Shown here: one piece after another, positions 1 through 64,000 of the stretch
Layout of the letters: the number at the start of each line of letters is the position of its first letter
How positions within the stretch are numbered: position 1 is the first letter of the stretch
Source of the DNA: Octopus vulgaris
Taxonomy: Eukaryota
Assembly: GCA_951406725.2 (NCBI GenBank)
Contig: OX597821.1
Coordinates: 63,550,001-63,614,000 of the forward strand
Length of the DNA stretch: 64,000 nucleotides
Reading direction: 5' to 3'
Program-made: the position numbers and the translations under genes
The notes under the pieces: generated by a model
What the model saw: only the letters and a program-made list of their open reading frames with translations
Told to the model about the DNA's origin: nothing
The model's database searches: none

Positions 1-1065
1 CTGGCGATGGCAAACATAAGTTCTTTCAAAATAATATTGAATTAGTCGTTGTAAATGACTGCCCAAATACCTTCAAATAAAACAACTGTTCATTAGAATG
101 TTTTTTTCTATTCAAATTTAATATGTATTTTCTTTAATTCTCTGTCTTATTCAATCTTGAAGTGTACGCTTTCCTGATACTTAATAGATTATTATGCAAA
201 TCTAATGTAGAGTGAAAAGCAGTACATGCTGAGTGAACATATGTTGCACAATATATGTTGTTGCTTAAATTTTGTTTTTGTTCATTTCTTCGTAAGGCCA
301 TTGAAAAGTCTGTGCTTAGACTTCATGTGTTTAAGCATTAATAGAACTAGTACCTATGTAAACAAAGAGACATATGCATCTGTTCATAAAATCAGATCTG
401 TATTTTAAATACACTGAAGCGTACGGACTTAAACAAAATATACTCACACATTAACATAGACACATTGCTCTCTCTTTTCTTTGTCTGTCTGTCTCTCTCT
501 ATGTTTCTCTCTTACACACATACACATGTATTTATAGAGAAAATATATATACGTGCATACATGTATACTGACAAAGATACATACACACATATTTATAAAT
601 ATATATATATATATATATTTATAAATAATGTGTATGATTAAGCTAATCTATGATTAAGTTATAGATTTTGTAAAATCTAATCATATTTGTCAAAAATAGT
701 GGAGGTAAGACATTATAAATTTGTAAGAAGTTTCTTCATGCATGCGATCGTTTTATACATAGATACAAATTCATTTCTAAGATTTGAAAATATCAAAGTA
801 CTCATCAGTACAGAACTTAAAAAAGAGCAAAGAAGTTGGATCTATGGGCTTCATGTCTATTTGTTCCTATCCCTGTGTAATAGTGATGGGCGTCATGTCA
901 ATTATTAAACCGCAACTAACCGATGAACGGTTAGGGGATGATATGAATATATATACATACAACAATGCCTTTCATCTTTTAAAAACCTAATTTATCATAG
1001 AAATTGATATAATCGACTAAACTCCTCGCTTAAAATTGCTGGGTTGTACAAAAATATGAAATTAA

Positions 1066-1280
1066 AGTTGGCATCGGGCAGAGTCGTTAGCACGCCGGAC
1101 AAATTGCTCAGTAACATTACATTCGCTTTAAGATCTGGATTGAAATTCAGCCGAGTTCGATTTTACGTTTCATTTTTTCGGGCCCAGCTAAATAAGTACC
1201 ATTCGGGAATTGGAGTCGATGTAATCTACGACAACCTGCCCACCAATTTTTCAGTCCTTATGCCTATAGTAAAAAAGGAA
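1066..1280 (+). mobile_element. Degenerate tRNA-derived SINE (family B of this window)
   Basis: Similar to the clearer copy at 8308-8540 (ggcagagtcgttagcacgccgg...aaataagtacc). Confidence 0.6.
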
Positions 1281-1511
1281 TATGGTTATTATTTTGGCAG
1301 TATACTCGGAGAATCTGAGAATGTTAGAGGGAATGACTTAAGGTTTTTGTCGTGGTTGTTTACGCTTTGTGTTCAAATCTCCTCACATTCAAATTTTTCA
1401 TTCGTATATCCGGGGTCGATGAAGTACAGTATTCATTATTGGGATCTATTCCAAATATAGAAATGATTACTGTTCTTGTTTATGTAAAGCACCCGTATTC
1501 GTGGCTTTCTA

Positions 1512-2075
1512 TTGGGTTTTCCGGAAAGTTCGTGACGATTTATAGTAGCTTACCTTTCGGCCTATTTCAGAACATGGTAGAGTCCATAAAATAGGATTTG
1601 ACTACACCTCCATTTAGAGAACAGTTTAAGCTATCTTTCCGTGGAAGAAGGTTTATGTTCCTATAACCTGTGTTAATTCTGTAACCTTTTAAAATGGAAG
1701 ATAAGAAAGTTCATTTTCGGCACTTGATGCTTTGTAAGCAGACAAAAATTGCTGCATATCGGCTGGGACGTGTTACCCCACACTCCATATTCACCAGATA
1801 TTGCTCCTTCGGATTTCTACTTATTGAGGTCTCTGCAGAATAGTCTTAATGATAAAAATTTCAATTCCTTGGATGACATAAAAAGATACCTTGATGAATT
1901 CTTTGCCATGAAACCACCTCAATTCTAGGAAGAGGGTATTTTCCAGTTAAGGGAAAGCTGGAGGCGCATTGTGCAACAAAATGGTTCATATTTGGTTGAT
2001 TAAAAATGTAATGGCAATATTTATTGACATTTTACTTTGCTTTAAAAATCGGCACGGACTTTCCGGACAACCCAA
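1512..2075 (+). mobile_element. Internally deleted mariner transposon (mellifera-like)
   Basis: TIRs ttgggttttccggaaagttcgtg / cacggactttccggacaacccaa flanked by TA. N-terminus MEDKKVHFRHLML (1694) is fused to the C-terminus GWDVLPHTPYSPDIAPSDFYL...QNGSY, which holds the mariner YSPDLAPSD motif and one internal stop. Confidence 0.9.
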
Positions 2076-2450
2076 TATTTATACCAGAAATGATTATCAC
2101 TACCCTGCTGATGCTAGAAAGAATTCTTACCTCGCTGGATCAGTAGGAGGAAATGTTTAGCGGCATTTCTTCCACTTTTTTTAATTATGAGTTCAAATCC
2201 CGTCGTGGTGCACATTACCTTTTGACATTTCGGGGTCGATCAAATAAGAACCGGGCTAGCATTGAGTTTGATGCAATTCATTTGCCCCACCCCACAATAT
2301 TGCGCACATAGATTTGTACACATAGTACATTTACTAATTATCACTTATATTATTTGGCGAGGAATTACAGTATCGGTCGGGCATCGCAATGAAACCATGT
2401 AATATTAATATATTTGCGACAGAGACGGTATTAATACCGAGGTATAATAT

Positions 2451-2625
2451 TTATCCTCCACTTAACCGTGGATGTTCTTTTAGAACAAACTATGCAGGGG
2501 TAGATACCGCGAGAGAAACTCTCATATTGATAATATAAATAAAAGCCAATATGAGAAGTTCTCTCGTGGTATCCACCGCTGTATAGTTTGTTCTATAAGA
2601 ACATGCACGTTTAAGAGAGATAAAT
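2451..2625. repeat. Diverged fold-back inverted repeat (~80 bp arms)
   Basis: cttaaccgtggatgttcttttagaacaaactat...ctcatattg is complementary to caatatgag...atagtttgttctataagaacatgcacgtttaag. Confidence 0.65.
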
Positions 2626-2719
2626 GTAAAATTTATCAGTTTAAATCAGTTCAAATACATCCCACGTTTTCCTTTATTTATCTTTTATAATTGGATTAAA
2701 TAGATACCAGCCTAGAAGT

Positions 2720-3090
2720 AGTGTGTTCAGTCTCCCAGCGAGGCGACTTGAGTAAGAGTCTTCTGCTATAGCCTCAGGCCGACGAAAACCTTGTGAGTCG
2801 ATTCAGTAGACGGAAACTATAAAAAGCCCGACGTATATATATATATATAACGGGAAAGTTTACGAAAATAAACAAAAGACTAAGGCAGGTGGAGTACAAA
2901 CAAACAAATGTATTAGTATAGCGCTCAGAAATAGAAATAGAAAAAGTCTTTTACGTTTCGAGCCTACGCTCTTCGACAGAAAAAAAAGGAGAGAAAAAAA
3001 TGCGTGTAGGAGCTAACGATCTATCATGGCGTCCTGATATATATATTTGTGTGTGTGTTTGTTTGTTTCCCCATCACTACTTGACTACCG
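2720..3090 (+). mobile_element. SINE family C, interrupted in its internal (TA)n by a family-D insert
   Basis: tcttctgctatagcctcaggccgac...gtagacggaaact...gcccgacg(TA)n matches the copy at 58284-58675; the SINE resumes at ~3045. Confidence 0.65.
2848..3035 (-). mobile_element. Short HHR-bearing (TA)n insert, family D (PLE 3'-end-like)
   Basis: Near-identical to 16095-16298, 27465-27630 and 49990-50190; HHR-like motif at 2948-2982. Confidence 0.7.
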
Positions 3091-3281
3091 AATAAAATGC
3101 TTAGCAGGATTTAATCCGACTTTACGTTCTGAGCTGAAATTCCGCCGGGGTCGGCTTTGCCTTTCACCATTTCGGAGTCGATAAAATAAGTATCAATTGA
3201 ATACTAGAGTCGATATAATTGATTTACCCCTTACCCGAAATTGCTGGCCTTTGAAATCAAGAAAACATCAAACAAAGACTA

Positions 3282-3480
3282 CAGTGAGCTGGCAGAATCG
3301 TTAGCATGCCGGGCAAAATGCTTAGCGCCATTTCGTCCGCCTGCATGTTCTCAGTTCAAATTCTACCGAGGCCATTTATCCTTCCGGGGTCGACAAAATA
3401 AGTACTAGTTAAGCTTTGGGGTCAGTGTAATTGATTCAGCTCCGACCCCGAAACTGCTGGCCTTGAGCCACAATTTGAAA
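3282..3480 (+). mobile_element. SINE family B
   Basis: gagctggcagaatcgttagcatgccgggc...cagttcaaattc (B-box-like)...ggggtcgacaaaataagtac. Confidence 0.75.
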
Positions 3481-3659
3481 TACTCTTTTCACTTTCCTCT
3501 AAATTTGTACCTTTTTGCCAATGTCAGAAACTTTTAGATTCCTGATTCGCAAATAAATTAGATAAGAATATACACGGCTGCCCATTCTTGATATTCTCTC
3601 TCCATTATTTATGTTGCTTTGTTTTATTTTTAAAAATTTTGTTTTTTGTTTCATCTGAA

Positions 3660-3990
3660 CGTGGCACTCCATCGGTTACGACGATGATGTTTCCAGTTGA
3701 TCTGATCAACGGAACAGCCTGCTCGCGAAATTAACGTGCAGGTGGCTGAGCACTCCACAGTCACGTGTACCCTAGTTCTCAGGATGTGACAAGGCTGGCC
3801 CTTTGAAATACCGGTACAACAGAAACAGTGAGAGATAGTTGTGGTGAAAGAGTACCGCAGGGTTCGCCACTACCCCCTGCAGGAGCCTCGTGGAACTTTA
3901 GGAGTTTTCGCTCAATAAACACTCTGGGAATCGAAACCGCGTTCCTACGACCGCAAGTCCGTTGCCCTAACCACTTGAAGGCGGCTCCAC
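3660..3990 (-). mobile_element. tRNA-derived SINE (family A)
   Basis: Reverse complement begins agtggttagggcaacggacttgcggtcgtaggaacgcggtttcgattcc, the same head as 42406; the body matches 48870-49137. Confidence 0.8.
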
Positions 3991-4569
3991 ATTTGTTTCA
4001 TCTATATGACATCAAGTAAGATGTAAACTTATACTCTATGAAAGTACAAATTACGAGAACGGTCTGGGCATCTATTGCAACCGAAAACTAAGAAATAATG
4101 TATGATTGTGAATTAATAGGTCGCTCTTTTAAGTTTGCTGACACATGTCACCATCAACTGCTACTAAAAACTATATGTTGTCGTTCCTCATCGCCTCTAT
4201 GCCCTACCACTGAGTCATTAAAGCGAGCGAATTTAGCATAAATTATTGCCATGAATCCAAACAACATTACTGCTGCGACAGAACTAAATAAATACTGTAA
4301 GTCATAAATTTGTACCAAATTCGGTTAATTTACATTCGCTTCTACTGGGAACATACGTAAAGAAAGCAGAAAAATCTGCTGTAGCTATATGCTAATATAA
4401 TCATGTATATGTGTATATGAGCTGGGTTTTCAAAATTTTATTTTGATGGTAAACATTTCTTGCAAGGCATTATTTGTTAACTGTTACCGTCGAATACCCA
4501 CGCCGTTCAGTTGATATAAAGTCGTTTTTTTTCTAAACAGATACTGTTGTTAAAATTATCAGTTAACGT

Positions 4570-4778
4570 AAGGCTGCGACCTGACAGAATCGATAGCACG
4601 CCAAGAAAGATGCTTAGCGGTATTCCCTCTGTTTTACGTTCTGACCTCCACCGAGGTCAATTTTGTCTTTCATCCCTCGGGGTCGATGAAAGAAGTTCCA
4701 GTTGTGCACTAGGATGAATTTAATCATTTAACCCCATTTTTATCAAAATTGCAGGTCTTGTCCCTATTGTAGAAAGGA
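4570..4778 (+). mobile_element. SINE family B (degenerate)
   Basis: aaggctgcgacctgacagaatcgatagcacgcc...catccctcggggtcgat. Confidence 0.65.
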
Positions 4779-4849
4779 TATTTATCGTTAGCCTCGGGTC
4801 AACTCTAATCAAAAACATATAAACACGATCACTTTGTGCCCTATGTGTG

Positions 4850-5047
<198 letters not shown>

Positions 5048-6635
5048 CGAAGTACAGTATTATACTGAGTGTATCAAAGCCTTGCAACCGTTGTTGCATT
5101 TTAGTCAAGTAGTCCTAAGTTCAACATATTCAAGGAATAAACTTCCTGTTTTACCGTACACAATAATTCTCTTCCCCTTTTTAGAGGTTAATATGTGGTT
5201 ATACCAGAATTTGACTGCCATTTCCAGTAATTTGAGCAGCGATATAGTAACCTACACTTGAATGACTCGAACCAATATTTCAGTAGGCTTCACGTAGGTC
5301 TAATCCGCTGTTTTAGCCACAAGGCCTGCAATTATGATGGGAGAGTATTATTCGAAACCATCAGGGTAGAACGTAGCTCATACGTTATTTTAGCAACCCC
5401 GAGGCAAAAAGGAAAATGGCAAGTTGTGCGCTGAATAATGTGAAGTCAGAACGTAAACCGCTGGGAGGTATACGACAAGTCATCATTTTCCCAACTCCCA
5501 GCCCGTTGCATTACGCGTGTCCCTCAATTCTTTGAAGCTTTTGATGTTGTTGCCAAATCCGAGATCGATTCTGATTAAGCCAACCCATGAGCGAATTGTG
5601 TTTGCTATAACCATTCCCTCTTTCTATTTATGAAGGGCTATGCTGCTCATGTGGTAAAACGTCTTTGTGCGCTTTGAAGGAAATTTGAAGGAACAATCTT
5701 TCGTTGTTCCACCAATCAACAAGTGTTAGGTTCGTTCGGCTCATAATGACACGCACCAATTAGTACCACCACTTAACTTTTAGGGTTGTTTACATAAGCT
5801 TTCATTCATGGCCATTTATTCCATTATTCTTTCACGTTTTTAACTGCGGCCAAGCTGGGACAACGCCTATAAGTGTTTAGTCGATCAAAAGCAGGTCCAA
5901 TAGATATTTTGATTATTCTATCGCTCTCTCTCTCTCTTTACTTAACCGCTGTCACACGGGAACCTAAACAAATCTGTATATCTTTTCAAGTGGTGAAAGG
6001 CAAGCACAATACATACGTGCGCGCGCATATACACACACATGCACACACGTACTGACAACAAATTCTCTCCTCCAAATTCACTATCAATACATAAGAAAGT
6101 CCACGGCTATGGCAAACACTACTTGCTCAAATTGCTGTGTAGGTGAGCCGGTCCCAACATCCGAAGGTTTGAAGAAACTTTCGTAACCACACAAATATGC
6201 CTACATATTACTCATAGAAATATCTACGAACAACAAAAAACAATACAACAGTATAACATCTCGCCTCCATCTTGTATTTATTTTATTGATTTGGTTTTAA
6301 GAAAGTGGCTGTGCACCCTGCATTCATCGATCTCCTTTCAATATCATGTAGAGATTAACGTGAAGCATGGCATTGGAGACCAATATTAAATGACATGAGA
6401 AGGTGAGAGAAAATGAGGCAGTAGTGCCAGACTAGTGGTGCTGGGGGGGCTTGGAATCTCCTTCGAACAGAGGCCTTTATTGTTATTAATAAATAATAAA
6501 GAAATCATTATAGCAGTAAAAAGCTCAAAAGAGGCCAGAATAAGGAGACAGCGCTTCTAGTTTTAGCGGGACTATATGTGCTGGTGTACAACTTCAAGTC
6601 GTGCTTTTCATGAAGTCATATGCTTTTATGTACAA

Positions 6636-6653
6636 TAAATAATAATAATAACA

Positions 6654-6714
<61 letters not shown>

Positions 6715-6730
6715 TGATGATGATGATGAT

Positions 6731-6800
<70 letters not shown>
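6636..6800. repeat. (AAT)n/(GAT)n microsatellite
   Basis: Direct inspection; possibly the tail of a degraded LINE immediately upstream. Confidence 0.95.
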
Positions 6801-7684
6801 TTGATGTTCTAAATTGAGGCCCCCTCAACCCAAAAAGGATTAAAAGGGAAGAAGGCGAGCAACAATAGTTGCCTGCCGAAGGACCCTAAGGCTTCGGTAG
6901 GTGGGTGAGAGACTCCGGACAAAGCGGAAGAGCTCCACTCTCCCGAAGTCAGGAAGAAATGAAAAAAAGAAAGAAGAACTGGTCATTGCCCGGGGGTGGG
7001 GTTGATGTGCATGTCCCGAAGTTGTACCACCCACGCTGGAAAAAACGACCCCCACCCTTAAAGATGATGAATTAATTATCTTTTTCTACAAGGGCGGGAG
7101 TGGAAAAAGTAGTAGAAGAACATAAAGAGACAGTATATATGCCTTTCACACGGGATCCCGAATGGCCTCCGCAGATATCTGCGGAGGTCATAAGGTTTCC
7201 CTTGTGGGAAAGGCTTAAAGGATTTGGGGAGGAGTGTCGCATATGGCCGGGTGGCCCTTACACGACTTACGTGCCCTACATGAGTGAGGCATGGGAAATT
7301 GACGGGATACAGGAACTCAAGCGGCATTGAAGATAATGATGAATATATCGATGGATATATCAATGAGCAGGAGGTGAAGAAGCCTCGTTAGAGGGTTTGA
7401 AACCTCATCTTATTGTATTATTTGTAGTGGTTTATAACCTCAATTGCGTGTTTAAAAAACAAAACATGTTACGTAAGAGGTTTTAGTGCATCTTCCTTGT
7501 AAGAGGTTTGAAACCTCATATTGATATTTAAAAGAAAGAAAATATGTTTTCGAGAAAAATCCAATCGGCGGGTGTTGAGTTTCGTCTCTCATTTATTCAT
7601 TTTATTTCATTTTCATTCATTAATGTGTTTTTCCAGCCCGCAAAGCTACACAATCTTTGTACTGTCTATATGACAAATTTTATG

Positions 7685-7828
7685 AAATAAGTAGCTTGCT
7701 TACCGACCACATGGGCCCTGGTACAGTCCTACAGCATGCCATCTTGGGCAAGTGCCTTCTACTGTAGCCTCGAGCTGACTTAAGTCTTGTAAGTGGATTT
7801 GGTGGACGGAAACTGAAAGAAGCCCGTC

Positions 7829-7860
<32 letters not shown>

Positions 7861-8095
7861 GTGTGTGTGTGTATCTCTATCTGCGTGTTTGTGTGTGTGC
7901 ATGTTTGTGTGTCTGTGTTTGTCCCCCTCCACCATCGCTCGACAGCCGATATTGATGTGTTTACTTAGTGGTTCTCAGTGGTTCGGCAAAAAAATGAATA
8001 ATAGAATAAGTACTAGGCTTACAAAGAATAAGTCTTGGAGGGCGGTCCTCCAGCGTGGTCGCAGTCAAATGATTGAAACAAGTAAAAGAATAAAA

Positions 8096-8098
<3 letters not shown>
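7685..8098 (+). mobile_element. SINE family C with internal (TA)n/(TG)n
   Basis: aagtagcttgcttaccgaccacatgg...gacggaaactgaaagaagcccgtcg(TA)n...gcagtcaaatgattgaaacaagtaaaaga; matches 58284-58675. Confidence 0.85.
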
Positions 8099-8147
<49 letters not shown>

Positions 8148-8307
8148 GGGGGAGAGGGGGAGGAAGGGAGAGAGAGGTTATGAAAGGATAATGGTATCAT
8201 TTAGACCCAACGATATCAGGTAATGCTGAATAACTGCTATAGATAGACCGTAGTTAAACTCCATGTTCGGTGATTATGCGAATATATATATATGTATATA
8301 TATATTA

Positions 8308-8540
8308 AAGTCGGCGAGGTGGCAGAAACGTTAGTGCGCCGGGCGAAACGCTTAGCGGTATTTCGTCTGTCGTTACATTCTGAGTTCAAATTACGCCGAG
8401 GTCGACTTTGCCTTTCATCCCTTTCGGGGACGATAAATAAAGTACCAGTTGCGTACTGAGGTCGATATAATCGACTTAATCCCTTTGTCTGTCTTTGTTT
8501 GTCCCCTCTACGTTTAGCCCCTTGTGGGTAGTAAAGAAAT
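8308..8540 (+). mobile_element. SINE family B
   Basis: ggcgaggtggcagaaacgttag...gagttcaaat (B-box-like)...gtcgactttgcctttcatccctttcgggg; more than 10 copies in the window. Confidence 0.85.
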
Positions 8541-8567
8541 ATATATATATGTATATATATATGTTTT

Positions 8568-8612
<45 letters not shown>

Positions 8613-9901
8613 TACAAATCGAGAACAATACTTGGAATTTTCCTCCTGGGATGTAACATAGATACGAAGTTAAAATGTTTCAAAAGCAAATTTAATGTAT
8701 AGCAATTCGGGGTGGGGATGGGGGAAATAAATAATAGAAAACTAAAATAAAATCATTAAATCAGGAATATCTATATACTGCCATGGAATGAGAAAGCTAT
8801 AAGACGTTAAGAAAAAAATAGAAGAAGAAGAAGAAGAAGAAGAAGAAGAAGAAGAAGAAGAAAAAGAAGAAGAAATCAAAGGAATAGTAAATCAACAGGA
8901 TTTGATCTGTAATTAGATCCTTATATATATATCTGTGTGTGTGTGTCCATGTATGTATGTATGTATGTATGTATGCATATGTGTATACATACATACACAC
9001 ACACTTATATATGTATGTATGTTTATGTGTGTGAGAACATGTGCGTGAGTGTGTGCATGTGTACGTGTGTGTATGCCTGCGTGTGTGTGTAAATGTATAT
9101 AATAATGTATTGGTTTTATTGTTTCTGACTGTCTGCTTCAGCTAGATAAGCCCGCACATACACGTATATATTATACATCACATACATACACACACACACA
9201 TATATGTGCGTGTGTGTGTGTGTAGCGTGTGTATACATGTACACAGAGAAAGAGAGACTGTTTCAACAAACCCCCTTATAGAAGTAAAACCAACTCACCC
9301 TCACCCGCATTACTTTCATATGTCTGTTATAAATATCTAGATCAAGGGAGCCATCAAATAACGAGGTTCTTAATTTCACTGGGGTTTCAATGTAATTTAC
9401 TGATGTTATATATTCTGAATATATTTTCTTAATTTCAAACAAACGGTAACAAAATAAACGGGAAAACTTGTAAAAGCGACCAGGAATCATATAAATTGCT
9501 TAGAGGATTCCAATAATTGCTACATTTAATTTTGTATGATTTCCTCCTGTATGAAGAAGTAATGTAGAACAAAGGTTTTTAATCGAAAGATCCAACAGGG
9601 TCAATAGGCGGAGCTGTTAGAGCTTCGAAGATAACGACTTGCAGATTTCTTATCAGCTCTTTATGCTCCAATTTCAAATCCATTTCAGCTCAGCTCAGGT
9701 CAATTTAAACTTTTCTATCTTTGCTAAATTAATCACGAGTCGCGAGTGGTGAAGAGGCGGTGTTGGGGAAACGTTGGTCTGCTGGCTTGCTGTCTCTGTT
9801 CAGTTTCTCTGCATCTGACGATGAAAATTGCACTGATTATTTTTGTCAAGCTTTTACCAGATGCTGCGGCAATCTCTTTCTGTCTGTCAGTCTCTCTCCC
9901 G

Positions 9902-9954
<53 letters not shown>

Positions 9955-9970
9955 CTCATATATATGTATA

Positions 9971-10176
9971 TACAAATTAAGAAGAATGACCACCAAAGTG
10001 GATTCCTAATATGCTAGAGATAGACGTGGCAAGGCAATTTGACGTCTATCTTTAGAATATCAGGAATCCACTTTGGTGGTCATTCCTCATAATTTGTGTG
10101 TAATATAATTTTTAATCTTCAGATTTTTTAGATATGCTAAGCCAGTGGTTTTAATTGATTAATATCAATTTCTACC

Positions 10177-10180
<4 letters not shown>
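9971..10180 (+). mobile_element. Fold-back insert ending in (TA)n (probable 5'-inverted PLE 3' end)
   Basis: Arms 9971-10027 / 10042-10098 are complementary, followed by an unpaired tail and then (TA)n. Confidence 0.55.
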
Positions 10181-10233
<53 letters not shown>

Positions 10234-10884
10234 GTGTGTATGTGTGTGTGTATCAGATATGACAATCTGTTGATGGCTCAGCTGATTTTATCTTCGAAAT
10301 CACTCTCAATACTATTATTGTTAAAAAATAATAAATTTATATTCTGTCAAATACCTTGAGTAATCCTTCAGGTTAATGTAAAACTGTTTCCATTATAAAA
10401 TGCAAACAATACATGCATATATGTGTGCGCGCGCGTGTGTATGTGTGTGTGTGTGCGTGTGCACGATGACATTGCGTAGTTTTCACGTACCAAATTCATT
10501 CACAAAACTTTGGTCGACGCAATGTTACAGTAGAAGACGCCTGTCGAAAATGCAACTCTGTAGTAGGACTAAACTTGAACCTACGTAGCTGCAATGCTTT
10601 TCCTGCACCCATGATGTAATAATATAAGAATATTTTTTACGAAACTGTCATCTTCCATTACGTTTTTACGACAATCATTAAACCGTACAAGTAAAAAAAA
10701 TGCTACCTGTAATAAACAAAAGAAACAAAAAACACTATTGGCTGCATGTTTACACACGTTACTGGCAAGTCATTTTCGAATGAATTGCATGCATCCAAAC
10801 ATTAAGAATACCGAAACTATTTTACCGTTAAAGAATATGTGTGCAATATTTAGGTAAAACATTCGTACTCTCCTCTTCCTTATT

Positions 10885-11298
10885 TTCTTTATTGCCTACA
10901 AGGGGCTAAACATAGAAGGAACAAACAAGGACAGACAAACGGATTAAGTCGATTATATGTACCCCATGCGTAAATGGTACTTATTTAAACGACCCCTAAA
11001 GGATAAAAGGCAAAGTCGACCTCGGCAGAATTTGAACTCAGAACGTAACAGCAGATGTAATACCTATTTCTTTACTACCGACAAGGGGCTAAACACAGAG
11101 GGGACAAACAAGGACATACAAACGGATTAAGTCGATTATATCGACCCTAGTGCGTAACTGGTACTTATTTAATCGACTCTGAAAAGATGAAAGGCAAAGT
11201 CGACCTCAGCGGAATTTGAACTCAGAACGTAACAGCAGACGAAATACCGCTAAGCATTTCGCCCGGTGTGCTAACGTTTCTACCAGCTCGCCGCCTTA
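10885..11298 (-). mobile_element. Two tandem/nested SINE family B copies
   Basis: Reverse complement of 8308-8540 occurs twice. Confidence 0.85.
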
Positions 11299-11679
11299 TT
11301 ATATCTCCTCTTTCTTAATATATCCAATCTCAGCCCAAGCATCCTTTCCTTTGAAGCTACCTTTCTACTTGAGTCTTTCCGGTAGGTTTCTTTTGCAAGT
11401 CTTCAAGAGGTACATTAATGGCATCTATCAAGTCTCATTGAGGAAAAGCTGCGAAGTCCAAAGGCCTTATGAACTGTACATTCATCTCGACTGAGCAACT
11501 GCAAATGTGCTCCAGCATGATCGCAGTTTTAAAGCTGAAACAATTTAATGAATAGGTTAAAAATTTCAAACATCTTTTCGAATCTTCTAACAACGTTTTA
11601 CAGTCTCGTGAATGGATTAGAGCCAGTGCATCAATACATTTTCAAGGCATATCCCTTAAATTCCAAAAATGTGGGCTTC

Positions 11680-11890
11680 ACATTTTGGCACATGGAACAC
11701 GGACAGCAATTTCGAGCGAGAGTGTAAGTCGATTACATGGAGCCCAATAATCGACCGGTACTTATTTTACCAACTCCGAAAGAAAGAGAAAATCGACGTC
11801 GGCGGAATTTGAACTCAAAATGTAAAGACAGCCGAAATGTTGCTAAGCATTTTGTCCGGGACGGTAACCAATCTGCCAGCTCACCGCTCT
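11680..11890 (-). mobile_element. SINE family B
   Basis: ggcggaatttgaactc...gctaagcattt...ctgccagctcaccg. Confidence 0.7.
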
Positions 11891-13784
11891 TAAAATTCTA
11901 ATAATATCAATTTTCAAAATCCTTCATTCCCTTTCATCGAAGACACTAACTTTGATTTGAGAAAAATATATCTTGGAATCTGTCATAAATATCGTACTTT
12001 GCATGATATTTGCTGATATTGGAAGAATGTAGAAGAAATATAAAATCGGAAGCCCATGAGCGAGACTCAGTTCAGCATTTTAGCTTGTACCTCAACCATG
12101 TGAAGTGCATAAAAGCTTATCTCAACTGCATACGAAACCAGGTTTGTCTCAGTACACAGTGATATCAAATGCTCTTATCTCAGGACGCAAATTAATACCA
12201 AGTCTCAGGCAATGACGTTTTCTACAGGCACGCAGATTGAGTATTGGATCGGTAGAATCGATAAAGTCTTTGATAAAATACTTGTCTTATTTACTTTCGT
12301 TCCTAAACATTCTAACCTCAAACACTGTCAAGAATGGTTTATCATACTTCTGGGTTTGATGGAATAAAGAAATAATATAGACCTATATTCGTATTGAAAC
12401 AAGAATGGCAGAAAATTCAGGGCTTCTAATACTCATTAAAAGCGAAGTGTTGCTTCTTATTCGTTTAATACTTAAGCAACTGACGATGCAGATAATATAC
12501 TCCGTTATTTCGCCAATAGAAAAGAAAGCAAGCTAAATACAAACCAGTTCACATAGTAAAAAGATTCTATTAAAATCTAACGCTGTTGTTAGGTGCTAAT
12601 AGGATAGTGTTAGGAACAGAAGGTTAAGAAATTAACAGAGTAGGCTCATAATTAGAATTAGTAAACATGAAAGTGTAGGAACTCCGAGAAATGACATTTG
12701 AACTTCGAACACAAGATAACAGTTATATATTTCGTAATTGATACTAATCAAAGTTCCTGGACGAATTAAAAGATCAAGGAAAACTTGTTCCACACAAGTA
12801 CACACACACCCGAACACACATACACACATACATATATATACACAAGCGTTCACACACGCGTGTTTATTTTCATTCGTCGTCATTCTCATTTTCTGTGTGC
12901 GTATGTATATACACATATAATTGTATGTGTCTCTCTCTCTCTATAAATATATGTATATGTGTGTGTGTGTGTATTTCTATGTGTGACTGTGTGTGTGTGT
13001 GCGCGCGCGTGCGTTCGTGCATGCATACTGAGTCATATACATATGTATATACAGAGGAAAAGAAAGGCGCACACACGCGCATTCACACACATATACACAC
13101 ACACACAGGCTAACATACACATAACCGCACACGAATATATGTTCACATGTGTATGGATGTGTGTTCATCTTCGTATGTATTATATATATATATATGTATG
13201 CCTGTATGTATGTATGTATGTATGTATGTATGTATGTATGTATGTATGTTACAGTCAAAAGAAGGAGAAATAATTTTTATTCAATAATTTTCTCTATCGG
13301 CCAGGAAATGTAGAGGGTTAACAAGACATTAGAGATTTTTGTCTTTTTTGTTCACAGCCATTAATTTATCAGCTTTCTGAATCAGTTTATTGATTATTTA
13401 TTTGATCATAACAGAACGACACGTTTAGAAAATTAGTTTCGAAATTTATCGTTGTGATATTTATATCAAGTGGGGAAAAAAATAATCAATTATTATATGT
13501 TCTAAAAAGCAATGATGTATGTTATATTTACGATATGTGTGGACATGTGTGCTTCTGTATTGGCGAGTAGGCTCCCATATTCAATGAGTGAAAAAAAAAA
13601 AAAACAACAAATAGATTCTGTTATTTCCATCCATTCTTGATTACGTCACTTTACGCCTTGTCGACTTTACTATTCGGCTAATAATTACCAGAGAAACTAC
13701 CGGTGTTGATATAATGAAATAAAAATCGTTGAAGGTCGTACCTCTGGAATGCCGCAATGCAATATAATGATGAATTCCCATGCA

Positions 13785-13792
13785 ATTATAAA

Positions 13793-13850
<58 letters not shown>

Positions 13851-13915
13851 ATTATTGTTATTATTATCATCATTATCATCATTATTGTTGTTATTATTGT
13901 TATTGTTATTATTAG
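13785..13915. repeat. (ATT)n microsatellite
   Basis: Direct inspection. Confidence 0.9.
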
Positions 13916-13920
13916 TCTCT

Positions 13921-14058
13921 GTTCAAATTCCGGTGCGGTCGACTTTGCCTTTTATCCTTTTGGGGTCGATAAAATAAGTACCAGTAGCGTACTGGGGTCG
14001 ATGTAATCGACTAGCCCCCTTCCCCAAGATGAATCCCGTTATGGCAAAATTTGAAACC
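13921..14058 (+). mobile_element. 5'-truncated SINE family B
   Basis: gttcaaattccggtgcggtcgactttgccttttatccttttggggtcgataaaataagtacc. Confidence 0.75.
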
Positions 14059-14199
14059 ATTATTATTGTTATCATTATTATTATTGTTGCTGTTGTAGTT
14101 TTATTCTTCCTCTTATTATTATTTCTTTTTATCACAAGCTCTTATCTAATACAGTTTGGATTATTCTGCCCGTGCCAAGGAGGTAAACCATGTCTAATT

Positions 14200-15110
14200 G
14201 TTGTAGTGTAATTTGTTACGTAAAATAAATAAGATAACCAGGCATGAGTAACAGATGGATTTACACACCAACAAACAATATTCCTTGTGATCTAACCAAC
14301 CGACATCTTCCGACTTTACCGTGAAATAACATGGATATCCCTCGACTCCGAACTCTGAACCTCGGAATCACTGGGAATGTTACTATTTGTACTTTATTTG
14401 GACCAGTCTATCTCTTGCAAGGCGTCGTCGTAACTCTCATCACCACATTTCCCCTTCTGAGATTTCGACTACTATGAGAAAGTGGAATTTCTTTTTTTTT
14501 TATTGTTTTCCTTTCTAGTACCTCTGCTATTTTTCTTTTACATGTTGTATCTTAATTGTTGCTTGGCTTTTAAGGCAGTATTGTTCGTTGCGCACAACAC
14601 TTTTTCTATTCGTTGTATTTTTCGTTTAGGTATTACTTCCAGATATTCAGTTTATTTACGTTTTCTGAAGCTAGTTCGACGGGAATCAATATCTTTCGGT
14701 GCTGGCACTTCAAACATATCATTGAAGACTTCCATTGGTGTTTCTCTTCGTTCTTTTTCATGTCTCATATTTAAATGGTTAAAGTGTCTCTGATGTTCCG
14801 AAAATTGTCCTTTAATTAAATACACCGTGTTAACTCACCCTTTGATTACACATATATCTTCTCAGCCTTCCTTCTTAACATTTTGTAATTTTTTAAGTGA
14901 ACTTTATCTCCTACTTCGAAATGTTTTGTAATATTTCCGGTATTTCCTTCAAATGTATTTTTTGTTTTTCCTTTATATACATTTTTTCTTGGCAATAATC
15001 TATCGAAGATCGATTTTATTTTGCGCGCGAACATTAACTCTGCTGGTGACTTTCTATATACTCTCAAATATTACGCTAGTGCCTCGTCATTATCTATCTC
15101 TCATTACTGG
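14200..15110 (-). mobile_element. Gypsy LTR retrotransposon 3' remnant (integrase C-terminus, PPT, ~250 bp LTR)
   Basis: ORF 14846-15067 KSPAELMFARKIKSIFDRLLP...FEVGDKV is typical of the Gypsy post-integrase region. On the minus strand the purine tract agaaggggaaa directly precedes TGTGGTG (LTR start at 14447). Confidence 0.7.
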
Positions 15111-15119
15111 CTTTTCTTA

Positions 15120-15600
15120 GAGCTGCTTGCTTTCTCATTTGACGAAGGTCTTCTTTTCTCCTCTCCTCAGCTCTTTGGTTAAACTCTTCCTTGCTCATCA
15201 TTACACCCATATATTTTGCGGCATATTGCTGCAGGTCTTCATCACTATTTATCAAATACTCGGCAAGCGGTTGACTCCTTATATAATGGTCTATACTATT
15301 TAGTCTTCTGCCATTGTTCTTTTTTTTTTCATATACAGTCAGTTTACGTTTGCTTTAGGGTGTAGCGCTCCATGCAGCGTCAGCAACTTTCTCGTTCTTC
15401 TATCCAGTGTTGATATTTCCTCTTTAGTTCATTTGAGGATGGACGCACTATATCTGACCACCGCAACTACCCAGGTAGTCATTGCGGCAATTAAATTTCT
15501 GGCATTAAGTTTGGATTTCAACACCATCTTCACCCCTTTTTTGATACGCCTCGCTGGCCTTGGCTTTCATTCTCTGTGAAATCTTGCATACATTTATTTC
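15120..15600 (-). pseudogene. R4/Dong-like non-LTR retrotransposon RT fragment
   Basis: Minus-strand translation VLKSKLNARNLIAAMTTWVVAVVRYS...LDRRTRKLLTLHGALHPKANVN*LY; homologous to 53369-53520. Confidence 0.75.
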
Positions 15601-15619
15601 AGCACCACTTATTAATAAA

Positions 15620-15980
15620 TGCATTATTTTGTTCCGGGTAAACCGACATCTCAATATTCAAGAAATACTTCAAAACCAACTAATAGTGACTTAACATGAA
15701 AATGGACAGAATTTGGCATCGTGGTGTTATCAAGTACGTGCCCCCAAGGACAGCCATGCTGGCATAGTTGCTACATTAGGCGATGTTGCTCCCGGCTTTA
15801 TCAACAATGCAAGCTCGGTTAACTGAATTTAGTAGGGAAGGCAGATTCTTGAAGATGACATCATGCAACTGGAAGAAGTGCATGAACCGTAAAGGGGACT
15901 GAGTTAAAAAATATACCTCATCTTGTCACATTCTATGAAAGTAGCTTGGTCAGCCTTTGAAATTCTCAGCCGACCCTCGT
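15620..15980 (+). mobile_element. Deleted mariner remnant (irritans-like)
   Basis: MDRIWHRGVIKY...LEDD joined to WKKCM..KGD; 3' end tcagccgaccctcg resembles an irritans-type TIR. Confidence 0.6.
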
Positions 15981-16094
15981 CTGTATAAATATATGCATGT
16001 ATGTGTGTGTGTACGTGCGTGTGTCTGTGTGTGTATGAATATATTTGTGCCTGTAATATCTATATTAATATTATCTCTATGTATTTATTTATAT

Positions 16095-16295
16095 GCATTC
16101 ATCGTTAGCTTCTACACGCATTTTTTTCTCTCCTTGTTTCTCTCCTTGTTTTTCCTGTGTATCTTTCTGTCGAAGAGCGTAGGATCGAAACGTAAAAGAC
16201 TTTTTCTATTTCTATTCCTGAGCGCTATACTAATACATTTGTTTGTTTGTACTCCACCTGCCTTCGTCTTTTGTTTATTTTCATAAACTTTCCCG

Positions 16296-16298
<3 letters not shown>
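16095..16298 (+). mobile_element. Family D HHR-bearing insert ending in (TA)n
   Basis: Matches the reverse complement of 2848-3035. Confidence 0.7.
16162..16199 (+). ncRNA. Minimal type I hammerhead-like motif, variant core CUGUNGA
   Basis: tcttt CTGTCGA a gagc-gtag-gatc GAAA cg TA aaaga. Confidence 0.5.
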
Positions 16299-16334
<36 letters not shown>

Positions 16335-16344
<10 letters not shown>

Positions 16345-16930
16345 CATATATAGATAAAACTTACTTGGAAAAGGATGCGTGGCGTTCGATCATATAATAA
16401 TATAAATATATGCATATATATATACATATATGTACATACCTACATCTATATGTATATATACGTACATATATGGGTACAGGACATCAAAAAAACGTTGAAC
16501 ACAATGAGAAACGAAAACATAAAAACAAAAACATGGAAACGAACTTTTTTTCAAACAACGAAAAAACAGAGTACAAGACATACAACTTAAACCCCTCGCA
16601 AAAAATCCCAACTTTTATTTAATTTGCTTTGCGGGAAAGACCGTTTCAACGAAGTCGCGTCTTGTCCTTACCTTCGTAATGCGGAGAAGGTGAAATAGGG
16701 ACAACTGAAGAAGGGCAATATTCCTTGTTTTTTATGTCTTGTACTCTGTTTTTTCGTTGTTTGAAAAAAAGGTCGTTTTCATGTTTTTGTTTTTATGTTT
16801 TCATTTCACATTGAGTTCAACGTTATTTTTATGTCCTGCACCCATATATGCATGTATATATACATATAAATGTAGGTATGTACATATATGCATGTATATA
16901 TGCATATATTTATATATTATTTATATTATT
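16335..16930 (+). mobile_element. Fold-back (TA)n insert, family E
   Basis: Arms ~16393-16582 / 16733-16925; a second, single-arm copy lies at 39285-39660. Confidence 0.7.
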
Positions 16931-16952
16931 ATATATAGATAGAGATATTTAG

Positions 16953-16953
16953 T

Positions 16954-17026
<73 letters not shown>

Positions 17027-17030
17027 GGAT
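16953..17030. repeat. (GATA)n microsatellite
   Basis: Direct inspection. Confidence 0.95.
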
Positions 17031-17816
17031 GGATAGTTAGATATAGATATATAGATATAGATACATATATATATACATACATATATACATACAAGCATGA
17101 GTGTGTGTGTCCGCGCTCGCCTCTGTGCGTTTGAGTTTATACGTTTGTGTGTATTTACCTATTTGTATTTAAGTGTACAACAGTTAAAGCATTTTGAAAC
17201 GCACAATTTGATGTATCTTAATAATATCTGCATTTTGCTTTTGCTTGTTTCAATTTTACGTCATACTAATTCATATTTGGAATTATGCTGAATGATTGAG
17301 CTGAGACTATAATATTAATAACGCAAATAGCATTATAACAGTGAAAAATAGAGAATCTAACGGATTAGCAGTAGATTGCATTATTTTTTGAAATCTCCAT
17401 TCTAGCTACATGCAGAAATGACGTGACGGAGATTAGTTACACTTATCATTTAAGTGAAACAGATTACTGGTTTATTTACAGAACTGTATATTACAATATC
17501 GATTATCTCTATAGAAACATTATTATGAAAATAACAATCAAATGAAAAGTATATTCGTCTCCAAGAAGCAACAGCAAATATACATTCGGTTATCTGGATA
17601 CATGCAGTGGGACACACCTGAACAAACAGAACGGATTAACAAATATTTGACTTGTACAAAATCCAATAAAGTCCCAGTACTATAGCTCATACTATACATG
17701 AAGTAATTGCTCTATGTACTTTGCCAGGAACAGCTATTCCCTTTACACAACACAATCAACATATAAGTTGCGAGTTTTCCTAGTGAATACACGCTTGCAT
17801 ACATAAATACATACAC

Positions 17817-17910
<94 letters not shown>

Positions 17911-18239
17911 AAGTATTTATGTATGCATGCGTGTATTCACCAGGAATATATTATATTATATTATATTATATTATATTATATTATATTATATATAACTGAT
18001 TGAGCTGGAAGTATAGTCTCACATTATTGATACAATACAAGAGGTTCGCTATCCCGAGTGCGATCAGTATATATGTGGAGTTTGCTATTATGTCGCTTAC
18101 GCATAAATGAAGAAGACTGCAGTCCTTCTGCGGGTAGGTGTATCAACAGAAGAACAGACATCCTTTGTTTATATATTTGATTTTGTTTTTCTATTATCCT
18201 CCCTTCATTAAATTTTTCCGAGTATATACTCCCACACAC

Positions 18240-18297
<58 letters not shown>

Positions 18298-18300
18298 TTA

Positions 18301-18485
18301 TATATAATATTATTATATATAAAAACCACTATTTTGCAAAACAAACAAGGAAAGACTTAATCAATACATAAAATTTTAATAAAAAGTCAAAATAACCGCC
18401 ACTACAATTGTTTCTTGTCCTGATCGACAATCTTCAGGTGGACTTCCAATCTAAAATATCAATATTTTAAAATATAAAAATAATA
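18301..18485 (-). repeat. Inverted partial pLTR at the PLE 5' end
   Basis: Reverse complement of ~20002-20186 and ~26840-27024. Confidence 0.92.
18399..18441 (-). ncRNA. Minimal type I hammerhead ribozyme (inverted copy)
   Basis: Reverse complement: ccac CTGAAGA ttgtc-gatcag-gacaa GAAA caattg TA gtgg. Confidence 0.85.
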
Positions 18486-20266
18486 TGAGGCTTATATGTA
18501 CTTGTGGGTGTGTGTGAGTGGGGTGGGTGTTTGTATTTGTTATGGGTGTGTGGTTTACGTGTGTGTATTTGTGTGTGAATGTATAGGTTAAAGGGATTGC
18601 TATATAAGTATGTTGTAAGGTTTAGTAAAGGGAGGTTTTATCATTTATGTTTTTATGAGTTTTAATTTATCATGGTAGTTTTATTAAAGAATCCATTCAT
18701 AATTTTTTTGAATAATGTTAGTTTACCGCGTGAATATAATTTTTAATTCCATTTATTCTATTTCTCCATTCATAATTTTAAATGACGTTTGCTTCCATAG
18801 CGCGTATTCTTTTTATACATAAGTTATGTTCCTATGGTAACGTAATTTTGGTTTGATGCTTTTAACGGCTTAGAATTTAATTTCACTTCATAATTTGAAA
18901 CTGACTTGAAAGTATGTATATTATTTCTCCTTATGTCATATTGTTATTTTTGATATTCTGGTTACTTACGATGTATTTTATATATCGTATTATGTGTAAT
19001 AATGTTGTTTTTCTTTGGAGTGTTTATGTATGTGGGATTGTGTGTGAGTGTGTGCGTATTTTAGTTGTATAATTTATTTATCTGTATGAGTGTGGGTGTG
19101 TTAATATTGTTGTATATATCGAGTTTAGTGAGTATGTATATGTATATGGTGTGTGTTTTACGTATGTATATTTGTGTGTGAATGTGTTTATGGGTTTGCT
19201 ATATAGGTTTGGGGATGTATGTGTTTATTTATCTGTGTGGGGTTGAGTGGGTTTTTGGAGTATATATTGAGGTTTATATGTATGTATAGGTATGTGTGAG
19301 TGAGGTGGGTATTTGTATATGTCGTGGGTGTGTGGTTTACGTGTGTGTATTTGTGTGTGAATGTTTAGGTTAGGGGGATTGCTATATAGGTATGTTATAG
19401 AGTTTAGTAAAGGGAGATTTTATCATTATATGTTTTTGTGAGTTTTGGTTTATCATGGTGGTTTTGTTAAGGAATTCGTAGTAATTTGTGTCTATTTGCG
19501 ATGTCTGTTGTTTTGTTACATTGTTTCATTCATAATTTTTAAGTAATGTTCGTTTTACCAAGTGAATATAATTTTTAATTCCATTTATTCCATTTCTCCA
19601 TTCATAATTTTAAATGATGTCCGTTTCTAGAGCGAGAATGTGGGTTGTATGTGTGTGTGAGGGAGTATGAATAAGTATTGTGTTGAAGTATTTGGCTATT
19701 TTATTTATTTATCGTTGCCTAGACGTTTTTATGTGTATGTATAGGGATATATATATAGGTGTGTGATTTAGTGTATGTATTTAGATATGGTTATATATAA
19801 TTAGTTATATGTGTATGGGTGTATATATAGTTTATTTTTTGTTCTGTTTTATATTTTATATTTTATATTTTATATTTAATTGTTGATAGGTTTATTTTAG
19901 TTTATATATTGTTTATATATTGATTATATATGGATTATATATAGGTTATATATAGATTATATATTTATATTTTTTCATTAATACTTTAATTATTTTAAAA
20001 TTATTATTTTTATATTTTAAAATATTGATATTTTAGATTGGAAGTCCACCTGAAGATTGTCGTTCAGGACAAGAAACAATTGTAGTGGCGGTTATTTTGA
20101 CTTTTTATTAAAATTTTATGTATTGATTAAGTCTTTCCTTGTTTGTTTTGCAAAATAGTGGTTTTGTCTCTAATAATATTATATAATATTTTACTATAAA
20201 ATTGGATTTAATCCTAAATCTGATTTTTTCCCTGTAAATTTGGATTTATTCCCTAATATTTATTAT
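18486..20266 (+). repeat. 5' pseudo-LTR, 1781 bp
   Basis: Direct repeat of 25324-27104 at constant offset 6838; roughly a dozen substitutions seen by eye. Confidence 0.95.
20046..20088 (+). ncRNA. Minimal type I hammerhead ribozyme
   Basis: Stem I ccac/gtgg, core CTGAAGA, stem II ttgtc/gacaa, GAAA, palindromic stem III caattg, cleavage site GUA; this is the PLE-type HHR that can work as a dimer. Confidence 0.88.
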
Positions 20267-20323
20267 TTTTATTTAATATTGATAATTTTGTATATTGAGT
20301 GTAATACCTCAATTTCGTAAATT

Positions 20324-22846
20324 ATGGATTTTACAGGTAAGGTAGAACCGCTGTTTTGGGATTCATCTTTGAAATATATTCCTATTCCTTCTAGAAAGGA
20401 ATTTATCTTGAAACTTGTTAATAATGTTAAAGATTTTATTTCTAGAATTAAATGGAAAGCTTTTTACTATAATTTTTATTTATTTAATGATATTGATAGT
20501 AGGAATGATAATTTTACCTCTAAATTCAAATCTAGAAAGGAACCTCCATTTAATAAAGAATTACAATTACTTGAAGATAGTATATGGAAGGTGGTAAAAA
20601 ATATTGAATTCCATAAATACCCAAATAGAAATAATGAATATTTAAGGAACTTAGCAATTAAAATTAAAGATATGAGAAATATGGATGGTATTATAGTACA
20701 ATCTGATAAAACAAGGAACCTATATAAATTAGATGTTAAATTATATGATAAACTATTAGGGAAAGAAATAATTAAAAAATATAAAATTGTTCCAGATGAT
20801 ATTCTTTATAATATTAATAAGGCCTCTAAATTAGTAATGTTAAAATATGAGTTGGATAATAAAACTGAACCTTATGTACCTTTGCACCCCAGAATTACTC
20901 TTAAAGACCATAAAGATAATTTTTATTCAGACCCTAAAGTTAGATTAATTTGCCCATGTAAATCGGACCTAGGTAAATTAAGTAAATTTATTTTAGATAA
21001 ATATATCGATAAGTTATATAAACTTAATTATTTAAAATTATGGTTTAGTAATAACAATACATTGAAATGGTTTAATAATATTAAAGATAAAAATCGTTAT
21101 AAATTTATTCAAATAGATATAGATAATTATTATTCTTCTATTAATGAAATTGTGTTTAATAAAGCGCTTATTTTCGCAATGAATAAAGTGGGTATGTCAC
21201 GGGAAGAAATTAATGTAATTAAAATGGCTAGGAAATCGCAAATTATTAAATATAAAAATAAATTATGGGCTAGGAATGATACTAGGGATTGTTTTGATAT
21301 ACCTATGGGAGCACCAGATTCTGCACAGGCTACTGATTTAGTAGGTATTTTTCTTTTATCTGAACTCCAATTAGAAAATCTTAAGATAGAGGGTGGCTTA
21401 TATAGAGACGATCTTCTACTAGTTACAAAGAATTGTAATAATAGGAATCTAGAAGTATATAAGAAAAAACTATATAGTTTCTTTAAAAGATATGGTTTAA
21501 GTATTACTATATATAAGGAGAATTATAATGTTAATTACTTAGATGTTAATTTTAATCTTATTACTGGTAAAACACAACCATATCATAAACTTAATGAGAA
21601 CCTTAGATATATAAATGTTAATAGTAATCACCCATTTTCTATTAAAAAATCGTTGATTAATAATATAAGTAAACGTATTTCATTACTCTCTTATGATATA
21701 GAGATTTTTAATAAACATGCTAATTATTATAATGAGGCCCTTAGAGGGGCAGGTTATAATAGGAATATTAAATTTTATAATATTAGTGATAAAGATTTAA
21801 ATGATAATTTTCGAGATACTTCTAATTATAATTATAATTTTGTTAGGTTTAGTGGTAAAAAAAATAATAGATATTATAAAAATAATAAAAATGATAAAAA
21901 TATAAATAAGAATAATAATAATAATAATAAAAATAATAATAATAATAATACAAATAAGAATAATAAAAATAAAAATAAATTTAATAATTATTATAATAAT
22001 TATATTGATAAAATTAATAATATTAATAATTCCTTAAATGCTGTACATAGATATAATTCTGATAATAATTTTAATAAAATAAAGAATTATAAATATATTT
22101 ATAATAATGATAATAATAATAAGGTTAATAAGAATAAAATTTGGTTAATAGTTCCTTATGGAGATCAAGTAAAAACGAATATTATTAAAGAGATTTTAGA
22201 TGTTATAGAACTATTTATTAGAGATAATCGTAAATATAGAAACATTTTCTCTATTAATAATTTTGGAGTAGGTTATTCTACCACTAATAATGTAGGTAAC
22301 ATTATTTCTTCATTTAATAAATATAAACTGAATAATTTTTATAAAAAGAAATTATTTGATAATAATATTAATAATGTTAAGACTTATATTAATTGTACAT
22401 GTAGAGATAAATCTAATTGTATATTAAATAATAATTGTGGTATTAACGATGTAGTGTATAAATGTATAGTTACATTACATGATAATAACTTTAAGAATAA
22501 TAATTACCCAAAAGCGGTTTATATAGGTTCTACTTCCTCAAAAATAAAATTAAGAATCGCACAACATATGAATTCTTTTAAAAATAAAAACTTAATCAAC
22601 TCAACCCGACTTAGTAAGTACATTTGGAGTCTTAAATCACTAAATATTAATTATAGTTTAATTTGGGAAATAATTTGTAAATCTAAATCATATACTATAG
22701 GAGCTAATTGTTGTTATTTATGCTCTAATGAGTTTAAAGAAATTTTATTTTATAAGTATGATAATTTACTTAATACTGGTGAAGAGCGCAAAATAAAATG
22801 CAGACATAAGTTACTTTACCTATATAATAAGTTTCATGATAAATAG
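20324..22846 (+). CDS. PLE reverse transcriptase + C-terminal GIY-YIG endonuclease (840 aa)
   Basis: RT motifs SDKTRN, KDHK, PKVRLI, IDIDNYYSSI, DIPMGAPDS, GLYRDD, NYLDVNF, YINVNSNHP. Asn-rich insertion, then CxCx5C (CTCRDKSNC), then endonuclease VVY...VYIGST..KLRIAQH...CYLC.NE...LLN...KCRH. Confidence 0.95.
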   Translation: MDFTGKVEPLFWDSSLKYIPIPSRKEFILKLVNNVKDFISRIKWKAFYYNFYLFNDIDSRNDNFTSKFKSRKEPPFNKELQLLEDSIWKVVKNIEFHKYPNRNNEYLRNLAIKIKDMRNMDGIIVQSDKTRNLYKLDVKLYDKLLGKEIIKKYKIVPDDILYNINKASKLVMLKYELDNKTEPYVPLHPRITLKDHKDNFYSDPKVRLICPCKSDLGKLSKFILDKYIDKLYKLNYLKLWFSNNNTLKWFNNIKDKNRYKFIQIDIDNYYSSINEIVFNKALIFAMNKVGMSREEINVIKMARKSQIIKYKNKLWARNDTRDCFDIPMGAPDSAQATDLVGIFLLSELQLENLKIEGGLYRDDLLLVTKNCNNRNLEVYKKKLYSFFKRYGLSITIYKENYNVNYLDVNFNLITGKTQPYHKLNENLRYINVNSNHPFSIKKSLINNISKRISLLSYDIEIFNKHANYYNEALRGAGYNRNIKFYNISDKDLNDNFRDTSNYNYNFVRFSGKKNNRYYKNNKNDKNINKNNNNNNKNNNNNNTNKNNKNKNKFNNYYNNYIDKINNINNSLNAVHRYNSDNNFNKIKNYKYIYNNDNNNKVNKNKIWLIVPYGDQVKTNIIKEILDVIELFIRDNRKYRNIFSINNFGVGYSTTNNVGNIISSFNKYKLNNFYKKKLFDNNINNVKTYINCTCRDKSNCILNNNCGINDVVYKCIVTLHDNNFKNNNYPKAVYIGSTSSKIKLRIAQHMNSFKNKNLINSTRLSKYIWSLKSLNINYSLIWEIICKSKSYTIGANCCYLCSNEFKEILFYKYDNLLNTGEERKIKCRHKLLYLYNKFHDK

Positions 22847-24267
22847 CATTAATAGTTCCCTATTAGGTTACTTTAGTTTAGTTTAATTTAGTTTAGATAA
22901 TTATATATATTTGGTTATGTAGTCTAGGCTTTAATTATAGTTAGTCTTTATTGATATTTCTTTGTTTTAATTAGTTCATTTTTAATGTATATTAATATAA
23001 CAGTTTATGGTACGTTAAAACTTTAATAATTTATATTAGATTTTTTTATTTTCTTTAATTATATATATATTTTTTTAATTTTATTTTATTATGTATTTTT
23101 ATTATGCATTTGTTATATGTATATTGGAGGATATATTTATTTGGTTGATGGGTGTTATTTAGTGGTGTATATATTGAGTTTTGTATGTATGTATGAATGT
23201 TTACGATCCCTTTGTTTTTTATTTGGTATGTTGAATTGACAGATTTTATTTGGGTATTGTCTGTTATAATAAAGTACACACACCCATAACAAATACAAGT
23301 GCCCACCTCATTCACACGTACCTGGAATTACATATAAACCTCAACATATACACCAAAAAACCACTCCCACCCCACACGGACAAATAAACACATACATCCC
23401 CAAAAATGGGCGCAATCCCACTCACACCAATCATACATGTATACAATTACACACACAAGAACAATACATAACTAACCCAAATATACAGAACATACTACAA
23501 ATCACCAACAAACCACCATCACAAATGAAACCCACACCCATACAATGACAAAACTCCCCCCTCCATACCCAATTACACCCACATAGCAATCCCCATATAT
23601 TCATCCATACACAAACACACATACGCAAAACACACACAAACAACACATACGTACAACCCCCCAAACACACTCATATACATACGTATCAAACTCGACATCC
23701 ACAACAATACGCTCACACCCACTCACACCCAGATAAACAAACTACACAACCAAAAAACGCAAACACACACGTGTGCGTATTTTAATTGTGCAATTCACCC
23801 ATCCGCATGAATGCGGGCGCGAACACACCGTTGCACATATTGAGCCCAACAAGCATGCACATGTACATGTGAGGGGGTACACGCACATGCCGTGCGCGTA
23901 TACCCCCCGCACTTATACCCGTGCGTGAATATACACATGGAGACTACCACACAGGTACAAACGTGCATAGCAAAGGGAGCCCCATCACTACACTCAATGC
24001 ATACTCTCACCCATCCGCACGGATGTAGAAGCGAATCACCGGTGCATATATTGAGGCTCATACGTAGCACTATGGAGGCGTACGTCATTAAAATTATGAA
24101 TGGAATAAATGGAATTGGGAATTGTAACCGGGTGGTAGGCTAGCGTTACTTGAAATTGGGAATGGAATAATGTGGTGAAATGGCAGACGTCGGGAGTAGA
24201 CGTGGATTGCTACAAATTGTTTGTTAGAACTACCAAGATAAACTAAAACTCATAAATACATATAGTA

Positions 24268-25310
24268 ATTTATCATGGTAGTTTTATTAAAGAATCCATT
24301 CATAATTTTTTTAAGTAGTGTTGGTTTGCCGCGTGAATAGAGTTTTTAATTCCATTTATTCTATTTCTCCATTCATAATTTTAAATGATGTTTGCTTCCA
24401 TAGCGCGTATTCTTTTTATACATAAGTTATGTTCCTATGGTAACGTGATTTTGGTTTGATTTTTTTAACGGCTTAGAATTTAATTTCACTTCATAATTTG
24501 AAAGTGACTTGAAAGTATGTATATTATTTCTCCTTATGTCATATTGTTATTTTTGATATTCTGGTTAATTACGATGTATTTTATATATCGTTTTATGTGT
24601 AATAATGTTGTTTTTCTTTGGAGTGTTTATGTATGTGAGATTGTGTGTGAGTGTGTGCGTATTTTAGTTGTATAATTTATTTATCTGTATGAGTGTGGGT
24701 GTGTAAATATTGTTGTATATATCGAGTTTAGTGAGTATGTATATGCGTATATGTGAGGGAGTATATGTATATGTTGTGTGAATGTGTTTTACGTATGTAT
24801 ATTTGTGTGTGAATGTGTATATGGGTTTGTTATATAGGTTTGGGGATGTATGTGTTAATTTGTCTGTGTGGGGAGGGAGTGGGTTCTTGGTGTATATTGA
24901 GGTTTATACGTTAGTATAGGTATGTGTGAGTGAGGTGGGTATTTGTATAAGTAGTGGGTCTGTGGTTTACGTGTGTGTATTTGTGTGTGAACGTTTAGGT
25001 TAGGGGGATTGCTATTTAGGTTTGTTATAGAGTTTAGCAAAGGGAGATTTTATCATTATATGTTTTTGTGAGTTTTGGTTTATCATGGTAGTTTTGTTAA
25101 GGAATTCGTAGTAATTTGTCTATTTACGATGTTTGTTGTTTTGTTACATTGTTTCATTCATAATTTTTGAGTGGTGTTCGTTTTACCACTTGAATATTAT
25201 TTTTAATTCCATTTATTCCATTTCTCCATTCATAATTTTAAAAGATGTTCGTTTCCAGAGCGGGAATACTTTTTATACATATGTTAGGTTCCTTGGTAAC
25301 GTAATTTTGT
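24268..25310 (+). repeat. Additional tandem copy of pLTR-internal units in the PLE 3' UTR
   Basis: 24268-25270 resembles 25503-26475 and 18665-19635. A ~360-400 bp subrepeat starts at 18486, 19268, 24898, 25324 and 26106. Confidence 0.85.
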
Positions 25311-25323
25311 TTGGTGTATATGT

Positions 25324-27104
25324 TGAGGCTTATATGTACTTGTGGGTGTGTGTGAGTGGGGTGGGTGTTTGTATTTGTTATGGGTGTGTGGTTTACGTGT
25401 GTGTATTTGTGTGTGAATGTATAGGTTAAAGGGATTGCTATATAAGTATGTTATAGGGTTTAGTAAAGGGAGGTTTTATCATTTATGTTTTTATGAGTTT
25501 TGATTTATCATGGTAGTTTTATTAAAGAATCCATTCATAATTTTTTTAAATAATGTTAGTTTACCGCGTGAATATAATTTTTAATTCCATTTATTCTATT
25601 TCTCCATTCATAATTTTAAATGACGTTTGCTTCCATAGCGCGTATTCTTTTTATACATAAGTTATGTTCCTATGGTAACGTAATTTTGGTTTGATGCTTT
25701 TAACGGCTTAGAATTTAATTTCACTTCATAATTTGAAACTGACTTGAAAGTATGTATATTATTTCTCCTTATGTCATATTGTTATTTTTGATATTCTGGT
25801 TACTTACGATGTATTTTATATATCGTTTTATGTGTAATAATGTTGTTTTTCTTTGGAGTGTTTATGTATGTGGGATTGTGTGTGAGTGTGTGCGTATTTT
25901 AGTTGTATAATTTATTTATCTGTATGAGTGTGGGTGTGTTAATATTGTTGTATATATCGAGTTTAGTGAGTATGTATATGTATATGGTGTGTGTTTTACG
26001 TATGTATATTTGTGTGTGAATGTGTTTATGGGTTTGCTATATAGGTTTGGGGATGTATGTGTTTATTTATCTGTGTGGGGTTGAGTGGGTTTTTGGAGTA
26101 TATATTGAGGTTTATATGTATGTATAGGTATGTGTGAGTGAGGTGGGTATTTGTATATGTCGTGGGTGTGTGGTTTACGTGTGTGTATTTGTGTGTGAAT
26201 GTTTAGGTTAGGGGGATTGCTATATAGGTATGTTATAGAGTTTAGTAAAGGGAGATTTTATCATTATATGTTTTTGTGAGTTTTGGTTTATCATGGTGGT
26301 TTTGTTAAGGAATTCGTAGTAATTTGTGTCTATTTGCGATGTCTGTTGTTTTGTTACATTGTTTCATTCATAATTTTTAAGTAATGTTCGTTTTACCAAG
26401 TGAATATAATTTTTAATTCCATTTATACCATTTCTCCATTCATAATTTTAAATGATGTCCGTTTCTAGAGCGGGAATGTGGGTTGTATGTGTGTGTGTGG
26501 GAGTATGAATAAGTATTGTGTTGAAGTATTTGGCTATTTTATTTATTTATCGTTGCCTAGACGTTTTTATGTGTATGTATACGGATATATATATAGGTGT
26601 GTGATTTAGTGTATGTATTTAGATATGGTTATATATAATTAGTTATATGTGTATGGGTGTATATATAGTTTATTTTTTATTCTGTTTTATATTTTATATT
26701 TTATATTTTATATTTAATTGTTGATAGGTTTATTTTAGTTTATATATTGTTTATATATTGATTATATATGGATTATATATAGGTTATATATAGATTATAT
26801 ATTTATATTTTTTCATTAATACTTTAATTATTTTAAAATTATTATTTTTATATTTTAAAATATTGATATTTTAGATTGGAAGTCCACCTGAAGATTGTCG
26901 ATCAGGACAAGAAACAATTGTAGTGGCGGTTATTTTGACTTTTTATTAAAATTTTATGTATTGATTAAGTCTTTCCTTGTTTGTTTTGCAAAATAGTGGT
27001 TTTGTCTCTAATAATATTATATAATATTTTACTATAAAATTGGATTTAATCCTAAATCTGATTTTTTCCCTGTAAATTTGGATTTATTCCCTAATATTTA
27101 TTAT
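25324..27104 (+). repeat. 3' pseudo-LTR, 1781 bp
   Basis: Direct repeat of 18486-20266; ends at TA-rich sequence. Confidence 0.95.
26884..26926 (+). ncRNA. Minimal type I hammerhead ribozyme
   Basis: ccac CTGAAGA ttgtc-gatcag-gacaa GAAA caattg TA gtgg. Confidence 0.88.
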
Positions 27105-27464
27105 ATATTTATATATATATATATATACATGCATACATGTACATATACACACATATTTATATATATTTATATTTATATATGTATGCATGTGTTTGCAAAC
27201 CACACTCAAGCTTCAGTTTCCACTCATCGTTGGAGAATTTGGGATACTTTGGATAATATCGGAATTGTAAATTACCTAACCGCAGAGAACTTACAACCAG
27301 CTGTCACCGTTACGTCGTTCTGTCGCGCCAATTTTTAGTATGCTCCTCCTTGCTATGCCTTTTATTTTTACGGATCTTTTGTATTGAATACCATATATAT
27401 TTCTATATACATATGCACAGACACACATAAACAAGTACACACACACACACACACATTAGCCACT

Positions 27465-27630
27465 ACACACATTTTTTTCTCTCCTTGTTTTTTCTGTGTT
27501 CCTTTCTGTAGAAGAGCGTTGGCTCGAAACGTAAAAGACTTTTTCTATTTCTGAGCGCTATACTAATACATCTGTTTGTTTTGTACACCACCTGACTTCG
27601 TCTTTTGTTTATTTTCGTAAACATTCCCTT
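27465..27630 (+). mobile_element. Family D HHR-bearing insert
   Basis: cttt CTGTAGA a gagc-gttg-gctc GAAA cg TA aaag at 27502-27537; ends in (TA)n. Confidence 0.7.
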
Positions 27631-27640
27631 TATATATATA

Positions 27641-28252
27641 TAAAAGAAGTTTGAAAACGCCACTACATAAGATAAATTTTAATTTTTTTTAGAGATGTTA
27701 TATGTTTCGGTTCTTCTTGTATAAACGAACCTTATCAAAAATATTTTAAAAAGTTAAGTGTAATAAAAAACGTTCTTAATTGTTTCTTACTAGTCTCAAC
27801 AGAGTCAACGTGGTGGTGTTATGTGGGGGCGGAGCATAATGCATTTCTTGTGCGTTGACTAGTTTCGATGGCTGTACTTGCTGCTACTAGTACGGCCAAT
27901 GAACTGCTGCTACAACTCCAACCACCACCACCACCACCACCACCACGGTCACTACCACTACGATTAACAGTCACTGCTACTACTGCTATTTCGGCCGCTG
28001 GTCATTTACAAAATTACAGCCAACGAATCTAGTCAACGCACAAGACAGTCATTATGCCCCCCCCCCCCCCACATAACACGACCACATGGACTCTGTTGAG
28101 ACTAGAAAGGAACAATGAACAACTTTTTATTACACTTATCGTTTTAAAAATATTTTTGATAAGGTTCGTTTTTTGAAGAAGAACCGAAACGTAAAATCTT
28201 TAAGAAAATTAAAATTTATCTTATATAGTGGCGTTTTCAAACTTCTTTTTTA
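27641..28252. mobile_element. Fold-back insert with ~235 bp diverged arms and an HHR variant
   Basis: Arms 27641-27876 / 28015-28252; TA-rich flanks. Confidence 0.75.
28152..28197 (+). ncRNA. Hammerhead-like motif with U3-A8 core (UUGAUAA)
   Basis: attt TTGATAA ggttc...gaacc GAAA cg TA aaat; the same core is in the inverted arm (~27695-27742). Confidence 0.6.
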
Positions 28253-28261
28253 TAAATATAT

Positions 28262-28486
28262 ATTTCTTTACTACCCACAAGGGGCTAAACATAGAGGGGA
28301 CAAACAAAGGGATTAAGTCGATTATATCGACCCCAGTGCGTAACTGGTACTTAATTTATCGACCCCGAAAGGATGAAAGGCAAAGTCGACCTCGGCGGAA
28401 TTTAAACCCAGAACACGTGACAGCAGACGAAATACGGCTACGCATTTCGCCCTGCGTGCTAAACGATTCTGCCAGCTCGCCGCCTT
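28262..28486 (-). mobile_element. SINE family B
   Basis: Reverse complement of 8308-8540. Confidence 0.85.
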
Positions 28487-28520
28487 TTTATAAATATATG
28501 CCCCCTCGTATGCCACCTAC

Positions 28521-28524
<4 letters not shown>

Positions 28525-28559
<35 letters not shown>

Positions 28560-28566
28560 TATATAC

Positions 28567-28652
<86 letters not shown>

Positions 28653-28656
28653 ATAT
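28525..28656. repeat. (TA)n microsatellite (hAT insertion site)
   Basis: Direct inspection. Confidence 0.95.
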
Positions 28657-31600
28657 CAGGGGCGTGCACTCTCAGCAATGCAAGGTATGCGCTGCATGCC
28701 TTCCTTGTTTCAAAGAAAATACGTCCAGTTGTTTTAGAAATATTGTCTCCACTTCGTACATCTGCTTTGATAAATGCTTTTAGAAGATCGCATGATACAC
28801 ACTCCCTCTCTGTCTGTATTAGTTTGTCCTTCCTTCCTCTCTCTCTCTCTCTTTCTATCTTAGTGACTCGATAAATTTATCGCTTGTCATGCGTTGGGAA
28901 GACAGCATGAGTCCCTTCTCTCTGTCTTTGATAGTTTGTCCCTTCTCCCTCTTTCTTTGTTTAAAAGATATACTACGAGGAATGGTCACCCCCTTCTCTC
29001 TCAGCGATTCGACAAATTCAGTTTGGCGTGTCATGCTGTGCTTAGATCGCATATTACGCCTCTGGCTATTTTGACCGGAACACGAGCCGTCCCATAATTC
29101 TTGTTTTAGCCAGCTGAAATGTTGGAATAGCCTTCGCATGTAAGTTTGAAATTTTTTATCCAAAACATCCGTTTGCACTATCATATTTTTAGAAAGTTTT
29201 GAAAGCAAAAATATCTACATTATATTTCTTATTTCAGAAATAGCTAATTAATCTTAAATTAATTTAACAAAGGGTATTTTTTCCGTTTTGTTGAAATTGA
29301 CTTAAAATTTACGCCGGCGCTTCCACGTGGGTCCTTAAATAAGAGCAGCCTTTTTAAAAATGAGTGAAATGTGTGCTATAAACGATATTTTGAGAACTAG
29401 TTTTTCTAAAAGGGACTTCGATGGGAAAAAATTAATTATAAATCGCGGGAGACCAACACCGAATTTACCTAATTTGCGAAGCTACAACAAGAAATTCACG
29501 AGACAATTTCAGGTTAATTCGTATGAAAAGAAGAAATGGTTAACTGGAAGTGTTGCTCTTAATAAATTATTCTGTTGGCCGTGTTTACTTTTTGGTTTAG
29601 AAAAAAATGTTTGGAATGATAAAGGCTATGATGATTTAAATAATTTACATATGGCTATGCTAAAGCACGAGCGTTCTCAAAGGCATATAAAATGTTTGAT
29701 AGACCTTAAAATATTCGGGAATGTTCGCATAGACTTACAATTAGATGCACGTAAAAATCAAAGCATACAACAGCATAATGAGAAAGTTCGACGAAACAGA
29801 TCCATTCTGCAACGATTGATCGATGTTGTTATTTTTAGGCCTCCAGGAATTATCGTTTCGGGGTCATTTTGAATCTGAAGGCTCTAATAATCGGGGAAAT
29901 TATAAAGAACTCGTTTATTTGATCAGTAAGTATGACAAACAAATGGAAAGTCATTTAGATACAGCTTCTATCTTCACTGGTCTGTCGAACAGAATTCAAA
30001 ATGACTTGATCGAAGCAATTCATAAAGTTATGTTGAATGAGATGCAGAAGGAAATTGACCAAGCTAAGTTTGTTTCTATTCTTGTTGATGAGATATCTGA
30101 TGTCTCAGCATCTTCACAATTGTCAACAGTTTTACGTTATGTTACAGAAGACTGTGTGACGAAAGAACGATTTATCGGTTTTAGTGATGTTAGTGCAGAT
30201 CGATCTGCAAATGCTTTATCTGAACATGTTTTTAAATGCATTGAGACGTGGGAATGTGGAAACAAATTGATTGCGCAGACATATGATGGTGCCGCTACAA
30301 TGGCAGGACAACTAAATGGGTTACAGGCAAAAGTAAGAAAGAAATATGAATGTGCGATCTTTATTCATTGTTGTGCCCATATCCTAAATTTAGTTCTTTC
30401 ACAATCATGCTCTGCTATGAAAGAATGCAAGATATTTTTTTCTACAATAAATGGACTCGGTACATTTTTTACGAAATCACCGAAAAGGACTAATGCATTA
30501 GATAATATTGTTAAAAAAAGATTTCCGAAAGCAACAGCAACTAGATGGAATTACTCCTCACGTCTTATTATTACCACAAAGGAAAATTATAATTTCATAA
30601 TCAGCCTTTTTGAACACATCATTGAAAATCCTGAAGCATGGGATGAGACCACCATAAATTCAGCAATTGGATTCTTACACATTTTAAAAGCTCCTGATTT
30701 CTTATTTTTGTTAGAGGTATTCAGTGACATTTTTTCTTTTACTGACGTCTTATTTAACATACTCCAGAGTAAAAGTCATGACATAGTGTATTGTAAACAG
30801 CAAATAGATAAAACTAGAACTGTACTCGAAAACAAACTTGATAATTTTTCAGTCTTTTATGATAGGTTAGGGGAAAAATATGGAGTCGATGCAGGAATCG
30901 GAATTCAGAGATCCAAGAATATATCTATTGATCCCCAACGACATTATAGAACGCTTTATAACAAAATTATAAGTACAATAGTTGACCAAATAAAAGCACG
31001 ATATTCATCCTTAGAAGTGTTTAAATTCATGGAACTTTTGAATTTCAACAAAGTTGATGAGTATTGCAAACAATTTCCTGTGGACTCTTTAGATTCTTTA
31101 AGAACAACTTATGGCAGATTTTTTGATGTAATACGATTACAAAGTGAGCTCAATGTGATGTATTCAATGAAAGATTTTAAAAAACCAAGTGTAAGTCATT
31201 TAATGAGTTACATTAACAGCACTGATCTTGTTGAAGCTATGCCAGAACTCTTCAATCTGTGCAAGTTGATTTTGACAATTCCGTCTACCACTGCTTCTGT
31301 AGAGCGATCCTTTTCTGCATTAAGTAGAATTAAAACATACCAAAGAAATGCGACAGGAGAAAGAAGACTGTCTAGGTTAGCACTAATGTCAATTGAAAAA
31401 GATTTATTACAAGAATTGATGAAAAGAGAAGATTTCTATGAAAATGTGATAGATATATTTGCCCAGAAAGATCGAAGAATTGAATTAATTTATAAATGAG
31501 CTAAGTAACATTTTAAAACATTAAAAAAATATATATTAAAGAGCATATATTACAGGTTTTGCTTAGTGTTTGTTATAACGTAAGGTTCGACCTTCTTACA

Positions 31601-32453
31601 TCAGTATTGTTTCGCAGGAGAAATGTTTTGATTTCTTCGTGAAACCTACCTACATAGATTTCCCTTTCTGTGCTGCTGGGTGTAGTCTATTTACGGCCGT
31701 AAATAAGTGTTTTGTTTCACTTTCAATAAGTGTCTTGTTTCAATCTCAGAGATGTTGACTTCTGCCACAACAGTTTTGGGAGGCTTTTTACAATGTTGAA
31801 TTTTCGCTGTCTTTTATTGTGTGCGTATTCATGTATATGCGTGTATTTTCAATGTTTGTGCGTGAGACGTAGTCCTTTAATGTACGGAGTTCAGTAAGTC
31901 TCAGAACAGTCAATAATTTTCCCGGAATTGACAAGTAGCATGATAAAGAACCTGACTTGTCTTCGAGAGCGTAACGATCTAAAACCATGGCCATATAATG
32001 TAACTAAATGTGTTCTTTTAATTAAATCATTTCATTCAGCTCAACCGATAGGTATAGGGGCAAATGCAGAATCGCACCCCTTTGAAAAACGAATTTATGT
32101 GAAAATTTTTTTCGGATTCCTACCTTTAACAGAGATTCTGAATATGCAAAAATATTGACAGGATCCAATTTCATCTTTATTACATTTCACTTATGATTTT
32201 TAGACTTTTCTAAGGGAGAATGAGGATGGGAAAGTACTGACGTTTCGAAGAGCAAAGAATAATACAAACAATACACTTATTTCAGGATCATCTCTGCACA
32301 GCCATTTTTTATTCCCTGTTTATTCTGCATATTCAGAATCTCTTATATGTAAATCGTAGGAATACGAAAATGTTTTACTGAAAAATTGCCGGTGGGAGGG
32401 GGGGCAATGAAATTAATTGCATGCCCAACGCCGGAAGTCACCGCACGCCACTG
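28657..32453 (+). mobile_element. hAT DNA transposon (ZMYM1/Tip100-like transposase), 3797 bp
   Basis: TIRs CAGGGGCGTGC / GCACGCCACTG (10/11 match); 8-bp flanks atctatat / atatatat (7/8) consistent with a TSD; transposase inside. Confidence 0.92.
29360..31499 (+). CDS. hAT transposase split by one frameshift at ~29825-29838
   Basis: ORF1 has a TTF-type Zn finger (FCWPC...KHERSQRH). ORF2 has FRGH, GNY, SNRIQNDLI, LVDEISD (D1), QTYDGA (D2), HCCAH, TRWN and SVERSFS (E, dimerization domain). Confidence 0.9.
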
Positions 32454-32510
<57 letters not shown>

Positions 32511-32984
32511 CCATAGACAGTCGTAAAGGCTGGGGGAATTTGTTTTATATCGTGAGTTCTTTAAATTCAGTAGAGCTATTTCGTATTCATGGTACAAGCA
32601 TATATACATTTGTGGTGTCTATTCATATACAAACACATACGTACATAAGCACTCACACACACGCAAACATATATACTCACATATACCCATATGCTTTAAA
32701 TGAATTTCTGATTTAGGCGCGAGACCAGCAATTCTGAGGGGAGCATGTTAATCGATTATATCATCTCGTACTTGACAGGTACTCTATTTTATCAATACCA
32801 GAGGGATATGAATGACAAAGATTCATTCAGCATAATTTGAACCAGGACGATACGTCCACAACCTAAAACAATACCACAAGGTATTTTCCTCGAAGATATA
32901 ATGAGCCATATATACAAATATGTAGTAAAAATATACAAAATTTGAGAAACTAGGAAATAAATTGTTTTGTCGGTGAATACTCTC

Positions 32985-33178
32985 TCCCTTTTACCCTTTT
33001 ACTTGTTTCAGTCATTTGACTGCGGCCATGCTGGAGCACCGCCTTTAGTCGAGCAAATCCCCCAGGACTTATTATTTGTAAGCCTAGTATTTATTCTGTT
33101 TGTCTTTTTTGGCGAACCACTAGGTTACGAGTACGTATACACACCAGCATCAGTTGTCAAGCGATGTTGGGGAGACAA

Positions 33179-33274
<96 letters not shown>

Positions 33275-33643
33275 ATATGTTACAATTATTCAAAAGTCAT
33301 GATAAAACTCTGAGTTTCGGATGCCGAAATCCACAACACAATCTCTTCGGTTATTTGGCCATCTGAAAAACGCTATGAAAAAATACCGTTATATCTTAAG
33401 TTATATAAGTAGCGGAATCATAACACAGTTATTGCCCTTTATATAACGGTATTTTTTTCATACCGTTTTTCAGATGGCCAGATAACCGAAGCGATGGTGT
33501 TGTGGATTTCCACTTCAGCATCCGAAACTCAGAGTTTTATCTTGACTTTTGAATAATTGTAACATATTATTTTATAGATAAATTTCGTCTATTTACATAA
33601 TATTGAGGTCTCTTTCTTTCTTTTGTTATCTTAACCGTTTTTA

Positions 33644-33702
<59 letters not shown>

Positions 33703-33790
33703 AGCTTTTTCAGTTTCCGTCTACCAAATCCGCCCACAAGGCTTTGGTCGGACCGAGGCTATAGCAGAAGACACTTGCCCAAGGTGCTAC
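32985..33790 (-). mobile_element. SINE family C interrupted in its (TA)n by a fold-back insert
   Basis: 3' part at 32985-33180 and 5' part at 33700-33790 (tttcagtttccgtctaccaaatcc...gacacttgcccaaggtg). Confidence 0.8.
33266..33647 (+). mobile_element. Fold-back (TA)n insert with degenerate HHR
   Basis: Arms ~33266-33395 / 33441-33577 plus tail; gataa CCGAAG(A/C)...catcc GAAA ctc-a-gag TT ttatc at 33481-33541. Confidence 0.7.
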
Positions 33791-33859
33791 ACAAAATAAT
33801 AAGGCCTATAACACATTATTCCAAAACAACTATTAATACAGAAAAGACCTGGGGCTGAA

Positions 33860-34240
33860 CCAAATCCTCCCAACGTATATCTTCTCAGGGAGTGAAAGAC
33901 AACCCCAAATCGTAGAAAAATACAAATAAAATCAACAATAAAAATATGCAGTAGACTCAATTGTTGTATATGATTTAATCTGGATGAAGGTTCTGTTTCA
34001 AACGAAGACAATTACTCACAATAGAAAATAATTTCATCTGAGCATCTTTAAATGTAATCAAAGCAGTAACATACTAAGCGTGTGTGAAACATAATATTGC
34101 ACGAACGATACTCGCTTTACGACAACACATGGGTCGCAAATCAAAACACCTGAATAGAGACAAATATAACTAAGTGAATCTATAGACGCAGATGCAGGCA
34201 AGAAACAACTAAAATTTATGATTGTTTTTTGTCTGTAAAT
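33860..34240 (+). pseudogene. Highly degraded PLE linker/GIY-YIG remnant (Neptune-like)
   Basis: Broken frames give KRQP.., CSRLNCCI, SLNVI and ACVKHNIART..LRQH, in the order expected for RQPPN / CxxC / NVIY / YIG.T..LR.R. Confidence 0.4.
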
Positions 34241-35067
34241 TTGGTGATGATACAACTCAACGGCAACACATCAAGGGAGGAATGCCCTTCACAGCAAAAT
34301 ACCAACCACGTATAAATACCAATCACAGAGAAAGGGAGACAAGAACCACTACGAAAACTACTACAACGGTTACTAAAATTAGTGACTGCTATAAGACACT
34401 CGGAGACCTGCTGTTGCTTTTTCTCAAGCTACTACATATCATAGCCCTAACCATCGTCACTTTCATTAGCCGGCTACTACAGCCAGCTAGAATAATCAGA
34501 CGCAAAGAAAATGTAGCATCATGTGGTTTCTATAAGAAAAATACCAGACCTTCCAGAGCTGATCATGCGAAAGATTAATTTAATTCAATTTAAATGAACT
34601 CATTTTACTTATCATTTCTTTACATTCCTGCATTTTCCTTATCATTCAAGCAATCGAAACCACTAGGTGCTTAATTAAAAATTTAAATAGTCTTTTTTTT
34701 TTCATAATAAATTTCTCGAAGAATTCTATTTTCATTCTTTTCATTATATGTATATGTATATGTGAGTTTGTTCCTGGTCAGGTAATTCTAATTTAGCAGT
34801 CAAAAATGGATATAATACCACTCTTTACTTTTAAGATTTCTCCCTTACAACTGTTTGAGAGATGGTGTTGGTTAATTTACATTCCAGTAGCCTAGTGGTA
34901 CGGCAAAAGATGTCTATAGAATAAACAACAGGCTTGAAAAATGGGTTATGAGATCTACTTGTGCGACTAAGCACTACAAAGCGTGCCCCAGCGTGGCCGA
35001 AGTCTAAAACAAGTAAAAGATAAAAGATACCTGTAAACAATCGTTTAAGAAGATAGAGAAAGAGCTA

Positions 35068-35117
35068 GATAGATAGATAGACAGACAGACAGGCTATAGA
35101 CAGGCAGACAGACAGAC

Positions 35118-35197
<80 letters not shown>
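35068..35197. repeat. (GATA)n/(GACA)n microsatellite
   Basis: Direct inspection. Confidence 0.95.
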
Positions 35198-35198
<1 letters not shown>

Positions 35199-35589
35199 TG
35201 TATACAATAATGTAAACTATTTCCCCTTTCACTCTCTAAAATCACATCTTTCTATCGTTATAGTAATGAAAAACAGTGTATCTTCGTTTTAAAACATTGA
35301 CAGATTCTCCATCTCAATTCTGCATGTAAATTAGTATCATATACCCAGCAGAGCTATAAAGAAATAGTTTCGTTTGATATGTGCATCAGACTTTGTATGT
35401 TCATACAACAAATGCTTAAGTAAACAGAATGAAATATTTTTATGAGATTAACGCAATCATATTTTCCAGTGTGTTAATCTTTACTATCGTATGAGGCCGC
35501 AAATTACAATTTGTCTAGACGTTTTTAGATTTAAATTTCAGCAAATTCTATTTTATAACAATCACAAGAAAACAACAGCAACAATAATC

Positions 35590-35986
35590 ATTTCTACTAT
35601 AGGCACAAGGCCTGAATTTTGTGAGGAGGGACACAATCGATCACATCGACCTCAGTACACAACTGGTACTTATTTTATCGAACTCGAAAGGATGAAAGGC
35701 TAAGTCGACCACGGCGGAATTTGAACTCAGAAAATAGCGATGGATGAAATACCTATTTCTTTATTGCCCACACGGGGCTAAACACAGAGGACAAACAAGG
35801 ACAGACAAACGGATTAAGTCGATTATATCGACCCCAGTGCGTAACTGGCACTTAATTTATCGAACCCGAAAGGATGAAAGGCAAAGTCGACCTCGGCGAA
35901 AAATTGAACTCAGAATTTAAAGACAGACGAACTACCGCTATGCATTTCGCCCGGCGTGCTAACGTTTCTGCCTGCTCACCACCTTA
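35590..35986 (-). mobile_element. Two nested SINE family B copies
   Basis: Reverse complement of family B occurs twice. Confidence 0.85.
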
Positions 35987-37349
35987 ACAACAACAACAAT
36001 AATAATAATAAAGAAGAGATTTTTAAATTCTCAAACTCAGGATAATGCTACTAATATAGCTACCCCTATATAGTCCGCAAATCTTCTGGTCTGGTTTCAA
36101 ATACAATATCGCTTAATTCAAATTTTGAAGACATAGAGGCAACTATTGCATGAAGCAACAGGAAAAAGTTTTTATTTTATTTTTCTATCCAAACTGTTGA
36201 AATCGTTATGTAAGAGATGGAAATAGATAGAGATGATAAATGAAGTTGTTTATGACAGTTTCCAATATGTATGAGATATTGCAAAATCAGGAGATTAAAA
36301 TCGTGCCCTTTCTTTCCAAGACATAACCACCGAGTGAGAGAACGATCGATTAGTTGGCAATGCAGTGCACTGTTTCTAGGTATAACAAATAGTTTGTGGT
36401 AGCAGGGGTTTTGTGAGCATTTGAGACAACAAATATTATTTAAGAGAAATAGAAACTTTTAACGAATTGAATATGCAATATATGTAACAGTTATTACGTG
36501 CGAAGGTGCTCACAGACATGCTTAGACAAGACCACTTAAACCATTAAACAAAACCAATTAGTCAAGAACAATTACACAAAACCAATTAAAACACAATTAC
36601 CCCTGTTCATTATTAAGTTGGAGATTACAATGTAGCCTGGACTGCTAAGAATTATTCTATACAAAAGGTGACCGATTTGTGTCTCAGAGAATACTTAAAG
36701 TAGTAGCCTCTTTCTTACCTAGAGGTGCTAGGTAGGATCAAATTTGCAGACTGTCAGCGGATGTTGGTCGGGAACAGAGTGGAAGAGATTGGTCGCAAAT
36801 TTTGAATATGAGAACATAATGATATCATTAAGTTTTGCTTTAATGTTTTGTATAAAATATAATTTTGTAATTTCGCTTTATATTTCTTTATTTTTTATCA
36901 GTTGGCTTAATGTTGTTTGTATTTGATTGTGTTAAATTAATATATATTTAGTTTACATTGAGTAAACATGCACATACTATATTTCAATAACTGTTTCTGA
37001 TAAATTAAAGTCGTTTATAAAAGGTGCTAAAATGTTTCTAACATATTAGCTTCAATATTTTTAATTTTTAAAAATATGACAGGAAATCAAATGCAATATT
37101 GAAATGAAAGTGGGAAATGAGTTTATGTTTTTTTCTATTTAAGTTTTTATGAAGCACATTAACATTTAATATTTAAAATTGATTATTGAAATACGAGCGG
37201 AGATAGCCTATTCACTCTACTGCTATCATTTCCAACATAAGGTATAAAAGAAGATTAATTGAATATGTTAGTTAATATGAAAACGTTCAAGTGGCATGCT
37301 TTCTAAATTTACTTAATGCAAGTAATTTAAGCTAAATGGCAAGTCTGCG

Positions 37350-38600
37350 CACATATAAATTACACTCTCCCCGCCCTTCAACTCTCTCACCTCAGTATTA
37401 GCAACAAACATTTCCTCTTACTTTGACTCAAAATATCCATCTATAACTCCGCTAAATATATATGCTTTCACTATAATTCCGACCCAACCACCAATAATTC
37501 TTTGTGTATATCTTTGTGTATCGAGGGCATTGACATCAATTCAATCCCCTCAAACAGACATCAGTTCAATCCTCTTAGAACTTCTCTCATTATTATGTCA
37601 TATTTCTGGTTCCGGTTCAGGAAACGAATCTTTCGCAATACTCAAATCTCTACATCAGTTAGTTTCATCTTCGCCCCACTCTCTGACCAAGAAGACAACC
37701 TTAAATTCTGTCTCAGCTCCAAACCCAACCTGAGCTAAGCCATCACTGTATAAGCATATTTCGAATAGTCTGGCCACTGCTTTATCGTAACAATCTACTA
37801 CACATTCACATAGCAAGCTACGTTCATTAAACCCTTATGAAACTGCAAGTAAGCGGACCTGTCGGAGCCTCACCGAGTTAAACAAACTAACCTTGGTGTC
37901 GCAAGTGCTTAATCCGTTCTCATCAGAAGCAGCTAGATTAGTGACTGGAAAATACTTCACAACGTCTTTACTTCCTACAAATCTACACCAAGGGCGAAAG
38001 TATAATCGGTAGTAGAGATCCCGAAAAGTCTTCCTAATGTGATCGTGTGAATGTTTTCAACTTCAGTATCACAAAGACAGCATTGACGCAAATATTACGA
38101 TAATTTATCTGAACCCACACTTTTAAACATGAGCTAGAATCATCAAGGTCATTAAAATGGAAGATTTCACCAGTGATTTCACTTCCTCGCCATCACAAAA
38201 AAATTATATTCTGCATCAGAGCCAGAGATCATTTTCGCTCCCAACAACGAATATATCTCAACAAAGCGCTTGTGAGTTTCGCTACGGCTCTCACACCACT
38301 GATTGTATATCTTGAGCAAACACTCACATCCTAGATAGCGTATATAGAAAGATCATTCTGACTAGTATGAAGATGCTCACTAAAATACTCCAATCTTTAT
38401 CCCCACAAATCTGATATCGCCTTTTTGTTTCCTCTCAGCTGCCTTAATATCCTCGTCACTACTCCTAAGAACCGCCAGAATAATTACATATAGTTCTCTA
38501 TCCTCAAAACATAAACCTATTGGGATTCCCTCGCTGCACATTTGGTTCTGCAGGCATTGACATACAGCTTATAAATAAAGTGTTAATCTTGTCGGTCTTA
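37350..38600 (+). pseudogene. Very degraded LINE RT remnant (CR1/Jockey-like)
   Basis: C/A-rich block with faint traces resembling SKAFDRVWH, GVPQG and WNSLP motifs in order; heavily frameshifted. Confidence 0.3.
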
Positions 38601-38940
38601 CGGTTGTCAACGGCCTGGGAAATTAAAGAAAGATAGAGAGATAGAAATTATTTGATTACTGAGGCGAATATTTATTTTGCTAGGTTTTACCAGAACCAAT
38701 ATATCCAAATCTTTACCTTGTTCACAAGTAAAGGTATGACTTTGTAAGTTATGCATGATTTACTATAACTATTGCTACTCAGCGGCCGTCTTTCCATTAT
38801 GAATATTTCAAAGTAATACTATCAGCTACCTTGAGATATTAACTTGTTATTTGATAAGGCGATAAAAATTTACACGAGACTTATACTCTAACGAGTTGAC
38901 TCTTTCAGGTTTCGAGTTCTATGTGCGCAATTGTGCTTGT

Positions 38941-39001
<61 letters not shown>

Positions 39002-39284
39002 TGCTTATGCAAAACTTTCTACATAAATATGCATGTGTGTGTGTATATATATAAATGAATAAATATATATATAAATTGCTATAGAAAAATTATGAGTTAG
39101 AGGTTATGCAACCGTCTAAGGGACAAATGTAACCGTAGGTATAACAAACAGAAACTAGCAAGCAGAACCCGCTGTATATGCTTTTTAACTACAATTAAAC
39201 TATGACCTTTTAATACCAATGATTAACTTCTAATTGTTAATTGTTGCTCCATTTCTTTTCTTACATGTATATATATTTATACAC

Positions 39285-39660
39285 ATATATATCCCAAATT
39301 ATATTTAATTTGCTTTGCGGGAAGGACTGTTTCAACGAAGCCGCGTATTGTCCTTGCCCTCGTAGCGCGGGGTTGATGAAAAAGGGACAACTGATGAAGG
39401 AGTATATTCTTTATGTTGCATGTCTCGTTTCTCTGTTTGTTTTCTTCGATGTTCGAAGAAGTTCGTCTTCTATAATTTTGTTTTTATGTTTTCGTGTCTC
39501 ATTGTGTTCAAGGTTTTTGATATCCTGTACCTATATATGCATGTATATATACATATGTATGTAGGCATGTACATATATGTAAGTATATATGCATATATTT
39601 ATATATTATTTCTATTATTATATGACTGAACGCCACACATCCCTTTCTAAGTAAGTTATA
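39285..39660 (+). mobile_element. Family E insert (single arm)
   Basis: Homologous to 16605-16930 and to the reverse complement of 16335-16400; ends in (TA)n. Confidence 0.7.
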
Positions 39661-39715
39661 TATATATGTATATATATATATTTATATATATATATATGTA
39701 TATATGTATATACAT

Positions 39716-39760
<45 letters not shown>

Positions 39761-40850
39761 AACATACACATATATAAATATATACATATTGCGTTTAACC
39801 CAAGGCGCTAGATGAGTGTCACTGACAAGCTAGAATAAAAATGCGAAATCACTGCGATGATCGGACGCTGAGAGAGCCTGCCTCTTTCATCAGTCAATAA
39901 AGTAAGTCCTTCTCGTGGCTAGGGGTTGTTTTCACTCTTATTTCTAGCAAGACTTGTGCCCTCAGTCACAATAGTGACGTATATATTTCTGCCTTTCGGT
40001 TGTAAAATTGCGAATAAGACATCCTTGTTATACACACACACACACACACAAAGACGCACGCACGCACACACAAACACAAAATTATTCATACACACACAGA
40101 GATTAACACGCACGTACATACATACATACATACATACATACATACATACATACATACATACATACATACAAACATATATACATACATACATACATATATA
40201 CATACATACATAGGTATACATGCAAGTATTCGTAGATTTAAGATTTATGACTGGAGTAGTTTCATCGATTTAGAAGTGGTTTTAAATACAACTCGACCAT
40301 TTCAATAAAGGAGATGTTGCGGATAGTATTTCTATGTTTGTATTTAGAGTTTGCACATAATTGAATACCCCAAGTCTAAGAATGTCTTTGATTGAAATCA
40401 ACCAAGTGTACACGGTCTTATAATTTGCAATAATATAAAGATGATTAATCTTTGGTGCATCTGTTGGGGACATTATCGATTTATTGTCCTTACGCTATAC
40501 CAATAATCAGCACCCACCATACAGAGAATTGTTTCAACGAGCAATCATTTCTGAAATCTCACAGACAATTGAATATGATTCCATGCAAGGAGACACCATA
40601 CAATTGTAAAAGTAAAGTACAAAAGTATTGTAATATATAATTACACACACGAATATCTACATACACGCAACACGTGCGCGCATATATGGATAGATGGATA
40701 GATGGATGTATGGATGGATTGATGGATGTATGGATGGTTGGTTGGATTGATGTATGGATAAGTGTTCATGTGAATGTGAGTGTGTTGACTGAAACATGAA
40801 TATTCAGTAAATGCAACGACGTAGTTCTGATAGATTCTATCGAGTCACTG

Positions 40851-40888
<38 letters not shown>

Positions 40889-41985
40889 AAGCAAAATGAG
40901 GTCTTTTCATTTCAAAGGCGAGTCGATTCTCTTAAATAGAAGAATAGGATGCAATAATATTCTCTGTGTTATATTTCAATATTTCATGGAGTTGGATGGA
41001 TTTGACCATGTACATATGAAACAATTCGAGAACAATAAGAATATTAACCCGCAGGAAGAGTAATTATCAAGTGTGTTTGTATTCGTTAGCAATCAATTTC
41101 CAATGACCGGAAAGCTTAAAACATATATAAATAAGTATACGTGTGCGTATACTTGCATGTATGTGTGTATAGGAGCATATTTTATGCGTACACACACACA
41201 CACACACACACATACACACACATATAAGCAAATTGACTCGTTAAGAAAATCTATATAAGACGAAAGCTGTATCTATAATGAGAATTAATGTTTATCGACA
41301 TAGTTGTTATCAAAGAACATAGGATACTGATATTTTAACCCCAGGAGAACCCCCCCTCCAGCTGGTTACCCAGTGCACTACGCACTCAAAATATATTGCT
41401 AGGGAGGAGAGAAATCCCTACTATTCCAGCTATCGTGACCATTAGACCGTGCGGTTTCAACCTTATTATAGTTATCCTCGGTGATTGACACTCGTCTACT
41501 TGGCGTAGTATTTCACCCCACTTTGCAATATATTGAAAATATGTAACACACAGTCACTGATTCTGCAGCAAGTAAATTAGCTCGTTAAGAAAATCTCTAT
41601 AAGAGACGAAAGCAGCATGTATAGTGAGAAGTAATATTTATTGCCAGTGTGTTTTTGTTTCTGTGCGTATGTAATGGCTCAATAAGCGATTACAGGAAAA
41701 GCTAAAATTCTCCTCGAAATCAATATTATCAACATATTTTACTCGACAAATTGTATAGACACATCATCAGTAAGTCTTCTCTGTTTTCTAGTTGGCCAGC
41801 CATGCTAAATGACAAATATAGTGCAGAATTATTATCCGGTCTCCAGAAGTTCGGTACTTCCAAAAGTACGGAAATACTGAGGACTATCATGCATAAATCT
41901 CCATATGATTACAGCCGTTTCGTAATCTTCATTATTGACTCTTCTATAGGTGCATTATACATCGATATACATATACTTAACATTA

Positions 41986-42314
41986 CACCTTCACCTCGAC
42001 TTACGACCGAGTTCCGTTCAGACTGACTGGTCGTAAGTCGGTCTGGTCGCATGTCGGATTTATATCGTTCAACACATTTTTCACTCAAACGCAACTGATG
42101 CTTGAAAGCGACTGAGTGAGAGACAGTGAGAGGCAGTGGATGCCTGGCTCTCAAAGAGGCCTGCGTTGCCATATGCTGCCATAGTTATCGTACGCGCAAT
42201 TGCCTTGTCATCCGAAAATTGTTTATTTAACTATTTTTAAGAATTTCCTTATTGTTTGTGGTCTCAAGTGTGAGTAGTTGTGAGTCGCATTGGTCATAAG
42301 TCGAGCAGAAGGTG
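41986..42314. mobile_element. Tigger/pogo-like MITE
   Basis: TIRs caccttcacctcgacttacgacc / ggtcataagtcgagcagaaggtg flanked by TA; subterminal gtcgtaagtcg-like repeats. Confidence 0.8.
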
Positions 42315-42405
42315 TATATACTACAATTCTATACGCAAGTAGAGTAATACGGAATGTTATGGCTATATCATCCTAGAATACATTCTAGATGTTACTCAGG
42401 ACAAT

Positions 42406-42722
42406 GGAGGCGCAATGGCCTAGTGGTTAGGGCAGCGGAATTGCGGTCGGAGGATCGCGGTTTCGATTCCCAAACCAAGCGTTGTGTGTGTCTATTGAGC
42501 AAAAACACCTAAAGCTCCACGAGGTTCCGGCAGGGGGTGGGGGTGGCGACCCCTGCTGTACTCTTTCGCCCCAACTTGCTCTCACTCTTTCTCCCTGTTT
42601 CTTGAGTAAAACTGCGAAGAACCGGCGTTCCGTCCAGCTGGTGGGAATACATACGCCGTAGAAACCGGGAAATCGGTCCCATGAGTTTGGCTAGGATTGA
42701 AAAGGGCGCATAAATAAAATAA
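42406..42722 (+). mobile_element. tRNA-derived SINE (family A)
   Basis: A box tggcctagtgg, B box ggtttcgattcc, unrelated body and an A-rich tail taaataaaataaaa. Confidence 0.85.
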
Positions 42723-43002
42723 AATTCAGGATAATACAACCGTTTAGCATAGCATTAGCATTATACCAAAAGGTTTGTTCATGTAATGTGCAAATAGGAT
42801 CATTCGATGATCAAGCCGCATTTACGAAAATACTATATGTTTATTTAAAGCCAGTTTCATGGTTTCAAACTATATTTCATTCCCATTTATTCATAGCATA
42901 AGTTCATGTCTAAAAAATAGTGATACATTGAAATTAATGATACATATTCCAATAAACGTATGTCTCATTTCACACTTTATTTCGAAACAAGTTCTCTTAT
43001 AT

Positions 43003-43216
43003 CCTTTTCTACTCAACGTACAAGGCTCGAAATTTTGTGGGAGGGGGCCAGCCGATTAGATCAATCCCAGTACGCTACTAGCACTTAATTTATCGAACCC
43101 GAAAAGATGAAAAGCAGAATCGACCTCGGCGGAATTTGAACTCAGAACGTAAAGACAGGAGAAATACTGCTAAGCATTTCGCCCGGCGTGCTAACGTTTC
43201 TAATAGCTCGCCGCCA
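43003..43216 (-). mobile_element. SINE family B
   Basis: gacctcggcggaatttgaactcagaacgt...agctcgccgcc. Confidence 0.85.
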
Positions 43217-44187
43217 TTCACTAGTTATGATATACACCGCAAAACTACGATAAACGCTAACTTATATGATTTTTTTTACTACGTGCGTTTCACCGTTGTT
43301 ATTGGCTGTGACTTTGCACTGGATGTTCCAGGTGCAACTGGATGCTCTTAACTACAACGAAGCATCATGGAAATGCTTTATTGCAGCGAACTAATGACAT
43401 TGTGTGAGTGTCTATGTGTATGTATGCATGTATGCATGTATGTTTGTATAAAATATAGAAGAAAACTTAGAAATAAAATTTATTTGACGTATTTGTAGGA
43501 TATTTACCAAAAAAGAAATGGATATTTTCATAAATATTGTTCAACAGATTTAGTGGCACTGTTCACATAGGCATTAAAATGTTTGTTTTGTTATGAGGTT
43601 TGCACAGAAATGGTTTTAAATATATTGAAATTCTATTTCATTTACAGTTTTGATTTGTGCTGAAATCAAAGTTACAATGATGTTTTAACGCGGGAGTGGT
43701 CTATATATTTAATATAAAAATGTGTATGCAATGATGCATTGAATACTAATAAAACATAAAGTAATAGTATGTTTTACAATAAAAGATAAAGGTTACACAA
43801 TCTTCTACTAGAGCTGTTTTGAGATCAGTTTTGATGAATTTAGTTAAAATTTCAAGTAAAATAGAGAGATGAAGAAAACATTAAGAATATCAAAGCAACT
43901 TGTATGTTACTTTTATAAATACATTTACAATGTATGAAAGTTATTTCAGAGTTACCTAACTTGAAAAATGTTAATTACTTATTGCATAATGTCAACCAAG
44001 ATCATCAAAGCACAATAAACTTCTGAAAAACATTTATAGAATATAATTGAAATGCTTTTAATGTTTCCTAAACGATTTTATAGTATACGTCAGTATATGT
44101 TAATGCAAACTGTAATATCCATCTACTGATATGTATGGTTGTATTTGTGTGTCAAGCTGTTCTGTGTAATATGTAATATAGAATATT

Positions 44188-44356
44188 AAGGCGCGGCGAG
44201 CTGGCAGAATCATTAACACGCCGAGCAAATGCTTAGCGGTATTTCATATGTCTTTCGCTATCGATAAAATAAATTTCAGTTGAGTAACGGAGACGATGTA
44301 ATCGACTTACCTACTTCCCATAAATTGCTGATCTTATGCCAACATTCGAAACTAAT
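44188..44356 (+). mobile_element. SINE family B (internally deleted)
   Basis: ggcgagctggcagaatcattaacacgccg...gcttagcggtatttc. Confidence 0.7.
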
Positions 44357-44535
44357 ATGTAAGCTAGTGCAACTTGATGCATGCTCGGGCCCTTGGCAAC
44401 TGGATCGCCAAAAAACCAAGTAGCCTCGATGAACAGGGTAATCCTTATGCATCATACAGGAAGAGAAGACTCATCACACGTTGATTGAACTTAGAGCCTT
44501 CATATAAGCATCCAATTACATGTAATCTAAACATA

Positions 44536-44750
44536 CGGTGGGGTGCTGAAAAGTTCCTGGCTTTGGGTTAAAGAAAATAGAGTGGATCAGATAATTATCA
44601 TTTTATTTAACATATTGCCCTCTCAGATTCATTGACATCGCACCGGTCCTTCAGTTTTTCTAAGCCCTGTAAAAGAACTCGGAAGTTTGGCCTCCAACCG
44701 TTACTTTCGCGATACTGTTAAAACCAGGAACTTTTCAGCCCCAGCCCCTC
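44536..44750. mobile_element. Mariner-derived MITE
   Basis: TIRs gctgaaaagttcctggcttt / aaaaccaggaacttttcagc; TA on the left. Confidence 0.75.
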
Positions 44751-44762
44751 AAGCGTGTATTT

Positions 44763-44836
<74 letters not shown>

Positions 44837-45421
44837 CCATATATACATACATATGCATATATATGGGCTTAGATTTTTGCGGTTTGGTTGCCAGGCGCCC
44901 ATTTGGAGTACGAGGTTGTGTGGTACATTTAGCCGTGGTGAAGGCAGCTAACCAGGAAGATGCGGAAATTTGATAGAAAAATCGTGGAATATGTTGTTCA
45001 TCGTGTTCTTTGTAAACATTTACACAAAATTGCTGTTATTAGTAGTTCCGAAATCTATGGCTCTTCAAGATCTCACTAACTTTGCTGCGCCAGTTGGTGC
45101 TGTTGTTGATACTACTACACCCACCAACACACACGCACACACTCATGTGTACACTTATAGAGGAGTAGTATAAGATGTTGTTTCAGTGACTCGTGTGGCT
45201 AACATAGAAAGGTCCTCTTACGGACTCGCTAGATTTTTCTTATTTGCATAAATTTTTGAATATACAATGTAATGCTGAACATACGTATTAATGTAATCAT
45301 GTGCGCATAATTTCTTCCCTATTAATACTACTCGAAGAAGGCCGCGTAACGACCGTGATCTTATGGAGGTCTGGTGGTTAAATAAATACATATCGACCTC
45401 TCATCCCTCCTGAATTTATTG

Positions 45422-45497
<76 letters not shown>

Positions 45498-48400
45498 GTA
45501 TGTGTGTGGATAGATGGATGGATGTACTTGCTAGCAATAAACATTTGCGTACCAGTTGCTAGGAATGTGTTTAATATGTAAATTTATCCGTCCATTAGTG
45601 TAACACAGCTAAACTTAGTGGTTACTTAAGCAATGTGCCCGAGGATAGTTGATGGGTTGGATGCGGTGCTGATGAAAGCAGAATAACTGCTGAAATATGC
45701 ACATACAACCATTACCTATTTTTCCTATATTCGACTGCGTTGTTCACATAGATGCATTTGCATACAAATGATCTGATCTCTATACAAAATCTGTAGACAT
45801 AAACGTAAAATAAAGATAAAGATATATATTAAATTTATAGATTAACACATCGTTACTATTATATATGCGAGATATAACATATATATTCCTCAAAAGATGT
45901 TTCTAGGTAGTGAAACGGAAATATATGAAGTTCTCTGACGTATATGGAGCTTTTGTTCCTAATCATACATCTGTTTATGAATGCAATACTTTTTAAGATT
46001 CGTGCTATTTCTATTGTATTTGCGTCGGTCCAACTTTTTTAAAGAGAAAAACATGAAATAATTTGAAAAGTAGTGAAGATATAAAACAAATAAAATGGAT
46101 ACGAAAAGGTCATACTTTCTCCTCGATATAAGGTTTGAAGCGAAGTGTTGAATCTGGTGGAATAATTATTAAAATATAGAAAAATTAAAAAATATATACA
46201 ATAGTTTCAATAAAAGATTACAAGAGAATGATGTCGTTCATCATGGAAATTAAAGATTTATATTAAAGATTATAAGTTTCAAAATATCGATTAAAATGTT
46301 ATGGAGTTGTGTGACAGCTGATCTTACGGAAGCTATATTTGCAGTCTCTGTTTACATTACTGAAGATATCTGTCGGTTGCAACCCTTGGCCAAAACTGCT
46401 TTCTGCTGACCAGAGTGCAGGTATGAAATTCAGAGCTGGAACAAATATTACAAGACCCTTATAAAGACTTAACAACACTGCCAAACCGCTATCATGGATA
46501 GGCATTTTATTTATCGATTTCGAAATAATGAAAGGCAAAGTTGACGTCAGGTTGAGCTTTGATTTCATAGCCTAAAAGATGAGTGTGAATATGGACAAAT
46601 ATTATATCTGTCCGATACTTTGATGACTGACAATTCGCTGTTTACATTTTAAAGAGAATGTGTCAAATTGGGCAAGCTTATCCGGAGGTAGGGTGAATTT
46701 CAAGCATTTTAGCGACTGTTTATTAATGTGTCGACATTTCGTGAAGAATAATGAACTTGCATTTAGGTAACTCATAGAAATTATGTTGCTATTCCGCACG
46801 ATGATATTTGCCTGGTGTACACAATTTGCAGGGGTCGATACAACAGACAAGAGGAGTTGGGTTTTAATCAACAGGATTCAATAAAGAGATAATAAGCTAA
46901 ATGAGAACCGACAAGGCAATACTCTATCAAACGAGGCTTTAAACACGTAGTACATTATATTTATGTTTCCTGCAGAGATGTTCTCTTAGACGAGAGCTGC
47001 AATATATATTTTGCCGAGAGACATTGCAGAAAACTTTTGAGAGTCGTTCTCCCGAGGAATTACCGTTTGAAAAGCAGGAATATACTCTTCTGTACAGTAA
47101 CTTTAGTTTTCAAACGTCAATCTTTTAGATCCAGATTTTGAATCGTCTTCACTTCTGGCAAACAAATTTTCTTAATTAATGCAAAACTTTTTCACTGAAT
47201 GTTATCCTGTTGCTTTCGTCATCACCACAACTCTTTGTTAAACTGATGCAGAATAATGATCTTAATTCTGGCGCCAACGAATCAACGTGCCACTGATTTA
47301 ATATCATTGAAATAATCTGCGAATCTTATATATGTTCAGCAATGAATACAACTTTTCCCTTTTATTGTAGGCAACAAGACACAGTCCAGTATGACCTGCA
47401 TTACTCACTGGTTTTTCACTTGCTCTCAAAATCAGTTAAGCGTAAAAATTTACATTCTATCTTACCAATGTAATGTTTACGGTCTGTGTTACGATTTAGG
47501 TTAGTGCTAGTGATTTCTGCTTTTTATATGATCGATTCAGAATTCCAAGTGAGACTGAGTGAACAATTATCGTTGTTTTCTGCATGGACACTTAGCTTTT
47601 AGTTGGCTTTGATGGATTGTCTTATAGTGCTTTGCTTGTTTGGATTATAGATTTAAAAAAAAACAATTTAGTTTTGTTATTGCTGAATAATTCTCCACAA
47701 TGGTGTTTAATTCAGAAACAATTTTCTATTAAGTCTCGGAACTTATTCGTTATATACGATATGACCTCTACAGAATCTGGTTATGTAAACCAAATAATGA
47801 TGTAAGGTGTGTTCTTAATAGTGGAAAGCAAACGGTTTGAAGGTGTAAGTAATCTTTTAACAGCTAAAACACTATTATAATAAAAAAGATGGGTAGGGAT
47901 GATATTCACATGGTATTTGTTAATCGCAAATTCTGTTCCAATACACCGAACGGATGGTCGTTTCGCTTGTCAATAAAATATGGGTACGAAGATACTCAGA
48001 AATTCACCTCCTTCTAAACTCCATATACTTTTCGGCCGTTAAACGTTATGGCGTATTTATATGTTATCATATTACATCCGTTGCTTTCGTAATACTTTTT
48101 CTTCGACAAATTACTTAAGGATGAATAACATGATAAAATATTTGGAGAGCGGACATTACAAGAATATCACTGTAACTTGTTTCTTCTTTCTTTTCTTTCT
48201 TTCTTTCACTCTATTTCTTTCTCTATTTAGCTTCCTATTTTTCTTTATATCTATCTCTTCCTGCATAATTATGTTTGTCTAGAGCTAAATAATATTGTAA
48301 TTGAAATATATATATGTTTGAAGTGCCTCACGTGAAAATAGCAAATCGTGATTATGAATGAATCTTTCAAGTGTTATTACATATACTGAAGAACATCTAA

Positions 48401-48869
48401 TGCTTATAGGCAATATTTTCGGGAATCATATTACAGAGTGCACTCGAGATAAGCAGAGAGAAAAAGGTGGCTTGGAGGGTATGGATGTAAACACTACTCT
48501 AAAAGGCTGTCATCGATGGGAAATCTTATGAACATATTTCAATTATATCAATAGATTTTTGATGGAATCGTTTATATACGAGTAGAAGGTGATTTTCTAC
48601 GCGGTTCTGGTTTATGATTACAACATACACGTTGCCTATGTACGTATGTGTGTTTGTGCTTGTGAGAGAGGGAGGGAGTGTGTATGTAAATGTTGTGCGT
48701 GCGTAGAGAGATGTGTAAATGTGTCCATATATGTATTCATATTAAGGAAGGGAAGAAATAGTATCCAAGCCCTAACATGCGAAAAGTGTAAGTCACGAAA
48801 ACAAAATTGTATGTCAAGTGAAAAACAGGATAAACAATGAGATCTGATTTGAGCTAACAACCCTCATAT

Positions 48870-49137
48870 TACGGCACTCCGTCGGTTACGACGTCGAGGG
48901 TTCCAGTTGATTGAATCAAAAGAACAGCCTGCTCGTGAAATTAAAGTGCAAGTTGCTGAGCACTCCACAGACACGTGTATCCTCAATATAGTTCTCGGGG
49001 AGATTCAGCGTGACACAGAGTGTGACAAGGTTAGCCCTTTGAAATACAGGTACAACAGAAACAGGAAGAAAGAGTGAAGGGAAGTTGTGCTGAAAGAGTA
49101 CAACAGGGTTCACCGACCCAACCCCTGCCGGAGCCTA
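48870..49137 (-). mobile_element. SINE family A, 3' part
   Basis: Matches 3660-3890. Confidence 0.8.
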
Positions 49138-49299
49138 TACTCTTCTAACATTTCGTTCTGAAACATCTGTATATTGAGTACAACACCGGTTTATTGGTCT
49201 CGCATTGCCTAAGTGAAATATATATACGAGTGCGCACGCGCGTGTGTATGGGGAGGCGAAGTACAAGCACGTCTGTGAGTTCGTGTATCTGTATATACA

Positions 49300-50190
<891 letters not shown>

Positions 50191-50522
50191 ATTGCTTTCG
50201 TGTACGTTTGAGAATGTGAGTACCTCATTTGTTTTACAAAGATACACATCCAGAGGAAGGGTCGCATCTTACTTAACTATACAGTACAATGAATATGCCA
50301 CTCACACACGAAAAGTTTCTTTATTTTTCAAGCTCAGTTGCAGCTTTCAAAATTTATGTTACATAATAAGCAGATTGCGAAATCCTCCTTAATTTACTCA
50401 ATAAATACCTTTTATTTCATTCCCATATTTCTTACTGCGCTTCGTTCAGTATCTCTACTGTCTCGGAGCCATTAACCTTTGAATTAGATGATGATGATGA
50501 TGATGATGACGACGACGACGAC

Positions 50523-50561
<39 letters not shown>

Positions 50562-53082
50562 AAAGGAAGGAGAAAATAACCGTTGAAGACCACACCCCAC
50601 CGGCATGGAAGAAGTTGAAAACCTCCGTAAAATATCTGGAGAGATGAAAAGAGTCACAATGAAAATGCAGACTAGATTACACGTATAGAAGGATCCTACC
50701 AAAACTTTCCAGAACAAGCATAGGAAGACATCACAATAGCAAACGTAAGGATGACACACACGAAAACTCACAAGTGGAAATCTCCTGGTAATGATAGGGT
50801 GCCGAATTTCTGACTCGTTTCACTCCTGTGCGCATACGAAAATTTAGTCAAGTGATTCAATGAAATTATGAGAGAGCCCACAAAAACACCTGATTGGTTA
50901 ACAAGAGATATTACTTACCTATACCCGAAGAATAACGAAACTAAATTTCCCCCCAAAACAATCGGTCCATAACATGTCTATCTACCACGTATAAAATTTT
51001 AACATCCATCCTTGTGGAGAAAACATGCAAACTTATGGAACAGAACGATATTTTCCCCACTGAACAAAAAGGGCGCCGACGAGGCCCATATGGATGCAAA
51101 GACTGACTTTTAATTAATAGCACGATCCTTGAGAACTGTCATAACAAACGCAGAAATCTCAATACTGCATGGATTGATTATAAAAAGGCCTTCGACGGCA
51201 TACCGCATTCATGGAAATCGCTGGATATCTTCAAAATTTCTTCTGTGATTTCAAACTTTCTGAAGTACAATATGTCAGTGTGGAATACGAATCTCCAATT
51301 ATAACACTCTAATGGAATACTGACCACAAAAAATATCAATATCAACTGCGGCGTTGTTCACGGTGATTCACTTTCACCTTTAGTTTTCTGCATAGTCCTA
51401 ATACCTCTTACAAGCAAACTTCACAGAACAGAGTATGGATATAAAATTGGCAATAAGAAAATAAGTGATTTATTTTATATGGATAACTTAAAACTCTATA
51501 GCAAAGACAACAATAAACTTGAAGGACTACTACATACTATGAAAGCATTCAGATATGACATTGGGATAGAATTTGGTATTGAAAAATGTACCAAGGCCAC
51601 TTTCCTGAAAAGGAAACTCAAGAACTCACATTCAGGTTCTGGATGTTGACACAGTCATAAAAGAACTCGTGCAGGAACAAATTTACAAATACCTCGGAAT
51701 AAACAAGGGCTCTGCATTCAGTATGCAAGTGTGAAAAAGAAGATCAGGAGGGAGTATTGCAGGAGAGTTCAAGCAGTCCTAAAATCCGAGTTAAATGCAC
51801 GTAACAAGGAGTTAGATATAAATTCTTTAGCAGTTCCGGTTATTGAGCGAAATAAAGAAGATTGACAGGATAATCTGTAAGCCATAGGCTTGCAATAAGA
51901 TGCACCACTCAAAGTCAGACGCAGATCGTCTTTACCTACCCAGAGCTCAAGGAGATAGAGACTTGGTCCAATTTGAAATTTCTTACAAACCACCACAATT
52001 GGACTAGCAACATATCTTGAAACTTCAAACGACTGGTTGCTAAAGCTTGTTGAAAGCCATGAAAGATGTAAGAAGCTTCATTCTGTTATGAAGGAGAGCA
52101 AACGATTTTCTTATGAGTTTATGCATAATTCACAGCATGAGGGTAGTGCAGCAACTGTAGTTGCAAAGAAGGTGAAATCAATCACAAAGCAAAATGCGTT
52201 TGAACAATTGACTGATAGGCAGGAACAAAAACCTCTGCATGGCAAATATGTGGCCAGTAGCAAACAAGTTGATGTAGAACATAAGCACACCCATCAGAGG
52301 CTACGGATCTCAGGGCTAAATTTAGAGAGTGAAAGCTTTATCTCGGCTGCCCAAGAGCTTATTGACTCGGAACTATCAATCCAATATGATGAAAAATGGT
52401 GTAGACCCAAAGTGCTAATGCTGCAACGACGGAATAGAAACAGTGAACCACGTAATCTCTGAATGCAATGTTTTAGTACCTGAGTTGGCCAATATCTATT
52501 ATGGATAATAATGTGTCGGTATTATAAAATCAAAACTGCTGACAAATGGTACAAGCATCACTTTGAGACTGTAACTGAGGGAGAAAATGTAACTATCCTA
52601 TGGGACTTCCCATTATGTACAGACCGGACCATCAAAGCAAATAAACCAAATATTGTTGTGAAAGACCAAAACATTGAAGTATGTTTATTGATTGACATGA
52701 GCAAACCCTGTAAGCATAATATCTCAGCAAATTTAAAGATTTGGTAATCAAAATCGAAAAGATGTGATATCTCAAGACGGTTGCAATACCAGTGATTGTA
52801 GGAGCACTTGGAATGATCAAAGAAGAAGCTTAAATTTATTTAAGAATTATTTCTGATTTACCATCCATGCAGGAAGTACAAAAGATTGTCTTAACTGGTA
52901 CGTCACACGTACTGAGAAGAGCATTGTCGCTGTGAATTTTCTTTCCGCTTTTGCCTCTTTATTTTATTTGTTTACTTTTCTATTTTCTATTCCCCGTTTT
53001 CTCTATCACATGACTCTGTAAATGAACAATCTGGTGTGTTTGCTTTAATGGCCTAACAATGTATAAAGTACGTTTCTCTGCC

Positions 53083-53126
<44 letters not shown>

Positions 53127-53150
53127 TGATGATGATGATAATAATAATAA
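50562..53150 (+). mobile_element. 5'-truncated, decayed R4/Dong-like non-LTR retrotransposon (RT + restriction-like endonuclease)
   Basis: Broken frames: WKSPGND, ITCLSTTYKILTSIL, EQKG, WIDYKKAFDGIPHSW, GDSLSPLVF, FYMDNLKLY, YKYLG, ILWDFPLCTDRTIKANKPNIVV..CLLIDM. It ends in an (AAT)n tail and is preceded by (GAT)n. Confidence 0.9.
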
Positions 53151-53520
53151 ACAAATTGAAACGGAAGGATACAAGTACCTTGGTGTATCAGAGTTCAACG
53201 AGATAACGGAAAATGAAATGAAAGATCAACTGAGGGTGGAGCATTTCCTAAAAGTTAGGCTCAAAATTGACTGGATGGAATGAAATCCAAGTAGTTAATG
53301 CGTAGACGATAGCATCGCTTTGGTATGGAGTAAGAATTATAAAATGGCAAAAGAGAGAAATTAAGAAAATGGATACCAAGACCAGAAAAAAATTGACAGT
53401 ACACGGAGCCTTCCACTCTAAGAGTGACACCGATAGCTTATACTTGTCCAGAAGAAAGGGTAGGAGAGGTTTTATCAGTTGCCGGGACCGTATGGTAGCT
53501 GAGGACAACAGTTATTTCTA
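53150..53520 (+). pseudogene. Second R4/Dong-like RT fragment
   Basis: GYKYLGV...MDTKTRKKLTVHGAFHSKSDTDSLYLSRRKGRRGF. Confidence 0.8.
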
Positions 53521-53900
53521 TTGTATCGGGAATAGAGGGCCAATCGTTGTGTAAAATCCCGAAGGACCACATCTTTGTTCAATCGAAAGTGTATCACGCG
53601 GAGTTAATAACGATGATTATTTTGGAACGGAACATAAATCTTATGCTGTGCTTGCTTGATCGGATTCGGCAACCACTCTGTATTACACGGTTTTCGGAGG
53701 AAACTGTAACATGACATTCTTAGTTGTCGCTTTCTTTGCGTCATATGTAATGGAAGATATTTTTCGAAACATATACTTAACAGTCACTAGCAACCTGGGA
53801 AACTATACTCTAATCATCACAATGACTGGTCTGTTTTTATGGATTATACTTAAGTGTACTTTCATATTTCTTTGCTCGAAAAGAGTCAATGCGAGAAGTA

Positions 53901-53954
<54 letters not shown>

Positions 53955-54058
53955 CAATATAGGGTGGCAAAAAATTCAAGAAAAATTCAAGAAAATTTTT
54001 CTGCAACCAGCGGTTAAGTGAGGAAAATAGAAATAGTCACAGACTATATAATATATTC

Positions 54059-54274
54059 AACAAAGTATTAAGGAACGACCCTGACAGGTCTTTCAACTCA
54101 CTTGAAAAGAGCAGCTAAACTCAAACCGCAAAAATAGTAGTAATTCTGAAAGCTAAAGGATGTTTTTATTTCTCCTTTAGCTTTCAGAATTACTACTATT
54201 TTTGCGGTTTGAGTTTGGCTGCTCTTTTCAAGTGAGTTGAAAGACCTGTCAGGGTCGTTCCTTAATTCTTTGTT
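54059..54274. repeat. Near-perfect hairpin, 102-bp arms, between TA-rich tracts
   Basis: 54059-54160 / 54173-54274, two mismatches seen, 12-nt loop. Confidence 0.9.
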
Positions 54275-54442
54275 ATATATATATATATATATATATATAC
54301 AACTTATAAACAAGGGCAAAAGAAATAAATTCTAATGCCAAATATGCCGAAAATAGACAAATCGTCAAGAAACCATTTAATTTATCACTATAAGCACGCG
54401 TCTCGAAGTAAGCCGACGGAAATTTCTAAAAAAATTCCGTTA

Positions 54443-54505
54443 TTATCGTATCGGTCCCAATTTCAGAGTTAATTCATAAAAGTTTTTGCTCCTCGTCAGC
54501 GATAA
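54443..54505 (-). ncRNA. Type I hammerhead ribozyme (inverted copy)
   Basis: Reverse complement of 54631-54693. Confidence 0.75.
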
Positions 54506-54630
54506 ATACGGTAAGACATAAATGTAATACTTATTTATACCATGGAAGAAGCAAACTTAGGTGTGCTCATGACTTAGTGTTTGCTTCTTCCATGGGTATA
54601 AGTAAGTATTTCATTTATTTCTTACCGTAT

Positions 54631-54693
54631 TTATCGCTGACGAGGAGCAAAAACTCTTATGAATTAACTCTGAAATTGGGACCGATACGATAA
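54631..54693 (+). ncRNA. Type I hammerhead ribozyme
   Basis: ttatcg CTGACGA ggag...ctct GAAA ttgg-ga-ccga TA cgataa; all three stems pair. Confidence 0.8.
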
Positions 54694-57517
54694 TAACGGA
54701 ATTTTTTTTAGAAATTCCTCTCCGCTTACTTCGAGACGCGTGTTTATAGTGATAAATTATATGGTTATTGACGTTTTGTCTATTTTCGGCATATTTGGCA
54801 TTAGAATTTTTTCTTTTGCCTTTGTTTATAAGTTGTTTATAGACTTAACCTTTAAAGGTATTTTTTAATATGCTGGCCATTGACAGATTTTTTTCGAAAA
54901 ATTTTATCCTATATTAGATGTATATATATATATATATTGTAGATAGTCAAGGAAACTAAATGGATGTCTGACAGTCGCTGATTTGTAAATTCAAATTTGT
55001 TAACCTATATTCCATGAATTACTTGCTTCTGCCTAAAGTCACAAATTAGTTGGACGTGGATATAAGTCGATTAGATTGAGCATATTTACTCAGTGTATTC
55101 ATTGTTGTTACACACAAAGCCGGAAGCATGAAACGCAAAGCAACGCCAGAGGGAATTAAAATGATAACATAGAAAACCGAATGTTTTAATGCAATTATTC
55201 TGGTGCATTGTCTTCTCTGCTACTTTATAGTTCTCATTAATCCTAAGATGAAGGATGAATTTATTTATTTCGTCAAATATCGTATTTCATTCTAGAATTA
55301 TGTTGTCTTCTCGATTTAGTAGCAATGAAAGATCATATCAATGCTATTTCAACAGACCAATCCGTATAAAATATAAATAGTTGGCACAACAGCTTCCCAC
55401 TCCTTCAGGTTAATATGGATACATGTTCTGAAATGAAATGCTTCTTACCAAAAAATTTGCCAGAACTTTTGCCAAAATTCCGACTTAACTTACAAGGGAA
55501 AAAAGAAAGAAAAATTGTTTTAAAAAATATATTCTTACTGGTATTGATTTAGTATTTAGCCTTCATTTAGTGATAAGTAACAGATTCGAAAGACTGGCTA
55601 CTTTCTAAATTGGTTTCTTATATTTGTTAGTGAATGAAGTTGTTATGGTTTGTTTCCAGCTTCGTTAGCAATAGCATTAATGAATGGATTTGATTCGTGC
55701 AATCGAAAGTACATCTATATTTAGAATTGTATGTTATCGATCCACTGAGCTGTCAAGATCATTCAATAAGCAACGCATGGTTTTAAATTCAGTCTATTCT
55801 CCTATCAATAGAAATTGATTCCAGCAACTCCAAAAGATTGGTGTTATGTTAGCAGAACTTTCAAACAAGTGTATAAACACTGCCTTCATTCAGCATAACA
55901 CGTCCGACTGTAAACAGAAGCAACTAGAAATGCAAAGATCATGTGAGATCAACATTGAATAGAAACACAGAAATATATGTTTCGATATCTGAGTGTGTAT
56001 CTGTGGAAGCATTGTTCTTGTGACGTATTAAGTTAATGAACGTGTTTAAGAACATGCGTGAATGTTATCGTAAGATCATAAGAGAGTTAGCAAAAGCACT
56101 ACTAGCTAATTCAGTAAGCCATGACACGTATTCAGAAGCTGTGGATTCTTTTGGAAACTGATTATTCAGTGTACTTTTCTCCGTACGAGTACATTAGCTT
56201 TCTTCTGTCATATTTAATGCAAAAATATATTATATAACACATAGTTAAACATACTATAGAGATGAGAGAGTAATGTGTACCAGTGTATATTGTCTGATGC
56301 AGTCAGAACTTGTTGAATCATATAGTCATTAGCATTCACGTCTCCAAGTACAGAAACTACAAATATGTATATTTACCCACCACACTTTGACACTGGTAAA
56401 ACATCATATTCTATACAATTGAGGCTTACAATCTGTGATTTCTTTTCATATTGAATATCCTTTACCAAATATACGAACATGCATCCAAAATGCCAAGCTA
56501 CTTTTGAAATCTAGTTGTTTATTCTATACAAAACAGTTTCTGCGCACGAATATTTGTGAATCTATAGAAATCATAGGAAGTTGCTAGGTTAGATTAGCTA
56601 GTCATACATAATGCACAAACCAGGCTCCTTTTATTATTTAATGGGAAAGGATGGTGAGAGTGACACAGGTGACATTCAGATGCAATGCCTGTAGAAGGAA
56701 GATTTGTATCTGAGATTATTCTAACTACATAAGAATAGTGCCAGCAGATTGTGATATAGAAAAAGTGAAACAGGTCTGTAAATATAAGCGCATTTTTGCT
56801 TTTTGTTAATCAATCAATGTAAGAGAATAAGGCCCATGGCTAGTTTAGACCTTATCATTGCTGAACCTGATTTTGTTGTTGTTAGTTCTTGTAGCTTATA
56901 GTTACATCCAACGTCTATCCATTGATGTCTCCTGGAACACATGGATGGAGATGGATTATATATGGTTGGAGATTTTGGAAAGGCTATTTTGTAAAGATAT
57001 TTTTAATGTTGGAATTGGTAGATATGATACGCTATGATGTTAACAGGAAGGAAAATATATGTATCAGCTCTGGCTTGGTCTTAACTGTTAAATAGTTAGG
57101 ACCACCATAATCTGTGATATTAACGATAGAATGGGTATTGAGATGTTATTGCATGCCATTCAGCTGCTACAGTGAGCCAGAAAGGAAGTCATTGCTAATC
57201 AACCAGTTGAGTATGTTCACAAATGTAAAATATTTGTGTATGCATTAAATTGTTTCATTTTGGTGCGGTTCTTACTCAGGGTCCCTCGGGGATTAGCAAT
57301 AATGAAATATATAGTGTACAGTTGCTGTGGATAGTGAATCCTTTCACTTATATATGGTTTCCAACACTGACAGAAGACAATCAAGAAAACGACCAGAAAT
57401 AAAAGTATCATAAAAGAAAACATTTATCGTCTTGTTGGTTTAGATCTTAACGTTTAACTGTAAAGACGGATCAGGTGACGGAGATTGATAGATACTTCAA
57501 CGGATAGGGATAAAGAT

Positions 57518-57625
57518 AAGTAGATAGATAGATAGATAGATAGATAGACATATAGATAGAGAGATAGACATATAGATAGATAGAGAGATAGACAGACAGA
57601 TAGAAAGATATATATATATATATAT

Positions 57626-57659
<34 letters not shown>

Positions 57660-57723
57660 GGATAGATAGATAGACAGACAGATAGATAGATAGATATATA
57701 GATAGATATATAGATAGATATAT

Positions 57724-57754
<31 letters not shown>

Positions 57755-57782
57755 AAGGGAGAGGGAGGGATAGATAGATAAA
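57518..57782. repeat. (GATA)n/(TA)n/(GA)n microsatellite
   Basis: Direct inspection. Confidence 0.95.
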
Positions 57783-58283
57783 GATGACTACGAAGCAATA
57801 AGTCAGCTGCGCACCCCCAAGAATATATATTATGAACAACGTTAATTCTCAAAAGCGCATGAATAGGAAACGAAATATACCGTATATAGTTTATGTAACT
57901 ACATACACTGAATAGCATAATAAGAACACTTTTTTGCGATGGGGTACTGGACTGTTTCTAGCTTTAAGAGTATCACGAGAGGCTTGGAGTCCCAACTTTC
58001 CAAGTTCTATTATAGGGCCTAAAACACTGAATGATCACTGCAATTAGTGTGTGAATCTGAGAGGGGAATATGTTGGATGAAATTATAATGGACTGATCCA
58101 CCTGTATTTTCTTTTATTCAAAGCCAGAATTTTTTAGCAGCCCGCTTTGTATTTATGCCCATCACCCATTGTATTTATACCAAAACATGAAGAAATCATA
58201 TTAACATAGGTTTTAATGGAATACACTTATGCCATAAACATCAGGATCGCCAAACTTCAATTCATTGAAATAAAATAAAGAAT

Positions 58284-58675
58284 GCGCAGGAGTGGCTGTG
58301 TGATAAGTAGCTTGCTTACCAACCACATCGTTCCGGGTTCAGTCCCACGGCGTGGCACCTTGGGAAAGTGTCTTCTACTATCCTCGTGAGTGGATTCGGT
58401 AGACGGAACCTGAAAGAAGCCCGTCGTATATATGTATATGTATATATATATGTGTGTATGTGTTTGTGTGTTTGTGTGTTTATGTTTGTCCCCGCAACAT
58501 CGCTTGACGACTGATGCTGGTGTGTCTACGTCCCAGTAAATTAGAGGTTCGGCAAAAGAGACTGATAGAATAAGTGCTAGGCTTACAAAGAATAAATCCT
58601 GGGGTCGATTTGCTTGACTAAAGGCGGTGCTCCAGCATGGCTGCAGTCAAATGCCTGAAACAAGTAAAAGAGAAC
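58284..58675 (+). mobile_element. SINE family C, near full length
   Basis: gcgcaggagtggctgtgtgataagtagcttgc...ccgggttcagtccc (B-box-like)...internal (TA)/(TG)...gcagtcaaatgcctgaaacaagtaaaagag. Confidence 0.85.
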
Positions 58676-59227
58676 CAGGAAAAATATACCTCAAGCTGCG
58701 AAGTGATCTGAACACACGGAAATATATCTCCGAACATTACCATTATCCGAACACCCATTTTGTCAAATAATCGAAGACAAAATAAACAGCCATTATATTT
58801 CATAATGGATTTTCAACTTGTAGGAGCTTTCAATATATCATTAACAATTTATCCAGTTAGAATATGATATTTATTCTTAATTGCCTAAATTTTAAAATAC
58901 TATTATGTGGACTACGCTCAATCTATGCATTAAACCACCTATCATCTTATTTACTTCCTTTTCTATAAGTCTCTTCACCCCTATCAACCTATTTACGTAT
59001 CTATCTTTCTATCTATCAATCTATTTACATATCAATCGGTCTATCTATTTACCAATGTATATCTCGTATCTATCTATTTTTCAGTCTTTCTGAATGTATT
59101 TCTCTGTTCATCTAATCTATCGCTCTATCCGTATATCTGTCACTCTAACTTTCGATATATCTTTCTCTCTCATCTCATTGTTTCTCATTGTTGTAAGCTA
59201 CAGATAACTACTCCCACTCGATATATG

Positions 59228-60208
<981 letters not shown>

Positions 60209-60211
<3 letters not shown>

Positions 60212-60430
60212 CAGAGAGTAGAGTCTCAGCTGTTTATGTCGAGCTTAATAGTCAAATCCCGTTATGCCATTTTTTGTTTTTAGTGAATGATCTTTGTGGT
60301 GCTTCGATCCTTATTATACCTTGCACGTATATATATATATATAAAGATCAATCACTAAAAACAAAAAATGGCATAATGGGACTTGAGTATTAAGCTCGAC
60401 ATAAACAGCTGAGACTCTACTCTCTGCAAT
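60209..60430. repeat. Inverted repeat, ~87 bp arms, with (TA)n in the spacer
   Basis: ttgcagagagtagagtctcagc...tgatcttt / aaagatca...gctgagactctactctctgcaa. Confidence 0.85.
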
Positions 60431-60449
60431 GCCGCTGTAAGCGATACAT

Positions 60450-60850
60450 TATTTGCATCATGCGGAAAATATTCCACCAATATTTTCCAAATGATATCCG
60501 TATTAAATTTACAATTCATCCAAGACTACGTCCCCGTGCAATGCGTCCCCTGCAAAGGTTCAGATTACATCGCATAAGCGCTTTGCGACACAATTTCTTC
60601 ACTGCAAATGGTCCTACTCTTTTCAGTGTTATCCCGAAAGAAATTAAAGTAGAAAAAGACCCCACAACTTCCAAACGGTACCTGCACACATTCCTCCAGG
60701 AAATACCGGATAACCCACCTACACCTGGATATATCTCAACCAACAAATTCTCTCTGCTGAGTGGTCCATGGTGTCCCAAAATAATTAACTAAAAGACTTT
60801 TCCAGATGGTGCTATTAAGTAAGTCATGGCTGAAACCAATCTAAGTTATA
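60450..60850 (+). pseudogene. CR1/L2-group LINE ORF2 3' fragment
   Basis: NFFTANGPTLFSVIPKEIK...KRYLHTFLQEIPDNPPTPGY; homologous to 63560-64000. Confidence 0.7.
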
Positions 60851-60858
60851 TATATACA

Positions 60859-61100
60859 ATGGTATTTTTATATAAGCTTATAGCGATCACCGTGCAATGA
60901 ATAAAGAAAATAGTTAACAAACGGATGTTGGTTCGGCTATCACGCGGATAGGAAAGCCTTCTTTTTTCTTTCGAGGGCTTATGTGCCCCTCTATTAGACT
61001 ATTTTCCTCAATCATTGCACGGTGATCGCCATAAACTTTAAGCTTATAAAAAAGTACCATACTCGGCACCGTATAAAAAATCATTCTCACCGAAAGCATA
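60859..61100 (+). repeat. Diverged fold-back insert ending in (TA)n
   Basis: ggtattttatataagctt...gatcaccgtgcaatga..gaaaatagt / actattttc..tcattgcacggtgatc...aagcttata..tacc. Confidence 0.6.
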
Positions 61101-61439
61101 TATATATATACACACAAACTTTTCAGGGAGTAAATTTGGGATTCTCAAAGGACAATGCAAATTTAAGGAATAACAGAAGCACCTCACAACAGAAGAGTTT
61201 TTCAGAGCAAGAACTCCCATCCGACAAGTTTTTCGACCTGTATATCTGAAACTGTACGGGAGCCGGACTCTCCCAAGTCATGACTTCTAGGTGCCCCCTT
61301 GCTGCTTTTCAAAATCCTGTCTCCAGCAGGATTTGTACCTAGGTAGATCTATTGTTCCCAGGTCTACGTTTCAGCCCATCAGGCCACTCTGACCGACGGA
61401 GGAACTAGTTTCTTTCTTCCTTCTATTCTTGTAAATAAC

Positions 61440-61815
61440 CAGTGGAATCCATAGCTAGGTCCATTGGTCATTTCTTTTCAACCATATCTACGTTGGGATC
61501 TTTTCAGCAATATCAGACAAGCATTTAATTGTGGTAGTTCTTCTATGGCTTTGATACCCAATTGTCCATGTAGCCGGCAGGATGATGCAGTCACGAATCC
61601 TCACGGTCCAAATTCAACTGTTTTTACAGTAAAGTGGTAACCCTCACTCCCTAACTGTTTTGCCAGCTCATCATGTTTGCTCATCTTAAAAATGTGCTGC
61701 TCTGCTATGCGGCTTCCTTATGGTACTGACAACTCAATGAAACCATTTTGGCACCGTGCGCCAACCACAAGGCGATGTCCGCTCTCAAAACATTCTTGGT
61801 GATGAACTCTGGGTA
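61440..61815 (-). pseudogene. HERO/NeSL-like restriction-like endonuclease fragment
   Basis: Minus strand RADIALW...FIELSVP...KHDELAKQLGSEGY..VKTVEFGP*GFV...LGI matches the RPD...IELTVP...VEVG.RG pattern. Confidence 0.7.
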
Positions 61816-62174
61816 GTAATAATATAATTAAGGTATCTTCGGTCTAATGTGTAGCTGGTTTAGGACGCCTATTTGAGTAACTATTAGGTCAGAGGATCTC
61901 CTATGTAAGAAATATATGTAGCCTGGATCTTAACTGCTCCACTACAGCAATTTGAATTTTTATTTGCGTTCATAAGAACTCAAATTGCTAGCAGTGAACT
62001 ACTAAAAATTATTTTCAGTTTATCAAAATTCGATATCGAACTTCAGCTTATCGATATTCGAAAAGCCTATAGCATTAGACACCCATAAATTATTATTCTT
62101 CCGCAAAGTTGTTTTTATACCTAAAGATACACACTTCTTACACTTAGATCTTGATTTATAATTACCTGTAAACG

Positions 62175-62370
62175 CACGTGCTGTTGGTGATTTCTATTCC
62201 TTCTTTGGACTTTTCCCTTTTTTCCTTTCCCACGAAGAGTCATACTCGAAACATCAAGCTCTCTCTCTTTTCACCGAGCTACAAGCTATTACATTTCTTG
62301 TGCACCTCCTCTTGTTGCCCGTTAAATTTACACGTTCTTTTTAATGCACTTCATATTTGACTTTACTATA
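62175..62370 (+). mobile_element. Diverged relative of family D ending in (TA)n
   Basis: cttt CCCACGA a gagt-cat-actc GAAA ca TC aag, followed by gagc..cta.tacattt..tgt.cacc as in family D. Confidence 0.45.
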
Positions 62371-62424
62371 TATATATAGTCAATATATATGTTGACTATA
62401 TATATACATGTATTATATATATAT

Positions 62425-62945
62425 AATTAAAATGAGGGTGAATAATTGGATATTGATTATAAACAAATGTTTCATTATCAACGAATTACGTAATTTTACT
62501 TACATAATTTTATCTGTAGATCTTCAGTATTATCGTCTATACAAATATAATTTGCCGAACTACACACTCGAAACATCAATTTTAAGACCAGTGGTCTAGC
62601 ATATAAAAAGCTGAGGTTCAGTAAATTAATATCCAATTTTTCACACTCATTTTAAATTTATTTTAAAATTAATACGTTCTGAAACCGGCAAAGGCTACTG
62701 CAGTGAATTATTTTATGCAGTATTATTTCCGGTAATTTAGCGCGCCAAAACGAAGACATTTAAAAAAAATAACCACAAGTGTAATAGATAGAACTGCATG
62801 CATTTTCGACCTCGTGTTGATGTCTGGTGTGTAGTTCGGCAAATTATATTTGTATAGACGATAATACTGAAGATCTACAGATAAAATTATGTAAGTAAAA
62901 TTACGTAATTCGTTGATAGTGAAACATTTGTTTATAATCAATCTA
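62425..62945. mobile_element. Fold-back insert with HHR-like motif
   Basis: Arms 62453-62556 / 62827-62942; ata CTGAAGA tcta...tagt GAAA catttg TT tat at 62864-62935. Confidence 0.65.
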
Positions 62946-63302
62946 TATTTTTGTTACGTTTCATTTGTCTTGCTCGCTTACGTTTCTAGTGTTTGCTAAA
63001 TTTTCTAGAGAACAACTTTTAGTGGTAAGACCCTAGCGGATCTTCTTCTAGGATAAAGGTTTCCGCATATTGGTAGATACGCCCTTATATGCATATAATA
63101 CTATATATATATGTATATATATATACTCAAATATGAATGAGGAATATAAGCATATTGTTCATATTCCTCGGGGCGCTTCTCATTCATATTTGAAATTTTT
63201 CCATGGTATGTAACGTTGGGATCTACCAGTTCACGGTTCTCACACCATTTCGAATATAGTCATAGTGAGCGATTTGGCTTACGCATGACTTCGTTTTGGG
63301 AA

Positions 63303-63351
63303 CGTGGAATTGATAAGTCACAGAGACGATGAAACATTCATGTCTACCACG
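63303..63351 (+). ncRNA. Hammerhead-like motif with U3-A8 core
   Basis: cgtggaa TTGATAA gtc-acagagac-gat GAAA cat-tc-atg TC taccacg; lies in an insert starting after (TA)n with a short inversion at 63128-63194. Confidence 0.6.
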
Positions 63352-63559
63352 CATGCAACGGGACCTGGCGTGCGTTGTTTCGCTTGAGTTTTATTTCTAT
63401 GTGTTTTTAAACTAGACGCATTGACGAGAAAATTCTCTCATGCCTATAAATCACAACCTGCAGATGAACCGGCTAACCACATATCTTGTGAATATTTGTT
63501 GGATATTGTTTATACATACATATATATATATATATTATTTTTTTATTCCATCTAGTTTC

Positions 63560-64000
63560 AGCTCACAAGCCAGTGGTCGAGCAACATTTGGTGTTGCTAC
63601 ATGATTTTATTTCACGAATGCTTTTTAGCAATTGACATTTGGTGCATGAGAGAGTTTGATGCAGCTGCCCTCATCTGCACCTCCTGCCGCAAAGTTGATT
63701 CATCTGGAACACCTGACAGGAAGAGGTCCAGCTTTATCTTGAAGACACCCACATGCACCCCATGAAGGTCTCTCAGGTCCTTCGGGAGATTATGGAAGAG
63801 CTGTGGACCTCCAAAGCCCAGGCTATTGCAGTATCTTGTCCTACATCTTTATGGCAAATTTGGAGTACTTAGCACTATGCAGTGGCGCCCAGTTCTAGTA
63901 TTTGTGTGACTCTCGATGCCAAAGTTTGGGACAAGTTCTTCCAGGATCTTCCAGATGTATATTATGGCATATCTTTCTCGCCTACGCTCTAAGGAATAGA
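63560..64000 (-). pseudogene. CR1/L2-group LINE ORF2 3' end (continues beyond the window)
   Basis: Minus strand YSLERRRERYAIIYIWKILEELVPN...GPQLFHNLPKDLRDL..FKIKLDLFLSGVPDE. Confidence 0.85.

Follow-up and report, generated by a model that had tools for sequence, protein, structure and literature searches.

Results

A Penelope-like element with a fold-back in its 3′ UTR

The window, that is, the whole stretch of 64,000 nucleotides that was analysed, carries an insertion of a Penelope-like element (PLE) spanning about 18301-27113, with the apparently edited block studied here in its 3′ UTR. The insertion holds a single, intact open reading frame (20321-22846, plus strand; 841 aa from stop to stop). 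By eye, we located YRDD at aa 360, which we take to be the reverse transcriptase (RT) motif, and, towards the C-terminus, VVY at about 710 and VYIGST at 732, which we take to mark a GIY-YIG-like endonuclease. The atlas neighbours of the ORF, at 0.95-0.98, bear HTH_animal, GIY-YIG and RVT_1; a local Pfam search of the 841-aa ORF gave no family at E 0.001, and PDB sequence searches with it gave no match. One protein match alone bore a species name, Octopus bimaculoides (64% identity over 12% of the query), which makes an octopus-type host likely. Between RT and endonuclease lies an Asn/Lys-rich low-complexity stretch made of AAT-rich repeats (21750-22150). Tandem pLTR units occupy 24268-27113 (plus strand), where 25324-27113 repeats 18486-20275 at 99.2%, and an inverted 5′ piece of the insertion (18301-18485, minus strand) matches 20002-20185 at 97%. 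With RT and, at the C-terminus, GIY-YIG in one ORF, the element is predicted to belong to the endonuclease-bearing PLEs, and it has the partial-tandem pLTRs and inverted 5′ piece of that group, an arrangement that fits the description given in the accessible text of PMC8557442; PLE structure is described there and in PMC11167929. The C-terminal endonuclease speaks against Naiad, as PMC8557442 defines it.

A minimal hammerhead-like motif was matched by pattern at 26884-26926 (plus strand), with further ones at 20050 (plus) and 18437 (minus): three cores were found against 0.54 expected, one per pLTR end, their stems being read by eye. Neither Rfam nor the minimum free energy (MFE) fold recovered a hammerhead in the pLTR, and at gathering score Rfam returned no family of any kind, just weak miRNA matches on simple repeats. 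The sense strand of the pLTR is G/T-rich and C-poor (1-5 C per 100 nt over 24600-25099). Upstream of the insertion, 16400-16915 is an inverted repeat with 186-nt arms, 92% complementary, which is probably a small MITE-like repeat; 16826-16934 is also similar to 39515-39623. Downstream, 29339-31499 (plus strand) holds two adjacent frames; DUF4371 and the hAT dimerisation domain are matched by the longer one (29820-31499), and the pair is predicted to be a hAT transposase split in two.

A sequence-only reading of the window had described a fold-back in the 3′ UTR with a strongly skewed spectrum of changes, and its counts were reproduced exactly. The right arm (23771-23860), set ungapped against 24653-24742, differs at 30 positions (22 T>C, 4 G>A, 1 A>G, 1 C>T and 2 transversions), and the left arm (23691-23764), set against the reverse complement of 24653-24726, shows 9 T>C, no other transitions and 8 transversions. 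Both sites preceded by G on the minus strand (23802 and 23840) are unchanged, as it stated, and the hairpin does pair in antisense rather than in sense RNA: for 23540-23995 the fold energy is −236.9 kcal/mol on the minus strand versus −90.4 kcal/mol on the plus strand, the former giving one long hairpin (z −19) and the latter no long hairpin. The pLTR unit at 24653, which had been named as the source of the arms, is instead a paralogue. The edited arms extend over about 23340-23764 and 23771-24066, and the inverted block as a whole covers 23277-24264.

The block at 23277-24264 lies on the minus strand relative to its ancestral orientation, being found the other way round 3′ of the ORF in the copies L093 and L035. 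Its left arm (about 23340-23764, minus strand) is the former direct arm of a first fold-back and its right arm (23771-24066, minus strand) the former inverted duplicate, which carries a ~140-nt deletion after 23993. Compared with L138, a copy without the fold-back, the right arm shows T>C at 73 of 131 T, which is A>G on the minus strand, and on that strand the left arm shows A>G at 53 of 107 A; 126 of the 238 ancestral A's are thus still G on that strand in the window. Segment 23760-24080 matches at least 40 genomic places near full length with 90-100% identity (41 matches; 40 of 183 candidates scored), so that the block is family-wide and a base-calling artefact is rejected. In four copies (L042, L045, L074 and L088), partial tandems restart near 23953 or 24002, within the edited right arm, which suggests recurrent truncation or template-jump points.

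Three family stages

We searched the genome (2.8 Gb, 227 contigs) and assembled a set of copies from 37 of the 40 other matches to the block, 3 further ones, 60 of the 150 listed RT matches, and 20 matches to two segments absent from the window; all copy counts are lower bounds, and counts over copies are not statistically independent. The copies fall into three stages. In stage 0 (L085, L086, L089, L096, L130 and L136-L150) the fold-back is absent. In stage 1, represented by at least six copies (L093, L131-L134 and L035; L135 is a fragment), a ~435-bp inverted duplicate adjoins its source and the hairpin lies on the sense strand. In stage 2, which comprises at least 58 copies including that of the window, block 23277-24264 is flipped and a UTR segment of ~850 bp is gone. 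No alignment to the UTR was obtained for the divergent loci L120-L129.

In a tree built on ORF and UTR sequence at 21900-23270, which lies clear of the edited region, stage 0 comes out paraphyletic, with stage 1 nested in it, support of 1.0 for stages 1 and 2 together, and stage 2 nested within stage 1; 8 of the 26 stage-0/1 loci are omitted from this tree as they retain too little of the region. L035 is placed at the base of stage 2 without resolution, and it has the ~140-nt deletion in common with stage 2. The tree thus gives the order 0, 1, 2. Outgroup copies have A/T at the changed sites; the direction assumed in the sequence-only reading, A>G, is therefore borne out, and the alternative in which C is ancestral and the other units underwent C>T is ruled out.

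A burst of sense A>G in the first fold-back

For the first event, 11 stage-0 copies supplied the ancestral states and five stage-1 copies the derived ones. On the sense strand, the two arms of the ~435-bp duplex changed A>G at 162 of 301 A's (54%), with 51/105 in the direct arm and 111/196 in the inverted arm, whereas outside the pairing none of the 102 A's in 411 positions became G (p 3e-28 against the arms). That A>G affected both arms of one strand, now the minus strand, had been noted from the window; in the family the changes end where the pairing ends. All other changes number 14 in both arms and 4 in the 411 flanking positions; on the sense strand T>C stands at 1/300, C>T at 5/132 and G>A at 1/132. 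Among stage-0 copies, A>G is limited to 5 of 1160 A cells. Among 288 sites compared in the five stage-1 copies, 144 are G in all and 119 in none, with 157-164 of the 301 per copy, which points to essentially one burst in their founder. In L093 the hairpin has 434 pairs, including 171 G·U and a single A·C.

The A>G rate varied with the neighbouring bases, from 0.64 after A and 0.60 after U to 0.42 after C and 0.34 after G, and from 0.76 before G and 0.67 before A to 0.52 before C and 0.46 before U. The neighbour bias expected of ADAR was thus found in the family copies, as depletion of an upstream G, although in this first event it is modest (10/29 edited versus 152/269 for other upstream neighbours, p 0.03) and stems from the inverted arm (1/9), being absent in the direct arm alone (9/20 versus 42/84). 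Taken together, the reconstructed states show that the ancestor gained an inverted duplication of ~435 bp in its 3′ UTR/pLTR, that, on the sense strand of both arms, roughly one A in two turned to G in what was essentially a single step, and that the apparently edited copy kept transposing afterwards.

Inversion and a second layer of A>G

Comparison of stages 1 and 2 shows that a block of ~990 bp was flipped later, so that the old edits now read T>C. Because of this inversion, the old hairpin is A·C-mismatched and no longer folds in sense RNA. Of the two routes proposed from the window, inversion or copying from an antisense transcript, the inversion is the one seen, and the antisense transcript is not required, since at least six copies hold the block in the sense orientation.

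The inversion created new inverted pairs, 24099-24264 with 25057-25222 (90%) and 24067-24197 with 24268-24406 (84%). The new inverted arm (24067-24264, plus strand) carries a second A>G layer, at 32/102 sites in the window and 73/102 in the family. Its near partner (24268-24406, plus strand; 84% complementary) has sense A>G at 11/48 sites, counted over 24268-24460, and its far partner (25057-25254, plus strand; 90% complementary) at 10/54 in the window and 22/82 in the family, counted over 25001-25300. An inverted segment at 23277-23404 (plus strand), which pairs with 24839-24964 at 87.5%, shows post-inversion sense A>G at 20/94 sites in 23277-23480. Counting A>G carried by at least two of the 58 stage-2 copies, the duplex-capable segments changed at 136/309 sites, against T>C at 2/323; elsewhere A>G stands at 33/457 in other UTR and 2/841 in the ORF, most of the 33 other-UTR sites lying in a weaker duplex (23689-23797/24666-24801). 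This second layer lies on the plus strand, and minus-strand A>G in the arms since the inversion is near zero (T>C 2/42 and 0/16): the direction of A>G tracks the sense strand of the element, not the sequence. Upstream G is again depleted (5/30 versus 157/373, p 0.006), more clearly than in the first event, and G>A in the second-event duplexes is 4/126.

Each of eleven early-branching copies, which are 1-4% apart elsewhere, has 50-87 G, and the sets overlap only in part: all eleven have G at 21 sites, and many sites are mosaic. The four-gamete test fails for 36 of 68 neighbouring site pairs among them, which fits repeated independent editing of favoured sites better than recombination. The copies as aligned show that the new inverted repeats gained sense A>G, differently in each early daughter. 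Full-length copies of a later subfamily have ~85-93 G of ~295, with little further change. Singleton changes in the duplex regions of the 58 copies are symmetric (A>G 24/309, T>C 23/323); most copies thus show no editing in the form of changes private to them, which speaks against ongoing editing at each insertion. A single MFE fold predicts the edited sites weakly (45/128 in long stems versus 123/542), since two partners compete for the new arm.

A sense C>T bias independent of pairing

Among the changes shared within the 58 copies, sense C>T is enriched across the element (20324-25300). It is equal inside and outside duplexes (36/139 versus 64/255, p 0.9), is visible in the ORF (C>T 11/172 versus G>A 1/243, p 4e-4) and favours a following purine (A 67/234, G 22/72, T 16/135, C 6/124). 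A strand-biased mutation other than A>G therefore operates in this element, and ADAR does not account for it; with its CpA/CpG preference, it may explain the C-poor strand of the pLTR. Several of the G>A changes counted in the window are common to L035, and these changes are likely products of the same structure-independent bias, acting before the flip.

Discussion

RT reads inosine as G. The most probable reading of these data, to which we give a probability of about 0.86, is that the sense A's of the paired arms became G through ADAR acting on the dsRNA of the element, the inosines being copied as G by the element's own RT. The pattern has the marks of ADAR hyper-editing as far as base changes can carry them: A>G confined to one strand (162/301 versus T>C 1/300 in the first event), limited to long dsRNA on both arms in the first event as in the second layer, dense in a single molecule (the 144 of 288 sites common to the five stage-1 copies, about half of the A's in one step), and depleted after G in both events, if modestly in the first. 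Depletion of upstream G is the motif that ADARs have in common, and invertebrates prefer a downstream A, according to the accessible text of PMC5625713. Because A>G lies on the sense strand in both the first and the second events, the edited molecule would have been the sense RNA, not the antisense. The proposal that edited hairpin RNA had been reverse-transcribed and fixed, made from the window alone, is supported in the family, with ADAR as the enzyme that we infer. Four genomic loci have an adenosine-deaminase domain (PF02137) above cut-off, which could mean ADAR or the tRNA-specific ADAT. At one of them (G000:C6:132220394-132222819) the domain lies in just two long exons; the loci on C1, C5 and C30 are multi-exon.

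In the proposed series of steps, the fold-back duplication would have arisen by template switching, and the first burst would correspond to ADAR hyper-editing of the RNA followed by reverse transcription and germline insertion. After the flip, editing may have slowed once ~30% of the duplex A's had become G; the larger later subfamily presumably goes back to one edited lineage.

Other enzymes or substrates make for a very improbable explanation. The PF02137 loci could include an ADAT, so an ADAT/TadA-like enzyme might have acted, or ADAR might have edited the sense DNA of a hybrid or of a DNA hairpin, and ADAR is indeed described as editing the DNA of DNA:RNA hybrids on model substrates (review PMC12925331, accessible text). 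Deamination of first-strand cDNA would, however, yield sense T>C, which is not seen, and this disfavours the cDNA route; an RNA:cDNA hybrid covers the whole element, yet the ORF is untouched (2/841), and the changes track intramolecular pairing. CpG decay and APOBEC have the wrong direction and strand: APOBEC makes G-to-A changes on the sense strand and was not found in 19 invertebrates, according to the accessible text of PMC4866542, and here G>A amounts to 1/132 in the first event and 4/126 in the second-event duplexes.

Error-prone copying, in which RT or a second-strand polymerase misplaces G opposite T and T opposite G at the hairpin, would give sense A>G together with C>T; the sense C>T bias does exist, and second-strand wobble errors would produce both changes. 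We consider this very improbable, as C>T reached only 5/132 in the first event against 162/301 for A>G and is the same in and out of duplexes, which A>G is not. An error of 54% at one base with a sharp edge and a neighbour bias is not known from any polymerase. The composition of the pLTR sense strand, G/T-rich and C-poor, and the fact that A>G preserves pairing by wobble would suit gradual strand-biased mutation with selection for a G·U-paired hairpin; this is largely refuted by the 162 A>G on a branch where the arms took just 14 other changes and the flanks 4, by the scarcity of A>G in stage-0 copies (5 in 1160), and by the later loss of the hairpin from the sense strand while the element continued to spread. 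Copying of the block from an antisense RNA that was transcribed from the present arrangement and edited has in its favour that the hairpin of the window folds on the minus strand only, and it is refuted unless the order of the tree is reversed: six copies with the same edits in the sense orientation branch before stage 2, and minus-strand A>G has been near zero since the inversion.

RNA editing is usually regarded as non-heritable. The dated series observed here (before, edited, flipped, edited again) likely records A-to-I edits fixed in inherited DNA of an element that stayed intact, and several known systems resemble it in part. ADAR-type A-to-G hypermutation is described for avian retroviruses (Rous-associated virus, avian leukosis virus; Felder 1994, Hajjar and Linial 1995) in the accessible text of review PMC12925331, where an inverted repeat likewise has about half of its A's turned into G and fixed via reverse transcription; here, by contrast, the element is a non-viral retrotransposon of an animal genome, and its changes are inherited, have multiplied into subfamilies and form two layers in opposite orientations. 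Among L1-made pseudogene insertions, 3 of 235 bear clustered T>C confined to inverted Alus, so that edited dsRNA was put into chromosomal DNA by a retrotransposon RT within duplex bounds, but these concern passenger mRNAs in cultured human cells and are not inherited (PMC11702581, accessible text), whereas here the lineage of an autonomous element itself appears edited, with its ORF intact and its activity predicted. APOBEC editing of LTR retrotransposons similarly leaves a host deaminase footprint in genomic copies, fixed in one step and inflating apparent age, though as sense G-to-A on the cDNA of LTR elements in vertebrates, as far as the accessible text of PMC4866542 describes it; the present changes, in an invertebrate-type genome, are sense A>G and keep to RNA duplexes. 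That Penelope RNA serves ADAR as a substrate is known: this RNA is hyper-edited at more than 40,000 sites in lizard, and hyper-editing is very high in Octopus bimaculoides, but that is at the RNA level, and DNA fixation is not described in the accessible text of PMC5625713. Our literature search, covering few subscription papers and no supplements, found no report of ADAR edits fixed in Penelope-like elements. In plant mitochondria, retroprocessing copies edited transcripts back into the genome; it differs in concerning C-to-U at specific sites of organelle genes, with no mobile element. The route itself is known from avian retroviruses and L1-made insertions; this locus contributes a natural series that is complete and includes a switch of orientation, so that antisense templates and sequence-intrinsic bias are ruled out.

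The series would imply ADAR activity on retrotransposon RNA in germline cells and RNA that, once edited, can still be reverse transcribed and inserted. It offers a DNA-only means to read past RNA structure and strand, and a warning that hairpin regions inflate estimates of transposon age. A broader reading, which we hold to be slightly better than an even bet, is that ADAR is a recurrent, heritable mutator of Penelope elements that works as a ratchet. The insertion mechanism would keep making inverted repeats; each new duplex would undergo hyper-editing in the RNA of germline cells, within one or a few rounds of transposition, until G·U pairs blunt editing; and edited copies would survive and found new subfamilies. 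If so, the ratchet and the sense C>T bias together would account for the G/T-rich strand of the pLTR, and the layers would record past transcript orientation and germline RNA structure, a fossil read-out of ADAR specificity.

Two further fold-backs were encountered among the copies. L129 (G000:C31, oriented 7379-7934) has one of 278 pairs with 99 A·C and 7 G·U, set in microsatellite-rich DNA with a divergent PLE ORF (51% identity) several kb away; it looks like another hairpin edited on one strand, unpolarised. L106 (G000:C15, oriented 6542-6924) holds a degenerate fold-back with 82 A·C against 14 G·U and many other mismatches.

What the first reader, a model, noticed from the sequence alone, without database searches (positions are those of the whole stretch)
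24066..24345. Second hairpin next door carries A>G on the PLUS strand
Seen: 24066-24268 is an inverted copy of the pLTR unit with many A>G changes (aattaaaaatt>aattgggaatt, gacatcg>gacgtcg, cacaaattac>cgtggattgc) plus some C>T. Its adjacent forward partner has 5 A>G and 1 T>G within 24313-24342 relative to the otherwise near-identical copy at 25548, all with a 5' A or T neighbour. Inference: this is a separate editing episode on the sense RNA. Opposite polarity in adjacent blocks suggests repeated cycles of inversion, hairpin formation, editing and retrotransposition that build the UTR and relax its dsRNA.
Basis: partly seen in the sequence, partly recalled or inferred. Interest (0 to 1): 0.75.

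Follow-up and report, generated by a model that had tools for sequence, protein, structure and literature searches.

The report
RNA-editing layers in a jumping gene
The tail of a Penelope-type jumping gene carries two neighbouring layers of one-way A-to-G changes in its DNA, likely RNA edits by ADAR copied back into the genome, and its older relatives in the same genome show that the first layer was flipped over as a block before the second layer began and kept growing from copy to copy.

Summary
Confirmed, with corrections. Window 24067-24268 is an inverted unit in the 3' UTR of a Penelope-like element (18301-27123). Against the nearest precursor copy it shows 33 of 122 A>G and 0 of 41 C>T on the sense strand. 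The genome holds three stages, nested in a tree built from unedited regions: hairpin-less copies; copies with one sense hairpin (A>G 77-82 of 141 and 39-41 of 74-78, T>C 0-1) beside the still unedited unit; and the window's clade, where both were inverted together. The neighbouring T>C block is therefore that older sense-edited hairpin turned round (95 shared G sites, 4 discordant), not antisense editing. The second layer kept growing: 57 of 102 A sites vary among 56 copies, and A/G variation sits in predicted duplex arms (125/378 vs 12/508). ADAR is inferred: no RNA run was available and the neighbour motif is modest. This scan has noted the phenomenon on other DNA; I found no paper on it for Penelope elements.

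The parts
18301..18485 (-). 5' inverted, truncated pLTR piece with a hammerhead-like motif (18403-18437)
   Evidence: 97-98% reverse match to 20002-20185 and 26840-27023; motif
18486..20284 (+). 5' pseudo-LTR, hammerhead-like motif at 20050-20084
   Evidence: 99% identical to 25324-27123
20324..22846 (+). Open 840-aa ORF, RT followed by GIY-YIG-type endonuclease, with an Asn-rich stretch; no A>G excess
   Evidence: A>G 4/882 vs outgroup
22847..23276 (+). UTR spacer shared with hairpin-less relatives up to 23271; no long inverted partner, no A>G excess
   Evidence: A>G 3/169; 0 internal-branch A>G, 103 A
23277..24066 (-). Old hairpin H1 (apex 23770/23771), A>G-changed on the sense strand of a precursor subfamily, then inverted; reads T>C on the window plus strand
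   Evidence: T>C 39/78 and 48/87 vs outgroup; 90-95% identical to the sense hairpin of L130-L135 with 89-95 shared G sites; folds on minus (-200.9) not plus (-78.4) for 23577-23965
24067..24268 (+). Block C, the finding: inverted UTR unit carrying the second, cumulative layer of sense-strand A>G
24268..24410 (+). Adjacent forward partner U1 (internally deleted unit); three family-wide A>G at 24318, 24328, 24342
   Evidence: 93-bp predicted stem 24067-24166 with 24406-24295, 18 G:U
24647..24964 (+). Forward G/T-rich repeats, present sense-strand partners of 23277-23403 and 23577-23768; 24641-24840 gains A>G
   Evidence: fold; 13 internal-branch A>G in 24641-24840, 0 in 24841-25050
25052..25262 (+). 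Full-length forward unit U2, alternative 181-pair partner of block C, A>G 10/60
25324..27123 (+). 3' pseudo-LTR; holds unit copies at 25503-25645 and 26260-26477 (the latter with 10/60 A>G, 7 sites shared with U2) and a hammerhead-like motif at 26888-26922

Best explanation
Block 24067-24268 is the second of two layers of strand-specific A-to-G change in a Penelope-like element's 3' UTR, likely made by ADAR on fold-back sense RNA and likely fixed by the element's own reverse transcriptase. Steps: (1, shown) hairpin-less copies gained an inverted truncated copy, forming an ~430-bp hairpin whose two arms took ~55% A>G on the sense strand while the unit next to it stayed unchanged; (2, shown) unit and hairpin were copied together in inverted orientation into the UTR of the window's lineage, so the old changes now read T>C and the old hairpin no longer folds on the sense strand; (3, predicted fold, changes shown) the inverted unit now pairs with downstream forward units, and both sides gained sense-strand A>G: 16 sites fixed early, 57 more varying between copies, load rising from 32 to 52; (4, inferred) inosine is read as G at reverse transcription in the germline or early embryo; G:U pairs keep the hairpin, so it stays a substrate and further rounds of retrotransposition add further sites; (5, inferred) the inversions are the ordinary inverted 5'-truncated insertions of Penelope elements landing in or joined to their own UTR.
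For: Polarity by outgroup: A>G 29/102, T>C 1/57, G>A 2/23, C>T 0/26; by nearest precursors 30-33 of 120-122. Precursor stage: arms 77-82/141 and 39-41/74-78 A>G, T>C 0-1, adjacent unit 0-1/58-59, in 4 of 4 copies tested. Window T>C sites equal precursor G sites: 95 GG, 73 AA, 4 discordant for L132 and for L135. Tree on ORF end plus spacer nests stage 2 in stage 1 in stage 0 with support 99-100. Duplex confinement: A/G segregating 125/378 in inverted-repeat arms vs 12/508 outside, p=2e-38; internal-branch A>G 28 in the block vs 1 among 266 ORF A and 0 among 103 spacer A. Four young copies differ pairwise by 18-25 A/G in 203 nt but by 7-14 changes in ~1830 ORF nt. 5' G avoided in the block: 2/9 vs 71/93, p=0.002; 5' T/A favoured in the first layer, 96/155 vs 25/60, p=0.009; upstream G depletion is the shared ADAR trait in PMC5625713 (passages). 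Adenosine-deaminase (PF02137) matches at 4 places in the genome. Contigs of 4 other runs lie on the region, A>G being the commonest difference in each.
Against: No inosine or stranded RNA read was seen. The neighbour motif is uneven: 5' G effect p=0.13 in the first layer and 0.055 in the window's block alone, p=0.10 pooled over all plus-strand arms and reversed in the forward partners, 5/10 vs 30/93. A second sense-strand bias exists (C>T on internal branches, also outside duplexes and in the ORF), so the replication cycle has a strand-specific error source that ADAR does not explain. Region 23771-24060, predicted unpaired, still has 6 of 75 A/G sites, and 24841-25050, predicted paired, has no internal-branch A>G. 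The 56 copies include tandem and inverted duplicates from single loci and were picked as best matches, so counts are not independent.
Confidence: 0.87

Rival explanations
1. The T>C block next door was edited on an antisense transcript, so the two blocks record editing of both strands.
For: In the window alone the T>C block folds into a G:U-rich hairpin only on the minus strand.
Against: L130, L131, L132, L135 carry the same hairpin in sense orientation downstream of the ORF region with the same G sites (89-95 shared, 4-13 discordant), and the window's clade nests among them (L132 lacked the ORF part and was not in the tree). No T>C on internal branches in block C, 24641-24840 or U2.
Confidence: 0.03
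2. The element's reverse transcriptase misreads A as G when it passes through long stems; no deaminase is involved.
For: The family has another sense-strand bias, C>T on internal branches (ORF third positions 24 C>T for 40 C vs 9 G>A for 56 G; terminal branches 8 vs 10), so the replication cycle itself is asymmetric.
Against: About 55% of A changed in both arms with T>C 0-1 and other changes at background is far beyond polymerase error as I know it (own knowledge); 5' G avoidance; near-50% A>G in an inverted repeat is the pattern attributed to ADAR in avian retroviruses (PMC12925331, passage).
Confidence: 0.04
3. Ordinary mutation plus selection for G:U wobbles that keep the RNA fold but break the DNA palindrome or antisense duplex.
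For: Nearly all arm mismatches are G:U on the sense strand (172 G:T/T:G vs about 21 other mismatches in L132); C>T, which also makes G:U, varies at 10 of 24 C in block C.
Against: About 120 A>G arose on a branch of under 1% ORF/spacer divergence and are nearly the same in all four precursor copies; C>T in that layer is only 1-5 of 72-73; mutation supply cannot give this. Selection may still filter which edited RNAs survive.
Confidence: 0.03
4. A DNA-level process: APOBEC-like C-to-U on the cDNA (read backwards as A/G differences), GC-biased conversion in a palindrome, RIP-like mutation, or an assembly artefact.
For: A/G differences between copies run both ways relative to the window.
Against: Partners and outgroups show the ancestor had A (49 A/G columns face unanimous A, 4 face G); conversion and RIP would be strand-symmetric; the ORF is spared; the pattern is nested on a tree and present in contigs of other runs. 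ADAR acting on the DNA strand of the RNA:cDNA hybrid would give T>C on the sense strand and would not follow RNA stems.
Confidence: 0.02

Closest known systems
A-to-G hypermutated avian retroviruses (Rous-associated virus U3, avian leukosis virus inverted repeat; Felder 1994, Hajjar and Linial 1995; seen only as a passage and citations in PMC12925331)
   Same: Near 50% A>G in an inverted repeat of an RNA that is then reverse transcribed.
   Different: Single viral isolates; here a germline non-LTR-type element, a founder event inherited by a subfamily, a second layer after inversion, and continuing gain across dozens of copies.
APOBEC 'DNA editing' of LTR retrotransposons (PMC4866542, passages)
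   Same: Host deaminase marks fixed in new genomic copies, strand-biased, inflating apparent age and diversity.
   Different: G>A on the sense strand from C-to-U on cDNA, vertebrate LTR elements, not tied to RNA stems; invertebrates were the negative control. Here A>G on the sense strand, limited to duplex arms.
A-to-I hyper-editing of repeat transcripts, including lizard Penelope and very high levels in octopus (PMC5625713, passages)
   Same: Substrate class (long fold-backs of repeats), upstream G depletion.
   Different: Reported as RNA-versus-DNA mismatches; 'retrotranspos' and 'reverse transcri' do not occur in its main text. Here the changes stand in DNA.
Endonuclease-bearing Penelope-like elements with pLTRs, inverted 5'-truncated copies and minimal hammerheads (PMC8557442, PMC4209133, PMC11167929; passages)
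   Same: Single RT-EN ORF, direct pLTRs, adjacent inverted truncated copy, hammerhead-like motif in each pLTR, AT-rich target.
   Different: Those passages describe inverted copies as insertion by-products; here two became permanent parts of the transposing UTR and mutational hot spots.

Membership tests
EN+ Penelope-like element | Single ORF with RT then C-terminal GIY-YIG endonuclease | tested here: inconclusive
   840-aa open ORF; no Pfam or PDB hit; ESM Atlas neighbours at 0.95-0.98 carry HTH_animal, GIY-YIG, RVT_1 on part of their members; 39 homologs at E<1e-59, many with PF26215; RT- and GIY-YIG-like motifs recognised by eye from recalled consensus
EN+ Penelope-like element | Direct pseudo-LTRs flanking the ORF | tested here: met
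   18486-20284 and 25324-27123, 99%
EN+ Penelope-like element | Inverted 5'-truncated copy at the 5' end | tested here: met
   18301-18485; many family copies likewise
EN+ Penelope-like element | Minimal hammerhead motif in the pLTRs | tested here: met
   3 matches to a recalled core pattern, one per pLTR and one in the inverted piece, 0.20 expected; Rfam found no hammerhead; cleavage untested
EN+ Penelope-like element | RT phylogeny within a named PLE clade | not tested
   no tree against reference PLEs was built
ADAR hyper-editing product | A>G on one (the transcribed) strand only | tested here: met
   the strand is the ORF's sense strand, transcription itself not shown
ADAR hyper-editing product | Confined to long double-stranded regions, both arms | tested here: met
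   125/378 vs 12/508; both arms changed, adjacent unit spared; pairing is predicted
ADAR hyper-editing product | Depletion of G 5' of changed A | tested here: inconclusive
   p=0.002 for block C over the family, 0.13 for the first layer, 0.10 pooled, reversed in forward partners
ADAR hyper-editing product | Inosine in the RNA; dependence on ADAR | not testable with these tools
   only contigs, no run on record as RNA; deaminase-domain genes present at 4 places, not sorted into ADAR/ADAT/ADAD
APOBEC DNA-edited retroelement | G>A clusters on the sense strand | tested here: not met
   G>A 2/23 vs A>G 29/102

The most novel reading that the evidence does not exclude
ADAR is the main mutator of an active germline retrotransposon, marking its RNA at nearly every cycle, and the element lives with it: each self-inversion creates a perfect hairpin, editing turns it into a G:U rod that survives on the sense strand but no longer forms a perfect DNA palindrome or antisense duplex, and later inversion retires it. 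Together with a second sense-strand C>T process this writes the element's G/T-rich UTR and gives every copy a barcode from which germline ADAR activity and site preference can be read over evolutionary time.
Probability: 0.35. Interest if true: 0.85.

Novelty: new variant of a known kind. Interest (0 to 1): 0.72.

Why it matters
RNA editing is normally not inherited. Here a family that was recently transposing holds an ordered record of two editing layers, with unedited and half-way ancestors still in the genome, so polarity, order and duplex dependence can be read directly. It implies ADAR-type activity on retroelement RNA in cells that reach the next generation, gives a per-copy barcode for rebuilding how Penelope elements invert and template their insertions, and warns that divergence-based dating of such repeats is inflated about ten- to thirty-fold in hairpin arms (18-25 changes per 203 nt vs 7-14 per ~1830 nt). 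It also shows that opposite-strand editing signatures in a repeat need not mean antisense transcription.

Tried and rejected
No RNA holder listed; contigs laid from four runs cannot show strand or editing. Singleton counts against the column majority could not polarise the block because many sites are near saturation; outgroups replaced them. The 5' ORF row of the parsimony table came out empty for lack of coverage and was not used. Parts's output were cut from view. Pfam, PDB and Rfam gave nothing useful for the ORF or the hammerhead. The first neighbour test with window paralogs as ancestor was not significant (4/8 vs 57/77, p=0.21). Rejected: real C>T in the window's block, copy-specific A>G in 24313-24342, antisense editing of the neighbouring hairpin, destabilisation of the sense hairpin, APOBEC-type G>A. 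Literature searches listed no paper on A-to-I edits fixed in genomic Penelope or other endogenous retrotransposon copies; most hits were seen only as listings, subscription papers are not searched, Hajjar and Linial 1995 was not held, and no supplement was read, so absence from print is not established. A look-up of earlier findings by this sequence gave nothing.

Full report
Setting. The finding lies in the 3' UTR of an 8.8-kb element at 18301-27123: an inverted 5' piece, a 1.8-kb pseudo-LTR, an open 840-aa ORF, a 2.5-kb UTR and a second pseudo-LTR 99% identical to the first. A recalled hammerhead core pattern matches once in each pLTR and once in the inverted piece (3 found, 0.20 expected). 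Pfam, PDB and Rfam are silent; ESM Atlas neighbours carry GIY-YIG, HTH_animal and RVT_1 on part of their members. The architecture is that described for endonuclease-bearing Penelope-like elements (passages of PMC8557442, PMC4209133, PMC11167929). The genome is 2.8 Gb in 227 contigs, probably an octopus (inference from size, a partial hit and earlier AI notes). The family is large and young: each search scored only the best 40 of 558-1013 candidates, with ORF copies up to 99% identical.

Observation. Block 24067-24268 aligns to the reverse complement of the forward units with 31 A>G, 9 C>T, 3 G>A, 1 T>C in 213 columns. Paralogs cannot give direction, so I looked for outgroups. Copies L121 and L112 have the same ORF and UTR units but no inverted repeat in the UTR. 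Against L121 the block has A>G 29/102, T>C 1/57, G>A 2/23, C>T 0/26; the ORF has 4/882 and 3/724, the spacer 3/169 and 1/277. Of the six sites at 24315-24342, three are A>G fixed in 54-56 of 56 copies, one is an ancestral G, one is ambiguous and the T>G is private.

The two polarities. The neighbouring stretch 23456-24066 shows the reverse: T>C 39/78 and 48/87 with A>G 1/144 and 0/46. Searching with L121 revealed an intermediate subfamily. Of 20 stretches fetched, four (L130, L131, L132, L135) carry, in sense orientation after the normal UTR start, the unit followed by a long hairpin, and three more carry part of it. In the four, the 5' arm has 77-82 of 141 A>G, the 3' arm 39-41 of 74-78, T>C is 0-1, and the adjacent unit has 0-1 of 58-59. 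Window 23277-24269 is the inverted copy of exactly this stretch, less about 140 nt: the hairpin part is 90-95% identical, ancestral A sites read GG 95, AA 73, discordant 4 for L132 and L135, while the unit part differs by 30-33 of 120-122 new A>G on the window's plus strand. A tree of 24 selected copies on the ORF end and spacer, which contain none of the edited arms, places six hairpin-less copies at the base, then L130/L131, then L135 as sister of the window's clade (support 99, 100, 100). So the order is shown: no hairpin, first sense layer, block inversion, second sense layer. No antisense editing is needed.

The second layer kept growing. Among 56 aligned copies of the block (including the window and some duplicates within loci), 102 ancestral A sites split into 16 fixed G, 57 variable, 29 unchanged or changed once; T>C varies at 1 of 57, G>A at 2 of 22, C>T at 10 of 24; load runs from 32 (window) to 52 and rises along the ORF-tree ladder. 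Twelve of the 16 fixed sites lie in 24067-24170, the part predicted to pair with the adjacent partner, fitting one founder molecule changed on both arms; 36 of the 59 variable sites listed lie beyond 24170, the part that needs the longer partner U2. Four young copies differ pairwise by 18-25 A/G in the block but by 7-14 changes in about 1830 ORF bases. Parsimony on a 26-copy tree built without A/G columns puts 28 A>G and no T>C on internal branches in the block, 21 in 23576-23770, 13 in its partner 24641-24840, 9 in U2, against 1 among 266 ORF A and 0 among 103 spacer A.

Duplex dependence and folding. The plus-strand fold of 23200-25330 nests three long stems: 23282-23403 with 24959-24840, 23577-23768 with 24839-24651, 24067-24166 with 24406-24295. 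A/G variation occurs at 125 of 378 A sites in inverted-repeat arms and 12 of 508 outside (p=2e-38); T/C at 44 of 435 and 33 of 680, concentrated in the C-rich inverted stretch where it is C>T decay. The 24060-24420 hairpin folds at -138.2 kcal/mol, z -13.4. Putting 33 G back to A gives -124.3 on the plus strand and changes G:U pairs from 23 to 4; on the minus strand the values are -91.3 as is and -129.6 reverted; the block:U2 duplex goes from -206.4 reverted to -195.0 as is with 181 pairs in both. The first hairpin keeps 406 pairs with 166 G:U on its own sense strand (-543.9) and collapses on the other (-182.3); in the window 23577-23965 folds at -200.9 on minus and -78.4 on plus. Fixation as G therefore does not relax the edited strand; it swaps Watson-Crick for wobble pairs, which would keep the RNA a substrate, and inversion is what retires a hairpin.

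The enzyme. One-strand A>G in both arms of long stems at up to 55% of A is the ADAR pattern; PF02137 matches four places in the genome. Upstream G depletion, common to ADARs in PMC5625713 (passages), is seen in the block over the family (2/9 vs 71/93, p=0.002) and 5' T/A is favoured in the first layer (96/155 vs 25/60, p=0.009), but the 5' G test is not significant in the first layer (p=0.13) or pooled (p=0.10) and is reversed in the forward partners. No RNA evidence was obtainable. Contigs of four other runs cover the region with A>G as the commonest difference (20-30 places each), which speaks against an assembly artefact but not for editing as such. An unexplained sense-strand C>T bias on internal branches shows a second asymmetric source of change.

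Comparison. Closest are the A>G hypermutated avian retroviruses (seen only through a review passage) and APOBEC-edited LTR elements in vertebrates, where invertebrates served as negative control (PMC4866542 passages). Editing of Penelope transcripts is reported for lizard RNA. Eight searches listed no paper on such changes fixed in genomic Penelope copies; supplements and subscription papers were not seen. This scan has recorded the same phenomenon on other DNA of this and other genomes (unchecked AI notes, which also gave me the leads to the avian and APOBEC papers that I had partly recalled). What this case adds, on my own tests, is the three-stage series, the direct explanation of opposite polarity by inversion, and the measured continuing gain.

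Verdict. Real, well beyond chance, best explained as two successive layers of ADAR editing fixed by retrotransposition (0.87); new variant of a known kind; interest 0.72.

Noticed in passing
window 22850-25270 and ORF third positions, family copies: A second sense-strand asymmetry on internal (retrotransposing) branches: C>T 53 events for 336 C vs G>A 9 for 396 G in the UTR outside block C; ORF third positions 24 for 40 C vs 9 for 56 G; much weaker or absent on terminal branches (111/336 vs 69/396; 8/40 vs 10/56). Not tied to duplexes, low at CpC. Could be RT misincorporation or C-to-U deamination, and would explain the element's strong G>C skew.
   Followed up: partly
window 26260-26477 and 19422-19639: The pLTR's own unit copy shares 7 of 10 A>G sites with the UTR unit at 25052-25262, so edits were carried into the pLTRs by later duplication.
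   Followed up: partly
window 20050-20084, 26888-26922, 18403-18437: Minimal hammerhead-like motif with a palindromic stem III in each pLTR and in the inverted 5' piece; not detected by Rfam.
   Followed up: partly
window 21790-22130: In-frame Asn/Lys-rich low-complexity expansion between RT and endonuclease regions of the ORF; the ORF is 20-24% GC.
   Followed up: no
window 29339-31499: hAT-type transposase in two overlapping frames (DUF4371 and Dimer_Tnp_hAT hits), with an inverted repeat 27631-27879 / 28012-28260 upstream.
   Followed up: no
L115, L116, L118, L120 (UTRs): A sister lineage of the same ORF family has a differently built UTR of direct repeats only, diverging at window 22986; L118 and L116 carry young near-perfect inversions.
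   Followed up: no
window vs family, 24067-24268: The window's copy is the least changed of 56 (32 G vs up to 52) and sits in the basal part of its clade, with an open ORF.
   Followed up: yes
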